The notes beneath the pieces were generated by a model. That model was not told the DNA's origin. It was given only the letters and a program-made list of their open reading frames with translations, and ran no database searches. A stretch of 60,174 bases of DNA, filler included, from Squatina squatina (lineage: Eukaryota): NCBI GenBank assembly GCA_031763465.1. It is 3 parts of 3 records of this genome, joined end to end, with 100 filler letters (N's around TTAATTAATTAA, not from the genome) between each part and the next. Parts side by side here need not be neighbours in the genome. Positions count along the whole stretch, not along the records: positions 44,064 to 60,174 come from JARFOE010000013.1; 2 more parts are not named here. One strand, given 5' to 3'. A program made the translations under genes and the position numbers. Positions 1-60,174 of the stretch are shown here, in pieces; position 1 is the first letter of the stretch, and each line of letters opens with the position of its first letter.

Positions 1-99
1 GGGCGTTAACGGCCGAATTGGCCGGTCTTGCTTTAAATGCCAATACTAGTGAGCTGCTTTGGTCATTAGACGCTCTCCTAAAATCAATTTATTTTTGTT

Positions 100-1800
100 T
101 GTGGTGAATTGCAGGCCGCAGACTTCAAGTTATTGATTTCTGTCTGGGGTCTGCACAGTTCGAAGATCAAGTCAGCAGTGTACAAAACTGACAGAATGCA
201 CTGATGTTATGTAGCCTGGACTGTACCTGCTTTGCACGTGCTCAGTATTGTCTTCTCAGGCTGGCCTTGCAACACCAACCTAATTGTGGCTTCTTTTAGA
301 ACATCAAATGCCTTCAAGCCAATATTTGTTGCTGTTTGTTCTTTTGCAGCCTATTGTAGTAGAACAGCAACAGATCAACAACCTGGAATAAGGCTACAGA
401 GAAGATTCTAGGTTAATTTTCTATTGTTGGGAGACTATATATTTTGTTGTTATTCCTATTTGTTGCATTTCTACTATATACAGAGTAGCTTTGTGTTTCA
501 GACTGCCTAAAACACTCAAATCTCAGGTGAATTTGTCACTTGCCAAATTGTTGGTAATCTCTTTTTTGTGTTTTTATTAAATTGCACTGTTTTAAAATGA
601 GGGACACTTGCAAAATATGGATGGACTTTGAATTCCTTTTTGTCCCCCACAACCAACACCACATTTGACCATATTTACTCGCACAATGAAGCATTACTTT
701 TTCCCCTTCCATATTTTGATGATGTTGCCCTGTTCCCAATGAATTGGGCCAAGATTTGGTTAACCTGTTTTCACAAAGAAAAATCAGCAATTCTAGGCAT
801 TCTAAAAGCCTGAAGGACTTAAACACTTTGTTTAGTACTGGATGCTACAAGGTTGCAACTTTTAGAACCAGTAATGGGCATTACTGTTGTGAAAGAAAGT
901 CAAACTCTTCCAATTCGATCAGTCGCACGATTGAGTACAAGTGGTCTTATTCCACGAGTGGCCTTTTTGTAAAGAATATGAATTCAAGTGAAGTATGCTA
1001 TACTGTATTGACAAAAGTGCAGCACAAACATGGAATAGTTATTTGGAGGGGTTTGACTGTATTTATTACGCTGTGTATTTTCCTGTTCCATTGTGGAGAG
1101 AGGACATTGAGTTTCACAGCATTTTGCGAGTGCCCCTGATTTACAAATTGTTTTGTGGGTTAGTTGGCATATTAGGGCATTTGATGTTTCCATTTGGGCA
1201 ACCCTCATTTCTTTTTTTTCAAAACTAGGGATCAACAATTGCTTATGTCTACAGTAGGTGTGAAACCTGATTCCATACAAGAAAAATTACAAAAAATAAA
1301 AAAAGGGATCGACCAATATTATTTTGCACCCTTCATTGGCCAAAGATGGCTGGTCATTACTCATGATGCTCAGTTTCTCTTCGCTTTTCAGATCTTGAGT
1401 GCAGTTATTTGAATGGAGTTCTCAGTACTTCAGATATAGATGTATTTGCTGAAACCGAATTGGTATAAGAACGTTTTTAAATATATATTTCTTAGATATT
1501 GGTCGATCCCTAATGTAAGGAAAAAGGACTTCGTAGTCCAATATTCAATTTAGTTTCCTGATTTAAAAATTAGGAATCAATATTTTAAAAATCCAAAATG
1601 TTCTAGAAACCAAGTGCAATATTTAATGTTTTTTGTAAGGTTTTTTCCTTGACCGTGTACAGACTTTTTTTTTAGTTTGGTGCTGTAATTATCTTTGTAG
1701 ATTTTGTTAAGGAGACAAAGATCCATGTTCTGTATGGTTTAATTTTTGTTTAGCTGTTCATGTAAAATTAAAAGGTTTTGCTATTGAATTTTTGCACTTA
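100..1800 (+). other. ARRDC3: 3'UTR (terminal exon, non-coding part) of a gene convergent with ADGRV1, probably ARRDC3
   Basis: AT-rich, TE-free stretch with no credible ORF. It has 8-mer miRNA seed matches (TGCACTGA 197-204, ATACTGTA 1000-1007, GTGCAATA 1614-1621) and TGTA...ATTAAA (1761-1772) followed by a T-rich tract. ARRDC3 is the known tail-to-tail neighbour of ADGRV1 in vertebrates, and blocks such as AACATCAAATGCCTTCAAGCCAAT resemble my recollection of the mammalian ARRDC3 UTR (not verified). Confidence 0.6.
1767..1772 (+). terminator. Candidate polyadenylation signal ATTAAA of the + strand 3'UTR
   Basis: ATTAAA preceded by TGTA and followed by U-rich sequence; TE-derived sequence starts shortly afterwards. 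Confidence 0.5.
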
Positions 1801-1844
1801 GCATTTTACTTTTCATGCCTCTCTCTAAATGCATACACGATAAT

Positions 1845-2190
1845 GTAGCTAAAGCTGGCCAAATGGCTCACTTGCTAAATGCCCAGCCCAGGGAGATCTT
1901 AGGTTTGAATAAGCTGATCTCAGCCAGGCAATCAGTAGGGCCTTTTCAATTGGCCATAGAGCCCTTGGAAAGGGAAAGGGAAAAATGGACTAGGGTTATT
2001 GCTATCTGGCACCCCCTGCTGGAAGGTGTATGTGTGTGAATGTCTGGTCAATGTACAGGATGAAGCTTAGTTGTGAGGCTCCTTGACGCAGATGGCCTGC
2101 CATCACTCACTGTCAAGGTTGACCATGAATTAATATAAGGCTGAGGAACCACAAGGCTACCAATGAATGGAAATGTTCCCCAGTTACAAT
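1845..2190 (+). mobile_element. Degenerate shark SINE (family also seen at ~5085-5263, ~14570-14770 minus, ~21200-21340 minus)
   Basis: Motifs AGCTGATCTCAGC, CAATTGGCC, AGGG.AAAA...CCCCTGCTGGAA.GTG.GTGTG recur in diverged form elsewhere in the window. Confidence 0.45.
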
Positions 2191-3033
2191 CAATCCTTGT
2201 AGTGTGGAATTTGGGGAAGGAGGGCAGGTCTATGCAGCCAATGTAAAATTGGATTGAAGATTTCAAGTGTTCAGTTGTGGTGTAATTGATTATCTACTCA
2301 CAATCAAGATAGGCTAGACAATCTTGTCTTGCCATATGTTCAATCTAAATTCAATGAAACTGTTCCTAGTCTATACAGTAGAAAAACCAAGGCCAAAGGC
2401 ACTGACCTATTTTCTGTAAGGAGAGAAAAACACTTTGAGCCTCTTGTACAATTAGATTAGAATTATCGAATTTAATACTCGGATTGTTTTTACTCTGCTT
2501 TCCTCCCCCCTCCCCCAGAATTTTGCACATTTTCAGTGTTGGAAATGCATATGCCATTTTTCAGTTGACTGGTTTTTGTCTGAAATTCTAACCAAGAGTG
2601 AAAATAATTTCCTTCATGTTTCATTTTTAATTGTGTATAATAAAGACTAAGTACCCCAAGAACCATTGTAAACACACAGTATAATTAGTCATGGGGTAGA
2701 AAATCTAACTGTTCTATTTTAAAGTTAATTTTCACACNNNNNNNNNNNNNNNNNNNNNNNNNNNNNNNNNNNNNNNNNNNNNNNNNNNNNNNNNNNNNNN
2801 NNNNNNNNNNNNNNNNNNNNNNNNNNNNNNNNNNNNNGGATGCTGGCTAAGACTTCTAAAGGAGCACATCAGCTTGTTTTCATTAAATCAGTCACGCAAA
2901 GAACTGAAATAATCAATTCAGCTGGGACTGGATTATGCACGTTATATTAGACCTACACATTTATTTTCCTATGCTTTATTGTACGTTCATGTTCATGTTT
3001 AATGCAACTGTTTGCTCACAATTTTAAACACAA

Positions 3034-3551
3034 AGGGGCTGAAATTGGGAAGCACCACGCTAGAAATGGTACACCACTGTTTAGCGCCGAAACCATGCCA
3101 GTCCGTAATGGCATTATTTAGATGTGAAATTCAGCAGCATTTTGCTTTTTTTGTGGCGTGGTGCTGTTCAAAGGTACAAACAGCTGAGTGGAGGCACTGA
3201 CAGCAGATCATTGAATCACTTCCTGCACTGTAGCCATAACCTCCTGATGATATCCCTGCTGCTAACCTCCTCAGGAATTCCGAGCCATGGTCTTCTGGTC
3301 TACCAGGGAGGTCTCATCCACCCATCAGCAGGGAAGAGGACCTCCCAGCATGCTCTGACTCCCTCCACAAGAATATGTAGTGAGTCATCCAAAAAGCAGG
3401 GTTCAGCCCTCTCTCTTTATAAACTCATTTTTATAACTCTCAGCAAGAATACACTCCTCTGCAGTACTCCCTCCACACTCCTACATGAACCTTCAAATGT
3501 GACGCGGACAAGGCTGCTTTAAATATCCCCGCTAGAAATGAGTCATCGATC
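3034..3551 (-). mobile_element. PIF/Harbinger-derived element with pseudogenised Myb/SANT-like DNA-binding ORF
   Basis: GGGGCTGAAATTGG terminus at ~3035. The minus strand reads DDSLHILVEGVRACWEVLFPADGWMRPPW*TRRPWLGIPEEVSSRDIIRRLWLQCRK*FNDL. 3210-3550 is closely similar to 53410-53760. Confidence 0.75.
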
Positions 3552-3697
3552 ATGGAGGGAGTGCAGCGAAGATTCACCAGACTGATTCCTGGGATGGCAG
3601 GGATGACGTTTGAAGAGAGATTGTGTCGATTAGCCTTGTATTCGCTAGAGTTTAGAAGAATGAGAGGGGATCTCATTGAAACTTATAAAATTCTAAC
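3552..3697 (+). mobile_element. CR1-type LINE ORF2 C-terminal fragment
   Basis: EGVQRRFTRLIPGMAGMTFEERLCRLALYSLEFRRMRGDLIETYKIL is the typical CR1 ORF2 3' motif. Confidence 0.9.
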
Positions 3698-3797
3698 NNN
3701 NNNNNNNNNNNNNNNNNNNNNNNNNNNNNNNNNNNNNNNNNNNNNNNNNNNNNNNNNNNNNNNNNNNNNNNNNNNNNNNNNNNNNNNNNNNNNNNNN

Positions 3798-4335
3798 ATC
3801 TCATTATTTCTAAGAGTAGGGGAGTTCTCCTGGTGTCCGGGCCCATAATTATTCCTCAACCAACATCACTAAAACAAAATATCTGGTCACTATCACATTG
3901 CTGTTTGTTGACCTTGCTTTGTGCAAATTGGTTTCAATGATTTCTACAACAGTGACTAAACTTCAAAAGTACTTAACAGCCCATTCAAAATACCACGCAT
4001 GCACGGGTTTTTCCTATTTAAAAGCCAGTGAGCCAGTTGCATGTGAGCTGCAGAACGGATGCATGACTTAAGGGGAACATTGATCAGAGGCTCTTAGTGC
4101 TTTGGGCAATGGACCAAGAACTGGAAAGGGGGATTAGGCTGGATAGCTCTTTGTTGGCCAACACGGACACGATGGACTGAATGGTTTCCTTCTGTGCTGT
4201 AAATTTCTATGATTTTGTGGTCTGAGGCCCTCCGGCTGGCAGAGGCAAGTCAGACAAATCTTGTCTGATGACGCTACTGTGAAGCACCTTGGGACACTTT
4301 TACTATGTGAGAGGCACTATATAAATGCTCGTTGT
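3798..4335 (+). mobile_element. 3' half of SacSINE1/DeuSINE, interrupted by an insert that includes a CR1 3' tail (~4095-4215)
   Basis: 3815-3975 and 4275-4330 match consecutive parts of the SINE at 30686-31140. The insert contains GACACGATGG.CTGAATGG..TCCTTCTGTGCTGTAAATTTCTATGATT (CR1 tail). Confidence 0.7.
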
Positions 4336-4457
4336 TACTGTTGCAGCAAGAGTATTTGCTAAGTCAGCATGGTATGATATACAAGAATGACACTATAAGA
4401 ACTTTAAACTGGCTTCCTTTTTGCACTCAGGCCATCAGAATTGAACACACAATACTT

Positions 4458-4463
4458 TTTATT
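4458..4463 (-). terminator. Candidate AATAAA polyA signal of ADGRV1 (alternatives at 4506-4511 and 4519-4524)
   Basis: TTTATT on the + strand, ~350 nt downstream of the ADGRV1 stop codon. Confidence 0.45.
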
Positions 4464-4814
4464 GTGTTACTTCTACAGAAAGATGCAAGTGTTTTACACA
4501 AGTAATTTATTGCTATTTTTTATTTTAGAGTTTGTCTCTAACTTCTACATAAATTGTACATCCAAGTTAATCACAGTGAGTTAAAATTTACTTCTCTGTA
4601 ACTATGTAAAAAAAAACCCTACAGGAAATGCTTTTTAAATAGATTTGATTGAAGGCTAAGGTCACAATCAGTTGAACATTACAAAAATGTTGTACAAACA
4701 TTGAAAAGTATAACACTGTTCTACATATTGAAATGCAAAATTTTAGTGCAAAAGAAGTACGTCTGAAAAGTATAAAAATATGGACAAATTTGATTTAAAA
4801 AGCACATAAGGGTG

Positions 4815-4933
4815 TTAGAGATGAGTGTCTGCTATTGGTATTCTTCGGAGCTCCACAATTTGTGAATTAGCAATGCTTCCACCATCTTGGCTTCCGTGAT
4901 ATGATTCATTATCACTGGCATTGAGGCCTGCAC
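4815..4933 (-). CDS. ADGRV1: ADGRV1 last coding exon (C-terminal tail, PDZ-binding motif)
   Basis: ttcag|GT GCA GGC...: [39 protein letters not shown], matching the ADGRV1/VLGR1 C-terminus. Confidence 0.96.
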
Positions 4934-5501
4934 CTGAAGCAAGAAGAAACACTAATTTAGAATCATTAGGAGAGGCGCATTTGTTCTTTTCAATAGGTAG
5001 TACCAGAGTTTATGGCCTGGAAATAACTCTCAAACCACTGAAGGGTATCCTTTTGAATATGGCAGCATAGACATTCTCCGAATTGCTCAATGGATAAATG
5101 AACCATGTAGTCTGGCACTGAACCGTGTGTTGTGCTAAGCAAACTAATCTACATTGGGATAGCGCTTATAGTACGATAACTGGTCTCAGTGCCTCTAGGC
5201 TAAAGTTATAAAAAAATCAGCTTGGGTTCCTGCTTTTAATTGCGATCCAGTAATGCCTGTTAGNNNNNNNNNNNNNNNNNNNNNNNNNNNNNNNNNNNNN
5301 NNNNNNNNNNNNNNNNNNNNNNNNNNNNNNNNNNNNNNNNNNNNNNNNNNNNNNNNNNNNNNNGCAGTTTAGGTAAACTTAAAAAATTCATTCGTATGGT
5401 AATAGATTACATTAAGAATCACATCAGTTTAGTGATTTTTCATACTTTATTATCCTTCAAATTTATGGTAATGAGGTTCTAAATGTGTATACCACACTTA
5501 C

Positions 5502-5623
5502 CTGCACAATACTAAAGGTAACAAACAGGATTAACATCCAAAAGTATCTGTAGGCCATGTGCAGGCCCCCCCATAGCCATGTCAGTGATATCAAAGCGAA
5601 AAGATACAGCACAAGGGGAACCT
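5502..5623 (-). CDS. ADGRV1: ADGRV1 exon, 7TM region (TM6-TM7)
   Basis: AG/GT bounded, 122 nt, [41 protein letters not shown]; phase-compatible with the 7013-7170 exon. Confidence 0.95.
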
Positions 5624-5914
5624 CTGTAAATAATGGAGATAAAACAGTGAAAGAACATGTTAGAAAGTTCCAGAACATATTTTAATGGATGGAAAATCTT
5701 GCAGGATTTGTTTGACCTCCATGCTGGAATAACCAATATGTGCTCCTGGTGGGCAAAGTTCTGTACCAAGAGCACAAATTAATAAAACTTACCTTAAGGC
5801 CTTGCTACTCATTCTCATCATTTTTGATCTGATCTTACAACCTTTTTATTGTATTGTTAGTGTACAGCTTTCTCCTTATAGTCATAAACTTACCAATAGT
5901 TGCCAACAACTGTT

Positions 5915-6775
5915 AAAGGGACGGCTTGTGCGCTAGCAACCGCCATGTTTTTTGGCCAGTTGACTCTCCTGTTGTCTGACTGATGGTAGACATTCGCCCC
6001 CCCACTGGACAGCCAATGTTTGCCAGCATGCAAACTGGCATGCCAGCCCAGTGGCCTGGTCGCCGGCTTTCCGGCTTCCCTTTTAGCGCAGGAGGCGGCG
6101 CCGTGGCTGACATCAGTGTGCTGGCCTCGGCAGTGTGGTNNNNNNNNNNNNNNNNNNNNNNNNNNNNNNNNNNNNNNNNNNNNNNNNNNNNNNNNNNNNN
6201 NNNNNNNNNNNNNNNNNNNNNNNNNNNNNNNNNNNNNNNAAACTTTGGCTTTTCCGCAATAACATCGCTGTTAAATACCCCATTAAAAGTTAGACCATTA
6301 TGGATTAGGTATAATCGGGGTTTTAACATCGTATTGACAGCTAAACAAAGGTTATGGCTAATTTTAATTTTGCGGAGTGTCAAATTTCTCCATTTTAATA
6401 AAAATTACAATTAAGAAACTTAAATTATTTTTTAAAGTTTGTTCATCTATATTTCAGGTTTACCTTTTCCCCATGCGACAGCTCCAATCTTTGTTTTGTT
6501 CTCTATAACATTTTTAAAAAGTTAGAATAAAAGGAATTTCTTCACTTCCTGGTTCCTGGTTTGAGAGAAATCTGCATTATGATTGGTTGCTTAGACAGCT
6601 TGTTGACTTCACAGCAGCTCGCACTAGGGGATCCCCATTAACTTGCACTGATCGCAACTGAATGTCAGAAAAGCCAAACTTCTCGCCATAGAGATAGCGA
6701 GACCTTTGTGGGCAGCTTACTTCCGGGCCAGTGGCAAACGCCTTTGCTTCACAAATTACAGGCCAGCATTTTTGG
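5915..6775. mobile_element. Non-autonomous DNA-transposon (Harbinger-like) fragments on both sides of a gap
   Basis: GC/CpG-rich terminal segments and an internal CACTTCCTGGTTC...GATTGGTT motif shared with 36213-36995. Confidence 0.5.
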
Positions 6776-7012
6776 GTTATTATTTTATTAGTCGTCAGCC
6801 TATGCCAAAACAAAGGATAGAAAAATGAAAGTAGGGTTGAAAATATTAATAGGAGAGATTTAAATGCATAGGAGATTTTCATCCTTTCTACAGATAATTT
6901 AATACCATCACAAGGACAAAACTGAGCATTATGAAAAAATATGCTTGAAAATAATATTGAAATTATGACTGTTTGTAACTCGTTTGAACTATAATATTCA
7001 CGCTGTCCTTAC

Positions 7013-7170
7013 CTGTGCTGTTCGCTTTTCCTCTGAAAACATCATCATAGGACTTCCATTGTTGAATCATCTGATAGGCATAGATAAAAATGACAAAGAC
7101 TCCCACAAGGCACAGTAAGGGCATCAGAGCTGCTGTGGCAAGAGCAGCATAAATATTTGGAATGAAGCAC
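7013..7170 (-). CDS. ADGRV1: ADGRV1 exon, 7TM region (ECL2-TM5)
   Basis: ccatag|G TGC...ACA G|gtaagg, 158 nt, [52 protein letters not shown]. Confidence 0.95.
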
Positions 7171-8039
7171 CTATGGACAGCAAAGAGGAGAAAAATTAAA
7201 CACTTTGTGTACATGTTTGTCAGCCTATTTCACACATAGTCAGATAACAACTTTACAGTTCAGATCACAACAATATTCATTTTATTCATTGAGGTCAATG
7301 GTGGTTCAGTACTTCTAAATATTCTTTGCACCCCTATGTACCTCTTTATAATATGAAACCATAGTGATCTCTCAGTGACACACATAACATTTTTCCCACA
7401 TGATTCACCCTTTTACTCTCTGTTCTGACCACCTGTGATATATAGCTGTAGCATGTAATACATCCTTTCTTCAAGTGAGTAACATACTGAAGCTGATACA
7501 ATTACACTAGCAACTTCATCTACGGTCCTGTAAGTACTGTGTAAATGATCAGGGTCATTTACTGGGGCTCCACTCTCAGCANNNNNNNNNNNNNNNNNNN
7601 NNNNNNNNNNNNNNNNNNNNNNNNNNNNNNNNNNNNNNNNNNNNNNNNNNNNNNNNNNNNNNNNNNNNNNNNNNNNNNNNNTTTTAAAGCTCAGATAAAC
7701 ACTATTCAAAGAGTATACCAAAGTTCAAGTTTTCTACTTTATTTTCTTCCACTTAGTGCAGAATGGAATCATCTTCCCCCACAAAAAAAAATTAAACTAA
7801 TGCTAAATCACTTGGTGCCTTTCCAGTTCTGACCTTGTGTTTCCCAATGACTGTAAGGGTGCACTTTTGTCTAAGGATTTTCAGTCAACAGGATGTTACT
7901 ATTTTTGTCTAGCCTTGCGATTTACAGACAAGAATTGTTATAAATGGTGGGAATTTTTGTCAAGGTGCTTTCCTGTTTGTCAAATTTGTGTAAAAAATCA
8001 GAATAGTTTATCCCAATATTTGAAAGCTCTTAGAGACCA

Positions 8040-9044
8040 TGGCTCTAATATTAAGATGAAAGGAGAGGGATACATGGGCAAAGCCCGAAAGTCAAATGAG
8101 CGGGTCGGAAACTACGATCTTAATTGAATTGTACCAACTAATTTTGACTTCTGGGTTTTGCATCTCTAAGCTGTACAGCAGGCACGATGCACACCTGCAT
8201 GACGCAATCTCAGCTGGATTTAGATGGACAATATACAGATAGAAATTGGAGGTGTTCAGGATGATTGTAGACACAGCAAGGGCAGCATCCACATTCAATG
8301 AGGCATCACTGGAATTACTGCTGGGTGCAGTCAGGAGCAGGAGGGACATACAGCAATGGGAGGAAGAAACCTGCGGCTGTCACCAGGAAGGCATGGTTGG
8401 AGATAGCTGAGGAGGTGAACAGCAGGAGTGTTTTGCCCAGGTCTTTGATGCAGTTCAGGAAGTGGTTTAATGACCTAACCAAGCCAAGAAAAGTGAGTAC
8501 ACTTGCTGATTCAACTACATCTTGTGGTTTAAGCCCCGCCTTCAATCTGTCTTCAATCTTCAATGCATCCATTGGGTGAACACGTGACCGTCCATTACTC
8601 ACAGGTCTGTTCTTTCGGCCATTGTAGAAGAGAGTGCAAAACACTAGGGAGAGGGAGAGGATAGGAATTGCACCACCATAAATAGTCCAGATCACAGATG
8701 CAGAGGAGGATAAGTAGCACATCTCCATCCCTCTCAGTCAAAAATCGAGAGACAGGGAACTCGCAGATAATTGGTGACAGAATTACAAATATCTCTGACA
8801 CACATGCTGAATTTATTTAATCAATGGCTGAGCTATGAGAAGCTTGAGTATGTTGATTGTTACTTTGCCATGACTAATTCATATTCCTTTCTTTTGTCTT
8901 ACAGGACCTTCACGCAACAAGTATTACTGGACATGCATGAGGATGATTCCTTAGAGGACCTTATTCATTCTGAGGGTGCACTACCACAGGATGTGCAGCC
9001 ATGCACCAGTGCAAAACCAGTTAAAGAGTTATTTGGATTTACAC
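8040..9044 (+). mobile_element. PIF/Harbinger element relic with spliced Myb/SANT-like gene (pseudogenised)
   Basis: GRKKPAAVTRKAWLEIAEEVNSRSVLPRSLMQFRKWFNDLTKPRK|gtgagt, then tgtag|KRVQNTRERERIGIAPP*IVQITDAEED, then a further ttacag| acidic segment near 8904. Confidence 0.75.
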
Positions 9045-10246
9045 NNNNNNNNNNNNNNNNNNNNNNNNNNNNNNNNNNNNNNNNNNNNNNNNNNNNNNNN
9101 NNNNNNNNNNNNNNNNNNNNNNNNNNNNNNNNNNNNNNNNNNNNCTCCTGCTCCTATTTCTTATGTTCTTATGAATTTTACAGACAGATATTTGATTACC
9201 TACATTTTATTAAACATTGTAAAACCAAGGAATGCAGATTAAAAAAATCAAATCATTGCTTCATGTACTAGGATAGTCCAGCTCTGTTATTCTATTCTTT
9301 AAAATTTTGTTTTTAATCATATATGAACTCTGCTTCTAAAGCTGTAGATTGGCTAAATAAACCCATGAAACTCTTATCACAAATGCTACATCTGTTTCTC
9401 ACAGATGGTGAATAGGAAGCTTGCAAATTTCTGCTGACCTTCATACAAAATAGCTGAAGAAGCGTTTCTATTGGTTTGCTGAGCTGTTGCTGAGTGAATT
9501 GTAATCCAACGCTGAAGGCTTGGATTGGTTAATTTGTAGAAAAGCTTGTTACTAAGTAAAAACCCGGCCACAAAGAACTGAGTAAAATTCATATTCTGAC
9601 ATGAGAATTGGTACTCACAATGTGAAAAGGCATTCTTGCACCAGCTGTGTTTTAACTTTAACATGCAACGCTTTAAACCTTTAGAAATGACAAAGGTTAG
9701 GCTAGAATTGATTTTCAAAAAAAAAGAGCACAATGGAGGCAGCATTTCACATTTACGACATGCATGTCTGTGGAAATTTGCAATGGTACTATTTCCAAGC
9801 CTCATAAGAATCTTTCGGTGCTTTTGCATTCATTTTGCTTCATTCCCCATGGTAATTATTCTGTTGAAATTAAGGCAAAACAATGCTAATGCTGCAAGTC
9901 TGCACTATTTAAATCACTCCTGTTTACCAATTAAAGAATGCCAAACCGGTTGACTAAATTGTGAAATCAATTGCTTAGCAACTTTGGGAATTGTAGCTTA
10001 GACATGTACTCAAAAGGTAACTCACGGCACCACTTCAAGCATGAAAGGTAGTAACTATTTCTCTTTATTCAGACCTACCAAATCTTCTGTATTTGGCAGC
10101 AGCTTGTTAATCTCCACCCTTCCAACTCAGGATTGCAATCTCACAAAATATGCACTGCATCAGTAATGAGCAGCATTTCTCTTGGTTTCTCACATTAATA
10201 AGTGAGAAGCAAGATATCGTTCTGGAGGTACTGTTAGCAACACTAA

Positions 10247-10270
10247 ATATATATATATATATATATATAT
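10247..10270. repeat. (TA)n microsatellite
   Basis: Direct reading. Confidence 0.9.
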
Positions 10271-10275
10271 TTAAT

Positions 10276-10358
10276 AGAAGCCTATATTCTCTAGAGTTTA
10301 GAAGAATGAGAGGTGATCTCATTAAAACTTACCAAATTCTTACAGGGCTTGACAGAGT
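10276..10358 (+). mobile_element. CR1 LINE ORF2 fragment
   Basis: LYSLEFRRMRGDLIKTYQILTGLDR, same family as 3552-3697. Confidence 0.85.
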
Positions 10359-12153
10359 NNNNNNNNNNNNNNNNNNNNNNNNNNNNNNNNNNNNNNNNNN
10401 NNNNNNNNNNNNNNNNNNNNNNNNNNNNNNNNNNNNNNNNNNNNNNNNNNNNNNNNNNGTCCTGAATTACAGGGCGTTTAAGGGGCAGCGCTGAAACGGG
10501 AGCTTAGTACTCAACAATTTGTCCATTAGCACCAGTAACTCAGGGAGGTTGAATTGGCTGCCCTGTGGCTGTGGATAAAATACCCAAACAACCAATCTGC
10601 TTAAAATCACTTATGTCCTTTTCAGGAATGCATTCTAATCTCAGACTGTGTTTAGCAAGCAAATGTTTATCAACTATTGCAGGTTTTTACATTAATTAGC
10701 AGTAAATACAACCGTCACAAAATGTGAATTTGAAGTCCAAAATATCATCGTATCCATAATAATTGGATACAAATACAGAACATGTTTTCCATTTAACTGA
10801 AGAAATAAAGAACATATGTATTGGAGAATTTTTTAATGTGTACTTCCTGAACCTGATTTTTTTTCTGTTGTTCTTTTTTATCATAATGAATCATATTTAT
10901 AAATGTTCCTTGGGGCACTTCCATAGTCTATGAAAGTTAACACAGTTACCTGTATCGAGGCTGGACATCCTACATGTAGAAGAAACAGCTTGTAAAATTA
11001 ACCTTCAATTGATGAAACTGTATTTTTTAATGAATCACCTGTTTTATGTTTATATGCATTGATGGGCATTATATCAAAGCATACAGTTACATTTTATACA
11101 ATGGAAAAGGATGAACAATGGTTGAGTTTAAAATCCTGAGAAATGTTTCTAAAAGAGGGAAAGGTTTCGAGAGAAGGTAGTAATTGAAAATCTGGCCAAG
11201 AGAAACTGATGACCTTAAGGTGTTTCCTAATTGATGGCTTACCACGCTTTATTAATTGATCACTTTTACTGGTAAAAATTATAAAATTTTGTCACCTTCA
11301 AAATTACTAAATATATATATACTAAATAAACTGGTTGCAACACTGTTAAAAATGTTGCAATTACATTGCTACATAAAAGTTTACCACATTGCAATAATTT
11401 CCTGAATTAACATGTCACCTGACAAGACAGTATTTATGTTAACTATGTATGTGTAGTTTTTACCAATCATGTAACTAACAGTGGCTGGTTTATTGTGCCA
11501 TTATAAAAGCCAAGCCAAAAATACTCTGTGTACTTTGTATAAAGTTGCATGATACATCATAACCTAATGACTGCAAGTTTCCATATGCAGCTGTTGAACT
11601 TTTAGCGATGGAACAGGACCAACAATGGCTTGAATTCAAAACCACCACAGAAAAACACTGTCTAGTCTACCCAGCCTGAAATAGTGAGACAATCTGATAA
11701 AACAGCCACTGTCACGCTAAGAGGCAAAAAAAAACCTCAGAACACTGGGTTTCTTTAGCTTGACTTTCTTTTTGCCTCAATCTCATGCAAGTGCACTTTA
11801 ATGAACCTAACATGACTGATTAATTCATTCTGCACAAAAACAATGAACCTTTCATAAAGGAGGTTACAATACTCTTTCAACATTTTAAATTATGTGCATA
11901 ATATTAAGCTCTGCATAAAGCCAAAAGTTAGGTAATAATGTCCATTGTTGATATTTAAGGAATTTGCCTTCTAAACTTCAGAACTCATCCTTAATCCAGC
12001 ACACAACTTAATAAAATGTTCAGATTTTTACATCTTGCTATAGCCTCTCATTGNNNNNNNNNNNNNNNNNNNNNNNNNNNNNNNNNNNNNNNNNNNNNNN
12101 NNNNNNNNNNNNNNNNNNNNNNNNNNNNNNNNNNNNNNNNNNNNNNNNNNNNN

Positions 12154-12299
12154 ATGGTCCAGTGATAGGCCCCTCGCAGGATAATTACAAGCAGGGCCAC
12201 GACAAAGGCAGGTAAACCCCAACTCAGAGTGAAGAACAGCAAGTACCGCCGATCTGTGTGTTCATCATTCATCACAAGTACTTGCCAGAAATTGATGGA
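12154..12299 (-). CDS. ADGRV1: ADGRV1 exon (partial, truncated by gap), TM3-TM4
   Basis: ctttag|[48 protein letters not shown]. Confidence 0.95.
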
Positions 12300-12455
12300 C
12301 TAAAGGGAAAAAAAGGAATATTCAATAATTGCAATGATCATGCACTGTACCCATTGCAATCACATGCACATAAAGTCTCCCAGTTTGTGTCTTATTTTTT
12401 ACAAAACATGGCTTCCACCAGTGACCATAATAGCAAGAATATCTGATTTAAAAAT

Positions 12456-12675
12456 TAAAGAAAGCCTTGCATTTATATAGTGCTTTTCACAACTACCGGA
12501 TGTCTCAAAGCCTTTTACAACCAATGAGGTACTTTTGGAGTGTAGTCACTGTTGTAATGTGGGAAAAGCGGCAGCCAATTTGCACACAGCAAGCTCCAGC
12601 AAACAGCAATGTGGTAATGACCAGATAATCTGTTTTAGTGATGTTGATTGAGGGATAAATATTGACCAGGACATG
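12456..12675 (-). mobile_element. SacSINE1/DeuSINE 3' portion
   Basis: Reverse complement of the 3' half of 30686-31140. Confidence 0.85.
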
Positions 12676-12926
12676 TGTGTTTTTTTTTGCTGGTGTGTCA
12701 TTGACTCAAAAGATGATTTTGTCATGTCAGCACTTTTTGGATCACTAATTTTGTGTTGTTTTTAATTTAAAAAGGCAGTNNNNNNNNNNNNNNNNNNNNN
12801 NNNNNNNNNNNNNNNNNNNNNNNNNNNNNNNNNNNNNNNNNNNNNNNNNNNNNNNNNNNNNNNNNNNNNNNNNNNNNNNACAACACATTGTTAAATCTCA
12901 ATCAGCACAGTTCTGATAAATATTAC

Positions 12927-13027
12927 CTGAGTTCCTAGGCAGGCAACCATCATGTGCATGAGAAGTTTGGCTGCAAACATGGAGAATCTTGAGCAGAGCA
13001 AATGAGACAAAATGGCCAGAGAAAACC
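12927..13027 (-). CDS. ADGRV1: ADGRV1 exon, TM1-TM2
   Basis: ctacag|GG TTT...ACT CAG|gtaata, 101 nt, [34 protein letters not shown]; not in the ORF track in this frame. Confidence 0.93.
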
Positions 13028-13333
13028 CTGTAGACACAGACCACAGGTGAGGTTAGAAAGGACTTTGTACTGGGCTTTGAGTGTGTCTGTGACAGTTTCA
13101 AATAATCGATATTTTAAGTAAAGAATTGTTAAAAATTCATCAGTTGACAACATTTTTCTATTGGTTTGGTCAGTTTTACTGAAAGAGCAGTTTATAGGAC
13201 AGCGTGGTGAATTTGTTCTTCTGAAAGTTTGAGACCAAATGGGTTGAAGTTCCTTCTTCCTCTTATTATTGCAAAATCTAGTCACAGCACAGCTATGCAG
13301 TGGAGGAGGAAGAATTATGAACTAAAATAATAT

Positions 13334-13358
13334 GAGAGAGAGAGAGAGACAGAGAGAT
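13334..13358. repeat. (GA)n microsatellite
   Basis: Direct reading. Confidence 0.8.
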
Positions 13359-13589
13359 AAGTGACTTGCGATTAGCTCACAGAGGAAGAAGATTTGAGAC
13401 ACAGGAAGTTCTCCATTTCTAATCATGACATGCTTAGAACCATCCATCCTCAGCAGCAGTGAGAGGAAGGGCCCAATCCATATAAATCTGTAGGCAACAT
13501 CACAGGAGATCATCTCGTATTAAATAATCCTTGTTGCCCTTTTTTTTTTAAAAGTCATTAAGCGATATTTGAGCAGATATATTACCCTA

Positions 13590-14430
13590 TGTATGTAAAT
13601 GCATGAAATATTGCGAATAAAGTTGGTGAGCTAAAGACACAAATTGATATGGGTGTATAATATAATAGCATCAACAGAGATGTAGGCTTGGGCAGGAATG
13701 GGAGCTGAATATTCATGGTTACAAAATATTCAGAAGGGACAGAGCAAGACAAAATGGAATGGAGCGGCTGTATTAATCAAAGATTCCATTACNNNNNNNN
13801 NNNNNNNNNNNNNNNNNNNNNNNNNNNNNNNNNNNNNNNNNNNNNNNNNNNNNNNNNNNNNNNNNNNNNNNNNNNNNNNNNNNNNNNNNNNNCATAGTTA
13901 GGGTATCTGCAATGTGCTCACTTACTTCCTTTAAAAACCTGGGATGAAAACATCTGGCCCTGGGGATTTGTCACTCTTTAGTGCCATTATTTTCTTCATT
14001 ACTGTTGATTTACTTATGCTACTTATAGTGAGTCCTGTCCCTGATTCAAAATTAGTTTCTTTGGGGTGTCTGGCATATTACCCTTTTGCTCCACTGTAAA
14101 TACTCACATAAAGTAATTATTTAACATATCTGCCATTTTCATATTTTCACTTATAATGTCACCATTATCAGTTTTTAAGGGGCCCATATTGCTCTTAACC
14201 ATCCTCTTTTTCTTGTTACAATTGTAAGTTTTTTGTGTTGATTTTGATCATATCCCCTCAGTCTTCTTTACAAGAGGGAAATGATCCAGGGTAGTCAATT
14301 TTTCCCCTTTCTCTTAAGCTCTGGGTTCTACCATGTAAACCTTCTCTGTACCATCCAATAACTGAATATCCTGTTTGAAATTTGAACACCAGAACTGCAT
14401 GTAGTATTCCAGATATGGTTACACCAGAGC
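13590..14430. mobile_element. Degenerate CR1 LINE fragments (+ endonuclease start before the gap; minus-strand pieces after it)
   Basis: Before the gap, NA*NIANKVGEL...IIASTE..L / GAAVLIKDSI resemble the CR1 APE N-terminus. After it are CCCTGGGGATTTGTC and CACCAGAACTGCATGTAGTATTCCAG-type CR1 antisense motifs. Confidence 0.55.
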
Positions 14431-15165
14431 AAATACTGCTGTATCATTGAAGAAAAAAACAACTGATCTGTTTCATGCTTCGTGTATTGCCCACTACCAT
14501 AGTCACATCATGGGCTGATCTTAAAGCTGTTCCTGAAAACTTTTACAAAATAGTGAATTCTTCCTTTTTGCCACTCCATCTCTTCTGAAGATGATTACTT
14601 GTGCTGTGGTAGGGCTCTAGAGTGACAGTATCCCACTCACTAAAATGGACAAATTCCGAGTATGAATGTGGACAATTTGGTGGGTACTTGACCATAGTTG
14701 CTATTAAACCGAGCCCAATATTATCCTTACCCAGAATCTCCTCACCATTCGATTGCCATCGGTACTTGCCNNNNNNNNNNNNNNNNNNNNNNNNNNNNNN
14801 NNNNNNNNNNNNNNNNNNNNNNNNNNNNNNNNNNNNNNNNNNNNNNNNNNNNNNNNNNNNNNNNNNNNNNGAATTTTACTATTCAATGAGAAACAAAGAT
14901 GCCAAATTTGACCAGAAATATATTTATGTCATCAAGAGCACTTCTTTTCCAAACCAAAAACTAAGTCTGCACTGATCGATTGAAGTCAATGGAAAAGAAA
15001 ATTGAGCGGGCTGCGAAAAAGACTGCTGATTCGCTTTCTACCTAACCCTAACCACCAAAGACCAATTTTACCCCTACTTTCTCTATTTGTTCATCTAATT
15101 CTCGGTCATCAATAAGTTTCAGTATAACTGTTCTCAAAATCATTTTCAGAACACATTGGGCCTAC

Positions 15166-15418
15166 TTTATTGTTGAGTGCAATTCCTTTTGCACTGGTTT
15201 GGAACCATTGCTGGCTGCTGTACTCTGTGAATTGCACACGTTGACAATTTTCATCTCCCGTGGTAAGTGAAGACGTAGGAGGAACTTCCAGCAGCCGTTC
15301 AGGAACTTGAAGGGAATCACCATTCTTCCCATCAACCATATGTCCATTAATTTGTTGGGGATACCAGTGATATGATTTAATAGTGAGGTACTGGCAAGTG
15401 TCCAGAACCGTTTTGCCT
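15166..15418 (-). CDS. ADGRV1: ADGRV1 exon, GAIN-domain region
   Basis: ccacag|A GGC...AAT AAA|gtaggc, 253 nt, GKTVLDTCQYLTIKSYHWYPQQINGHMVDGKNGDSLQVPERLLEV...VQFTEYSSQQWF...LNNK. Confidence 0.93.
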
Positions 15419-15629
15419 CTGTGGAATTGGGCAAAAAAGTTAAAATAATGTTAAAATGTGACAATTCCAAAATCTAGGGTAGATATCTCAGATAAACTGA
15501 ATTTAGTTACTTTGATCAGACAAAACCAAAACTCAACTTTCTCAATTCAATCTTAAATAATCTCATTTTTTTTCCAAATGAAAGAACCTGGTACAAATTT
15601 TGTACCCCAATATAACAGTGAATAGTCAA

Positions 15630-15739
15630 CATGGATTGCTTGACCATTGAATTCTTTGAAACGGTAACAGAGAGTAGACAAGGGTAATGTAGTAGATGTA
15701 ATATATTTAGATTTCCAAAAGGCTTTCAATAAGGTATCA
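15630..15739 (+). mobile_element. CR1 reverse-transcriptase fragment
   Basis: EFFETVTERVDKGNVVDVIYLDFQKAFNKV (RT motif DxxYLDFxKAFD). Confidence 0.85.
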
Positions 15740-15839
15740 NNNNNNNNNNNNNNNNNNNNNNNNNNNNNNNNNNNNNNNNNNNNNNNNNNNNNNNNNNNNN
15801 NNNNNNNNNNNNNNNNNNNNNNNNNNNNNNNNNNNNNNN

Positions 15840-15995
15840 GGAAATATATTGCCATTCCTTCACCATCACTGGGTCAAGATCCTGGAACTCCCTCCCTAAC
15901 AGCACTGTGGGAGTTCCTTCACCACACGGATTGCAATTAGGGATGGGCAATAAATGCTGGCCTTGCCAGCAATGCTCGCATCCTAGGAACAAATA
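15840..15995 (+). mobile_element. Shark LINE/SINE 3' tail (same family on minus strand at ~19385-19495 and ~43735-43963)
   Basis: TCCTGGAACTCCCTCCCTAACAGCACTGTGGG...TTAGGGATGGGCAATAAATGCTGGCCTTG; its reverse complement occurs twice more in the window. Confidence 0.75.
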
Positions 15996-16537
15996 AGAAA
16001 GTCATGTGAATTAAAAAGGCAAAACAAAATAGCAAATGGCTATTTCATGTTGTGGGGATTTGAGTATGTTCGCAAACCAAAATCACAAGGGAAAAACAGA
16101 TTTAATTTATGCTGTGAGCAATTTGTAAAGAGCTCAATGTGTTGCTGATTTTCAAGTATTTATGCTCACAAAAATCACCCCATTTTCAATTAGCAATATT
16201 TTACTGTCAACGCAATGCATCACAGTCGGAAATTAGATTTTGATTGCAGCTAGTGGTGGCCCTCTAATGACTGCTATGACATTCCTGCACCAAGATGAAA
16301 AATAGGGTTACATTTTTTCCCCATTTATTTAAAGAATACTTTGAACTAAAAAGCTAGTTACATTCGGCTAGATTTTTCTGGTTCTACTTTATGATACTCT
16401 CCTTTGTTGGCTTTTACTGAAATCTACTAATATATCCAGTACTCAATTCATTAAGTCAACCCCTAGATGGATGCAAATAATATTTATTGCTTTATGCATT
16501 AATCCTATAAAATCTCAATAATCTTGAATAATTTTAC

Positions 16538-16601
16538 CTCTGACCAGGCGATCCACATTCTACATCAGTGAGGAGTGAGAAGGCAAACCTCTCCGTTACT
16601 T
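16538..16601 (-). CDS. ADGRV1: ADGRV1 exon (3' part only; remainder in gap)
   Basis: VTERFAFSLLTDVECGSPGQ(R)|gtaaaa; phase 2 fits the next exon at 15418. Confidence 0.88.
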
Positions 16602-17527
16602 NNNNNNNNNNNNNNNNNNNNNNNNNNNNNNNNNNNNNNNNNNNNNNNNNNNNNNNNNNNNNNNNNNNNNNNNNNNNNNNNNNNNNNNNNNNNNNNNNNN
16701 NNNNNNNNNNNNNNNNNNNNNNNNNNNNNNNNNNNNNNNNNNNNNNNNNNNNNNNNNNNNNNNNNNNNNNNNNNNNNNNNNNNNNNNNNNNNNNNNNNNN
16801 NNNNNNNNNNNNNNNNNNNNNNNNNNNNNNNNNNNNNNNNNNNNNNNNNNNNNNNNNNNNNNNNNNNNNNNNNNNNNNNNNNNNNNNNNNNNNNNNNNNN
16901 NNNNNNNNNNNNNNNNNNNNNNNNNNNNNNNNNNNNNNNNNNNNNNNNNNNNNNNNNNNNNNNNNNNNNNNNNNNNNNNNNNNNNNNNNNNNNNNNNNNN
17001 NNNNNNNNNNNNNNNNNNNNNNNNNNNNNNNNNNNNNNNNNNNNNNNNNNNNNNNNNNNNNNNNNNNNNNNNNNNNNNNNNNNNNNNNNNNNNNNNNNNN
17101 NNNNNNNNNNNNNNNNNNNNNNNNNNNNNNNNNNNNNNNNNNNNNNNNNNNNNNNNNNNNNNNNNNNNAAATTAGCATGGAACACACGATGGGTGGAAAT
17201 CAGGTGGAACTGGTTTGCACCTAACTTACTGTTCAGTTACACCCTGTCTACATCTATTTTTTATGCCAAATTATAAGCTAAAATCAATGTCTATGATTCT
17301 AAATTATTATGCTGTTCAATCTGTAATGCACTATAATTAAAGCACTTTCAAAACAAGCATATCTAGTTGTACTGCTGAACCAGATTTACTCTGTGATAAG
17401 CAAATGTTTGATAACAAATTGTAGGTATTTTAAAAATGTTATGCTTTTTCCATTATAGTTACACTTATGTGGATTATGGTGTCACAGCTGTTTCAGATAA
17501 ATGCTCATCTTAAATTGTAATTTTCAC

Positions 17528-17935
17528 CTTTTCCAACACTTTCATTACTGCACTGAGTTGTTCTCCTGTAGCTTCTGTAGTAATCTTGTTTTGCATTTTC
17601 TGAAGAATTTGATTTATTAAGTCATCATCAAGGGGTTGGTATAACTGATCAACTAAACCCCAGAAGAACTGAGAGTTAGCATCTGTGACTATTGTGATGT
17701 TTGCGATGTTGTAATCCTTATCCAGTTGAGTTCCTGCAGTTGGATTGGAGAGCATCACTTGAAGTCGCTTCGGCAATGGATTGGAGGACGCCAGCTCCGG
17801 AGTGAGAACAATGTCCAATGCAATGCTCGACTGCCCCGGTTGGAAAGTTAAAATGCCTTCCGTTTTGACAAAATCCATCCCAGCAATAGCTGGTGATATT
17901 AAGGTTTGGCCTACCAGCTCAGCTTTTCTCAACTC
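17528..17935 (-). CDS. ADGRV1: ADGRV1 exon, last Calx-beta-like repeat and start of GAIN region
   Basis: tatag|ELRKAELVGQTLISPAIAGMDFVKTEGILTFQPGQ...VMKVLEK|gtgaaa, 408 nt, open frame. Confidence 0.93.
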
Positions 17936-18083
17936 CTATAAAATACAAAATAAGGACATTAATTTGCTCTGAGCTAAGTCAATTTATTTGTGATGCAAGT
18001 ATTTATTTCATAACTATAATCATTTTCTTTTCAATAAAATCAAAGAAAAATGTAAACCCATGATAAAGGAAACCTAGAAGGCA

Positions 18084-18386
18084 ATGGCCCAGAATTTGCT
18101 TAAATAACAACAGCATCTGAATGGTGCAGAAGATTATTAATGTGAAAATTGACCAACAACTCGCAGTGAGGAAGGTATGCCCCGTGAATTGCAAATCGCC
18201 ATATTAGTTGCCCATTAAACTCGCCACAGAAAGTTAAGTCTCATAAACTATAGCGTAACTACCCATTTAACGACATAATAATTGTCGATGACTGCCAATC
18301 AACTTCACTTGCCCAGAAAGTGAACAATTAGACGTGCAGAGATCCATTCCTTCAAGTAGCGAATTATTGTTGGGAGATTTTTAAAA
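18084..18386 (+). mobile_element. Left arm of non-autonomous Harbinger-like element
   Basis: GGCCCAGAATTTGC terminus; similar to 36213-36600 and 44694-44890. Confidence 0.55.
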
Positions 18387-18486
18387 NNNNNNNNNNNNNN
18401 NNNNNNNNNNNNNNNNNNNNNNNNNNNNNNNNNNNNNNNNNNNNNNNNNNNNNNNNNNNNNNNNNNNNNNNNNNNNNNNNNNNNNN

Positions 18487-19058
18487 CCTCCACGAGGATT
18501 TGTTAGGTAGACATAAAAAAATTCTTGTCCTTCTGGTTCACTATCATCGAAAATTCTGATGGATATATTGATCTCCCTTTGCTCATCCTGGAGAGCAACA
18601 TTCAAAGCTTCATCTTCAAAATCTGCTCCTTCTTTGGCCCAGGAATAGGTGGAGTTTTGCTGGATGTTTTGGAAATGGGTTTCTTGGAAATGGGTTTCTT
18701 GTAAACCATCTGAAAACTTTTTTTCTCCAAAAGTTTTAACACTCGCACTGATGATCCCAGTAAATCTCAATGTCCTTCGAATGTGAAGGACTACTACACT
18801 TTCTGTACTATTACCACTGTCCTCTACAATGTGTATCACAGTGGGTCCAATGCTTAGAACACCATTAGTGGCATCATTGGCAATAACAGTTATAGATGAC
18901 ACACTAAAGTCTAAATTCAAGTGAGGTTTTTCTTCTGTATTATTTGGCCTAAAATCCAGAACTTCAACGCTGGACAGATTTAGGTAGAATACTTCATCCA
19001 TTTCTGGAATATTATCATTGATGATAAACAATTTAATAATAGCTTCCTGAGAAGGAGT
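18487..19058 (-). CDS. ADGRV1: ADGRV1 large exon (internal part between two gaps), Calx-beta repeats
   Basis: Open frame with FIINDNIPEMDEVFYLNL...IANDATNG...IFDDSEPEGQEFFYVYLTNPRG (Calx-beta DDxxPExxExF motifs). Confidence 0.95.
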
Positions 19059-19846
19059 NNNNNNNNNNNNNNNNNNNNNNNNNNNNNNNNNNNNNNNNNN
19101 NNNNNNNNNNNNNNNNNNNNNNNNNNNNNNNNNNNNNNNNNNNNNNNNNNNNNNNNNNCCAAGTGTGGATTTCTGGATTCAGATCAGATGTTGCCCTGGC
19201 ACAGTCACCACCAGAACAGCCAAGCAACTGAAAGAAGGGAGTAAAGTCACCCGCAGTTGTAGGACTGAGAAACCTGGAGTAACAGTAATGGCTGTGGGCT
19301 GCAGGATCTCTGGCTGCTGTACAAAAACAGTAGCCAGATGACCTCAAGCCCAAAGATTTCCATAGCACCTTTTTCAAAAAGTTAATTCCTGGTATGTGGG
19401 CATCACTGACAAGGCCAGCATTTATTGCCCATCCCTGATTACCCTCAAGAAGATGGTGGGGAGCCACCTTCTTGAACCACTGCAGTCCTTGTGTGAAGAA
19501 CTGTAATAAAAAAGTTCCACTCACCTTTTTCATCCTTCATGGCCTTGCTGCTGCTCCTCACAGATCTTCTGATTGAAAGGGGGCCTAGTGCAAGTCCCAA
19601 CACTTGCTTCTTCCTACTGGGTGCCTGCACAGCACACCAGCAGGAAAATGAGGCAGAAAGCCCCCTAAAGAGCTTCTCGCCTCGTTTCCATACTTGCCCA
19701 TGCTTGTGCCACTCCAAGTGCAGATACTTTGTGCACCCACCTCAGTAAAGCAGTTGTGTAGGTTTCTCACCACACCTCAAAGCATAGGGAGATTTGTTAA
19801 GCTGAAAGATCAAATTTAAAAAAATATTTTAAGCTGCTGTACCCAC

Positions 19847-20314
19847 CTGATTTGTGATTGGCATTGTGGCAACAGCAAAGCTCGCACCATCTCTGACCAA
19901 CACAGCTCCCAAAAATCCATCTGTTGAAATTTCTTGCCCGCTAAACATGAGCCTGTATTCCACAATCACATCTTGAAACGTCCCACCATGTCTTGTAATA
20001 TTAATCTGAAAGTAGCGACTCAAATCACGTTCAACAATCACAGTTTGCCCATCTGAGTAGACGGCAAACAAGCCGTAAGGGTCATCATTTTCAGGAACAT
20101 TAAATCTTGAATTGTCCTTTTCCTTGTTTAAATCAGCTCCTCCTTCCACAGAAGTCAGCCTAATTACGTAAACTTCATCTAACTCTGGTATGTCATCAGC
20201 TAACAGCTGAACTTTTATCTCTGCATTTTGCTGCATATCTAGGATAGTGACTGTGCCGCTGATTGAAAAAAAGTCTCCTGTCATATCAGAATCACTCTGG
20301 AGCTTCCAGTACAC
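19847..20314 (-). CDS. ADGRV1: ADGRV1 exon, Calx-beta repeats
   Basis: taag|VYWKLQ...LLADDIPELDEVYVIRLTSVEGGA...VPENDDPYGLF...PITNQ|gtgggt, 468 nt. Confidence 0.95.
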
Positions 20315-21377
20315 CTTAAATCAAGATACAAAGATAGTCAGTCATTTGAATTAAGAGCAACATTACCAATGTAGAAAACATGTGTTGCACGGAATTTGAC
20401 AACCTACATTTCTGACGCTGATTTTTTTGGGCATTTTCCCGAGCAAGTTCAAAAAGAAAATCCGATTTTGAAGTAATACCTCTGAAATATTCAAAAGTGA
20501 ATTGCATTTGTTAAATATCAAATCAGTAAATAGATCTCAGAGAGACACAGTTAGGAAAACGGAGCACATCTTCAGGCTTTGGGAACATGATCAAGTGCAC
20601 TCAATGAATTAAAATAGATTAAAATGTAAAAAATATTCAGCGCACAAATAAAGCACATTCCATCCTTTGCCATTTTAATCAAGAGGAGGGANNNNNNNNN
20701 NNNNNNNNNNNNNNNNNNNNNNNNNNNNNNNNNNNNNNNNNNNNNNNNNNNNNNNNNNNNNNNNNNNNNNNNNNNNNNNNNNNNNNNNNNNTCTTCAGCT
20801 TTTCAATGTTCTGTGCCTCATAAATGTGTTTGATTTCTCTTCTATTGACTTATGTTCACATCATTTCAGCCATTTTTTTCCCTTCTCCTTTACCTTAATG
20901 CTGTTCATCTACATTATCTTCTAGTTCTGAAACATTGAATTGTTTTTCTCTCTAAAGCTACTGACTGACCTGCTGAGTGTTTCCAGCATTTTATATATTT
21001 GTTATGAATTCAACAGTATCTGGAGCACAATCAACTGTACTTGACAAACCTATAACTCGTATATTAAGTTTTAAGGTATTTATCAGTAAGAAGCACTAGC
21101 ATCTGGAGAGATACAAATAATAATTACTGTACACAATAACAATACAGTCTCCACCACTTATGCAATGGTGAAGAATTCTCAGAGTATTTTGCATTCTTGT
21201 GACAAGGATCAGCAGTTGCGATCCTGACCATTTCCTCCCCCACTAGTTTACTACAGGGCATTGAGACCAACTGTGGCAGCTTTACTATCATACCGGCTAA
21301 GATTAGCTAATTCACCACAGACCAATAATCAAACTTCCTGTTCTGACCTATTTCAGACTTTATTCAATTTCTTGTAC

Positions 21378-21516
21378 CTGTAGCAAAATGGTGGCAGATG
21401 ACTGCCTGTCACGCATTAGAAGTGTTCCGCCTGTTTCGACAAATTCATTCAGAAGTGCTGGAGTTATGATCCAGTTAACTGTAACTTCACCAAAAATTCC
21501 TGGACCACGCACTAAT
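21378..21516 (-). CDS. ADGRV1: ADGRV1 exon, Calx-beta repeat
   Basis: ctatag|A TTA...CTA CAG|gtacaa, 139 nt, LVRGPGIFGEVTVNWIITPALLNEFVETGGTLLMRDRQSSATILLQ. Confidence 0.9.
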
Positions 21517-22180
21517 CTATAGCAAAATAAAGTGTTNNNNNNNNNNNNNNNNNNNNNNNNNNNNNNNNNNNNNNNNNNNNNNNNNNNNNNNNNNNNNNNN
21601 NNNNNNNNNNNNNNNNNNNNNNNNNNNNNNNNNNNNTTACCTGCCTGCCACTTTGCAACATTTCCATATCACCTTTCTCAATTTTTCCTTGTTGTAGTGA
21701 ATCTATGCTTTGAAAAAACCTGCTAAATATCATCACACCGGGGATTTAAATAGTACCAAGAGGCACAGATAATATTGCATATTAGCATGTGTGTCTGAAC
21801 TAGTACAAAATTCTGGGCCATGGGTTTCAACAAGTGCATCAACAGAAGATTTTTCTTATCTTGTAAGGAAAATTCTGATTGGACTTGATGTGATTTGATG
21901 TCATCTACCACAAGAACTGCTGTTGTTAGATTAATTAATCATTAAGAGAATACTTCCACAAACTGTATCTGCACCATATTAAAGCTTAAACATTAAGTAA
22001 TATCAATCTCATTGCAGGCCAAATAAACAGGAAAAAGCAAGAAACAGCTAAAATACGACCAATCTGTAACAATTACTACAACATATGATTCGAGAAAAAA
22101 GTTCACTAATCCTTAAGTACCTTAGGTGCAGTATTTCAATGAACAAGCACCACTTTATCCCTATATCAAATAAATCATAC

Positions 22181-22357
22181 CCTGGTTACATTGAACTGGA
22201 TGATTCCTCTGGGGTCATCATTCTCTTCAATTGTTATTTCTGCCAGTTCCATTCCCAAATGCTTCACACTGGGTTGTCCTCCAACAAGTGTAGTATCAGT
22301 CAGTTCCACATTGGTAATGTTAACTAGAAAGCTTTCACGTAATTCAGGAACATTATC
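22181..22357 (-). CDS. ADGRV1: ADGRV1 exon, Calx-beta repeat
   Basis: aaag|DNVPELRESFLVNITNVELTDTTLVGGQPSVKHLGMELAEITIEENDDPRGIIQFNVTR|gtatga, 177 nt. Confidence 0.93.
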
Positions 22358-22701
22358 CTTTCAAATGAAGAAATATTGATTTTAATATGATCCGACTAAA
22401 TTTTAATTTCTTAAAAAGATCAAACAGTAGCGCTGCTTTGCTATGTTACTGTGACAGAACAGTAAGTATAACTAAGCTGAACATGCTCCACAAGGTTTGG
22501 CACTCCCTTTGGCATCCACACCCCTGATTCCCACCTCGAGTTAAGAACGGCTCTCATATTCCCTTATTACCAAACAGAGAAAAATATAGTCCAATGTTGG
22601 TNNNNNNNNNNNNNNNNNNNNNNNNNNNNNNNNNNNNNNNNNNNNNNNNNNNNNNNNNNNNNNNNNNNNNNNNNNNNNNNNNNNNNNNNNNNNNNNNNNN
22701 N

Positions 22702-22990
22702 GTGCTTCATACTGTGAATGAGCTTTCAAGTGCTTTGACGAATGTTATATACCAACAATGTCTCATGAACAACAATGCCCGATCAGTTTGAGGGAAAATT
22801 GGTGGTCATGACACTGTTCTTTGAATAGTGCCCTGGAATCTCTGATGTCCAGGTAAACTATCAAAACATTGTATCCAAAGTATGGTACCTGAGCTAATAC
22901 AACACTGGCTCAGTACTGTATAGGTTGTCAGCCTATGCACTGAGATCAGAGACTGGAATGGAACTTATCTCTGGGATCAGAAGGTTCTGG
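22702..22990 (-). mobile_element. Old, degraded DeuSINE-like copy
   Basis: TTCTTTGAATAGTGCCCTGGAATCT...CTCAGTACTG resemble the reverse complement of the Deu domain. Confidence 0.45.
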
Positions 22991-25710
22991 ATTAAGAGTC
23001 CTATCAGTTCAGCTTGTTTGGCACACAAATCATAACCTCTCCATTGGGAGTTAGGCAAACAGAATGCACAAACCTATGAAAATATAATTTATTGTTTCCA
23101 CTGGTACTTCTCTACACAAAGGTTATATAAAACATTTCACCTGCTGATTTCTCTTAATAAATTCACTGAATATTATTCAGAGGGGCCCTTAGTATCTAGA
23201 ACAGAACTGCTCTCTTCTCTTAAGCAGGCTGGTGTGATAAACAAGTGAGTCGGCGCATGAGTTTGAGAAAAGTGAGGTTTCACTTCAGCATTATTCACTG
23301 GTTCCAAGATTTTAATGTTGAAAGATGTGATATCTACACAGTGCTGACTGCCAGTTACAGGCACCTCTGTTACTTGTATACAGCGATATCTACAGTGTGT
23401 GAAGATAATGACTCTCAACTCCGGTTAACCTTTTCACACACACATTCAATAACCATTGATATTTACACAGTGTGAAGATATCCTCAATACCTAGAATAAT
23501 ACCCAGCTGTTACAGGATCAGTTCATAAATACTTTGGCAAAATGTCAGGTGTCACTTATTCACAAGCCCCATTAGAGGGTCAGAATAAAAGTACTTTTAA
23601 GATGATCAGCAAGGATCTGGTGAAGGTCAGTCATTTCTAGAACAGCTCTGAGGAAGCTGTTTAAAATGGACATGGATTAATCCAAACCTGCTTTGCCACC
23701 TTGCCCACATTTATGATTTATGGTTATTCAAACACTATTTAGGGATAGAATTTGACTATGGATCCAACCTTTGGTGGCAAATTACTGAAATGGGATTGAG
23801 GTTTCCTCCTTAAATACACAGATAAATCGTTCTCATTTTTGAAATAAGCTGTGGAAAAGAAATATTAAAATAAATGAATGCCCATTCCATCTATAGATCT
23901 GTGTGCATATCAATTAAAAAGACTGTTAATTTTAGACCTGAGAGGGGGTTCAATTTACTCACCACCATTGTGAAATCAGATTGTTTTTATTTTAGCTCTG
24001 ACCATATTATGCGAGATTTAAAAACATGTTGGAAAAATTGGACCTCGACTCGCCCTTTTCTCAGTGGTAAAACGGGTGTTAGAGAAGAAATTTGGGTAGC
24101 GATCATCCGATCCAATCTCCATTGGAAGTGCATTGATTGCTATATTGTTCAGGTTCTTTGCCTGTTTCAGGACGTTTTTATGATATTAATCTGTGCCAGC
24201 AGCTAATTCACTCATCCTTAAGCCCGGCCAGCAAATCATGGTGGGAACAGTTGAAAAGCTAGCTGTAGAAGCTGTATTTGAAGTGCATGAAAAACTCTGG
24301 AATATTCCACCCTGACTCTACATATTTAAGCACCTTCACGAGGCCACGTTAATCATTACACATCACTAGATGAACATCATGAACCTATGCACCTTGATAC
24401 ACCCCAATGTCTTCCTCCCCCAAGAACTTGTCAAGCAGCATCTTAAAGTACTGCAATGTACCCATGCTTGTCACATGTGGATGTGGATATCTGGTCACAC
24501 CAGTAACTGGCCCCAGAAGATAACAACTCTGAGAAAATGTGCAGGCTGTGGCCAAGGCTGAGTCTCAGGTTGGGATCTGGTACAGCTGGCTGACCGGACA
24601 GTGAATAAGCTGAGAGTTAATGGAAAGGAGCCCATGAGGGCCTAAACTGTGTGAAACAAAGGCACAGTGCTGGGGTCAGGGATAGAGATACCAGAGCCGA
24701 GGTCTACAGAAGTGGAGAAAGCTACAGCGTTAGCAGGTGAATGCTGGACAGCAGGCAGGAATAAAAAGGGAGGTAGAAAGCTGCTTTGGGGTAGCTGTAC
24801 AATGTGGAATCGCAATCTAATTGCTGAAGCCTCAGCTGCATAAGGCTGAGGAGAGCAGGGAGAGCCAAGTTGAGGCCAAGGCACCTTCCTAACCCCGGGA
24901 CCTCACTCCAATGCAGGAAGAAGTTTATTGAATTGACAAGGGTATCAAAATTATTTTAAATGGCTCCAAGCTGTTAATTTTCTACCTCAGACAACTGACA
25001 ATACTAACCCTAAAAATTCAGTCTGCAGCCAAAGGGGTTCACCTTAAGCGCAAAGTGACCTGCAGTTACTCATTCACAAGGATGTCACCAATTACATAGC
25101 AATAATATAGGCAATGCACGAATGTACTATGAAGACTCAACTTCCCTGGGAAAACTTCATAACTACTATTATAATAACTCTCCAATAGAAAAAATAAACA
25201 ATAATCAAAGAATGGGAATAGGAGACTGACCGTAACAAGCATTCTTTCTGATGCAGAAGAAAATAACTTGCAATGTGAGAGCATGTCAGGCAACAGGAGA
25301 AGGAACAGCAGGTATCTGGATCTTAACTCAGGGGGGCAAAAAAGCAATTGAGATTGTGGCTAATGCTGTAGGGGATGGAGGTGTGGGAGCACCTACACAA
25401 ACTGTGCTACACAAGACCATGTGCTTATGATTAAGCATACAAACATTTTTTTCTTTTTTGAAGCCCATGCTCTGAGAAGACTCTTACCTGAGCTGAAGCT
25501 TCAATTAAAATGTGCAGCAGAAAACTGATTGCAAGACTGATCCTTCTTATTTCAGGAGAAAGAAGATAGATAGAATGCAGCTGGAGAAACAGAAGAACTG
25601 ATGCCATGAGCTTCTATGTCAGGGCACAGCAGATGTTTTCTCGTGGATGCCTCCAATTATATAGTTTAACACTGACTCACCAGTACTGATAGATGCATTT
25701 GGGTGACACA

Positions 25711-25873
25711 GGGGTTGAAATTCAACCTCAGCAGCAGCACAAATGGAGTGTTAGTGAATCAGCCACCGGCTTTAGATCCAAATGACTTTAAAGGAAAATT
25801 GGGACGTGCGTCTTGTAGGTGGCCAATTCGCAACTGCCGCTTTGTGCCCCTGCCAAAGTAAAACTTCACCTCC
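25711..25873. mobile_element. ~165-bp MITE (Harbinger-type termini); relatives at ~14900-15075 and 40519-40695
   Basis: GGGGTTGAAATT ... AACTTCACCTCC imperfect terminal inverted repeats; no coding capacity. Confidence 0.55.
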
Positions 25874-26785
25874 AGATAGTTTAGATGAGGACTTGGTCAA
25901 TAAATATACATAACGAAAAGGGGGACCCCTACTGAAACCCACTTCAAGGATAATTGTGGGAAAATACGCAAACAGAGACTGCCTTAAAAAGGTGGGAAGC
26001 TAAAATTTTCAGACTATAATTGCAAAATTAATTTTTCAAAAAGTTATGACAACCTCTGGTAGAGCTCAATGAAATATAAACCAGTTATTTATGAATCCAG
26101 TTATGCCTCCATCAGGTGCTGCAGTCAGAAACGTATATAATATACAGGCAGTCTTTCGAAGGGTTGATTTTAGGGTGGAAATAACAGAATTTAAAATGGG
26201 TGGTGTAATCCTATTCTGAATCTATAATTTACATGGCTGCAGTTTTTCCAGTGGTGAGTGGTGTGGGGGTGTGGGGGTGGGGGGGGAGGAGGGAGGGGCT
26301 TGTGCTTTTTCCTTCCATCCTTACTTCCATCAGAATTTATGGACAGCCTAACTTTTGCCCCAAATTATGGACCATCCCCCAAATCAGCCTGATTTCCACC
26401 CACTCATTTGATGAGAATTTCATGGCCAACCTGATTAAAGTTAGTAATTAACCATGAACAGAAATCCATCATGTTTGCCTCAGAAATTATTTTCGATTGA
26501 CCTTTTTGGGTTTTTTTTTAATAAAAAGTACTGAGCCAATCAAAAATAGCTTTATAAACATAGGGGTTGAAAGTACAGCAGTTCTGCAGCTCAGATGCAG
26601 GAGGCACAGTGAAGGCAGAAAAACTAGTAGGGCCCTTGTGTTTGAGTTAACTAACTCCAAAAGACACAGTTCCCTTTAATTACTGCTTCTCCTTTTTCAA
26701 ACATTGTTATATAAATAATGGCTATAATAAAACTGAGTTAATACAAGGTTACAGTCACTGAATCTAATGTAATCTCAAAATTAAC

Positions 26786-26896
26786 CTTTGAACTACTGTC
26801 TACAGTGTCCACTTGACTACTAATGATCAAATAATCCTGGTTGTCCTGTGCAAAGTGTTTCACATCACTGGTTTCAGATACAATCAAAGACTGAAT
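26786..26896 (-). CDS. ADGRV1: ADGRV1 exon, EAR/EPTP repeat region
   Basis: ccacag|IQSLIVSETSDVKHFAQDNQDYLIISSQVDTVDSSSK|gttaat, 111 nt; resembles the ADGRV1 EAR segment (...YFTSDSQDYLIIASQ...). Confidence 0.82.
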
Positions 26897-27329
26897 CTGT
26901 GGAGAAAATCAAAGCAAAGACTAAGACCATACTTTGAAATTATAACAATATTGCATCCATTTGATTTAATGTTCAAGCATTTCATATCATCAGAATAATA
27001 AAACTGCATTTGATAAAACATACATTGATCTATCATTTACTGGAAAACAGGTAAACATTTTGGTAAAAACTTCAAACCATTTAGGTATCAATTGCTCAGT
27101 AAAAAAAAAACTCCAATTTAAGTCATCAGTTTGAAAATTATTTTATCCAATATTTGCCTATAAAAGATTATAAATATTGAGGGATTTTTCCCCAGTCGGG
27201 CCAAGCTAAGGTCCACTTCTTTTATTTATTAACAACTCAAGTGCTGGCATAAACTGCAAAACGCATAAAAACCTATTCGTTTTATTTCTTCCCCTCTCAA
27301 GCACCATTACCTGAGCCAGAAGATATATC

Positions 27330-27555
27330 GGGGGCAAAATTCCCCTGCTGTGGTGCCTCCAGTTAGCACCTCCGGGGGGCGCTAACGGGGCAAGAAAGTG
27401 TTTTCGCCCGGGGGGTAGGGGTATTATCGGCTCCTGCGAAATTGTGCAGGAGTTAGCGGAGGCACTACCATGTTAGCGCTGCGCTCCACTGGTAGCACCC
27501 CAGGCCACCACGCAATCAGCGATAACATCATCGCCATGCTCGACGCCCCCTTAGC
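27330..27555 (-). mobile_element. Arm of GC-rich MITE family (see 32317-33044)
   Basis: Aligns by eye with the reverse complement of 32860-33044; GGGGCAAAATT terminus. Confidence 0.7.
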
Positions 27556-27655
27556 NNNNNNNNNNNNNNNNNNNNNNNNNNNNNNNNNNNNNNNNNNNNT
27601 TAATTAATTAANNNNNNNNNNNNNNNNNNNNNNNNNNNNNNNNNNNNNNNNNNNN
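27556..27655. other. Artificial scaffold-joining spacer (44N + TTAATTAATTAA + 44N)
   Basis: Six-frame stop linker at 27600-27611 centred in a 100-nt N block. Confidence 0.95.
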
Positions 27656-30600
27656 CCCTCAATCCCCAAAACCAACAATGATGCTTTCACCCAAGACACT
27701 TGAAAATGAGAAGTAAAAAAGGGGAAATAGAAATAAGTAAACAGAAAATAAATAAGAAGAACCAATACTTGGAGAACTAAAAGATAATGATCTGTGAGGA
27801 ATATCTATGCACATTACCATACATCAAGAAATGCAATGATGTGTATCAAAGCTGCCATTTTACAATCTTTTGCCCAAGTACTATCATTATGTTGAGAGAG
27901 AGAGGCTATAAACCCTTATACTCACAGAGCAGACTTTACAGCTTGTAACTTTTGGTTTTCTAGGATTGGTCAATATAACTGAGCAGCTGTGACATCTCCC
28001 TGAGCAACAGTTGTCATAGCAAATGCTGCATTTTTTCCTCAAAAAACACACAACACATAAAAACATAAACAAATCAATAGTATGACCAATGTGCAGTGAA
28101 ACTAATACCAAAACTTCTCTCGTTACATGAATGTCCACATTTTGTAAAAGCAAAACATTCTCCCAGCTTTGTGAAGGATAATATTCAATGGGGCCCACAA
28201 TAATAAGCTGTTACTTAAGAACCTAACTATAGGGGGCTTAAAAACCTCACTTGGATAATTACATAGATGTGGATGATGCACTTCTCTGACCTTATACTCC
28301 CTGCAGCAAATCATAATCATCATTGCATCTGTTGACTCCTACACAAAAATAGAAACATTTGTTCTTCTCTCTTTAATTCACTGGGATATTGAGATTGTAT
28401 TACATTAAAAAAAATATTCTATTTTCTATTAACTGAATAATTGCTGGAGGCTGATAGGTGATATTTTGAATTCCACTGATATGAGCTTGGGCTATTAGTT
28501 TAACGCTCGTAGTTGCATTGGTGCTGCATATTTGATTTGTGTGAATGAATATCATGTGTTTTGAAGATTAGAAAGTGGCTGCAGGAAACAATCAGATTCT
28601 TTGAGTGAGAGCAGAGTCTTGACTGTGGCATACTTACCATGGCCATATTATAATCAAGATTATGGTTCTGACAGTCGAAGAACTAGTTCCATTTCTGACA
28701 AATTATTCCCGAGAAGAATGACCTCAGAATAGAATTCATTCTCTCGAACAGAGTGCTTNNNNNNNNNNNNNNNNNNNNNNNNNNNNNNNNNNNNNNNNNN
28801 NNNNNNNNNNNNNNNNNNNNNNNNNNNNNNNNNNNNNNNNNNNNNNNNNNNNNNNNNNCTTAATGTACTTCAAGCCTTTCGCGTGCAGGCCTCAATGTTA
28901 AAAGAAGATTTTCTCAATGGCCATTGAAGTCAACCTCCTCAGATTGTGCCCGCTCTTCCACTTGATGTTTAACAAACGTTTTAGTATTTATAAAGGTTAA
29001 AAACATGTTAGCTGCTTGAGTAGTATTAAGGCAAATCGTTATTGTCATGATTGAGTGCTACTTTTAGTTATTGTTGTCAAAATCAGATTCTTTAGACTTG
29101 CACATTTCAAAGTCATGCATTCCCACAATTCCGTCAGCAGGTTGAAAGTGACAATGAAAAACATTGCACCCAATTCTTTGATAGAAAAAGAAAAATCTGC
29201 TCTGATTCGCAATGGAGTTACATGACATCTTGAGAGTTGAACTTTCCCTGAATATATAATTTTTTTCATGATTCACTTGCTTGGGGGTATTCCTGTTCTG
29301 CCTATGAACTTTCCTTCTATGTTATAGCTTACAGCTGTGGGAATGCTGAACTCTTTCACTGGTGTAAACCGACATATAGATTTAGAAAAATTATTCATGA
29401 CAATATTAAATAAGACTGAGTTCAAATAGAGGCCAGAAATTAAAATCCATCTAAATTCCATTGGGTCAGGCCAAAGTCAAGCTGTGCCCTGTTCTAGCTA
29501 AGAGAAATCTGGTTATCTTTCAGAAATGAGTTTATTTTGGATTAATTTTCTAAATCTTCATCCAGGCCCAAGAAACTGTCAAACACCACAGCCTCCAAGT
29601 AGATTAAACATTATTTGTCACCTTCAAAATTTGTACTGTTTTGCAGGAAATGGCTTAATAACTCCTTTTTAAAGTCCAGAATTATGGGAAAGCATTCTAT
29701 TGTTCCATCTGTATATTTCATGCTACTCCTGGTCAAACAGCCAGTGGCTGAAACTGCCATGCCTGCTTAAACTAGCCCTTTATGTGAAGCCGCGCAACAC
29801 GTTGATCAGAACAATCAACGCGGTCTGCTGGCACTGCAATATTAGCGACAAACAGTTGCAAAGCGTCACTGAAGTCTGATGCTGCAGGCAGGAGAGGCAG
29901 TAGGGCATAGATCGAGCACTAATAAAGAACATGATCTTGGAAGGGTTGAGAAAACACACAGAGAGATTGAATAGCATCTCAAAAATGTCACCTCTAACTT
30001 GAAGCTTTTAAAGTCTACCAGTAGATCTTCCATGGTGCCTCTCAGGGTGAGTTAGCGGGCGTGCTCTTTTATAACAATAGGGATGTTGATACCAGATAGA
30101 GGATAACAGCAGGGCCACTGATTTACAGTAACTGAATAAGTCAAATTCCATTTTTATCAAGGGTTATTTTAGAATCTTACTGGTGCCTTGGGGATTGAAT
30201 TTCACAACTCTGTAGAAACTGTAAATTAGTAGCTTGTATTTTATTATATTCCTCTATTTCTGGATTTAATTTTTGTCCCCTGCCATTTTCAAAGCTGAGA
30301 ATGCGCAGTATTTAGCAGCACTGAGGAAAAGGAGTGAGGTTCAGCTGAGTTTGGCTTTGGTAGAAATGTAGGTGGCTCAGGGCCTTGGCAGGACTTGGGT
30401 AGGGATCCTAGAGTTGGCAGTGGGGATACTGAGGTATGCCCTTTGGCCTAGCTTCACCATGGAGCAGACTCTTGTGTTTAGCGAAACTATGGAAGGCAAA
30501 TCTGAGGATTGGCAGAATGAGAGGTGAAACATGAGAGTTGGCTCACTGAAGGATTCCTTCAGTCTTGGAGCAGCGAGGGATAAAAGGATGCTATGTCTGA

Positions 30601-30685
30601 CAGCACTGCTTTGTGGCCTTCTAAGTGACTATGAAGTTTATCTATGTTAAAGGTATTATATCAATGCAAGATGCTGTCATTGCCA

Positions 30686-31140
30686 GTGTCAGCTATGGCT
30701 CAGTAGGTAGCACATTTGCCACTTATTCAGAAGGTTGTGGGTTCAAGTCCCACTCCAGGGACTTAAGCACATAAATCTAAGCTGACACCCACAGTGCGGT
30801 GCTGAGGGAGTGCTGCACTGTCAGAGGTGCCATATTTTGGACGAGATGTTAAACCGAGGCCCCGTCTGCTCTCTCAGGTCACATGGCACTATTTTGAAGA
30901 AGAGCAGGGGAGTTCTCTCTAGTGTCCTGACCAATATTTATCCCTCAATCAACATAATAAAAAGAAACAGATTATCTGGTCATTATCATATTGCTGTTTG
31001 TGAGAGCTTGCTGTGCACAAATTGGCAGCCGCATTTCCCACATTACAACAGTGACAACGCTCCAAAAGTACTTCATCGGCTGTACAGCATTTTGAAACAT
31101 CCGGTGCTCATAAAAGGCACTGTATTAATGCAAGTCTTTT
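30686..31140 (+). mobile_element. Near full-length SacSINE1/DeuSINE (tRNA head, Deu domain, LINE-like tail)
   Basis: A box TGGCTCAGTAGG (30696-30707), B box GGTTCAAGTCCC (30740-30751), Deu core GTGCTGCACTGTCAGAGGTGCC...GAGATGTTAAACCGAGG...CATGGCACT, tail ...AATGCAAGTCTTTT. Confidence 0.88.
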
Positions 31141-32316
31141 TGTTGAAATTCTACCAACATTGGATTTTGTGTTTNNNNNNNNNNNNNNNNNNNNNNNNNN
31201 NNNNNNNNNNNNNNNNNNNNNNNNNNNNNNNNNNNNNNNNNNNNNNNNNNNNNNNNNNNNNNNNNNNNNNNNNNATATTAGAAAATGGATGCTTTGTTTA
31301 AGCAGGAAAGGTCTAACCTCTTTATATCACTTGATTCATCCCAGAAAAATGATATCTCCTCCTTTGATGCGCCGTCTACAGAATACAAATGATCTTATTG
31401 TGTGAGAGGCCTACAGAGTTATCCTTTATCCTTCATCCCTCTGTGGAAGAAGGGCCAAAAGAACAGAACTTCTAAGTTGCATGGGAGTTGTCTTGAAATC
31501 TCTTTATTAGCTATTACAATGGAGTCCCAGGCATCTGCAGGGACGGTGCTTTGCATAAATAGACACCGAGTGTAATTTGTATTTCGCAGGGAAGGTTATT
31601 AGTTTTCTACTGATGCCGCAGCAAGCAGAAAGCCTTAATGACATTAGTATTAAACTCAGCCATTCTTGGACAAATGCCAGTTCGCTGGAGGACAGGATTG
31701 AGCATTAGAATGTGCAGATAAAAGATTAGCTTTGGGACTGTCACATTAGTGAAGCCCAGTAGCCTGGGTTTGTATTTAAATTATGGGCAAGATAGTGTGT
31801 TTCACTAAATTCTTTCCAACAAATTCCATTTATATACCATGCACATATCATTATAAATACTGCCTGTATCTGCAGTCACCTCAATCACTGAGCTGCTACT
31901 CAATTATATCTGATACAATATATGTTGACATAATAGTGGGTATGAAGCCTTTTCTCAGTTTATATATGATGACAGCAGTTACTGTGCTTTAAGTTAGACC
32001 TGGTGAAGAGCGATGGTGGTAATTATGATGATTCTAGGTGCTGTAAGAAAATAATTGGTGCCATTAGAACCGTCTGGCTGGGAGTGACTAGGTGTTGCAC
32101 TGTGAGGGTTGGTTGATCATGGGGAAAATGCAATAAAACCTCTTGCAATAAGAAACAGCTTAATGTAAAATCCAACCTAACAGCGCGCTGCTAGAGGCTG
32201 GATTGTGTACGGTGGGAGGGAGCAGAGGGTGTCTCCAATAACCATTGCATCTGGTCTCCATTACACAGGCTTGGTTCTTCATGTTGTCAAAGGCTATAAG
32301 GTTGTACATAGTCTAA

Positions 32317-33044
32317 CGGCTAAAAATTCGGTATCGCCCTGTTTACTGCACCAGGCGCGAAAGTCCCGCCCCGCGAGCTATATTGGGGTTACTGCCCCAG
32401 AGAGGAAGTGGCGTGCAAAATCTCGTGCTTCACTTCCTCTCGGAGGCAGGGCAGGGGCAAACAGGGAGGCGAATTTCCCAGCGCTACACGATGGGAGGCG
32501 TAGCGCTGGCGGGAAGACAGGGCCCTCTCTTTCCATTAAAGGGGAGGGGACGCTGCGTACTCTGCATTAGGGAGAAGGGGCGACTGCTAGATTACCAGGG
32601 AGTGGAGTGCTGTGGCAGCAGCCTGGCACACAAACAGAGTGCTGGACTGCAACATTGTGGCATGGACCCCACAATATGAGGATGGGAAAGTCGGCCATTT
32701 TTAAAATTTCAGCGCTGCACCTCCACTTTAATTTTCGCCCTATGAGTGACCTAAAACCTGGCACTCGATCCGTGAAGCTGTCGCCAGCATCGCCTGTGGC
32801 AACCTCACGGGGCGCTACTGAACTTTTGCTCCGAGGCGAAAACAGGTCGTTGCGCACGGTAATGACATCGTTATAGCCGGCACAGCGGCCCGGGTTGCTA
32901 CCAGCAGGAGCAGAGCGCTACCGGTTAGCACCGCCGCTACACTCCCGTGGAAGTTCGTGGGAGTCGGTAGCAGTGCCATGCCCAGGGTAAAAAGTCATTT
33001 GCGCCCCCTTAACTAGAGGTGCAAATGACCCCAATTTCTCCCCC
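32317..33044 (+). mobile_element. ~730-bp GC/CpG-rich non-autonomous Harbinger-type element
   Basis: Termini CGGCTAAAAATTCGG / CCCCAATTTCTCCCC, preceded by TAA; related copies at 27330, 34644 and 45756. Confidence 0.7.
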
Positions 33045-34643
33045 TTTATTTTTTAATAGGCTTTAAAGTACAGGGAATTCAGAAGTTAAAATCTTTTCAG
33101 AAAGGAGAACATTTTATTCCTATGGTGTTAATGTTCTGATTTTTAAAGTTTGAACACCTGATTTTCCGATTCGACTTGAACTCCGTTTTAAGATGATGCG
33201 CTTTAAGGACAAGGGAGTTATGATGCACCATTCAGAGTAAGAGAAAGCATAGCTCAAACAGTTACATAAATTGTCTGCTGTACACTCTCACTGCACAGAG
33301 TACAAACCAAATACAGGACGGAAAGCACTTGTTTAAAATTACACTTACAAAATTTCCAAAAAGTTCCAGCTGAAAATCATCGTGGGAAGGGCCTGGTAAT
33401 TTGTTGTTGGAAATGATAATTGGAGTCTTCACTACAAATTATTTAACAATCTTAGAAGTTCAGTCTAGTTTTGTTCCTACTAACAATGAACAGGTAGCTG
33501 TAAGTACGCTCAGAAAAGTGTTTTTAAGAATTCTCCTTTTTGTTCTGTATGCTGCTTTTTTTGGAAGACTGCCCTTGGAATGTAGTATTGAAAGGTCATA
33601 TAAGAAAACACACTGTTGCCCTGGAATGTGTGCATTAGCCTTAGATTATTTCCTATTACCAGATTATCAGTGTGACCATTGGCTCACAAAAGGTTTTCGG
33701 AGTATGTTGCTTTGCAACCAGCTCAAACCGTGGGAGAGAAGTACTGCAATAGTTTGAAAGAAGAGTTAGCCCAAGTTGCTATGGTTACTCCTGTTGGAAG
33801 AAGTATTGTAAACCGAGGCACTCTTGACTGAGGTGCCACAGTATGGGTCAAAGCTTTGTGCATGAATCTGTATTGTAGTTGCTACAGAGCTCTTGTTAGA
33901 ATTNNNNNNNNNNNNNNNNNNNNNNNNNNNNNNNNNNNNNNNNNNNNNNNNNNNNNNNNNNNNNNNNNNNNNNNNNNNNNNNNNNNNNNNNNNNNNNNNN
34001 NNNCAATTACCTCATTTTAAATGTTGTCTGCCACTGGAGTCAATCAATCCCAATCCACTGCAGGATTTAAATTATTTGCAGCATCGCATTTTACAGATCT
34101 CGTTCCTCTTGTGTAAAATATGTTTTTGTTGTCATTTTTGTCTCGCTATAATTACCATACAAATGATTCCATAAATGGACTGTGTTTCAAAGAATCATTT
34201 ATTTCTAGTTTTACCTGAAATCAATAGAAATCCTGACCAACCATTACCCTGATCCAAGCATATCATCAGCAAATGGCAGCTAGATAAATGTGTGTTTATC
34301 AGGATTCCACCACATCACATAGGCTGTGAGTCATTACTCTGTATCTATCACAGACTTAAAAAAATTAATTTTAAACCAACTTATGTTGTTTTTGTAAATT
34401 CCAGTTTAATTATTTTTTTCCATCAACCTGTGCTTATCACTTCATTCCATACAACAGGACAGACACCCAGTGCTATTACTGTATTTTTTCCCCATTTTAC
34501 AGCAGGGATGCTGTGTGTACAAATCTGCGATGTGGAACTGAAGGGGTAAGCAAAAGGGCAACAGTCAGTGGACAATTTGAAGACACGTTTCATTTTATAG
34601 CAATTAGATTGAGCCACCGAGCTGCAATGGAACACTGGCTCTG

Positions 34644-35181
34644 TAGCCGTGAAATTCCATTGCGACCCACTTCAGGGCGGTAAATTCCGCGAGGCCGGAC
34701 TTTTTGCATCAGGTGCAGGGGTCCCGCCCCGCTCCCAAAATTGGAGTGCAAAAAAATCATGGCACCTCGTCTCTGGGGCGTTAAGCGGGTGGACGGGTTG
34801 GGAGCGGGGCGCAGCACTACGCACTGCCACGTAGGAGGGGCTCTCCCCTTCATTAAAGGGGAGGGCCCAAGCTGCCAACTCTGTGGGGCCCTACATGGAC
34901 CACTAGGGAGCGAGGGTGCTATGCCACCAGCCTGGCACTCAAACGGAGTGCCAGGCTGCCAGATCACAGCACAGACCCTACGTTCAAAGCGGCAACGGGG
35001 CGCTCAGGAAAATGCCGACATTTTTTTCCAACATGGCCGACACCTCCCCTTTAAGTAGCGCCCCTCGAGCCTCCTGCCACCCGGTTCACATCCCCTGTCG
35101 CTGTCATCGTCCGGTGCAGCTTCAGGGGGCGCAGGCCAATTTTTGTTCCGGGGATAAAACAGGGCACTGCGCATGGTGATG
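34644..35181 (+). mobile_element. Second copy of the GC-rich Harbinger-type element
   Basis: Shares CCCT..CATTAAAGGGGAGGG, CAGCCTGGCAC.CAAAC.GAGTGC and TTTTG.TCCG.GG..AAAACAGG with 32317-33044. Confidence 0.7.
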
Positions 35182-36207
35182 NNNNNNNNNNNNNNNNNNN
35201 NNNNNNNNNNNNNNNNNNNNNNNNNNNNNNNNNNNNNNNNNNNNNNNNNNNNNNNNNNNNNNNNNNNNNNNNNNNNNNNNNCCATAGGAGAGGACTTTCA
35301 GTACAATATATTGTCCAAGTCATTGTTACCGAGAACCAGACTGTTTCTGAGGTCTGGACTTAGATGCCCATTGAAATGTTTTGGTGATTTGTTCAAATGC
35401 AATTTTTTTGCAAATGCTTCAATTTTTCCTGGATCTAATTTTGGATACTTTTACAGAGACAGTCTATTTAAAGCTGTCGGTTTGTGCAAATAGTCCATGG
35501 CTGTGGAATGTTTCTTGCATACTGATTAACACAGTCAGCTGGATGAATGCCATTCATTAGTATGCCGCTCACTAAAACACTTGCACACTATTCACAAATT
35601 CCCACTTAGCAGGGAATCAAATTACAGGAGCCTCCAGGTGCTGCTAATTCTTCACAAATGGTATAAATCCACGCTGCATTGTCAGTGCAAGTCCATCTGA
35701 TAACTTGCTTACTTTTAAAGAAGACAGCGGAAAAGGGGTTGCAACCCCATGGAGACTGAGTTTTCAAATCACAAATGACTTTGTTGAAGTAATTTGACAC
35801 CCAGGCTGTAAGAAAATATTGATTAGGCAAGTAAACATTGCTGGATATCTTGTAAAGAATTAAAAGATGACCTGGAGGCTAGCATTGCACAAAGTCATGC
35901 ACCATTGGTGCATGTAAAAGCAGTTGATGCAAAGAGGATTTTATCTCCAGATGCTTTACAGACAGATGCTGGAAGAAATNNNNNNNNNNNNNNNNNNNNN
36001 NNNNNNNNNNNNNNNNNNNNNNNNNNNNNNNNNNNNNNNNNNNNNNNNNNNNNNNNNNNNNNNNNNNNNNNNNNNNNNNAAGGTGGTTGGGGGACGAAAC
36101 AAGGAGAATCTATATCCAAACAGCTTGAATTTTACAATATTTGAGCACCTACTGTACTAAACAGAGATGCGCAAGAGAATTTTCAACTGTGGCAAGCAGC
36201 AAAATAA

Positions 36208-36995
36208 CAGCCTGGATTTTGCATTGAGAATAACGGTGAGGCTATCAGTGTTCACCGTTATTATGGGGTAAATTGGATGACAACTTATGGAGTACGCACA
36301 TACACAGTTAAACGCGCAAATCGTAAACTGCGGTCCGTGTTACCCTGCTCCTTCACAGGCTGCACTATAACGATACCTCGTCGATAGACTCGGCATTAAA
36401 ATCCCTCTAAGGGCATGAAGTTGCAGTACTTACCCACCAGTTGCCCACTAAGCATGCCAGAAAATTTTAAGTCTGGTGCAGTCAGGTGTAAGTGAACTTT
36501 TAACAGTGTGATCAGTCATAATTACTACCAAACCTCTCTGGCACTGAAAATTAAATTTTACAGGCGTGGCATCTCATTCATTCAGAATTAAATTAGTGTT
36601 GGACATTTAAAAAAAATAAAATATATATTTTATTCCTTTTTCTGTCTTTTTTGTCTCTCTCTCTCTTTCTCTCTCTTAATCCCATCTTTCACTCTCCCCC
36701 TTTACTTTGCTTTCTGTACCTGATTTGACATTGAATTAACTATTCTAACTGACACTTCCTGGTTCAGACTCTGCGCTGCTTATTAATGATTCTTCAAGCT
36801 GATTGGTTAAGGAGATACACAGTTGCTTGCCCTGTTTACACAGGTCCCTGATGCTCTGTAGAGGGTACTGGGCTTTTTGGCTCTCTAATTTACAGTAAAA
36901 TTGCAGCATAAAATCCCACAGAAAGTCTATAGGCAAGGGCAAGTGCAATGAACAGCTTGCGCCGTTCATTTGATGCTGACCACAAAAACCAGCCC
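36208..36995. mobile_element. ~790-bp non-autonomous DNA transposon (Harbinger-like)
   Basis: Termini (CAG)CCTGGATTTTGC / CAAAAACCAGCCC. The subterminal hairpin AATAACGGTGA...TCACCGTTATT is also present at 44713-44750. Confidence 0.65.
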
Positions 36996-37789
36996 ATCGT
37001 TTCTCAGTGAAATAATCAGACACTTTACCTGCCATAATGTGAATAATGTTATCATAATAAAATATAATTGCAAACTTTACTGCAAAAATATTGGTAATTT
37101 TGCACTTGGATAGTTGAAAAATGTACATCTAAAAGATAACAAGGTTGCACGGCACTTAGAAAATAAAAGTAGTTTTGTCAAGAATGTAAGTGCTGGCAAA
37201 GTTGGTAATAGATGCATAAAACAACACGTATATTTTTATATTTTGTCACTAGTATGGTTTAAATGTGCATACATTTCCTGTACACTATCCAAATTATGTA
37301 ATCTATATTTTCTTCTGTTGCTAAAAGCTTCAGCTTCTATCTTCCTGAAGTACAGACAGCTGTTCCCACAGCTATGATGAAAATTTCCAGTGTTAAGTTG
37401 ATCAAGTTCCTTGTATAATGACGTGGTTCAATTATAACTATCTGGATAAACACAGCCGAAGCGGCATTCATTGAACGCTAAAAAGAATCTAAAAGGTCTC
37501 GCAGTGAGGATAGATTGATTGTATTCAAATAGACATTGCCAAGACTATCATGGAAGTGCATCTTTAGTGAAGCCCAAATGAATCCCTACACTACGCCAGT
37601 TTCCTTGATTGTCTCCCTGTGAGTGTGTCTGTTCTTTGGTTTTATAATAATAACTATTGCTCCCATACATAAATGAAACTTGACAAAGCCCCACCCAAAA
37701 AGCACAGATTCACAAGAATAAGTCCAAGGCTTTAAAGTGCTAAATTATGAGGACACATTGCATGAACATGGCTTATATTCACTTGAGTG

Positions 37790-38115
37790 CAATTGAGGTC
37801 TTTAAAATAATAAAGTGATTCGATAGGGTAGCTACAATTACGCTATTTCCTCTGGTGAGCGAATCTAGAATAAAGGGACATAATCTTAAAGTTAGAGCTG
37901 GGCCATTCAGGCATAAAATCAGGAAGCACTTTTTCCCCATAAAGAGTAGTTGAAATCTGGAATGCTCAGCTGTCCCCCGCACACATAAATATGTCTGTGG
38001 ATGCTAGGTCAATGAAATATTCAAGACTGGGATAGATAGATTTTTGTTCGATAAGGGTATTAGCGATATGGAGCAAAGGCAGGTAAATGGAGAAGTGTTA
38101 CAGATCAGCTGTCAT
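37790..38115 (+). mobile_element. Degenerate CR1 3' end
   Basis: ATTGAGGTCTTTAAAAT...TATTTCCTCTGGTG..GAATCTAGAA.AAGGG.CATAATCTTAAA.TTAGAGC...AGGAAGCACTTTTTC CR1 3' motifs. Confidence 0.75.
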
Positions 38116-38120
38116 CTAAC

Positions 38121-38540
38121 AGAAAAAAGAAAGAAAAAGAAAACTTGGATTTCTTTTTTGCCTTTCACGACCACCAGACACCTCAAAGAGCTTTGCAGCA
38201 CTTTTTGGAGTGTAGTCACCGTTGTAATGTAGGAAACGTGGCTGCCAATTTGCGCCCACAAACAGTCATTTGATAATGACCAGATAATCTGTTTTTGTTA
38301 TGTTGATTGAGGGATAAATATGGGCCAGAACATCAGGGATAACTCCCCTGCACTTCTTTGAAATAGTGCCATGAGATCTTTTACATCCACCTGAGAGAGC
38401 AGACGGGACCTTGGTTAGCGTCTCATCCGAAAGACGGCACCTCTGACATGGCAGCACTCCCTCAGCATTGCACTGGGGTGTCAGTCTAGATTTTTGGTGC
38501 TCAAGCCCCTGGAGCGGGTGTTGAACCCACAACCTTCTGA
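38121..38540 (-). mobile_element. SacSINE1/DeuSINE
   Basis: Reverse complement of the 30686-31140 element, including Deu core and B box. Confidence 0.85.
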
Positions 38541-39984
38541 TCCAGCAACAGCCTGAGTCAGTGATTCACAAATATCGAAGCTGCCCAACATTCTGCTTCC
38601 ACAGAGATCAGTGAACACATTAAGGGGTTTCCCACTATAACTGACATGCCTGAAGCATACACAGCTCAGGCAGCTGGCTCTCAAGTCAATGCAATATATG
38701 TTCCATTAAGCATCATTGCACAGGTAACAGTAGAGGTATCAGAAAGGAGGCAGGACCAGCAGCCACCACAGCACTAGATCTGGCTGACTCAGATGCAGGA
38801 CCTCTGTAATTCAGGTCACAGGGCACCAAAAATCCAGCAGGCTCTCTGGGGAATCACTTAGAAGTCAGTTAGGTGGCAGATGGCACACTCAATCCATCAA
38901 CACCATAGAAAAAGTACCTTCCCAAGACATACTAACCACAGTCAGACACTGCACACTGGATGGAATACTGCACTGTATTTGATTTGAACCTAATGTTGAG
39001 TTTTTATGTGACCTTGTCCAGCAAAGGATGGAATAGTTAGTATTTCAAGAGTTGCACAGGGCAGTAAAGGAGAAGGTGGCTTGGGGNNNNNNNNNNNNNN
39101 NNNNNNNNNNNNNNNNNNNNNNNNNNNNNNNNNNNNNNNNNNNNNNNNNNNNNNNNNNNNNNNNNNNNNNNNNNNNNNNNNNNNNNNNNNNNNNNNNNNN
39201 NNNNNNNNNNNNNNNNNNNNNNNNNNNNNNNNNNNNNNNNNNNNNNNNNNNNNNNNNNNNNNNNNNNNNNNNNNNNNNNNNNNNNNNNNNNNNNNNNNNN
39301 NNNNNNNNNNNNNNNNNNNNNNNNNNNNNNNNNNNNNNNNNNNNNNNNNNNNNNNNNNNNNNNNNNNNNNNNNNNNNNNNNNNNNNNNNNNNNNNNNNNN
39401 NNNNNNNNNNNNNNNNNNNNNNNNNNNNNNNNNNNNNNCAAGTCCCAATGGCAGAACAGGCTCGAGGGGCTGAGTGGCCTCCATCTGCCCCTCTGTTCTT
39501 AAGTTCCAAACAAAGAAAAATTGAATGTCATTTCCATAAGCAGACGAGTGGTGCTTGGACATACAGAATCACATCTACACGAACAGTCGTTGCCATCCTC
39601 TGCTGCGTTCAGCTGATGAAGACTGAAGCACTTTCAACTGAATTCTTATTCTTTAACTGCAATATACAATGCCCAGAGGGAATATTCATCAAAGGGACTT
39701 GACGTTATCTTGGTTAGCAACCATCCAGACCTCAATGTAGGCTGGCATTGGACCAGCTTGTTAAAAAGTCTCGCAAATGGCTCAGTCTGTCATTGCAGTA
39801 TTAATTGAACGTCAGCTCAATCTGATTCTCTGCGTTAAGGAATGACAGTCTTTATCATTTCTGGAATATACATGTCTTGATTTGAGCGAAACACGAAAAG
39901 TAACCTACAGTGGTAACGGAATCACAAAAATGATTCTCCCATCGATGATTCTGATATTAAATAGCCATCATTGAACTACATTGA

Positions 39985-40340
39985 AATAACAACAGCCCAT
40001 TCAGCCCAACCAGTCCACGTTAGTGTCCATCCTCCACAGGAGCAACAGACTTAGTCTCATGTATCTGCTCTGTTCCCATATCCATTTTCTTCAACCATCT
40101 ATCTCCACGTGTTCTTAAATGGTCGCATGGTCTCTACTGCAATCATTAACTCTGATCGTGCATTCCACAACCCCACACTCCTTGGTGGAAAATGCTTCTC
40201 TTGCTCACTGTCCTAAATCTCTTGCATTTAACGTATGTCTTTGTCCTTCATATTCTTTGACCCCTCAACCACTGGAAATCGTCTGTGTCTATTTTCTCCA
40301 TCCCATCCCTTCATATTTCTCAACACCTCTATCAAATCAC
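39985..40340 (-). mobile_element. Degenerate CR1 3' end
   Basis: GCCCATTCAGCCCAAC...GCATTCCACA.CCC...TATGTCTTT...CCCTTCAT.TTTCT.AACACCTCTATCAAATCACC. Confidence 0.65.
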
Positions 40341-40462
40341 CACAGCTGGAATTTTCTGTAGCNNNNNNNNNNNNNNNNNNNNNNNNNNNNNNNNNNNNNN
40401 NNNNNNNNNNNNNNNNNNNNNNNNNNNNNNNNNNNNNNNNNNNNNNNNNNNNNNNNNNNNNN

Positions 40463-40509
40463 AACGGGCCGAATGGCCTACTTCTTATGGTCTTATGGTC
40501 TTATGGTCT
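40463..40509 (+). repeat. CR1 3' tail with (TTATGGTC)3 terminal repeat
   Basis: GGGCCGAATGGCCTACTTCTTATGGTCTTATGGTCTTATGGTCT. Confidence 0.75.
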
Positions 40510-40900
40510 AACTCATTGAGGGGCACAAACTGGACGGTGACACAAAACAGATATCACATGTGCCACCAGTCATGTGGCCCATTGGATATTCAGTCCTATT
40601 CAAGTCATTGGAACCAAATATCAGACAGTGCATACGAGCGCCGGCAGATGCATTCCCGTCTGTTTTGCGTCGCGCCCAAGTCGAATTTCACCCCCATTGC
40701 TAGGAATGCTAGAAAGGGCACTGTGCAAGCAGGTCCAATTTGAGGAGAAGAGAAGGTATCACAATAAATCTTCGGCAGTCCCTATGTCAATCAAGGGTGC
40801 AGACTAGATTCCTTTCTGGCTGGAACAGCAGGCATGAGAATGAGAAGAAGCATCCTCAAGGAACTTAAAAAAGGAGGACCAAGGATACATTTCTCCAGGT

Positions 40901-41160
40901 TAGGGTGACTAGATCTGAAGATTCCCAAACCAGGACAATCAGTCTGTGCTCGTGCAGTCAGGTTTTGTCGAGATTGCGCATACGCAGTCAGGTCAACATC
41001 GAGACTGCGCATGCGCAGTTACGGCTCCATAGCGACTGTGCGTGGCGCATTCAGGGCTCTGTCTTTCGCTCCTAGAAACTGGGACATTTGAGCAATTTGA
41101 AGGTAAGTGTCCTGAAAAACCAGGACTGTCCCGGCAAAACCAGGACATCTGGTCACCCTA
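40901..41160. mobile_element. 260-bp hAT-superfamily MITE
   Basis: TIRs TAGGGTGACTAGAT / ATCTGGTCACCCTA (13/14 match); flanking 8-mers CTCCAGGT and CTCCTGAT (6/8 match) consistent with an aged 8-bp TSD. Confidence 0.8.
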
Positions 41161-42149
41161 CTCCTGATGCAATGCTGCCACTGCAGCCAGTTACCTCACC
41201 CTCACTCCTTTCATAAATCATGCTGTATTTGCACAGGAAACTGGTTAATGGTTATCAGTGAGTAACACATTGTAACCGGTGTAATTGATAAATGGACCTT
41301 GCAAACCCTTGTTGTTTAAAGAACCATGTCTGAATGATAGTTTAATCAAAATTAAACAATATTCAAAAACGTCAAGTCATTCGCTTCATAGCACAGCTTG
41401 GCTTGCTCAGCAAGTACAACTTCCACATGACCAAGCGCTGTCGCATGAAGATTCAAGCACTGGAGTTGCCGATTGACTTTCTGAAGTGGCACAGCAATGT
41501 CAATCAGCGAAATGCTATTAGGCTGATTGCTAGCCAAGTTAATTAGTTGGCACGCAATTTGCTCTGAAGGCGCACTGTAACGGTGTTAATGCGTTTGCTA
41601 CACAGGAAACATCAAAAGAGTTCAAATCATTCCAGGACACAAATATTGAATTACTGACTTATAGTGCTTCCCAACAGGCCCTGACGACAGTGCTTTGTTC
41701 ACTGTGCAAGAATAACGGCCTGTTTGTACTGAAGGTTCTGGTAACTGCACAAAACTTTGCGTTGCTCCCTAGCAACCAACTACTAAAAAGCTGCAATTAT
41801 TGATTTCATTAAGCAAAGAGGCACTGTGGTCACGCTGAGAACTTGCATGTTACAAGACAAACTATTCAGCTGCTGACAGCTGACATGATGAAGAGAATGA
41901 TTTTTCTATTAGAAGAGCCAACCTCTACAAGTTGGCTTTTAACGATCAATGCTTTATAGATCGTTACAATAAAAGAATAGATTTATTAAGATATGAAGAC
42001 CAGTTTGGCATCTGTATTTTGCTACTTTTTGCGATTCTTCATAAATATCTGAATTTGTGTTAACCAAGGTGAGGGATCACAGTGCTATAACAGAATCACC
42101 ATTATTATTTATAACGCTATAACCACTATCTGGGTCAAAATAAACTTTC

Positions 42150-42260
42150 ATTTGGAAAGTTTATCAAGGAGAGCCAGCATGGATATGCTAAAGGTAAATC
42201 ATGTCTGACTAACTTGATTGAATTCTTTGATGAGGTAACAGAGAAGGTTGATCAAGGTAG
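42150..42260 (+). mobile_element. CR1 RT fragment
   Basis: IKESQHGYAKGKSCLTNLIEFFDEVTEKVDQG (QHGF..GRSCLTNL motif). Confidence 0.85.
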
Positions 42261-43963
42261 TGGTTAAGGAGACACTTGGCAAGAAAAAAAAACATGTATA
42301 TTTATAGTCAGCAANNNNNNNNNNNNNNNNNNNNNNNNNNNNNNNNNNNNNNNNNNNNNNNNNNNNNNNNNNNNNNNNNNNNNNNNNNNNNNNNNNNNNN
42401 NNNNNNNNNNNNNNAATTTAATATTCATTAGACAGATTTTGTCTCCCTAAATTAAACATTAATTTTTAATTTAAATCTTGTAAAATTAAAGTAATACTCG
42501 TTACAATTAATGGTTTATGGCAGCTGTTTCCAGATGCTTTTATAGCAGCTTTTCAAAGAGAAATTAGCCGAAGGTTTGTGCTTAACCCCAAGAGCTGACC
42601 GACAGCTGAAGAGATGGTGGAGAGCTTAATCCTAAATTAATGGTTCAGATATCAAGTCTTGGCACGAAAAAATGATCATTTTGGGAAGTAACTTGGTCTG
42701 AAAGCTTGAAAGTGAAAGGCTGAACTCCCGAGCCAAAGGGTTGAGTATTTGCAACACAACCTTTATTGATAGTCAAACTCTCTGGCCTCCTTCAGTCACT
42801 TTTTTCAGTATGTTAATGCCTTCTACTGTGTAGTGTCACACCAATTGAAAGAGGAGGATTGGATCAAAGGAAGAGAGCAGTAAATTTTCCCAGTAGATCA
42901 ATCTAATATATCTATATAATAAATCAAATGTATGCATGCACTTCCTGTCAAGTAAAGCTAACCCTAACTCTGTAACACTTTATTCTGCCATGATTTTCAT
43001 TGACAGACATATGACTTCCATTACACTATTGCTCTCACATTTGGATTTTCCTATTGATTTCCATGAGGATGATTAATGGCTCTTTTCTTGCCCTCCGAGC
43101 TGAACTTCCCAGTTAGATGGTATGGTGGCTCCAATTTTTCCAGAAACTTACCTCTGGTTGGAAATGGTCTTGTGACATGATTGCTCTAGTCATGTCTTTA
43201 AGCTCCATTCGGCTTGCCATTTCTCCTTACTGCTCTACCTGTTACTCTCCCTCCCCAAGTCCAACCACAGCTATTGCTGCCAACCAACCCATTGAATTTT
43301 GGGCACCCCAACTCCAACCTCCCCCTCCTACTAATGCTAATTTCAGGTTGCAGTCTATTAACCGCTAAATTAGCAGTGGAGGAAGCATCAGGAGGGGGGA
43401 AAGTGGATTCTATCAGTACCTCCCATTGAAACTTCAAATCTATGGCCTCAGGTCACTGACTCCCTCTCCCAGAATCCTCCTTTGGACCTCAGGTTAGCCA
43501 CTCCCTTTTCCATACTGCCTCCCAACAAGGCCTCCCACAACATTTCCCTCTGTCCACCCTGGCCCAGATTAGCCCATCTCGCAGCTCTGAGGTGGCCTTT
43601 ACCGTTCTACGATCCTGCCCAACCTGATCCTACAGACTCCCAAGGTGGTAGTTTCCCCCACCCAACCTGAATCATTCACTTGAAAAGCCACACTCCTGGC
43701 CCTAACTAGGAATCAGCTTTTGAAGTTTGTTTTGTTCGTTCTTGGGAAGGTCGGTGTGGCCAGCATTTATTGCCCATCCCTAGTTGCCCTCGAAAAGGTG
43801 GTGATGAGCCACCTTCTTAAACTGTTGCTTTTCGTAGTGGTTGTTTACAACTGAGTGTCTTGCTGGGCCAATTCAGATGGCAGATAAGAGTCAACCACAT
43901 TGCTGTGAGTCTGGAGTCACACATAGGCCAGACCAGGTAAGGATGGCAGATTCCCTTCCCTAA

Positions 43964-44063
43964 NNNNNNNNNNNNNNNNNNNNNNNNNNNNNNNNNNNNN
44001 NNNNNNNTTAATTAATTAANNNNNNNNNNNNNNNNNNNNNNNNNNNNNNNNNNNNNNNNNNNN
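43964..44063. other. Artificial scaffold-joining spacer (44N + TTAATTAATTAA + 44N)
   Basis: Linker at 44008-44019, identical in design to 27556-27655. Confidence 0.95.
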
Positions 44064-44346
44064 AGCGGCACCCACTGGTTTCATGTAAACGAAGGAAACC
44101 TCCCCTGACTCTCTGGCAGGATCAGTGGTGGGGGTTCCTAGCCTGTGGATGAAAGGCCCATGGAAAGGTCCACGTTAGTCAGGATGAAAGGCCCATGGAT
44201 AATCGGGGCAAGCCTTTTTATTACTAATAGCACACATAATTTCAACCTTCACACATTTAAGCTTTTTGACCACAGACAATTAAAATATTTACAAATATAT
44301 CAGCTTAACTTATGCATTCTAAAAGTATGTAAAAATAAATGCTCAC

Positions 44347-44559
44347 CAGTCCATCACATTTGTCATCCCTGATTTGTATGAACTTTTGTGGATTCTGTAC
44401 ACTCTCAAACATGTAAATCTTAGGACTGACTTCATGTACCCGCAAATATGACATTTGAAATTGTTTTCCTGTTCCTAAGCAGGTTCCATCAGAAGTAATA
44501 TACAGACTCTGGTAAAGACTAGTATTCAGCAAAACGACTGCACCATGTTCAAATGCACC
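44347..44559 (-). CDS. RP1: RP1 downstream exon, beta-trefoil (FGF/fascin-like) segment
   Basis: tttaag|GAFEHGAVVLLNTSLYQSLYITSDGTCLGTGKQFQMSYLRVHEVSPKIYMFESVQNPQKFIQIRDDKCDGL|gtgagc, 213 nt; beta-trefoil-like repeats (L.I..DG...G; FESV..P..FI.I). Assignment to RP1 is by position and strand. Confidence 0.75.
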
Positions 44560-44693
44560 CTTAAATAATAAAAAGAAGAATGAATGGTAAAGGTAGAAAA
44601 CATTACTGGTATATAACATGTTCAGCCCAAAATAGTAGACATTAATAAATCTCAAGACGAAGATAAAATCCTATTATATGGAGTTGTTATATT

Positions 44694-44890
44694 GGGCCGG
44701 ATTTTACGGTAGAAATAATGGTGAGGCTAACAGCGTTCACCATTATTAAAGAGTAAATCGGATAGCAACTTCCAGCGACCACCCATGCGCAGTTAAAAGC
44801 AGAAATCAAAAATTACTGTCCAAGTAGCCCTGCTCCTCCAGTAGCTTCACTATAACAGTATCTCATTGAGAGACTCGGCATTGAAATATC
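44694..44890 (+). mobile_element. Left arm of the 36208-36995 element family
   Basis: GGGCCGGATTTTAC...AATAATGGTGAGGCTAACAGCGTTCACCATTATT...GAGACTCGGCATT is shared. Confidence 0.7.
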
Positions 44891-44892
44891 TT

Positions 44893-44996
44893 GGGTACGA
44901 TAGCATAGTGGTAAGTTACGGGACTAGTAATCCAGAGGCCTGGACTAATAATCTGGAGACGTGAATTCAAATTCCACCACGGCAGCTGTGGAAGAT
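44893..44996 (+). mobile_element. tRNA-derived SINE 5' end
   Basis: TAGCATAGTGG A-box-like and AATTCAAATTCC B-box-like motifs with GGACTAGTAATCCAGAG; inserted into the transposon arm. Confidence 0.6.
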
Positions 44997-45335
44997 NNNN
45001 NNNNNNNNNNNNNNNNNNNNNNNNNNNNNNNNNNNNNNNNNNNNNNNNNNNNNNNNNNNNNNNNNNNNNNNNNNNNNNNNNNNNNNNNNNNNNNNNGGTA
45101 CATTAATTAAAATTAGTTTACATTAGGAAATTGATGTAACTACTGGCAAGTTTTATAATTATTTTGCTAGCTCAGATTATAAATAGTACATAACTTCTTG
45201 TGCTTTGGTATTTTGATACTGTTCATTCCTAGAACTCCATACCACTCAGACTAAGGGGCAATTGATAGAATGTTAATAAAAATATCATGCTCTATTACCA
45301 ATTATATAGCAACATTGCATTCTAATCTTTCATAC

Positions 45336-45465
45336 CATTTTGATCGTTCTTCTCTGCAGCAGCATCCACAGTGCCATCTGGCATCAGACGTATGAACTTT
45401 CCTGTTGGTTTGCAGTAAAACTTCAAAATCCTCCCCTCCTTGAACTTCCACCTCTCAGCAGCCCA
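45336..45465 (-). CDS. RP1: RP1 downstream exon, N-terminal part of FGF-like beta-trefoil
   Basis: aatcag|WAAERWKFKEGRILKFYCKPTGKFIRLMPDGTVDAAAEKNDQN(G)|gtatga, 130 nt; resembles the FGF motif LYCxxGxFLRIxPDGxVDG. Absent from the ORF track. Confidence 0.75.
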
Positions 45466-45755
45466 CTGATTAAAGAGATAAAAGCACCACTAATTTATGG
45501 GCCGAGCAGGGAAGTAAAATTTAAGTCAACAAACACTGACTTTTAAAAATACAATCTGTGTTTAACTGTTTGCTGCTTCTGCAAAATCTAATGGGCTTTC
45601 AACATGTTTACGTGAAATTAATTCATGAAAGGGAAAAAGGGTTTCTTACAATTTCNNNNNNNNNNNNNNNNNNNNNNNNNNNNNNNNNNNNNNNNNNNNN
45701 NNNNNNNNNNNNNNNNNNNNNNNNNNNNNNNNNNNNNNNNNNNNNNNNNNNNNNN

Positions 45756-46045
45756 GTGGCCACAGCACCACGCTGCCCTGGTGGCCCAGTGGAGGCAATC
45801 AGAGACCCTGCCGAATGTGTAAGGGGAGGGGCGTTGAAACGCATCAGCGTTAGGTGGAGAAGCAGCATGGCACTGTCGATCCCGCCCAGGTAACGCCCCG
45901 GATACCACCCCAATAGGAAGTGGAGCGCGCCACATTGCGCTCCATTTCTTGTAAGGGACAGTAACCCCAATTTGCTTCCAGGGCGGGACTTCTACGCCAG
46001 GCGCGGAATGTCTGGCCCTGGAGAGGTTACCGCCCCCAACCCGGA
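45756..46045 (-). mobile_element. GC-rich Harbinger-type MITE arm
   Basis: GGAAGTGGAGCGCG...GGACAGTAACCCCAA..TGCT...GGGCGGGACTT is the reverse complement of 32360-32435. Confidence 0.65.
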
Positions 46046-46097
46046 CGATAGCCAATTTAGAGTCCTGTGTGTATATTTTAAAGTTCAAATTCCAAAC

Positions 46098-46249
46098 CTG
46101 GCCTTTCCGAAACTTCAATGGATTATTTGATCTAATAAGCTGCCTGGAGCCTGTGTCACCTCTTCTGCCATATATGATAATGAAGACATTAGCTTCTGTG
46201 CCACCATTCCAAAGATCTCCAGTTACAACAAGGACCTCATACTGAGTGA
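46098..46249 (-). CDS. RP1: RP1 downstream exon, PLAT/LH2 domain N-half
   Basis: tactttcag|TC ACT CAG TAT...GGC CAG|gtttgg, 152 nt: TQYEVLVVTGDLWNGGTEANVFIIIYGRRGDTGSRQLIRSNNPLKFRKGQ, the canonical PLAT pattern Y.V.V.TGD...AGT.ANV.I.IYG..GDTG...F..GQ. Confidence 0.85.
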
Positions 46250-46675
46250 CTGAAAGTAAAAGCTTATATTAATGTCTTGCACATCAATTTTATTTCCATA
46301 ACTTATTTACTGAATTAACATAAACTCTAACATTAGCACAGAGACAAATTACAAATAATTTATCAATCATGCTTCTGAGCTTGGGATGAACTAAAACAAC
46401 AGTAAATTCTATTTATATGCACTGGAAGACCAAGGCATTTTTCAGAGAAATGAGGAACAGATGCAAAGCCATGGGAGAGAGAGGTTAGGAGAAGTGACTG
46501 AAAGGCTATGTCAAAACATGAGTTAAAGAAAGACAGAGAAGCAAAGAAGCAGAAGGATTTAGGAAGGGGATTCCANNNNNNNNNNNNNNNNNNNNNNNNN
46601 NNNNNNNNNNNNNNNNNNNNNNNNNNNNNNNNNNNNNNNNNNNNNNNNNNNNNNNNNNNNNNNNNNNNNNNNNNN

Positions 46676-49600
46676 TCCTTATCTTTAGCAATATCTTCTG
46701 GCCTCACATCTTCAATGTGTTGTAAAGTTGTAAACTCCTCTACAAGATCACAGCCTTCTGTACAGTTAGCTCTCTCAACAATTTCTTTCTCAGCCCATTC
46801 CTTGTTCATAACTCTTGTTTCTTCAACTGTGCCTTCATTTTGAAGCAAGGACTCAGTTGTTATTTGATCTTCTAAAATGTCAGCAAAAATTGAATTGTCT
46901 TCAGAACTGAGTAGTTCAGGTTCTTTGTCACCCATTTCTTGTGCTTTACCTGCTTCTTCAGTTTTGCCTTCTTTATTGGAATGGATGTTAGCATTATATT
47001 TTACTTCTTTAGTTGCCTCTGCTTCATCCCCTTGGTCCAGTTGTTTAATTACATTTTGTATATCAAAACATTTCTCATTTTCAACAACATTAATTAGTTG
47101 TGGAGCATCAAATGAAGCAGTCTGTTCATCACCTGAAGTTCTAGTCTGTACAGGACATTCAGTTTTAGGATCATTTTCATTAACATAACTAGATTTTCCT
47201 TTATGATCATTTTTCCACGTCTTTACTAAATGAGAGGCGCACTTCTGAAGAGCTGAAATACTTTGCTTTAAATTATCAGTTTCTTGAACCTCGATAAGAT
47301 GTCTTACAGATTGCAAAAATGTTAAAATCTCAGAACATCTACAATTATGCATCAATACATTCTCACTGTCAGGTGAAGCTGGAACATTAACAGTTAGGTT
47401 CATAATTGCTAACCAAGCAAGGAGGACCTTTGAAGATGTGCTCAAAGTGGTGGCAAGATGTTCTGACATATCTGGTATTTCATAAGACTTCTCCAGACAT
47501 GGCAGGTGTTTGTGATGAGAATTAGTCTTGATCATATCAACTGTTGCCTGCAGCTTGCACAACACCGGTCTTAGGTCCTGTTCACCACTTGCGTCCGTCN
47601 NNNNNNNNNNNNNNNNNNNNNNNNNNNNNNNNNNNNNNNNNNNNNNNNNNNNNNNNNNNNNNNNNNNNNNNNNNNNNNNNNNNNNNNNNNNNNNNNNNNN
47701 NNNNNNNNNNNNNNNNNNNNNNNNNNNNNNNNNNNNNNNNNNNNNNNNNNNNNNNNNNNNNNNNNNNNNNNNNNNNNNNNNNNNNNNNNNNNNNNNNNNN
47801 NNNNNNNNNNNNNNNNNNNNNNNNNNNNNNNNNNNNNNNNNNNNNNNNNNNNNNNNNNNNNNNNNNNNNNNNNNNNNNNNNNNNNNNNNNNNNNNNNNNN
47901 NNNNNNNNNNNNNNNNNNNNNNNNNNNNNNNNNNNNNNNNNNNNNNNNNNNNNNNNNNNNNNNNNNNNNNNNNNNNNNNNNNNNNNNNNNNNNNNNNNNN
48001 NNNNNNNNNNNNNNNNNNNNNNNNNNNNNNNNNNNNNNNNNNNNNNNNNNNNNNNNNNNNNNNNNNNNNNNNNNNNNNNNNNNNNNNNNNNNNNNNNNNN
48101 NNNNNNNNNNNNNNNNNNNNNNNNNNNNNNNNNNNNNNNNNNNNNNNNNNNNNNNNNNNNNNNNNNNNNNNNNNNNNNNNNNNNNNNNNNNNNNNNNNNN
48201 NNNNNNNNNNNNNNNNNNNNNNNNNNNNNNNNNNNNNNNNNNNNNNNNNNNNNNNNNNNNNNNNNNNNNNNNNNNNNNNNNNNNNNNNNNNNNNNNNNNN
48301 NNNNNNNNNNNNNNNNNNNNNNNNNNNNNNNNNNNNNNNNNNNNNNNNNNNNNNNNNNNNNNNNNNNNNNNNNNNNNNNNNNNNNNNNNNNNNNNNNNNN
48401 NNNNNNNNNNNNNNNNNNNNNNNNNNNNNNNNNNNNNNNNNNNNNNNNNNNNNNNNNNNNNNNNNNNNNNNNNNNNNNNNNNNNNNNNNNNNNNNNNNNN
48501 NNNNNNNNNNNNNNNNNNNNNNNACAGAGCTGTTGCTGATGGCAATAGCGGCTTGGTCCCCCATTCTTTGTAATCTACTATCCAGTGACTCTGTACTACT
48601 CGGTCCTTTTCCTGGTGGACAAGCTATTGCTAATTGAGAAAGGCTAGATTCAGTTGCTTCTTTCGGGAGTATTAAGTCAGTTGAGCTATGAGATATAGAA
48701 CTATCACCACCATTTCCAATATGGAATGTCACTTTGCTTTCATTAGACATCTCAACGGTATTAAATTCAGTACTTTGACATTTGTCAGTGTCAACCATTT
48801 CTATTGATCCTTGACCACGACTGGGTGTAGTGCAATTATCACTCAAAACTTCATTTTTTTCAAGCTGGCCTAGTATTTTAACTGGTTTTGAATGACTGCC
48901 ATATTCTGGGTGAAGTTTTGTGTTCTGACTTGTATGTTTTCTGTATTTTTGCTCATTCATTCTTGAAGACAAAGCTAAGTCATTGCAAACAGGGCTTATT
49001 GCTTCAGCTGTTTCTTCTGTATTTGTGCATGATGAATCATTTGAATCTGTATTAACTGGCATTTCAACCTTATTAGTAGTTTTAATGCAGTCCTGATTCC
49101 TCACAGTAGAGCTTTGTGAACACTTTGAAACACTGTTTAAATTTGCCAACAATAGAGACATTCTGGCTTCACAAAACTCAGAGCTATAAGTACAATTGGT
49201 CTTTACATCTGTTTTTTGTTTTCCTTCTGTGGATGTGAGTGAACACACCATTCTAGATGACAAGCTACTGGTTTCATTATGAATTGATACAGAAGATCTA
49301 GAATACCTGAATGAAGCGCTCATTGGTCTCCTTACATCTCTTTTTCCTCGTTTTGAAATGGAGTATGTTGGATCTGCTGAAGAAGGTCTCAAATTTATTT
49401 TTGCAAAATTAATATCTGTGTCAACACATCCAATTTTTTCCCAATACTGAGAAAAGATATTTGTTGCATTTGTACTTTCATTGATGGAGTTGATCATTTT
49501 TGGTACAACTAATTGATCTTCAAAGGATGATCCTGAGTACTTTGAGGAGGAGTCTTTCCCAACAAAAGAGCTGCTTTTATCTAGGATTGTTTTTTCTTCT

Positions 49601-50471
49601 CCGTGACTATTTACATTAATCTTCTCACATGTTTGGAGCTCCTCAGAAGCTGCACCACTACTTACTTCACAAGATTCTTTTTCATTTGATATTGAAAAGA
49701 GTTCATTATAGTGCTCCATTATGCTCTCTTCAAGTCCTGTCTCCTGTAGATTTGAAAATTGAACTATATTTGCACTAGTTTCTGTGTCAGACTTTGCAGT
49801 TATGCTTTCCAGAGACACCTGGTCCTGCCTCATCTTTCCATGACTCGGACTTCCCTTGCAACTATACAACGGTTTGAATTCTATCCCCGATTCAAGAAGA
49901 TTTTCATCAGTGTTTGAAAAACTATTTTGCCAGATGTCACAATGTCCTTCTTTATCCTGTTCGATATGCATTGTGCATTCTTGTGGTGTAAAATGATCAT
50001 CAAATTCTTGCTCATGACGCAAGTCCTCAAAATGCATCATTTTTGAATCATGATGGGAGTGCGCATTAATCAGATCTGCCGATTCAACATTAGATTCCAG
50101 TTTTGAATTGCAAGCATTACATTTTTTGTTACATATACCAGAACGGCTAATTGTAGTAGTCCATTGTATTGTCTCTTCCTCTTTTATTCGAAGGTGTACT
50201 CTCATTTCTACTGTCAGACTGCCATCCTCATTCATATAAATGGACTTCTCAATATCATCATCTGATGGCATCACAGGCTTATCTTCTCTTGAGTAAACGT
50301 AATTCTTACAAGAGCCTGTTTCATTTTTGGGTATAAAGGAACTGCTTCCTAAGAAGTTTTTACTGTCATTCACATATAATTTATCAGAAGATGTGGAGTA
50401 AACCTGAGATTTTGAGCTAGAAGGAGATATTGAGTTAATCAACCATTGTCTTCTCCCTGATTTTATGTTGT
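46676..50471 (-). CDS. RP1: RP1 (oxygen-regulated protein 1) giant exon 4, interrupted by a 924-N gap; 3' end lost in the next gap
   Basis: Acceptor gtacag|AC AAC (phase 1). It contains SSSKSQVYSTSSDK and DDIEKSIYMNEDGSLTVEMRVHLRIKEEETIQWTTTISRSG (RP1-family motif after the DCX domains) and LEKS...SSKVLLAWLAIMNL, within a long Ser/Glu-rich open frame. RP1L1 is less likely because of the SSSxSQxYSxSS motif and the downstream PLAT exon. Confidence 0.88.
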
Positions 50472-50661
50472 CTGTACACAAAGATGAGGCAAAGATGATG
50501 AAGGTGATTCCCAGTGCCAAATTACATCAGAGATGAAGAACAGAAGATAAAAAAAGAGAAAAGGTAGAAATAATAAGAAATGTCAGAAAATAAATTATGA
50601 AAATAAATTATAACATTTATAACGCTAATTTACTGTTTTGATGAAGAACAAACATCAAGCA

Positions 50662-51200
50662 TCAGGACAGACAGAAGCAAATGCAATAGGACAGCGAGAA
50701 GCACAGGCAACAGGACAGGGAGAAGCACAGGCAACAGGGCAGGTAGCAGGACAGGACAACAGGACGGGGAGAAGCACAGGCTACAGCACAGGGAAAAGCC
50801 CAGGCAGCAGCACAGGGAGAAGCACAGGAAGGATGACAAGGAGAAGCACAGGAAGAAGATCAGGGATAAACACAGGCAGCAGGACAGGGAGGAGCAAAGA
50901 CAGCAGGACAGGGAGAAGCACATGAAGGAAGCCAGGGAGTAGCGCAGGAAGGAAGACAGGGAGAAGCACAGGAAGGAGGATAGGGAGAAACACAGGCAGT
51001 AGGACATGGAGTAACACAGGCAACAGGACATGGAGTAACACAGGCAGCAAGACAGGGAGAAATACAGGCAGCACGGCAGGGAAAAGCTCAGGCAGCGAGA
51101 CAAGGAGAAGCACAGGCAACAGGACAGGGAGAAGCACAGGCAACAGGACAGGGAGGAGGACAGGCACGGGCACAGGGAGAAGTACAAGGAAGGAGGACCG
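50662..51200. repeat. Purine-rich minisatellite, ~24-bp unit (CAGGACAGGGAGAAGCACAGGCAG) built from 12-bp subunits
   Basis: Direct reading; it generates the spurious LSCCLCFS / VLLP ORFs. Confidence 0.9.
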
Positions 51201-51300
51201 NNNNNNNNNNNNNNNNNNNNNNNNNNNNNNNNNNNNNNNNNNNNNNNNNNNNNNNNNNNNNNNNNNNNNNNNNNNNNNNNNNNNNNNNNNNNNNNNNNNN

Positions 51301-51802
51301 CTAAACTGCTCCCAGTCCTCAGGTTTGCTGCTTTTTCTGGCCAATTTATATGTCTCCTCCTTGGATTTAATACTATCCCTAATTTCCCTTGTTAGCCACA
51401 GTTGAGCCACCCTTCCTGTTTTATTTTTATGCCAAACAGGAATGAATAATTGTTGTAGTTCATCCATGCGATCCTTAAATGTTTGCCATTGCCGATCCAC
51501 CGTCAACCCCTTAAGTAACATTCCCCAATCCATCCTAGCCAACTCGCGCCTCATACCATCATAGTTTCCTTTATTTTGATTCAGGACCCTAGTCTCAGAG
51601 TCAACTACATCACTCTCCATCTTGATGAAGAATTCTGTCATATTATGGTCGCTCTTCGCCAAGGGGCCTCGCACAACAAGATTGCTAATTAATCCTTTCT
51701 CATTACACAATACCCAGTCTAAAATGGCCTGTTCTCTCGTTGGTTCCTCGACTTATTGGTCCAGAAAACCATCCCATATACACTCTAGGAATTCCTCCTC
51801 CA
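51301..51802 (-). mobile_element. CR1 LINE ORF2 fragment (endonuclease C-terminus and linker), little decayed
   Basis: EEEFLECIWDGFLDQ*VEEPTREQAILDWVLCNEKGLISNLVVRGPLAKSDHNM...WLTREIRDSIKSKEETYKLARKSSKPEDWEQF. Confidence 0.92.
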
Positions 51803-52799
51803 CATTTAGTCACCTCAGAAGCCACAATTCTGGAATTCTGGAGTGGAAACAAGTCAACCTCGATCCCGAGAGACTGCCTAAGAAGAAGAAGATGCATTGG
51901 ATAAATGTAGCAATAGCAAGCAGTAGCATGAAAGTTATTTTAAAATTCTCATAAACTTAGCAGGTAAAACATTTTAATTAGAAATGCAGCTGCTCTGTAC
52001 ACTCCTGAATGTGCATGTTAAATATTTGCCATTTCATGTTTAACATTGTATTATTTAGTTATATTTCTTTATCCATTGTAATGTTTCAGTGGAGCCATTC
52101 CCAGTTGGGCGTGCATAGTAGCTGTTTATATTGTATTGTTATAACTCACGCACTATTCGTTCCTGCAAACTCCAAAACAACAGCGGCAACCTTTATTTTT
52201 AGTCACCAGGAGTAAATAAAATGAAAATCTACTTCGAATTAATTATACACTCTGCTGGTTTGAAAGAAACAAACTTTAACACCTCTGGATTAAGCAGCCA
52301 AAACACAAACACTTCGGTCACTGAACAGAACTGTAAATCACAGCAGTAAACTAATTATGAAAAAACACAGACAAAGATGTGTTACTTAATCTCATGCAGA
52401 TTAACACTCTAACCATAATATTTTTTCAGTTTGATGGAGTCACCAATACTTTACTGTCACATTCTTATCTTAGGTGTTCATGGGCAAAAATGTGTATTCC
52501 TGCGATTTGCTGGTGTCTTGATAGCTGTCAGTTTCGATAGTATCTTGATAGACAGGCATACAAATGAATTGCTTGTCACCATCAGAGCTGAGATAACTAC
52601 CCTGTTTGCTTATTTGAGTGCAAACCTGTCCCATGTTACAGATCTATTTTAGTTAAAATATTATGCAGGAGACTTGTAATGAGATAGATTTCCTCAGCTA
52701 AATCAGATCGTCTTGTAATATGGGCTGGTTATACTGTACATTTTGTTTAAACGTGTTGGTTTTGGCTTGGTGCCAACACAAACTGTGTAGTATAAAATC

Positions 52800-53931
52800 A
52801 ACAGGGAAGTTGCCAGAATTAGTGAGTGCAGGCACTCTGGCTCTCCCGTTCATGATGGTACTGATCTCCGAATACTTGCTTAACACTCTGTTCCCTCATG
52901 TCTATGCTGACATTCCTCCTAGAGAGGAGGTCTATGAACCCCTGCCATCTATTCTCCATAAAGACCATGTGCCCCTGTGAGTGGCGCATTAGCTGCTCCA
53001 TGCAGGTGGCCATCCTATATGGAAGAGCCTACAGTCACCATCGTCTTTGACAGGGTGGAAGGAGGGAAAGAAGAGAAAATTGAGTGAGAGTGATGGAGTG
53101 AATGTGAGGAATGGATGGGCTACATCTTTAGAGGGGGACTATGACGGATTGGATTGGCAATGCCAAATGGCCTCCTTGTGTGTGTTAGTTGGTATGATTG
53201 CATTAGGATGAGGGTGAGTATGAGGGGTGGCTTGTAAGATGGGGATGTGATAATGTAGATAGCGAGAGAGGGATGGGTAGATGTGCAAGGTATGTTGGTA
53301 TGAGAATGATGTGCATGAGCAGGCTTGGGAAGGCAAAGTGATGGACATGTGGTGACAGGTACCTCAGGATGAAGGTGTGTGTGGCATTGTACTCACCTTT
53401 GCTGATCTCATTAGATCATTGAATCTCTTACTGCACTGTTACCCATGTCCTCCTGACGACTTCCCTGCTGTTGACCTCCTCAGCAATAACAAGCCATGCC
53501 CTTTTGGTCTCTTGGGGAGGTCTCATCTGCCCATCAGCAAGGAAGAGGACCTCACTGCGTGCTCTGACTCCCTCCACCAGAATATGGAGTGAGTCATCCA
53601 AAAGGTAGTGTGCAGCCCTCTGTCTTTGTGAAGTCATTTTTATAACTCTCAGCAAGAACCCTTTCCTCTACAATACTCCCTCCACATTCCAACATGAACC
53701 TTCAAAGGCAATGTGTTCAAGGCTGCCTAAAATATCTCCACTGGAAATGAGTCATCGATAATGTCATCAGACCCACACTATTTAATAAGGCTGGCAAACG
53801 CGCAAACTAGTTTAATAGGAGCTAATTAACTGATAGTTGCAGTGGAGAATGCGCTGTTCACATCTTCGGGACCCTGACCCGCTAAGTGGCCTGCATCCAC
53901 GCAACCCGACTTCACGGTAAAAATTCCGGCC
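52800..53931 (-). mobile_element. PIF/Harbinger element relic with Myb/SANT-like gene
   Basis: RAAHYLLDDSLHILVEGVRARSEVLFLADGQMRPPQETKRAWLVIAEEVNSREVVRRTW...RFNDLMRSAK|gtgagt; terminus AAATTCCGGCC at ~53931. The left boundary is approximate. Confidence 0.75.
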
Positions 53932-54015
53932 TACATCTTTGAATGCTTTTATGCATCAGAATCTGTTACATTACAAAGGCAAAAGCTTCCACAGTTACAT
54001 TTTCTTAAAACATGC

Positions 54016-54696
54016 TGAGGTAAAGTTTCCGCTTTGGCCGTAATTGTCAATCTGGGCACAAATTGTGTTCGAAGTTGTGCTAGTTTTCCAGAAGTTGTGG
54101 TTTAAGTTTGCATAATCACCAAAGTAAAAAAGTGAATTTTTATTTCCCCTTGCATTATAAATATTCCTTGATATATTTAAGAGTGGTAATTTGGTCCAAT
54201 TTTATTAATAGAGCTGAAAATGGGTTTATCAAAAAATATAAGCATTTTTAATCAGAGTGTCTAGTCTGCCACCTGTAAGTAACAATTTTAAATAACTGAC
54301 AATGACTGTAAAACACTATACGGAACCATTTATTAGTTTCATTAGTGTACAACTGGCAGTTTCTTAGTAAATTAAATATTTTTTAATATTTAAAAATAAA
54401 ACCTAAAAGATGCCTACTAGTGTGTTTGCACCTAAAAACAAGACTCTCCTCAAAGGCCCGTATACGGGTGCAATCGGTGGAAGCTCGCCATGGTGATTAA
54501 TTTATCAAGGGGTGTGGCCAGTTTTGTGGGCAGGGTCGGGTTCCAGCACGATGCTTTTCAAACTAGTGCAAAGGATCGCAGAAACATAATTTGCACTGAC
54601 CCGAACTCGCACTTGAAATTCATCAAACCTTCACGCTGGTTTGGTAAATTTCGGGTGAATTGCACTAGTGCGCAACTGAGCAGAAACTTTACCCTG
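54016..54696. mobile_element. ~680-bp non-autonomous DNA transposon
   Basis: Inverted termini GGTAAAGTTTC (54019-54029) / GAAACTTTACC (54683-54693). Confidence 0.55.
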
Positions 54697-56747
54697 CTTA
54701 ATGAGTGTAAATGATGGTTTAATGACTCCAAACTTTAAGTTTCATAACAGAGAGGGACTTAAAGAAGGAAGGTGACATATGTTCTGCGCATTACTTTGGC
54801 TCCGATTATTTACTCTGATTTCTGTTTGTTTTATGTGGGTTTATATGTTCCGGGTATGCTAATACGATTTTCAGGAAATTTCAGTCTTCCGATTTTCCAG
54901 TTGGCAAGATCGGTGTAAAAATCGGNNNNNNNNNNNNNNNNNNNNNNNNNNNNNNNNNNNNNNNNNNNNNNNNNNNNNNNNNNNNNNNNNNNNNNNNNNN
55001 NNNNNNNNNNNNNNNNNNNNNNNNNAAAAGAAGGCACACAGCTTCATTAAAATATTTAAATGACCAACCTGCCTCCTACATGCAGATTGGTCACCTGTTC
55101 CTTATTAAAACCAGAGGTGAACGGGTTCAAGGTGGGTTGAGTTCCTGGTTCAGATTTTTTGAATTTTCACCTGTGGCCCGACCCCAACTCACCCATTTTT
55201 GGGAGACTGTGGCTGGAATAGAGCAGTTGAAAGAGAGGTAGGGAACATTGGAAACTGATTCAACCCAAGGCACTTACATGCACCTTTCAGAGGAAAGGTA
55301 GTTCCGGTGGCAGCCTGGCACATCTTACCTATCTGCTCTTGGTCAGGGAATACAATGTGGAAAACCAAAAGGGGGGAGAAAAAAAGGCAAAGAAGACTCT
55401 TTGAAAAATGAACCTTACCCACATAATTGGAGATGCAATGATGTAATTATAACTTATGTGTACAAATTGCAGTGATTTTTTTTTCTGCATTGACAATAGA
55501 GCTACAGTGCTACTGGTCTGTGATCATTTCTCCAATATACTCTACGGAAACTGCCAGAAAGGCTTTGTTTTGCAACTGTGATTATTACAAGACCGAAAAT
55601 ATCTGTGCAACAAGCAGCCTTACGCCAGCTGGTTCCTTCACATTCAAGTCATTCAGCAAGTTTTGTGGAAGCATTGTAAGCTAATTAGGTAAGGAAGTAA
55701 ACCAACAACTGTAAAAACACACCAGCAGAATGAATTGTGGACATTAAATTAGAAAATTAAATAAACTGTTTTACTTATGAAACTTGCTGAAATTTAAAGA
55801 CAAATGGCACAGTGCAACCTCAGCATAAAAGGTATCAGCTACGTTAAGTCCCATTGATGACAGCTCCATCATAACACCCATTTATAACATTATTCCTCCA
55901 CCCCAGCTTTCCGGTTCAGCATTATATTTGCTGCATTCCTGCAGCGTTATGTCACTGATTTCTTGTGCATACTGTGATGTTGCTCTACTCTTATGTATTC
56001 CTGTGTTCTATTTTGGTGTCATGGTATTAGAGCATATCATTATCAAGTCACTGCTCTATGCAAAATGTTATGATGCCATTATAGGACTGAGTTCACAACC
56101 CAGCTCTCTCAGCAAGGAGAGGCATTCTCATGGACTGTGGATCGAAAAACCACGGGCTCCAGGTCCATTATTTTCCAACTTGTGTTCCTTGCCAGCACCA
56201 CTCATAGCTGGAAAAGCTGGATCATGGAATCGCCCATTATATTACAAGGCAGAGCCACAATGTCATTGCTATTATTATATGTACCAACTTTGGCCTTGAA
56301 AACTCATAGAGCCATTGATGTTGGTGTTATGGTATTGAGGCAGGGCTTCCATTTGCTGTTTCTCTCCAGCTCTGACCTGTTGTAAATTGTTGGGATCGTT
56401 TAATTTAAATATCCACTGGCGTTTCAATAGTGTAACTCTTGAATAACATAGGGTTACTACACTGGGTTTGCTTGAGAATTAATAATGCAGCCTTTAAAAA
56501 GCTAGGACTGACTGAAAGAGTGCAGCAGTAAGCTGTGGGAGCAGCAGATAAGTAGGAGAGTGTTTGGATCACTGCCTGACAGAGGAACCCAAAAAGGGGA
56601 GCAGGGCATTACAATGAGGTAGAAAAGAAGGCCACACAATTTCAATGNNNNNNNNNNNNNNNNNNNNNNNNNNNNNNNNNNNNNNNNNNNNNNNNNNNNN
56701 NNNNNNNNNNNNNNNNNNNNNNNNNNNNNNNNNNNNNNNNNNNNNNN

Positions 56748-57140
56748 GCACTTCACAGCCAATTAAGTACTTGATGTAGTCAACGTCGGAAATGCAGCAG
56801 CCAATTTTCACAAATCCAAGTCCCACAAATAGCAATGAAATGAATGCCCAGATCATCTGTTTTTGGTGTTGGTTGAGGAATGAATGTTGGCCAGGACACC
56901 AGGAGAACCCTGCTCTTCTTCAAATAGTGGCATGTGATTTTTTAATGTCCACCTGCAAGGACAGATGTGGACTCAGTTTAATGTCTCATCCAAAGGATGG
57001 CACCTCAGACAGTGCAGCACTCCTTCAGTGCAGCACTTGAGTGTCAGCCTAGATCACGTGCTTAAGCCTTACGAGAGGAACTTGAACCCACAGCCTTCTG
57101 ACTCCGAGGGGAGTGCTACCTTTGAGCCAAGGCTGACTCA
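56748..57140 (-). mobile_element. SacSINE1/DeuSINE (older copy)
   Basis: Reverse complement of the Deu core (GTCTCATCCAAAGGATGGCACCTCAGACAGTGCAGCACTCC) and tRNA head. Confidence 0.8.
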
Positions 57141-57667
57141 TTCAGAATACTGGAGAGACGGAAGGGGATTAAGATGAACTAAAAGGAGTTTAGTTAGTGT
57201 TATAGGGTATTATAGTGAAGCTCAAAAGATTATTAAAGAATGTGGACTGCTTGCAGTTGCATATGAGTGATAGATACCGCATTGCAGCTGCCATTTTATT
57301 TGAATTTTCTTGGGTGTATTAAATGTGTATCAGCTGCTGTCATCAGTTGGAGTGAATCTAATTGGCAGTTTTGGGGAGCAACAGTTTTCTCCTAAAATGC
57401 ATCAGCATGAACTAACTTCATCATTTACTTTAGGGATTTGTCCTCCATCCAGATGTAATTATAGAAATTAACAGAGATGAGCAGAGGATGGTAGTCAGAA
57501 AGTGTGAAAGGGATTTGAGCCCATAATTATGGAGCCTTTAGTTATCAAAACACAACAGAACTAATGCAAGCTTGATACAGATTTGTGGTAATTTCTCAAC
57601 AATTACTGTTAACTTTTCTTAACCCAAAATGCAGGGATGATCTGTTGTATGTGTGTTTAGGATTATC

Positions 57668-57736
57668 AGACAAGGATTGGGAGCAGTTTAGAATTCAACA
57701 AAGGAGGACAAAGAGATTGATTAAGAGGGGAAAAAT
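57668..57736 (+). mobile_element. CR1 ORF2 fragment
   Basis: DWEQFRIQQRRTKRLIKRGK, same family as 51301-51802. Confidence 0.8.
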
Positions 57737-57836
57737 NNNNNNNNNNNNNNNNNNNNNNNNNNNNNNNNNNNNNNNNNNNNNNNNNNNNNNNNNNNNNNNN
57801 NNNNNNNNNNNNNNNNNNNNNNNNNNNNNNNNNNNN

Positions 57837-58080
57837 CCCCCAACTCGGCTCCCTGGTGGCCTAGCGCCGTGCCCCGAGGCTCTGTTGCCTCTGCCGGCAA
57901 CCCTCCTCTTTATCCCGCACTCCCCAGCAATTCATGGGGTCAGCGCCAGGTCAGCGCTGACCTGGAAATGAGGCAAAGACCCCAATTCCGGGGCAGAAGA
58001 CATCGATGCGGGGCCGGAAAAAAAATACCCAGCCCGGACTAATGCAGCAGCTGATTTCGGCACTGTTGAATTGGGGCCCC
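57837..58080. mobile_element. GC-rich MITE arm
   Basis: CpG-rich segment ending in GAATTGGGGCCCC. Confidence 0.55.
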
Positions 58081-60174
58081 TTGTTATGAAGTTTTTGATT
58101 ACAACCTTTTTATCTATTTGCAATGGTGTTATTCCCAAGCTGCATCATCTCATGGAGCAATCTCATATTCAACAATTTTAGATAGGTTTGTAATCTTTAG
58201 TCTTAGATTAACTGAATTGCTATCTAGTTAAATTTTAGCAAACCATTTGATAAAACTGAGACTGTATGAAAGCGTTTCCCACACTGATGTGCAAAGATAA
58301 ATAAGGAAGGATGGAATCTCTGCTGTCTGAATTGATCCACTCTGTTGTGCTCTTCACTCACCAGGGTGCCAGAACAATATTTTCTCAAACATGTTCATTT
58401 GTGTGGTCTTTCCAAGAGGAAAGCATTGGCCCTTAGTGTCTACTGTACATGTTCCTAGTTTCCCAGGAATCTCTTTTGCATCATGTGGCTAACAGGAAGC
58501 AACCTCTCAGCGAGTGATTACTTTACCCTGAGGATATGATCCTCGTGGACTACTTTTCGAAAACCAGTCAGTTTTAGTCAGCAACATTTGAATCACCCTG
58601 ATAATATATAAAGTCAAAACAGAAACCAATGTTCTTAATATTACTAGGATTTCTGTTTGTTAAAGCCGGTCTTTGCATTGAGGGTTTATAGTCATAGGCC
58701 TTGAGTTTCTACAGGTCATCCTGATCTCCCGCCAGAGTTACAGCAGAAGATCAGGGCAAATACTGCAGAAATATAGGCTTAGACTTTCCATCTCTATCAT
58801 TATTTCAAGGTGGTACTATTATTTCTGAAGTCATTTGCAATTTTTTGTATTAATATAGAAAAATACTGAACTTAATACTTAGTTTTGTCATATATTTTGT
58901 ATCAAACAGAATAAATCAAAGACTTGTAACAGCTCAACGCTTCTGGGGGCCTAAGGCAGCCCCTGAATCACCATCACATTTGGCTACATCTTTGGCACTT
59001 GACTGAATCTCTGCCCTCAGAAAAATTTCCTCAGGTTGGAAGGTACACTGTTGCTTACTGTACTTTACCATATGACTTAACTTAAATACAAGAACATTAA
59101 ACATTCAAAATGACTATTCACTCATTAAACCCATGAAAATAAACATTTCATTACTAACTTTAAAAAATAAGTAGGTACTTTCCTTTTTTGATATAATACA
59201 TTTTTCTCATTACAGTCACAAAGCGTGAAATCCTGAGCAGAAAATGCAATTCAAATGACATGTGAAAGCATTAGATTCATTATTCCACACGGCAGAATAA
59301 AGTTTGAAGTTTTTATTCCTTTTCTCTGGTAGGTGACGAGTGGGCCAGAGCTCCTGAGGAAAACCCGGAGGTCTCTTCCGATCATACATATTGTGGGCTG
59401 TATAGGGTCAGGAGGTCAGATATGTTTCGCAATCGAGGACTGATGGAAAAGACATTACAGTTTTTGTTGGGCAGGGGGAAGGGTGAATTGGCTGAAATGT
59501 AGACCTGTTCTATCAAAACACTGNNNNNNNNNNNNNNNNNNNNNNNNNNNNNNNNNNNNNNNNNNNNNNNNNNNNNNNNNNNNNNNNNNNNNNNNNNNNN
59601 NNNNNNNNNNNNNNNNNNNNNNNAGTGGACTTTAAAGGAGTCCTGTAGTTTACATAACCTTGTGTCCTTTAACTTACTTGTGTTAGATGTAGATTTCAAA
59701 GTTACAACAATAAATCTTCAAATCTGGCCAGTTTTACTTTAAACTCCCTTTGCTGCTGTTCCAGCCTGTCTCTGTTGCCACCAAGCAGCTTGTGTCTGAT
59801 GCCTTGATGATTGACTGTGTGGACATAGGCCAAAACAAAACTCACAATAGATCTGAAAACATCTTGCCAAGGACTGCGAGCAAGAACACTTAATGCACCA
59901 TAATACTGAATACCATAATGCGCAATGTATATGAAGAATAAATGCAGAGTTCCTGAAAGTAAAAGTAGCAGAGTATTTTCCTTTAAATTTATAAAAGTCT
60001 CACCATCAACATTTCTTTTAATATTCAGTTAAAAGAAATTAAGACTAATTTTAATGTCATTTCCATTTATCTGTGTTGATTTTGGGACTATCCACTCCAT
60101 CACAAAGATTGCGTACTTCCATCTCCATAGTATCATCCATCTCTGCCCTTAACTCAGTTCATATGCTGCAAAAA

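Follow-up and report, generated by a model that had tools for sequence, protein, structure and literature searches.

Long models of RP1, in which DCX domains are followed by PLAT and FGF-like beta-trefoil (FGFL) domains and the giant exon ("exon 4") is skipped, are already known and are annotated in human and several cartilaginous fishes. The human transcript NM_001375654.1 is presented as an RP1 transcript without exon 4 in the available part of a 2024 paper (PMC11919084), where its function is stated not to be known; the human protein A0A1B0GTV9 contains two DCX, four PLAT and FGF domains, with Logan among its listed sources. A hand count gave at least 52 proteins combining DCX, PLAT and FGF among the 120 matches listed (203 found in all), and the combination is annotated in Pristiophorus (sawshark), Chiloscyllium (12 such isoforms in one cluster), Callorhinchus, skate, gar, amphibians, reptiles, birds and mammals. 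The short and long models of Callorhinchus have a common N-terminus up to ...KKDIGR and then continue into either exon 4 or PLAT1, and one of 92 matches to exon 4, the gecko model P0170, carries exon 4 and PLAT/FGFL together. The architecture, of which an earlier note on this DNA had called the longer models annotated in some vertebrates but poorly characterised, is already present in RefSeq and UniProt for sharks and human, and the Squatina squatina locus is one further ortholog of it.

The annotation of the long isoform bears on how human variants are read. In East Asian panels, stop alleles of this isoform occur at frequencies of up to 2.9% for p.Ser295Ter and 1.95% for p.Trp1327Ter (PMC12167180, Table 3), and in the available part of the same paper long-isoform stops are classed as likely pathogenic for retinal disease even though their allele frequencies go up to ~3%. 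Stop alleles this common argue against an essential role in humans. In a 2026 clinical paper, the legend to a figure on exon-4 variants gives PLAT and FGF coordinates of the long isoform.

The window analysed here is a stretch of 60,174 nucleotides of S. squatina DNA (assembly GCA_031763465.1), whose RP1 features are collected in Table 1. The three downstream exons had been proposed as same-strand exons with canonical splice sites, and AG/GT sites and open frames were indeed found for all of them. The PLAT2a exon aligns to residues 402-451 of the Pristiophorus protein P0001 (92% identity), 422-471 of the ortholog P0002 and 392-441 of human P0135; the trefoil 1 exon aligns to P0001 541-583 (86%) and the trefoil 2 exon to P0001 679-748 (91%). 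Identity to human A0A1B0GTV9 is 62%, 62% and 51%, respectively, so that the proposed comparison with elasmobranch and human long RP1 bore the exons out. In profile searches the PLAT2a exon matched Pfam PLAT (PF01477) as a half domain only (E 4e-5, 24.8 bits against a cut-off of 23), the trefoil 1 exon matched Pfam FGF below the cut-off of 24 (E 0.003, 18 bits), and the Pfam scan of the trefoil 2 exon gave zero matches. The reading frame is kept over three junctions with exons located elsewhere in the genome; the exon following trefoil 1, on contig C197577, starts in the phase in which the trefoil 1 exon ends, and the trefoil 2 exon joins in frame to an exon at C13:9238322. Chance is ruled out by the high identity to Pristiophorus P0001 and human A0A1B0GTV9 together with the frames linking over three junctions, and, judged from the sequence, the three are genuine coding exons of the exon-4-skipping RP1 isoform. 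They were expected to supply one PLAT and one beta-trefoil; the PLAT half-domain is there and opens PLAT2 instead of PLAT1, the isoform holds many PLATs and two trefoils, and each trefoil exon opens a different trefoil.

Table 1. RP1 features of the window (lower case, intron; upper case, exon; slash, exon boundary)
Feature	Position	Strand	Boundaries and remarks
RP1 giant exon (exon 4), 5' part	48524-50471	-	acceptor gtacag/AC at 50471, phase 1
Scaffold gap within exon 4	47600-48523	.	924 N; missing coding part on unplaced contig C633562
RP1 giant exon, middle part, interrupted by the following gap	46676-47599	-	65% to P0167 1227-1526
Scaffold gap	46576-46675	.	100 N; must conceal ~2.2 kb of exon 4, stop codon included, as well as the exons of PLAT1
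PLAT2a, first half of the second PLAT domain, RP1 long isoform	46098-46249	-	ttcag/TC..CAG/gtttgg, 152 nt, phase 1 to 0
Scaffold gap	45656-45755	.	100 N; expected to hide remaining PLAT2 and linker helix
Trefoil 1, first exon (FGF-like beta-trefoil)	45336-45465	-	atcag/TGG..ATG/gtatga, 130 nt, phase 0 to 1
Scaffold gap	44997-45096	.	100 N; expected to hide remaining trefoil 1
Trefoil 2, first exon (FGF-like beta-trefoil)	44347-44559	-	ttaag/GGT..CTG/gtgagc, 213 nt, phase 0 to 0

The best match of the 5' part of exon 4 is Scyliorhinus RP1 (P0167; E 1e-82, 67% over residues 266-913), the top named matches are "oxygen-regulated protein 1", and identity of exon 4 to Scyliorhinus RP1 is 65-67%. Several parts of the gene hidden by the gaps were located on other contigs: C633562 contains a single open frame aligning to P0167 915-1234; the end of exon 4, with a TAATAA stop, is on C530254, 725 residues of P0167 being unaccounted for at the 46576-46675 gap; the PLAT1 exons are on C259772 and C569712; one exon of the hidden PLAT2 and linker region is on C297847 (P0001 477-505); and C197577 aligns to P0001 584-618, the remaining trefoil 1. 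Exon 4 and the PLAT2a exon do both begin in phase 1, as had been pointed out, and yet this match is not the relevant one, since the latter is a PLAT2 exon and not PLAT1. The true alternative to exon 4 is the PLAT1a exon on C259772 (acceptor ccatag/GA), which starts in phase 1 as well and whose position between exon 4 and PLAT2 we infer because the contig is unplaced. All three exons are on separate contig pieces flanked by 100-N gaps, so that it is the assembly that places them close together. Scanning with Pfam DCX, querying with the DCX region of the protein and a local tblastn over 200 kb (one third N) recovered paralogs only and no RP1 DCX exons, the best DCX-query match in the assembly being an RP1L1-like paralog on C4 (45%); the link from DCX to PLAT is therefore not demonstrable in this assembly. 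An open frame at 59705-60028 was dropped as an exon, with no Pfam and no RP1 ortholog match. Coverage from three sequencing runs of the same species is confined to repeat fragments at 44.7-45.0 kb and touches no exon, a blank that is uninformative on expression.

The two trefoils are seen in full in the orthologs, where Pfam FGF scores over its cut-off and the ortholog profile matches FGF2 (E ~2e-5). For the orthologous region AF2 models two trefoils (pLDDT 90.7), the first with FGF18/FGF8b as closest fold (FGF18: Z 19.2, rmsd 2.0, 123 aligned) and the second with FGF4 (Z 20.1, rmsd 1.6, 122 aligned), these being the top matches by single domain; the ESM Atlas returned fascin/FGF clusters only, under 0.9, which serves as a lead only. 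They share the FGF type of beta-trefoil fold with the FGF/FHF ligands, but the ligands are small, stand-alone single trefoils, whereas those of RP1 are internal and in tandem, at residues ~550-830 of a protein of more than 1000 residues with N-terminal DCX domains. Bertrand, Iwema and Escriva are said to have tied FGF-like genes to RP1 in their 2014 work. Two reviews, in their accessible parts, trace the origin of FGF to an FGF-like domain, citing that work (PMID 24222650).

Proteins of lamprey, amphioxus, snail and annelid have the same DCX, PLAT and FGFL architecture. It had been dated to before the split of sharks and bony fishes, which understates an age that is probably bilaterian. An HMM of exon-4 motifs matched 0 of the 280 other proteins collected, invertebrate ones included. 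Exon 4 is probably a later addition, because amphioxus, snail and annelid already carry the long architecture, and from this distribution DCX-PLAT-FGFL-PLATn would quite probably be the ancestral bilaterian gene, with exon 4 inserted later in vertebrates.

We propose, with a probability of about 80%, that the three exons encode PLAT2 and two tandem trefoils of long RP1, likely spliced past the terminal exon 4 into PLAT1, and that the product is a predicted axonemal microtubule-to-membrane linker, probably of motile cilia. Exon identity, frames, orthology, synteny and the double-trefoil model form the established base of this explanation. After the DCX exons a transcript would either end in exon 4, giving the photoreceptor RP1 of DCX domains and a long low-complexity tail, or skip exon 4, enter the phase-1 PLAT1 exon and continue into the PLAT array. 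This either/or choice, also claimed in the earlier note, is seen in the Callorhinchus and human annotations and very likely applies to S. squatina, where the splice junction itself is deduced. As members of the PLAT/LH2 family, the PLAT domains may bind lipid or Ca2+. Reasoning from the domain families, DCX may bind tubulin of the outer doublets, the PLAT array may attach to anionic lipid or to membrane proteins, and the trefoils may act as intracellular protein-binding modules and not as secreted ligands, an assignment of roles that we put forward only tentatively. A literature search, conducted mostly outside subscription journals, turned up no functional work on the long isoform.

RP1 is reported from airway multiciliated cells in the available text of one study (PMC13082021, section 6). 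In its Table S1 of bovine airway-cilia cross-links, for 120 of 253 mentions, all 39 rows from xiSearch and 80 of the 82 from Scout lie within the DCX exons, no further than residue 252; two low-scoring Scout rows fall past them (855/856 and 1882/1893), and PLAT peptides are absent from the table. Naive lysine sampling would assign this pattern a probability of ~1e-12 to 1e-15, a figure not taken as a p-value, since sampling is unequal between folded and disordered regions. That nearly all bovine airway RP1 links lie in the DCX exons hints that motile cilia use an exon-4-less form. The cross-link partner G3MX78 was also considered as a possible split PLAT part of RP1, and led only to the second RP1 accession. 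The PLAT/FGFL form might be the original bilaterian RP1, serving motile cilia (of the airway, and possibly of sperm and ependyma) by tethering outer doublets to the ciliary membrane, with exon 4 a vertebrate photoreceptor add-on in the DCX-PLAT1 intron and airway RP1 assigned to the wrong isoform, a proposal whose odds we put a little short of even. If true, RP1 would have a second, non-retinal job, and would be a candidate doublet-to-membrane linker testable through existing cilia proteomics.

The isolation of each exon on its own contig piece, and the label "LOXHD1-like" that several databases give the orthologs, could suggest that LOXHD1 or another PLAT gene was mis-scaffolded beside RP1, the refuting case that had been named in advance. 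LOXHD1 shares the long tandem PLAT arrangement, but human LOXHD1 consists of 15 PLAT stretches with zero DCX or FGF matches, neither trefoil exon matches it, and the PLAT2a exon is 62% identical to human long RP1 against 50% to LOXHD1; here, moreover, two trefoil exons come after PLAT2. A separate multi-PLAT locus, probably LOXHD1, lies at C1:21.98-22.04 Mb. On C13 the same-strand order is a SoxF-family gene (9.267 Mb, 20 kb upstream), exon 4, the PLAT exons as far as 9.211 Mb and, directly after the last of these, an XK-related gene (9.209 Mb); PLAT2 and the two FGF-like exons, orthologous to A0A1B0GTV9, follow one another as in the ortholog protein. We take SOX17 - RP1 - XKR4 to be the mammalian order, and likewise assume the exact names of the SoxF and XK paralogs in the shark. 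On neighbours and domain content the exons are part of the RP1 locus and not LOXHD1, and mis-scaffolding deserves hardly any weight. It is also improbable that they belong to an independent gene downstream of exon 4 that lacks DCX and has a promoter of its own, the joined models being annotation fusions. Such a gene might be read from the older NCBI Callorhinchus model XP_007889227, which splits off a DCX-less PLAT/FGFL part, and from some bird, lizard and Saccoglossus models without a DCX match. Against it, the fusion point is identical from annelid to human, PLAT1a shares the starting phase of exon 4, and NM_001375654.1 is described as an RP1 transcript, residue 295 falling in exon 4 of its 30. 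An internal promoter could exist beside the joined form.

If the long isoform is made, its PLAT/FGFL part could still be a protein-interaction scaffold, or in some lineages a decaying relic, in place of a membrane tether, which we regard as plausible though rather doubtful. The common human stop alleles fit such a role; the fold matches of the trefoils also include FGF12, FGF13 and fascin, intracellular trefoils that bind proteins and are not known to bind lipids, and some PLAT domains bind mainly proteins. Relic status fails across vertebrates, however, because the three exons, at 51-62% between shark and human, are far better conserved than exon 4, at ~25-30% against mammals. The array stands at 11-18 PLAT repeats in frog, amphioxus, snail and annelid, comparable to LOXHD1.

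The predicted long RP1 of S. squatina can also be set beside three further known systems. Its paralog RP1L1 (C4:15.58 Mb) has a DCX exon and a giant exon, and no PLAT/FGFL match was found in the 125 kb covered there, 46% of which is N. The chondrichthyan models, namely Chiloscyllium LOC122549101 (XP_043544289 etc.), Pristiophorus UPI00398E6D89, Callorhinchus A0A4W3K3J8 and Leucoraja XP_055489425, are direct orthologs with DCX, PLAT and FGF and 69-92% identity over the three exons, differing by species-level divergence only, although most are labelled "LOXHD1-like", which masks their RP1 identity. Human RP1 isoform 2 (NM_001375654.1/NP_001362583.1; A0A1B0GTV9) likewise joins the DCX exons to PLAT1 with exon 4 skipped, in the order of two DCX, two PLAT and two FGF-like domains and then more PLATs, but the human models have 4-6 PLATs and common stop alleles, whereas the PLAT exons of the shark scaffold extend past those covered by P0001 and P0002 to C13:9.211 Mb, which suggests a longer array than in human, like that of the 15-PLAT frog model.

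The three exons that the earlier note placed downstream of the giant RP1 exon exist, with AG/GT ends and open frames, and the PLAT, trefoil 1 and trefoil 2 exons show 92, 86 and 91% identity to Pristiophorus and 62, 62 and 51% to the human long form (A0A1B0GTV9). Its expectation of PLAT and FGF domain matches was borne out above the Pfam cut-off for the first exon only (see table). When the third exon was compared with longer proteins, 4 of 12 candidates matched, all from cartilaginous fishes, three carrying DCX, PLAT and FGF and one PLAT and FGF only. The best match of the giant exon, Scyliorhinus RP1 (65-67% identity), identifies it as exon 4 of RP1. A mis-scaffolded LOXHD1 had been named as a competing explanation and did not hold, since human LOXHD1 contains PLATs only and matches neither trefoil exon, and the window PLAT exon is nearer to human RP1-long (62%) than to human LOXHD1 (50%). 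The gene order in mammals is SOX17-RP1-XKR4, and the SoxF gene, RP1 exons and XK-related gene on scaffold C13 are arranged in that order.

Features of the RP1 locus and other observations (window positions unless a scaffold or contig of the Squatina squatina assembly, G000, is named)
Feature	Location	Strand	Remarks
Third stretch	44064-60174		Colinear with G000:C13:9241086-9257196
Exon 4	from 50471
Exon-4 gap filling	C633562		Gap of 924 N
Exon-4 end	C530254		Includes stop
PLAT1 exons	C259772, C569712		Both unplaced
PLAT exon	46098-46249	-	Pfam PLAT, E 4e-5; aligns with residues 422-471 (second PLAT) of P0002, the long-form query ortholog
PLAT2 exon	C297847
Trefoil 1, first exon	45336-45465	-	Pfam FGF, E 0.003, below cut-off
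Trefoil 1, second exon	C197577
Trefoil 2, first exon	44347-44559	-	Pfam scan, no match
Further PLAT exons	down to C13:9211176
SoxF-family gene	C13:9.267 Mb	as RP1 exons
XK-related gene	C13:9.209 Mb (start)	as RP1 exons
RP1L1-like paralog	G000:C4:15579699-15588347		DCX exon and giant exon
Tandem repeat	50660-51200		Pyrimidine-rich, degenerate; directly upstream of exon-4 acceptor
Open frame, 150 aa	51303-51752	-	Pfam scan, no match; presumably LINE ORF2-like fragment
Myb/SANT-like fragment	53431-53667	-	Pfam E 8.5e-6; probably part of a Harbinger-type transposon; lies in the intron that precedes exon 4
Calx-beta-like exons	17513-20320	-	First stretch, genome region unrelated to RP1; 17513-17935 matches at E 2e-4, two other exons without match; we assume probably ADGRV1/VLGR1

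N accounts for 65,714 of the 200,000 bases retrieved around the locus, the 100-N runs being scaffold gaps; each of the three exons lies on its own contig piece, and the distances between them are therefore not real. The gap at 46576-46675 must conceal about 2.2 kb of exon 4, introns and the PLAT1 exons. A search of the assembly for the RP1 DCX exons did not find them, the best DCX match (45%) being the RP1L1-like locus on scaffold C4. Downstream of that paralog, in gappy sequence, PLAT/FGF-like exons were not detected; its neighbours are presumably an RGM-family gene and a methylpurine glycosylase, not SOX7. The C-terminus of P0001, the Pristiophorus long ortholog, is repeat-derived and also matches non-orthologous places (G000:C13:9337482-9337779 and 9177695-9177805), so this public model is partly chimeric.

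Splice phases agree at the three junctions: phase 1 from C569712 into the window PLAT exon, phase 1 from 45336 into C197577, and phase 0 from 44347 into C13:9238322. The window PLAT exon had been taken as the alternative to exon 4; as it matches PLAT2, the true competitor is PLAT1a, which also starts in phase 1, so that the phase conclusion was right although the wrong exon had been used. In Callorhinchus the short (XP_007889226) and long (A0A4W3K3J8) models are identical over residues 1-210 and share 54 more ending KKDIGR, after which the former enters exon 4 and the latter PLAT1; we infer a DCX-to-PLAT1 junction in Squatina squatina. The proposal of one locus making either form is broadly right, but the PLAT/FGF-like form is already known and annotated: according to PMC11919084, NM_001375654.1 lacks exon 4 and has no known function, and PMC12167180 assigns p.Ser295 to exon 4 of the 30 in that transcript. 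Two models count against a strict either/or: one from gecko (1 of 92 exon-4 matches) combines exon 4 with PLAT/FGF-like domains in a single protein, and an older one from Callorhinchus has no DCX. The DCX-to-trefoil region of P0002 matched 203 proteins at E<=1e-20, and by hand count 52 of the best 120 carry DCX, PLAT and FGF together. Among these 120 the long form occurs in gar, reedfish and sturgeon and in no teleost; teleost exon-4 forms are many. Teleosts have possibly lost the long form.

Reading two of the exons as beta-trefoil segments agreed with an AF2 model of the orthologous region (279 residues, 46 sequences; mean pLDDT 90.7, pTM 0.86), which predicts a helix and then two all-beta domains; the two window exons each encode the start of a separate trefoil. 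Foldseek with this model returned tandem beta-trefoil proteins. In VIA-align the top match of the second domain was FGF4 (Z 20.1, rmsd 1.6, 122 aligned), whereas those of the first were FGF18 (Z 19.2) and FGF8b (Z 18.3); in the predicted structure FGF is the closest fold by a margin that is not wide, lectin trefoils scoring about 1-3 Z units lower. The ortholog profile also matches FGF2 by sequence (E about 2e-5). Related trefoils occur in a protein of the protist Anaeramoeba (P0284, five FGF-like stretches) and one of the sea urchin Lytechinus (P0265, double trefoil, PLAT and ten FN3 domains).

We take accession Q8MJ05 to be bovine RP1, exon-4 form. PMC13082021 describes RP1 among the microtubule-associated proteins in multiciliated cells of the airway, and its Table S1 lists proteins by accession. 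Q8MJ05 has 39 rows there, all linked positions being at residue 252 or below, and for 11 of the 12 human RP1 has K or T with an offset of 0 or 1, which confirms its identity as RP1. In another sheet the same protein appears as A0AAA9T1P2, and 80 of the 82 rows examined (120 of 253 mentions) fall in the DCX exons, the other two (855/856 and 1882/1893) being low-scoring. Since exon 4 contributes about 90% of all lysines in the short RP1 of mammals, these rows hint that airway RP1 is mostly without it, though disordered regions may be under-sampled. PLAT peptides do not appear in the Table S1 rows examined, the search database of that source being unspecified.

That the long form is strongly conserved between shark and human speaks for a real function. 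Stop alleles that are common in people (2.9% and 1.95%; PMC12167180) suggest that humans can do without it. The two isoforms may be confused in clinical papers; Table 3 of PMC12167180 scores the common stop alleles in the isoform lacking exon 4 as likely pathogenic, and a figure legend in PMC13657128 gives DCX, PLAT 264-381 and 392-510, and FGF 544-578 beside exon-4 variants. The DCX domains most likely bind axonemal tubulin, judging from Table S1 cross-links to accessions that we take to be beta-tubulins; the PLAT array, as its domain family suggests, would most likely bind membrane lipid or membrane proteins, and the tandem trefoils would most likely serve as intracellular interaction modules. 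The long form would then link doublets to the membrane in motile cilia, and in photoreceptors the exon-4 tail would take the place of this linker.

Bertrand et al. 2014 reportedly linked FGF-like genes to RP1 already. An origin before the shark/bony-fish split, as had been suggested, is too young a date: two DCX domains, a PLAT array and FGF-like sequence are combined in amphioxus and the snail Physella (18 PLATs each) and in the annelid Ridgeia (11 PLATs). A partial lamprey model has one DCX match, and a Taenia protein with DCX and PLAT matches both trefoil exons weakly. An exon-4 motif HMM had no match in 280 other proteins, a selected set rather than whole invertebrate genomes. Since the named exon-4 matches are all from jawed vertebrates and the long form is present in amphioxus, snail and annelid, the long form probably came first, and exon 4 is probably a later acquisition.
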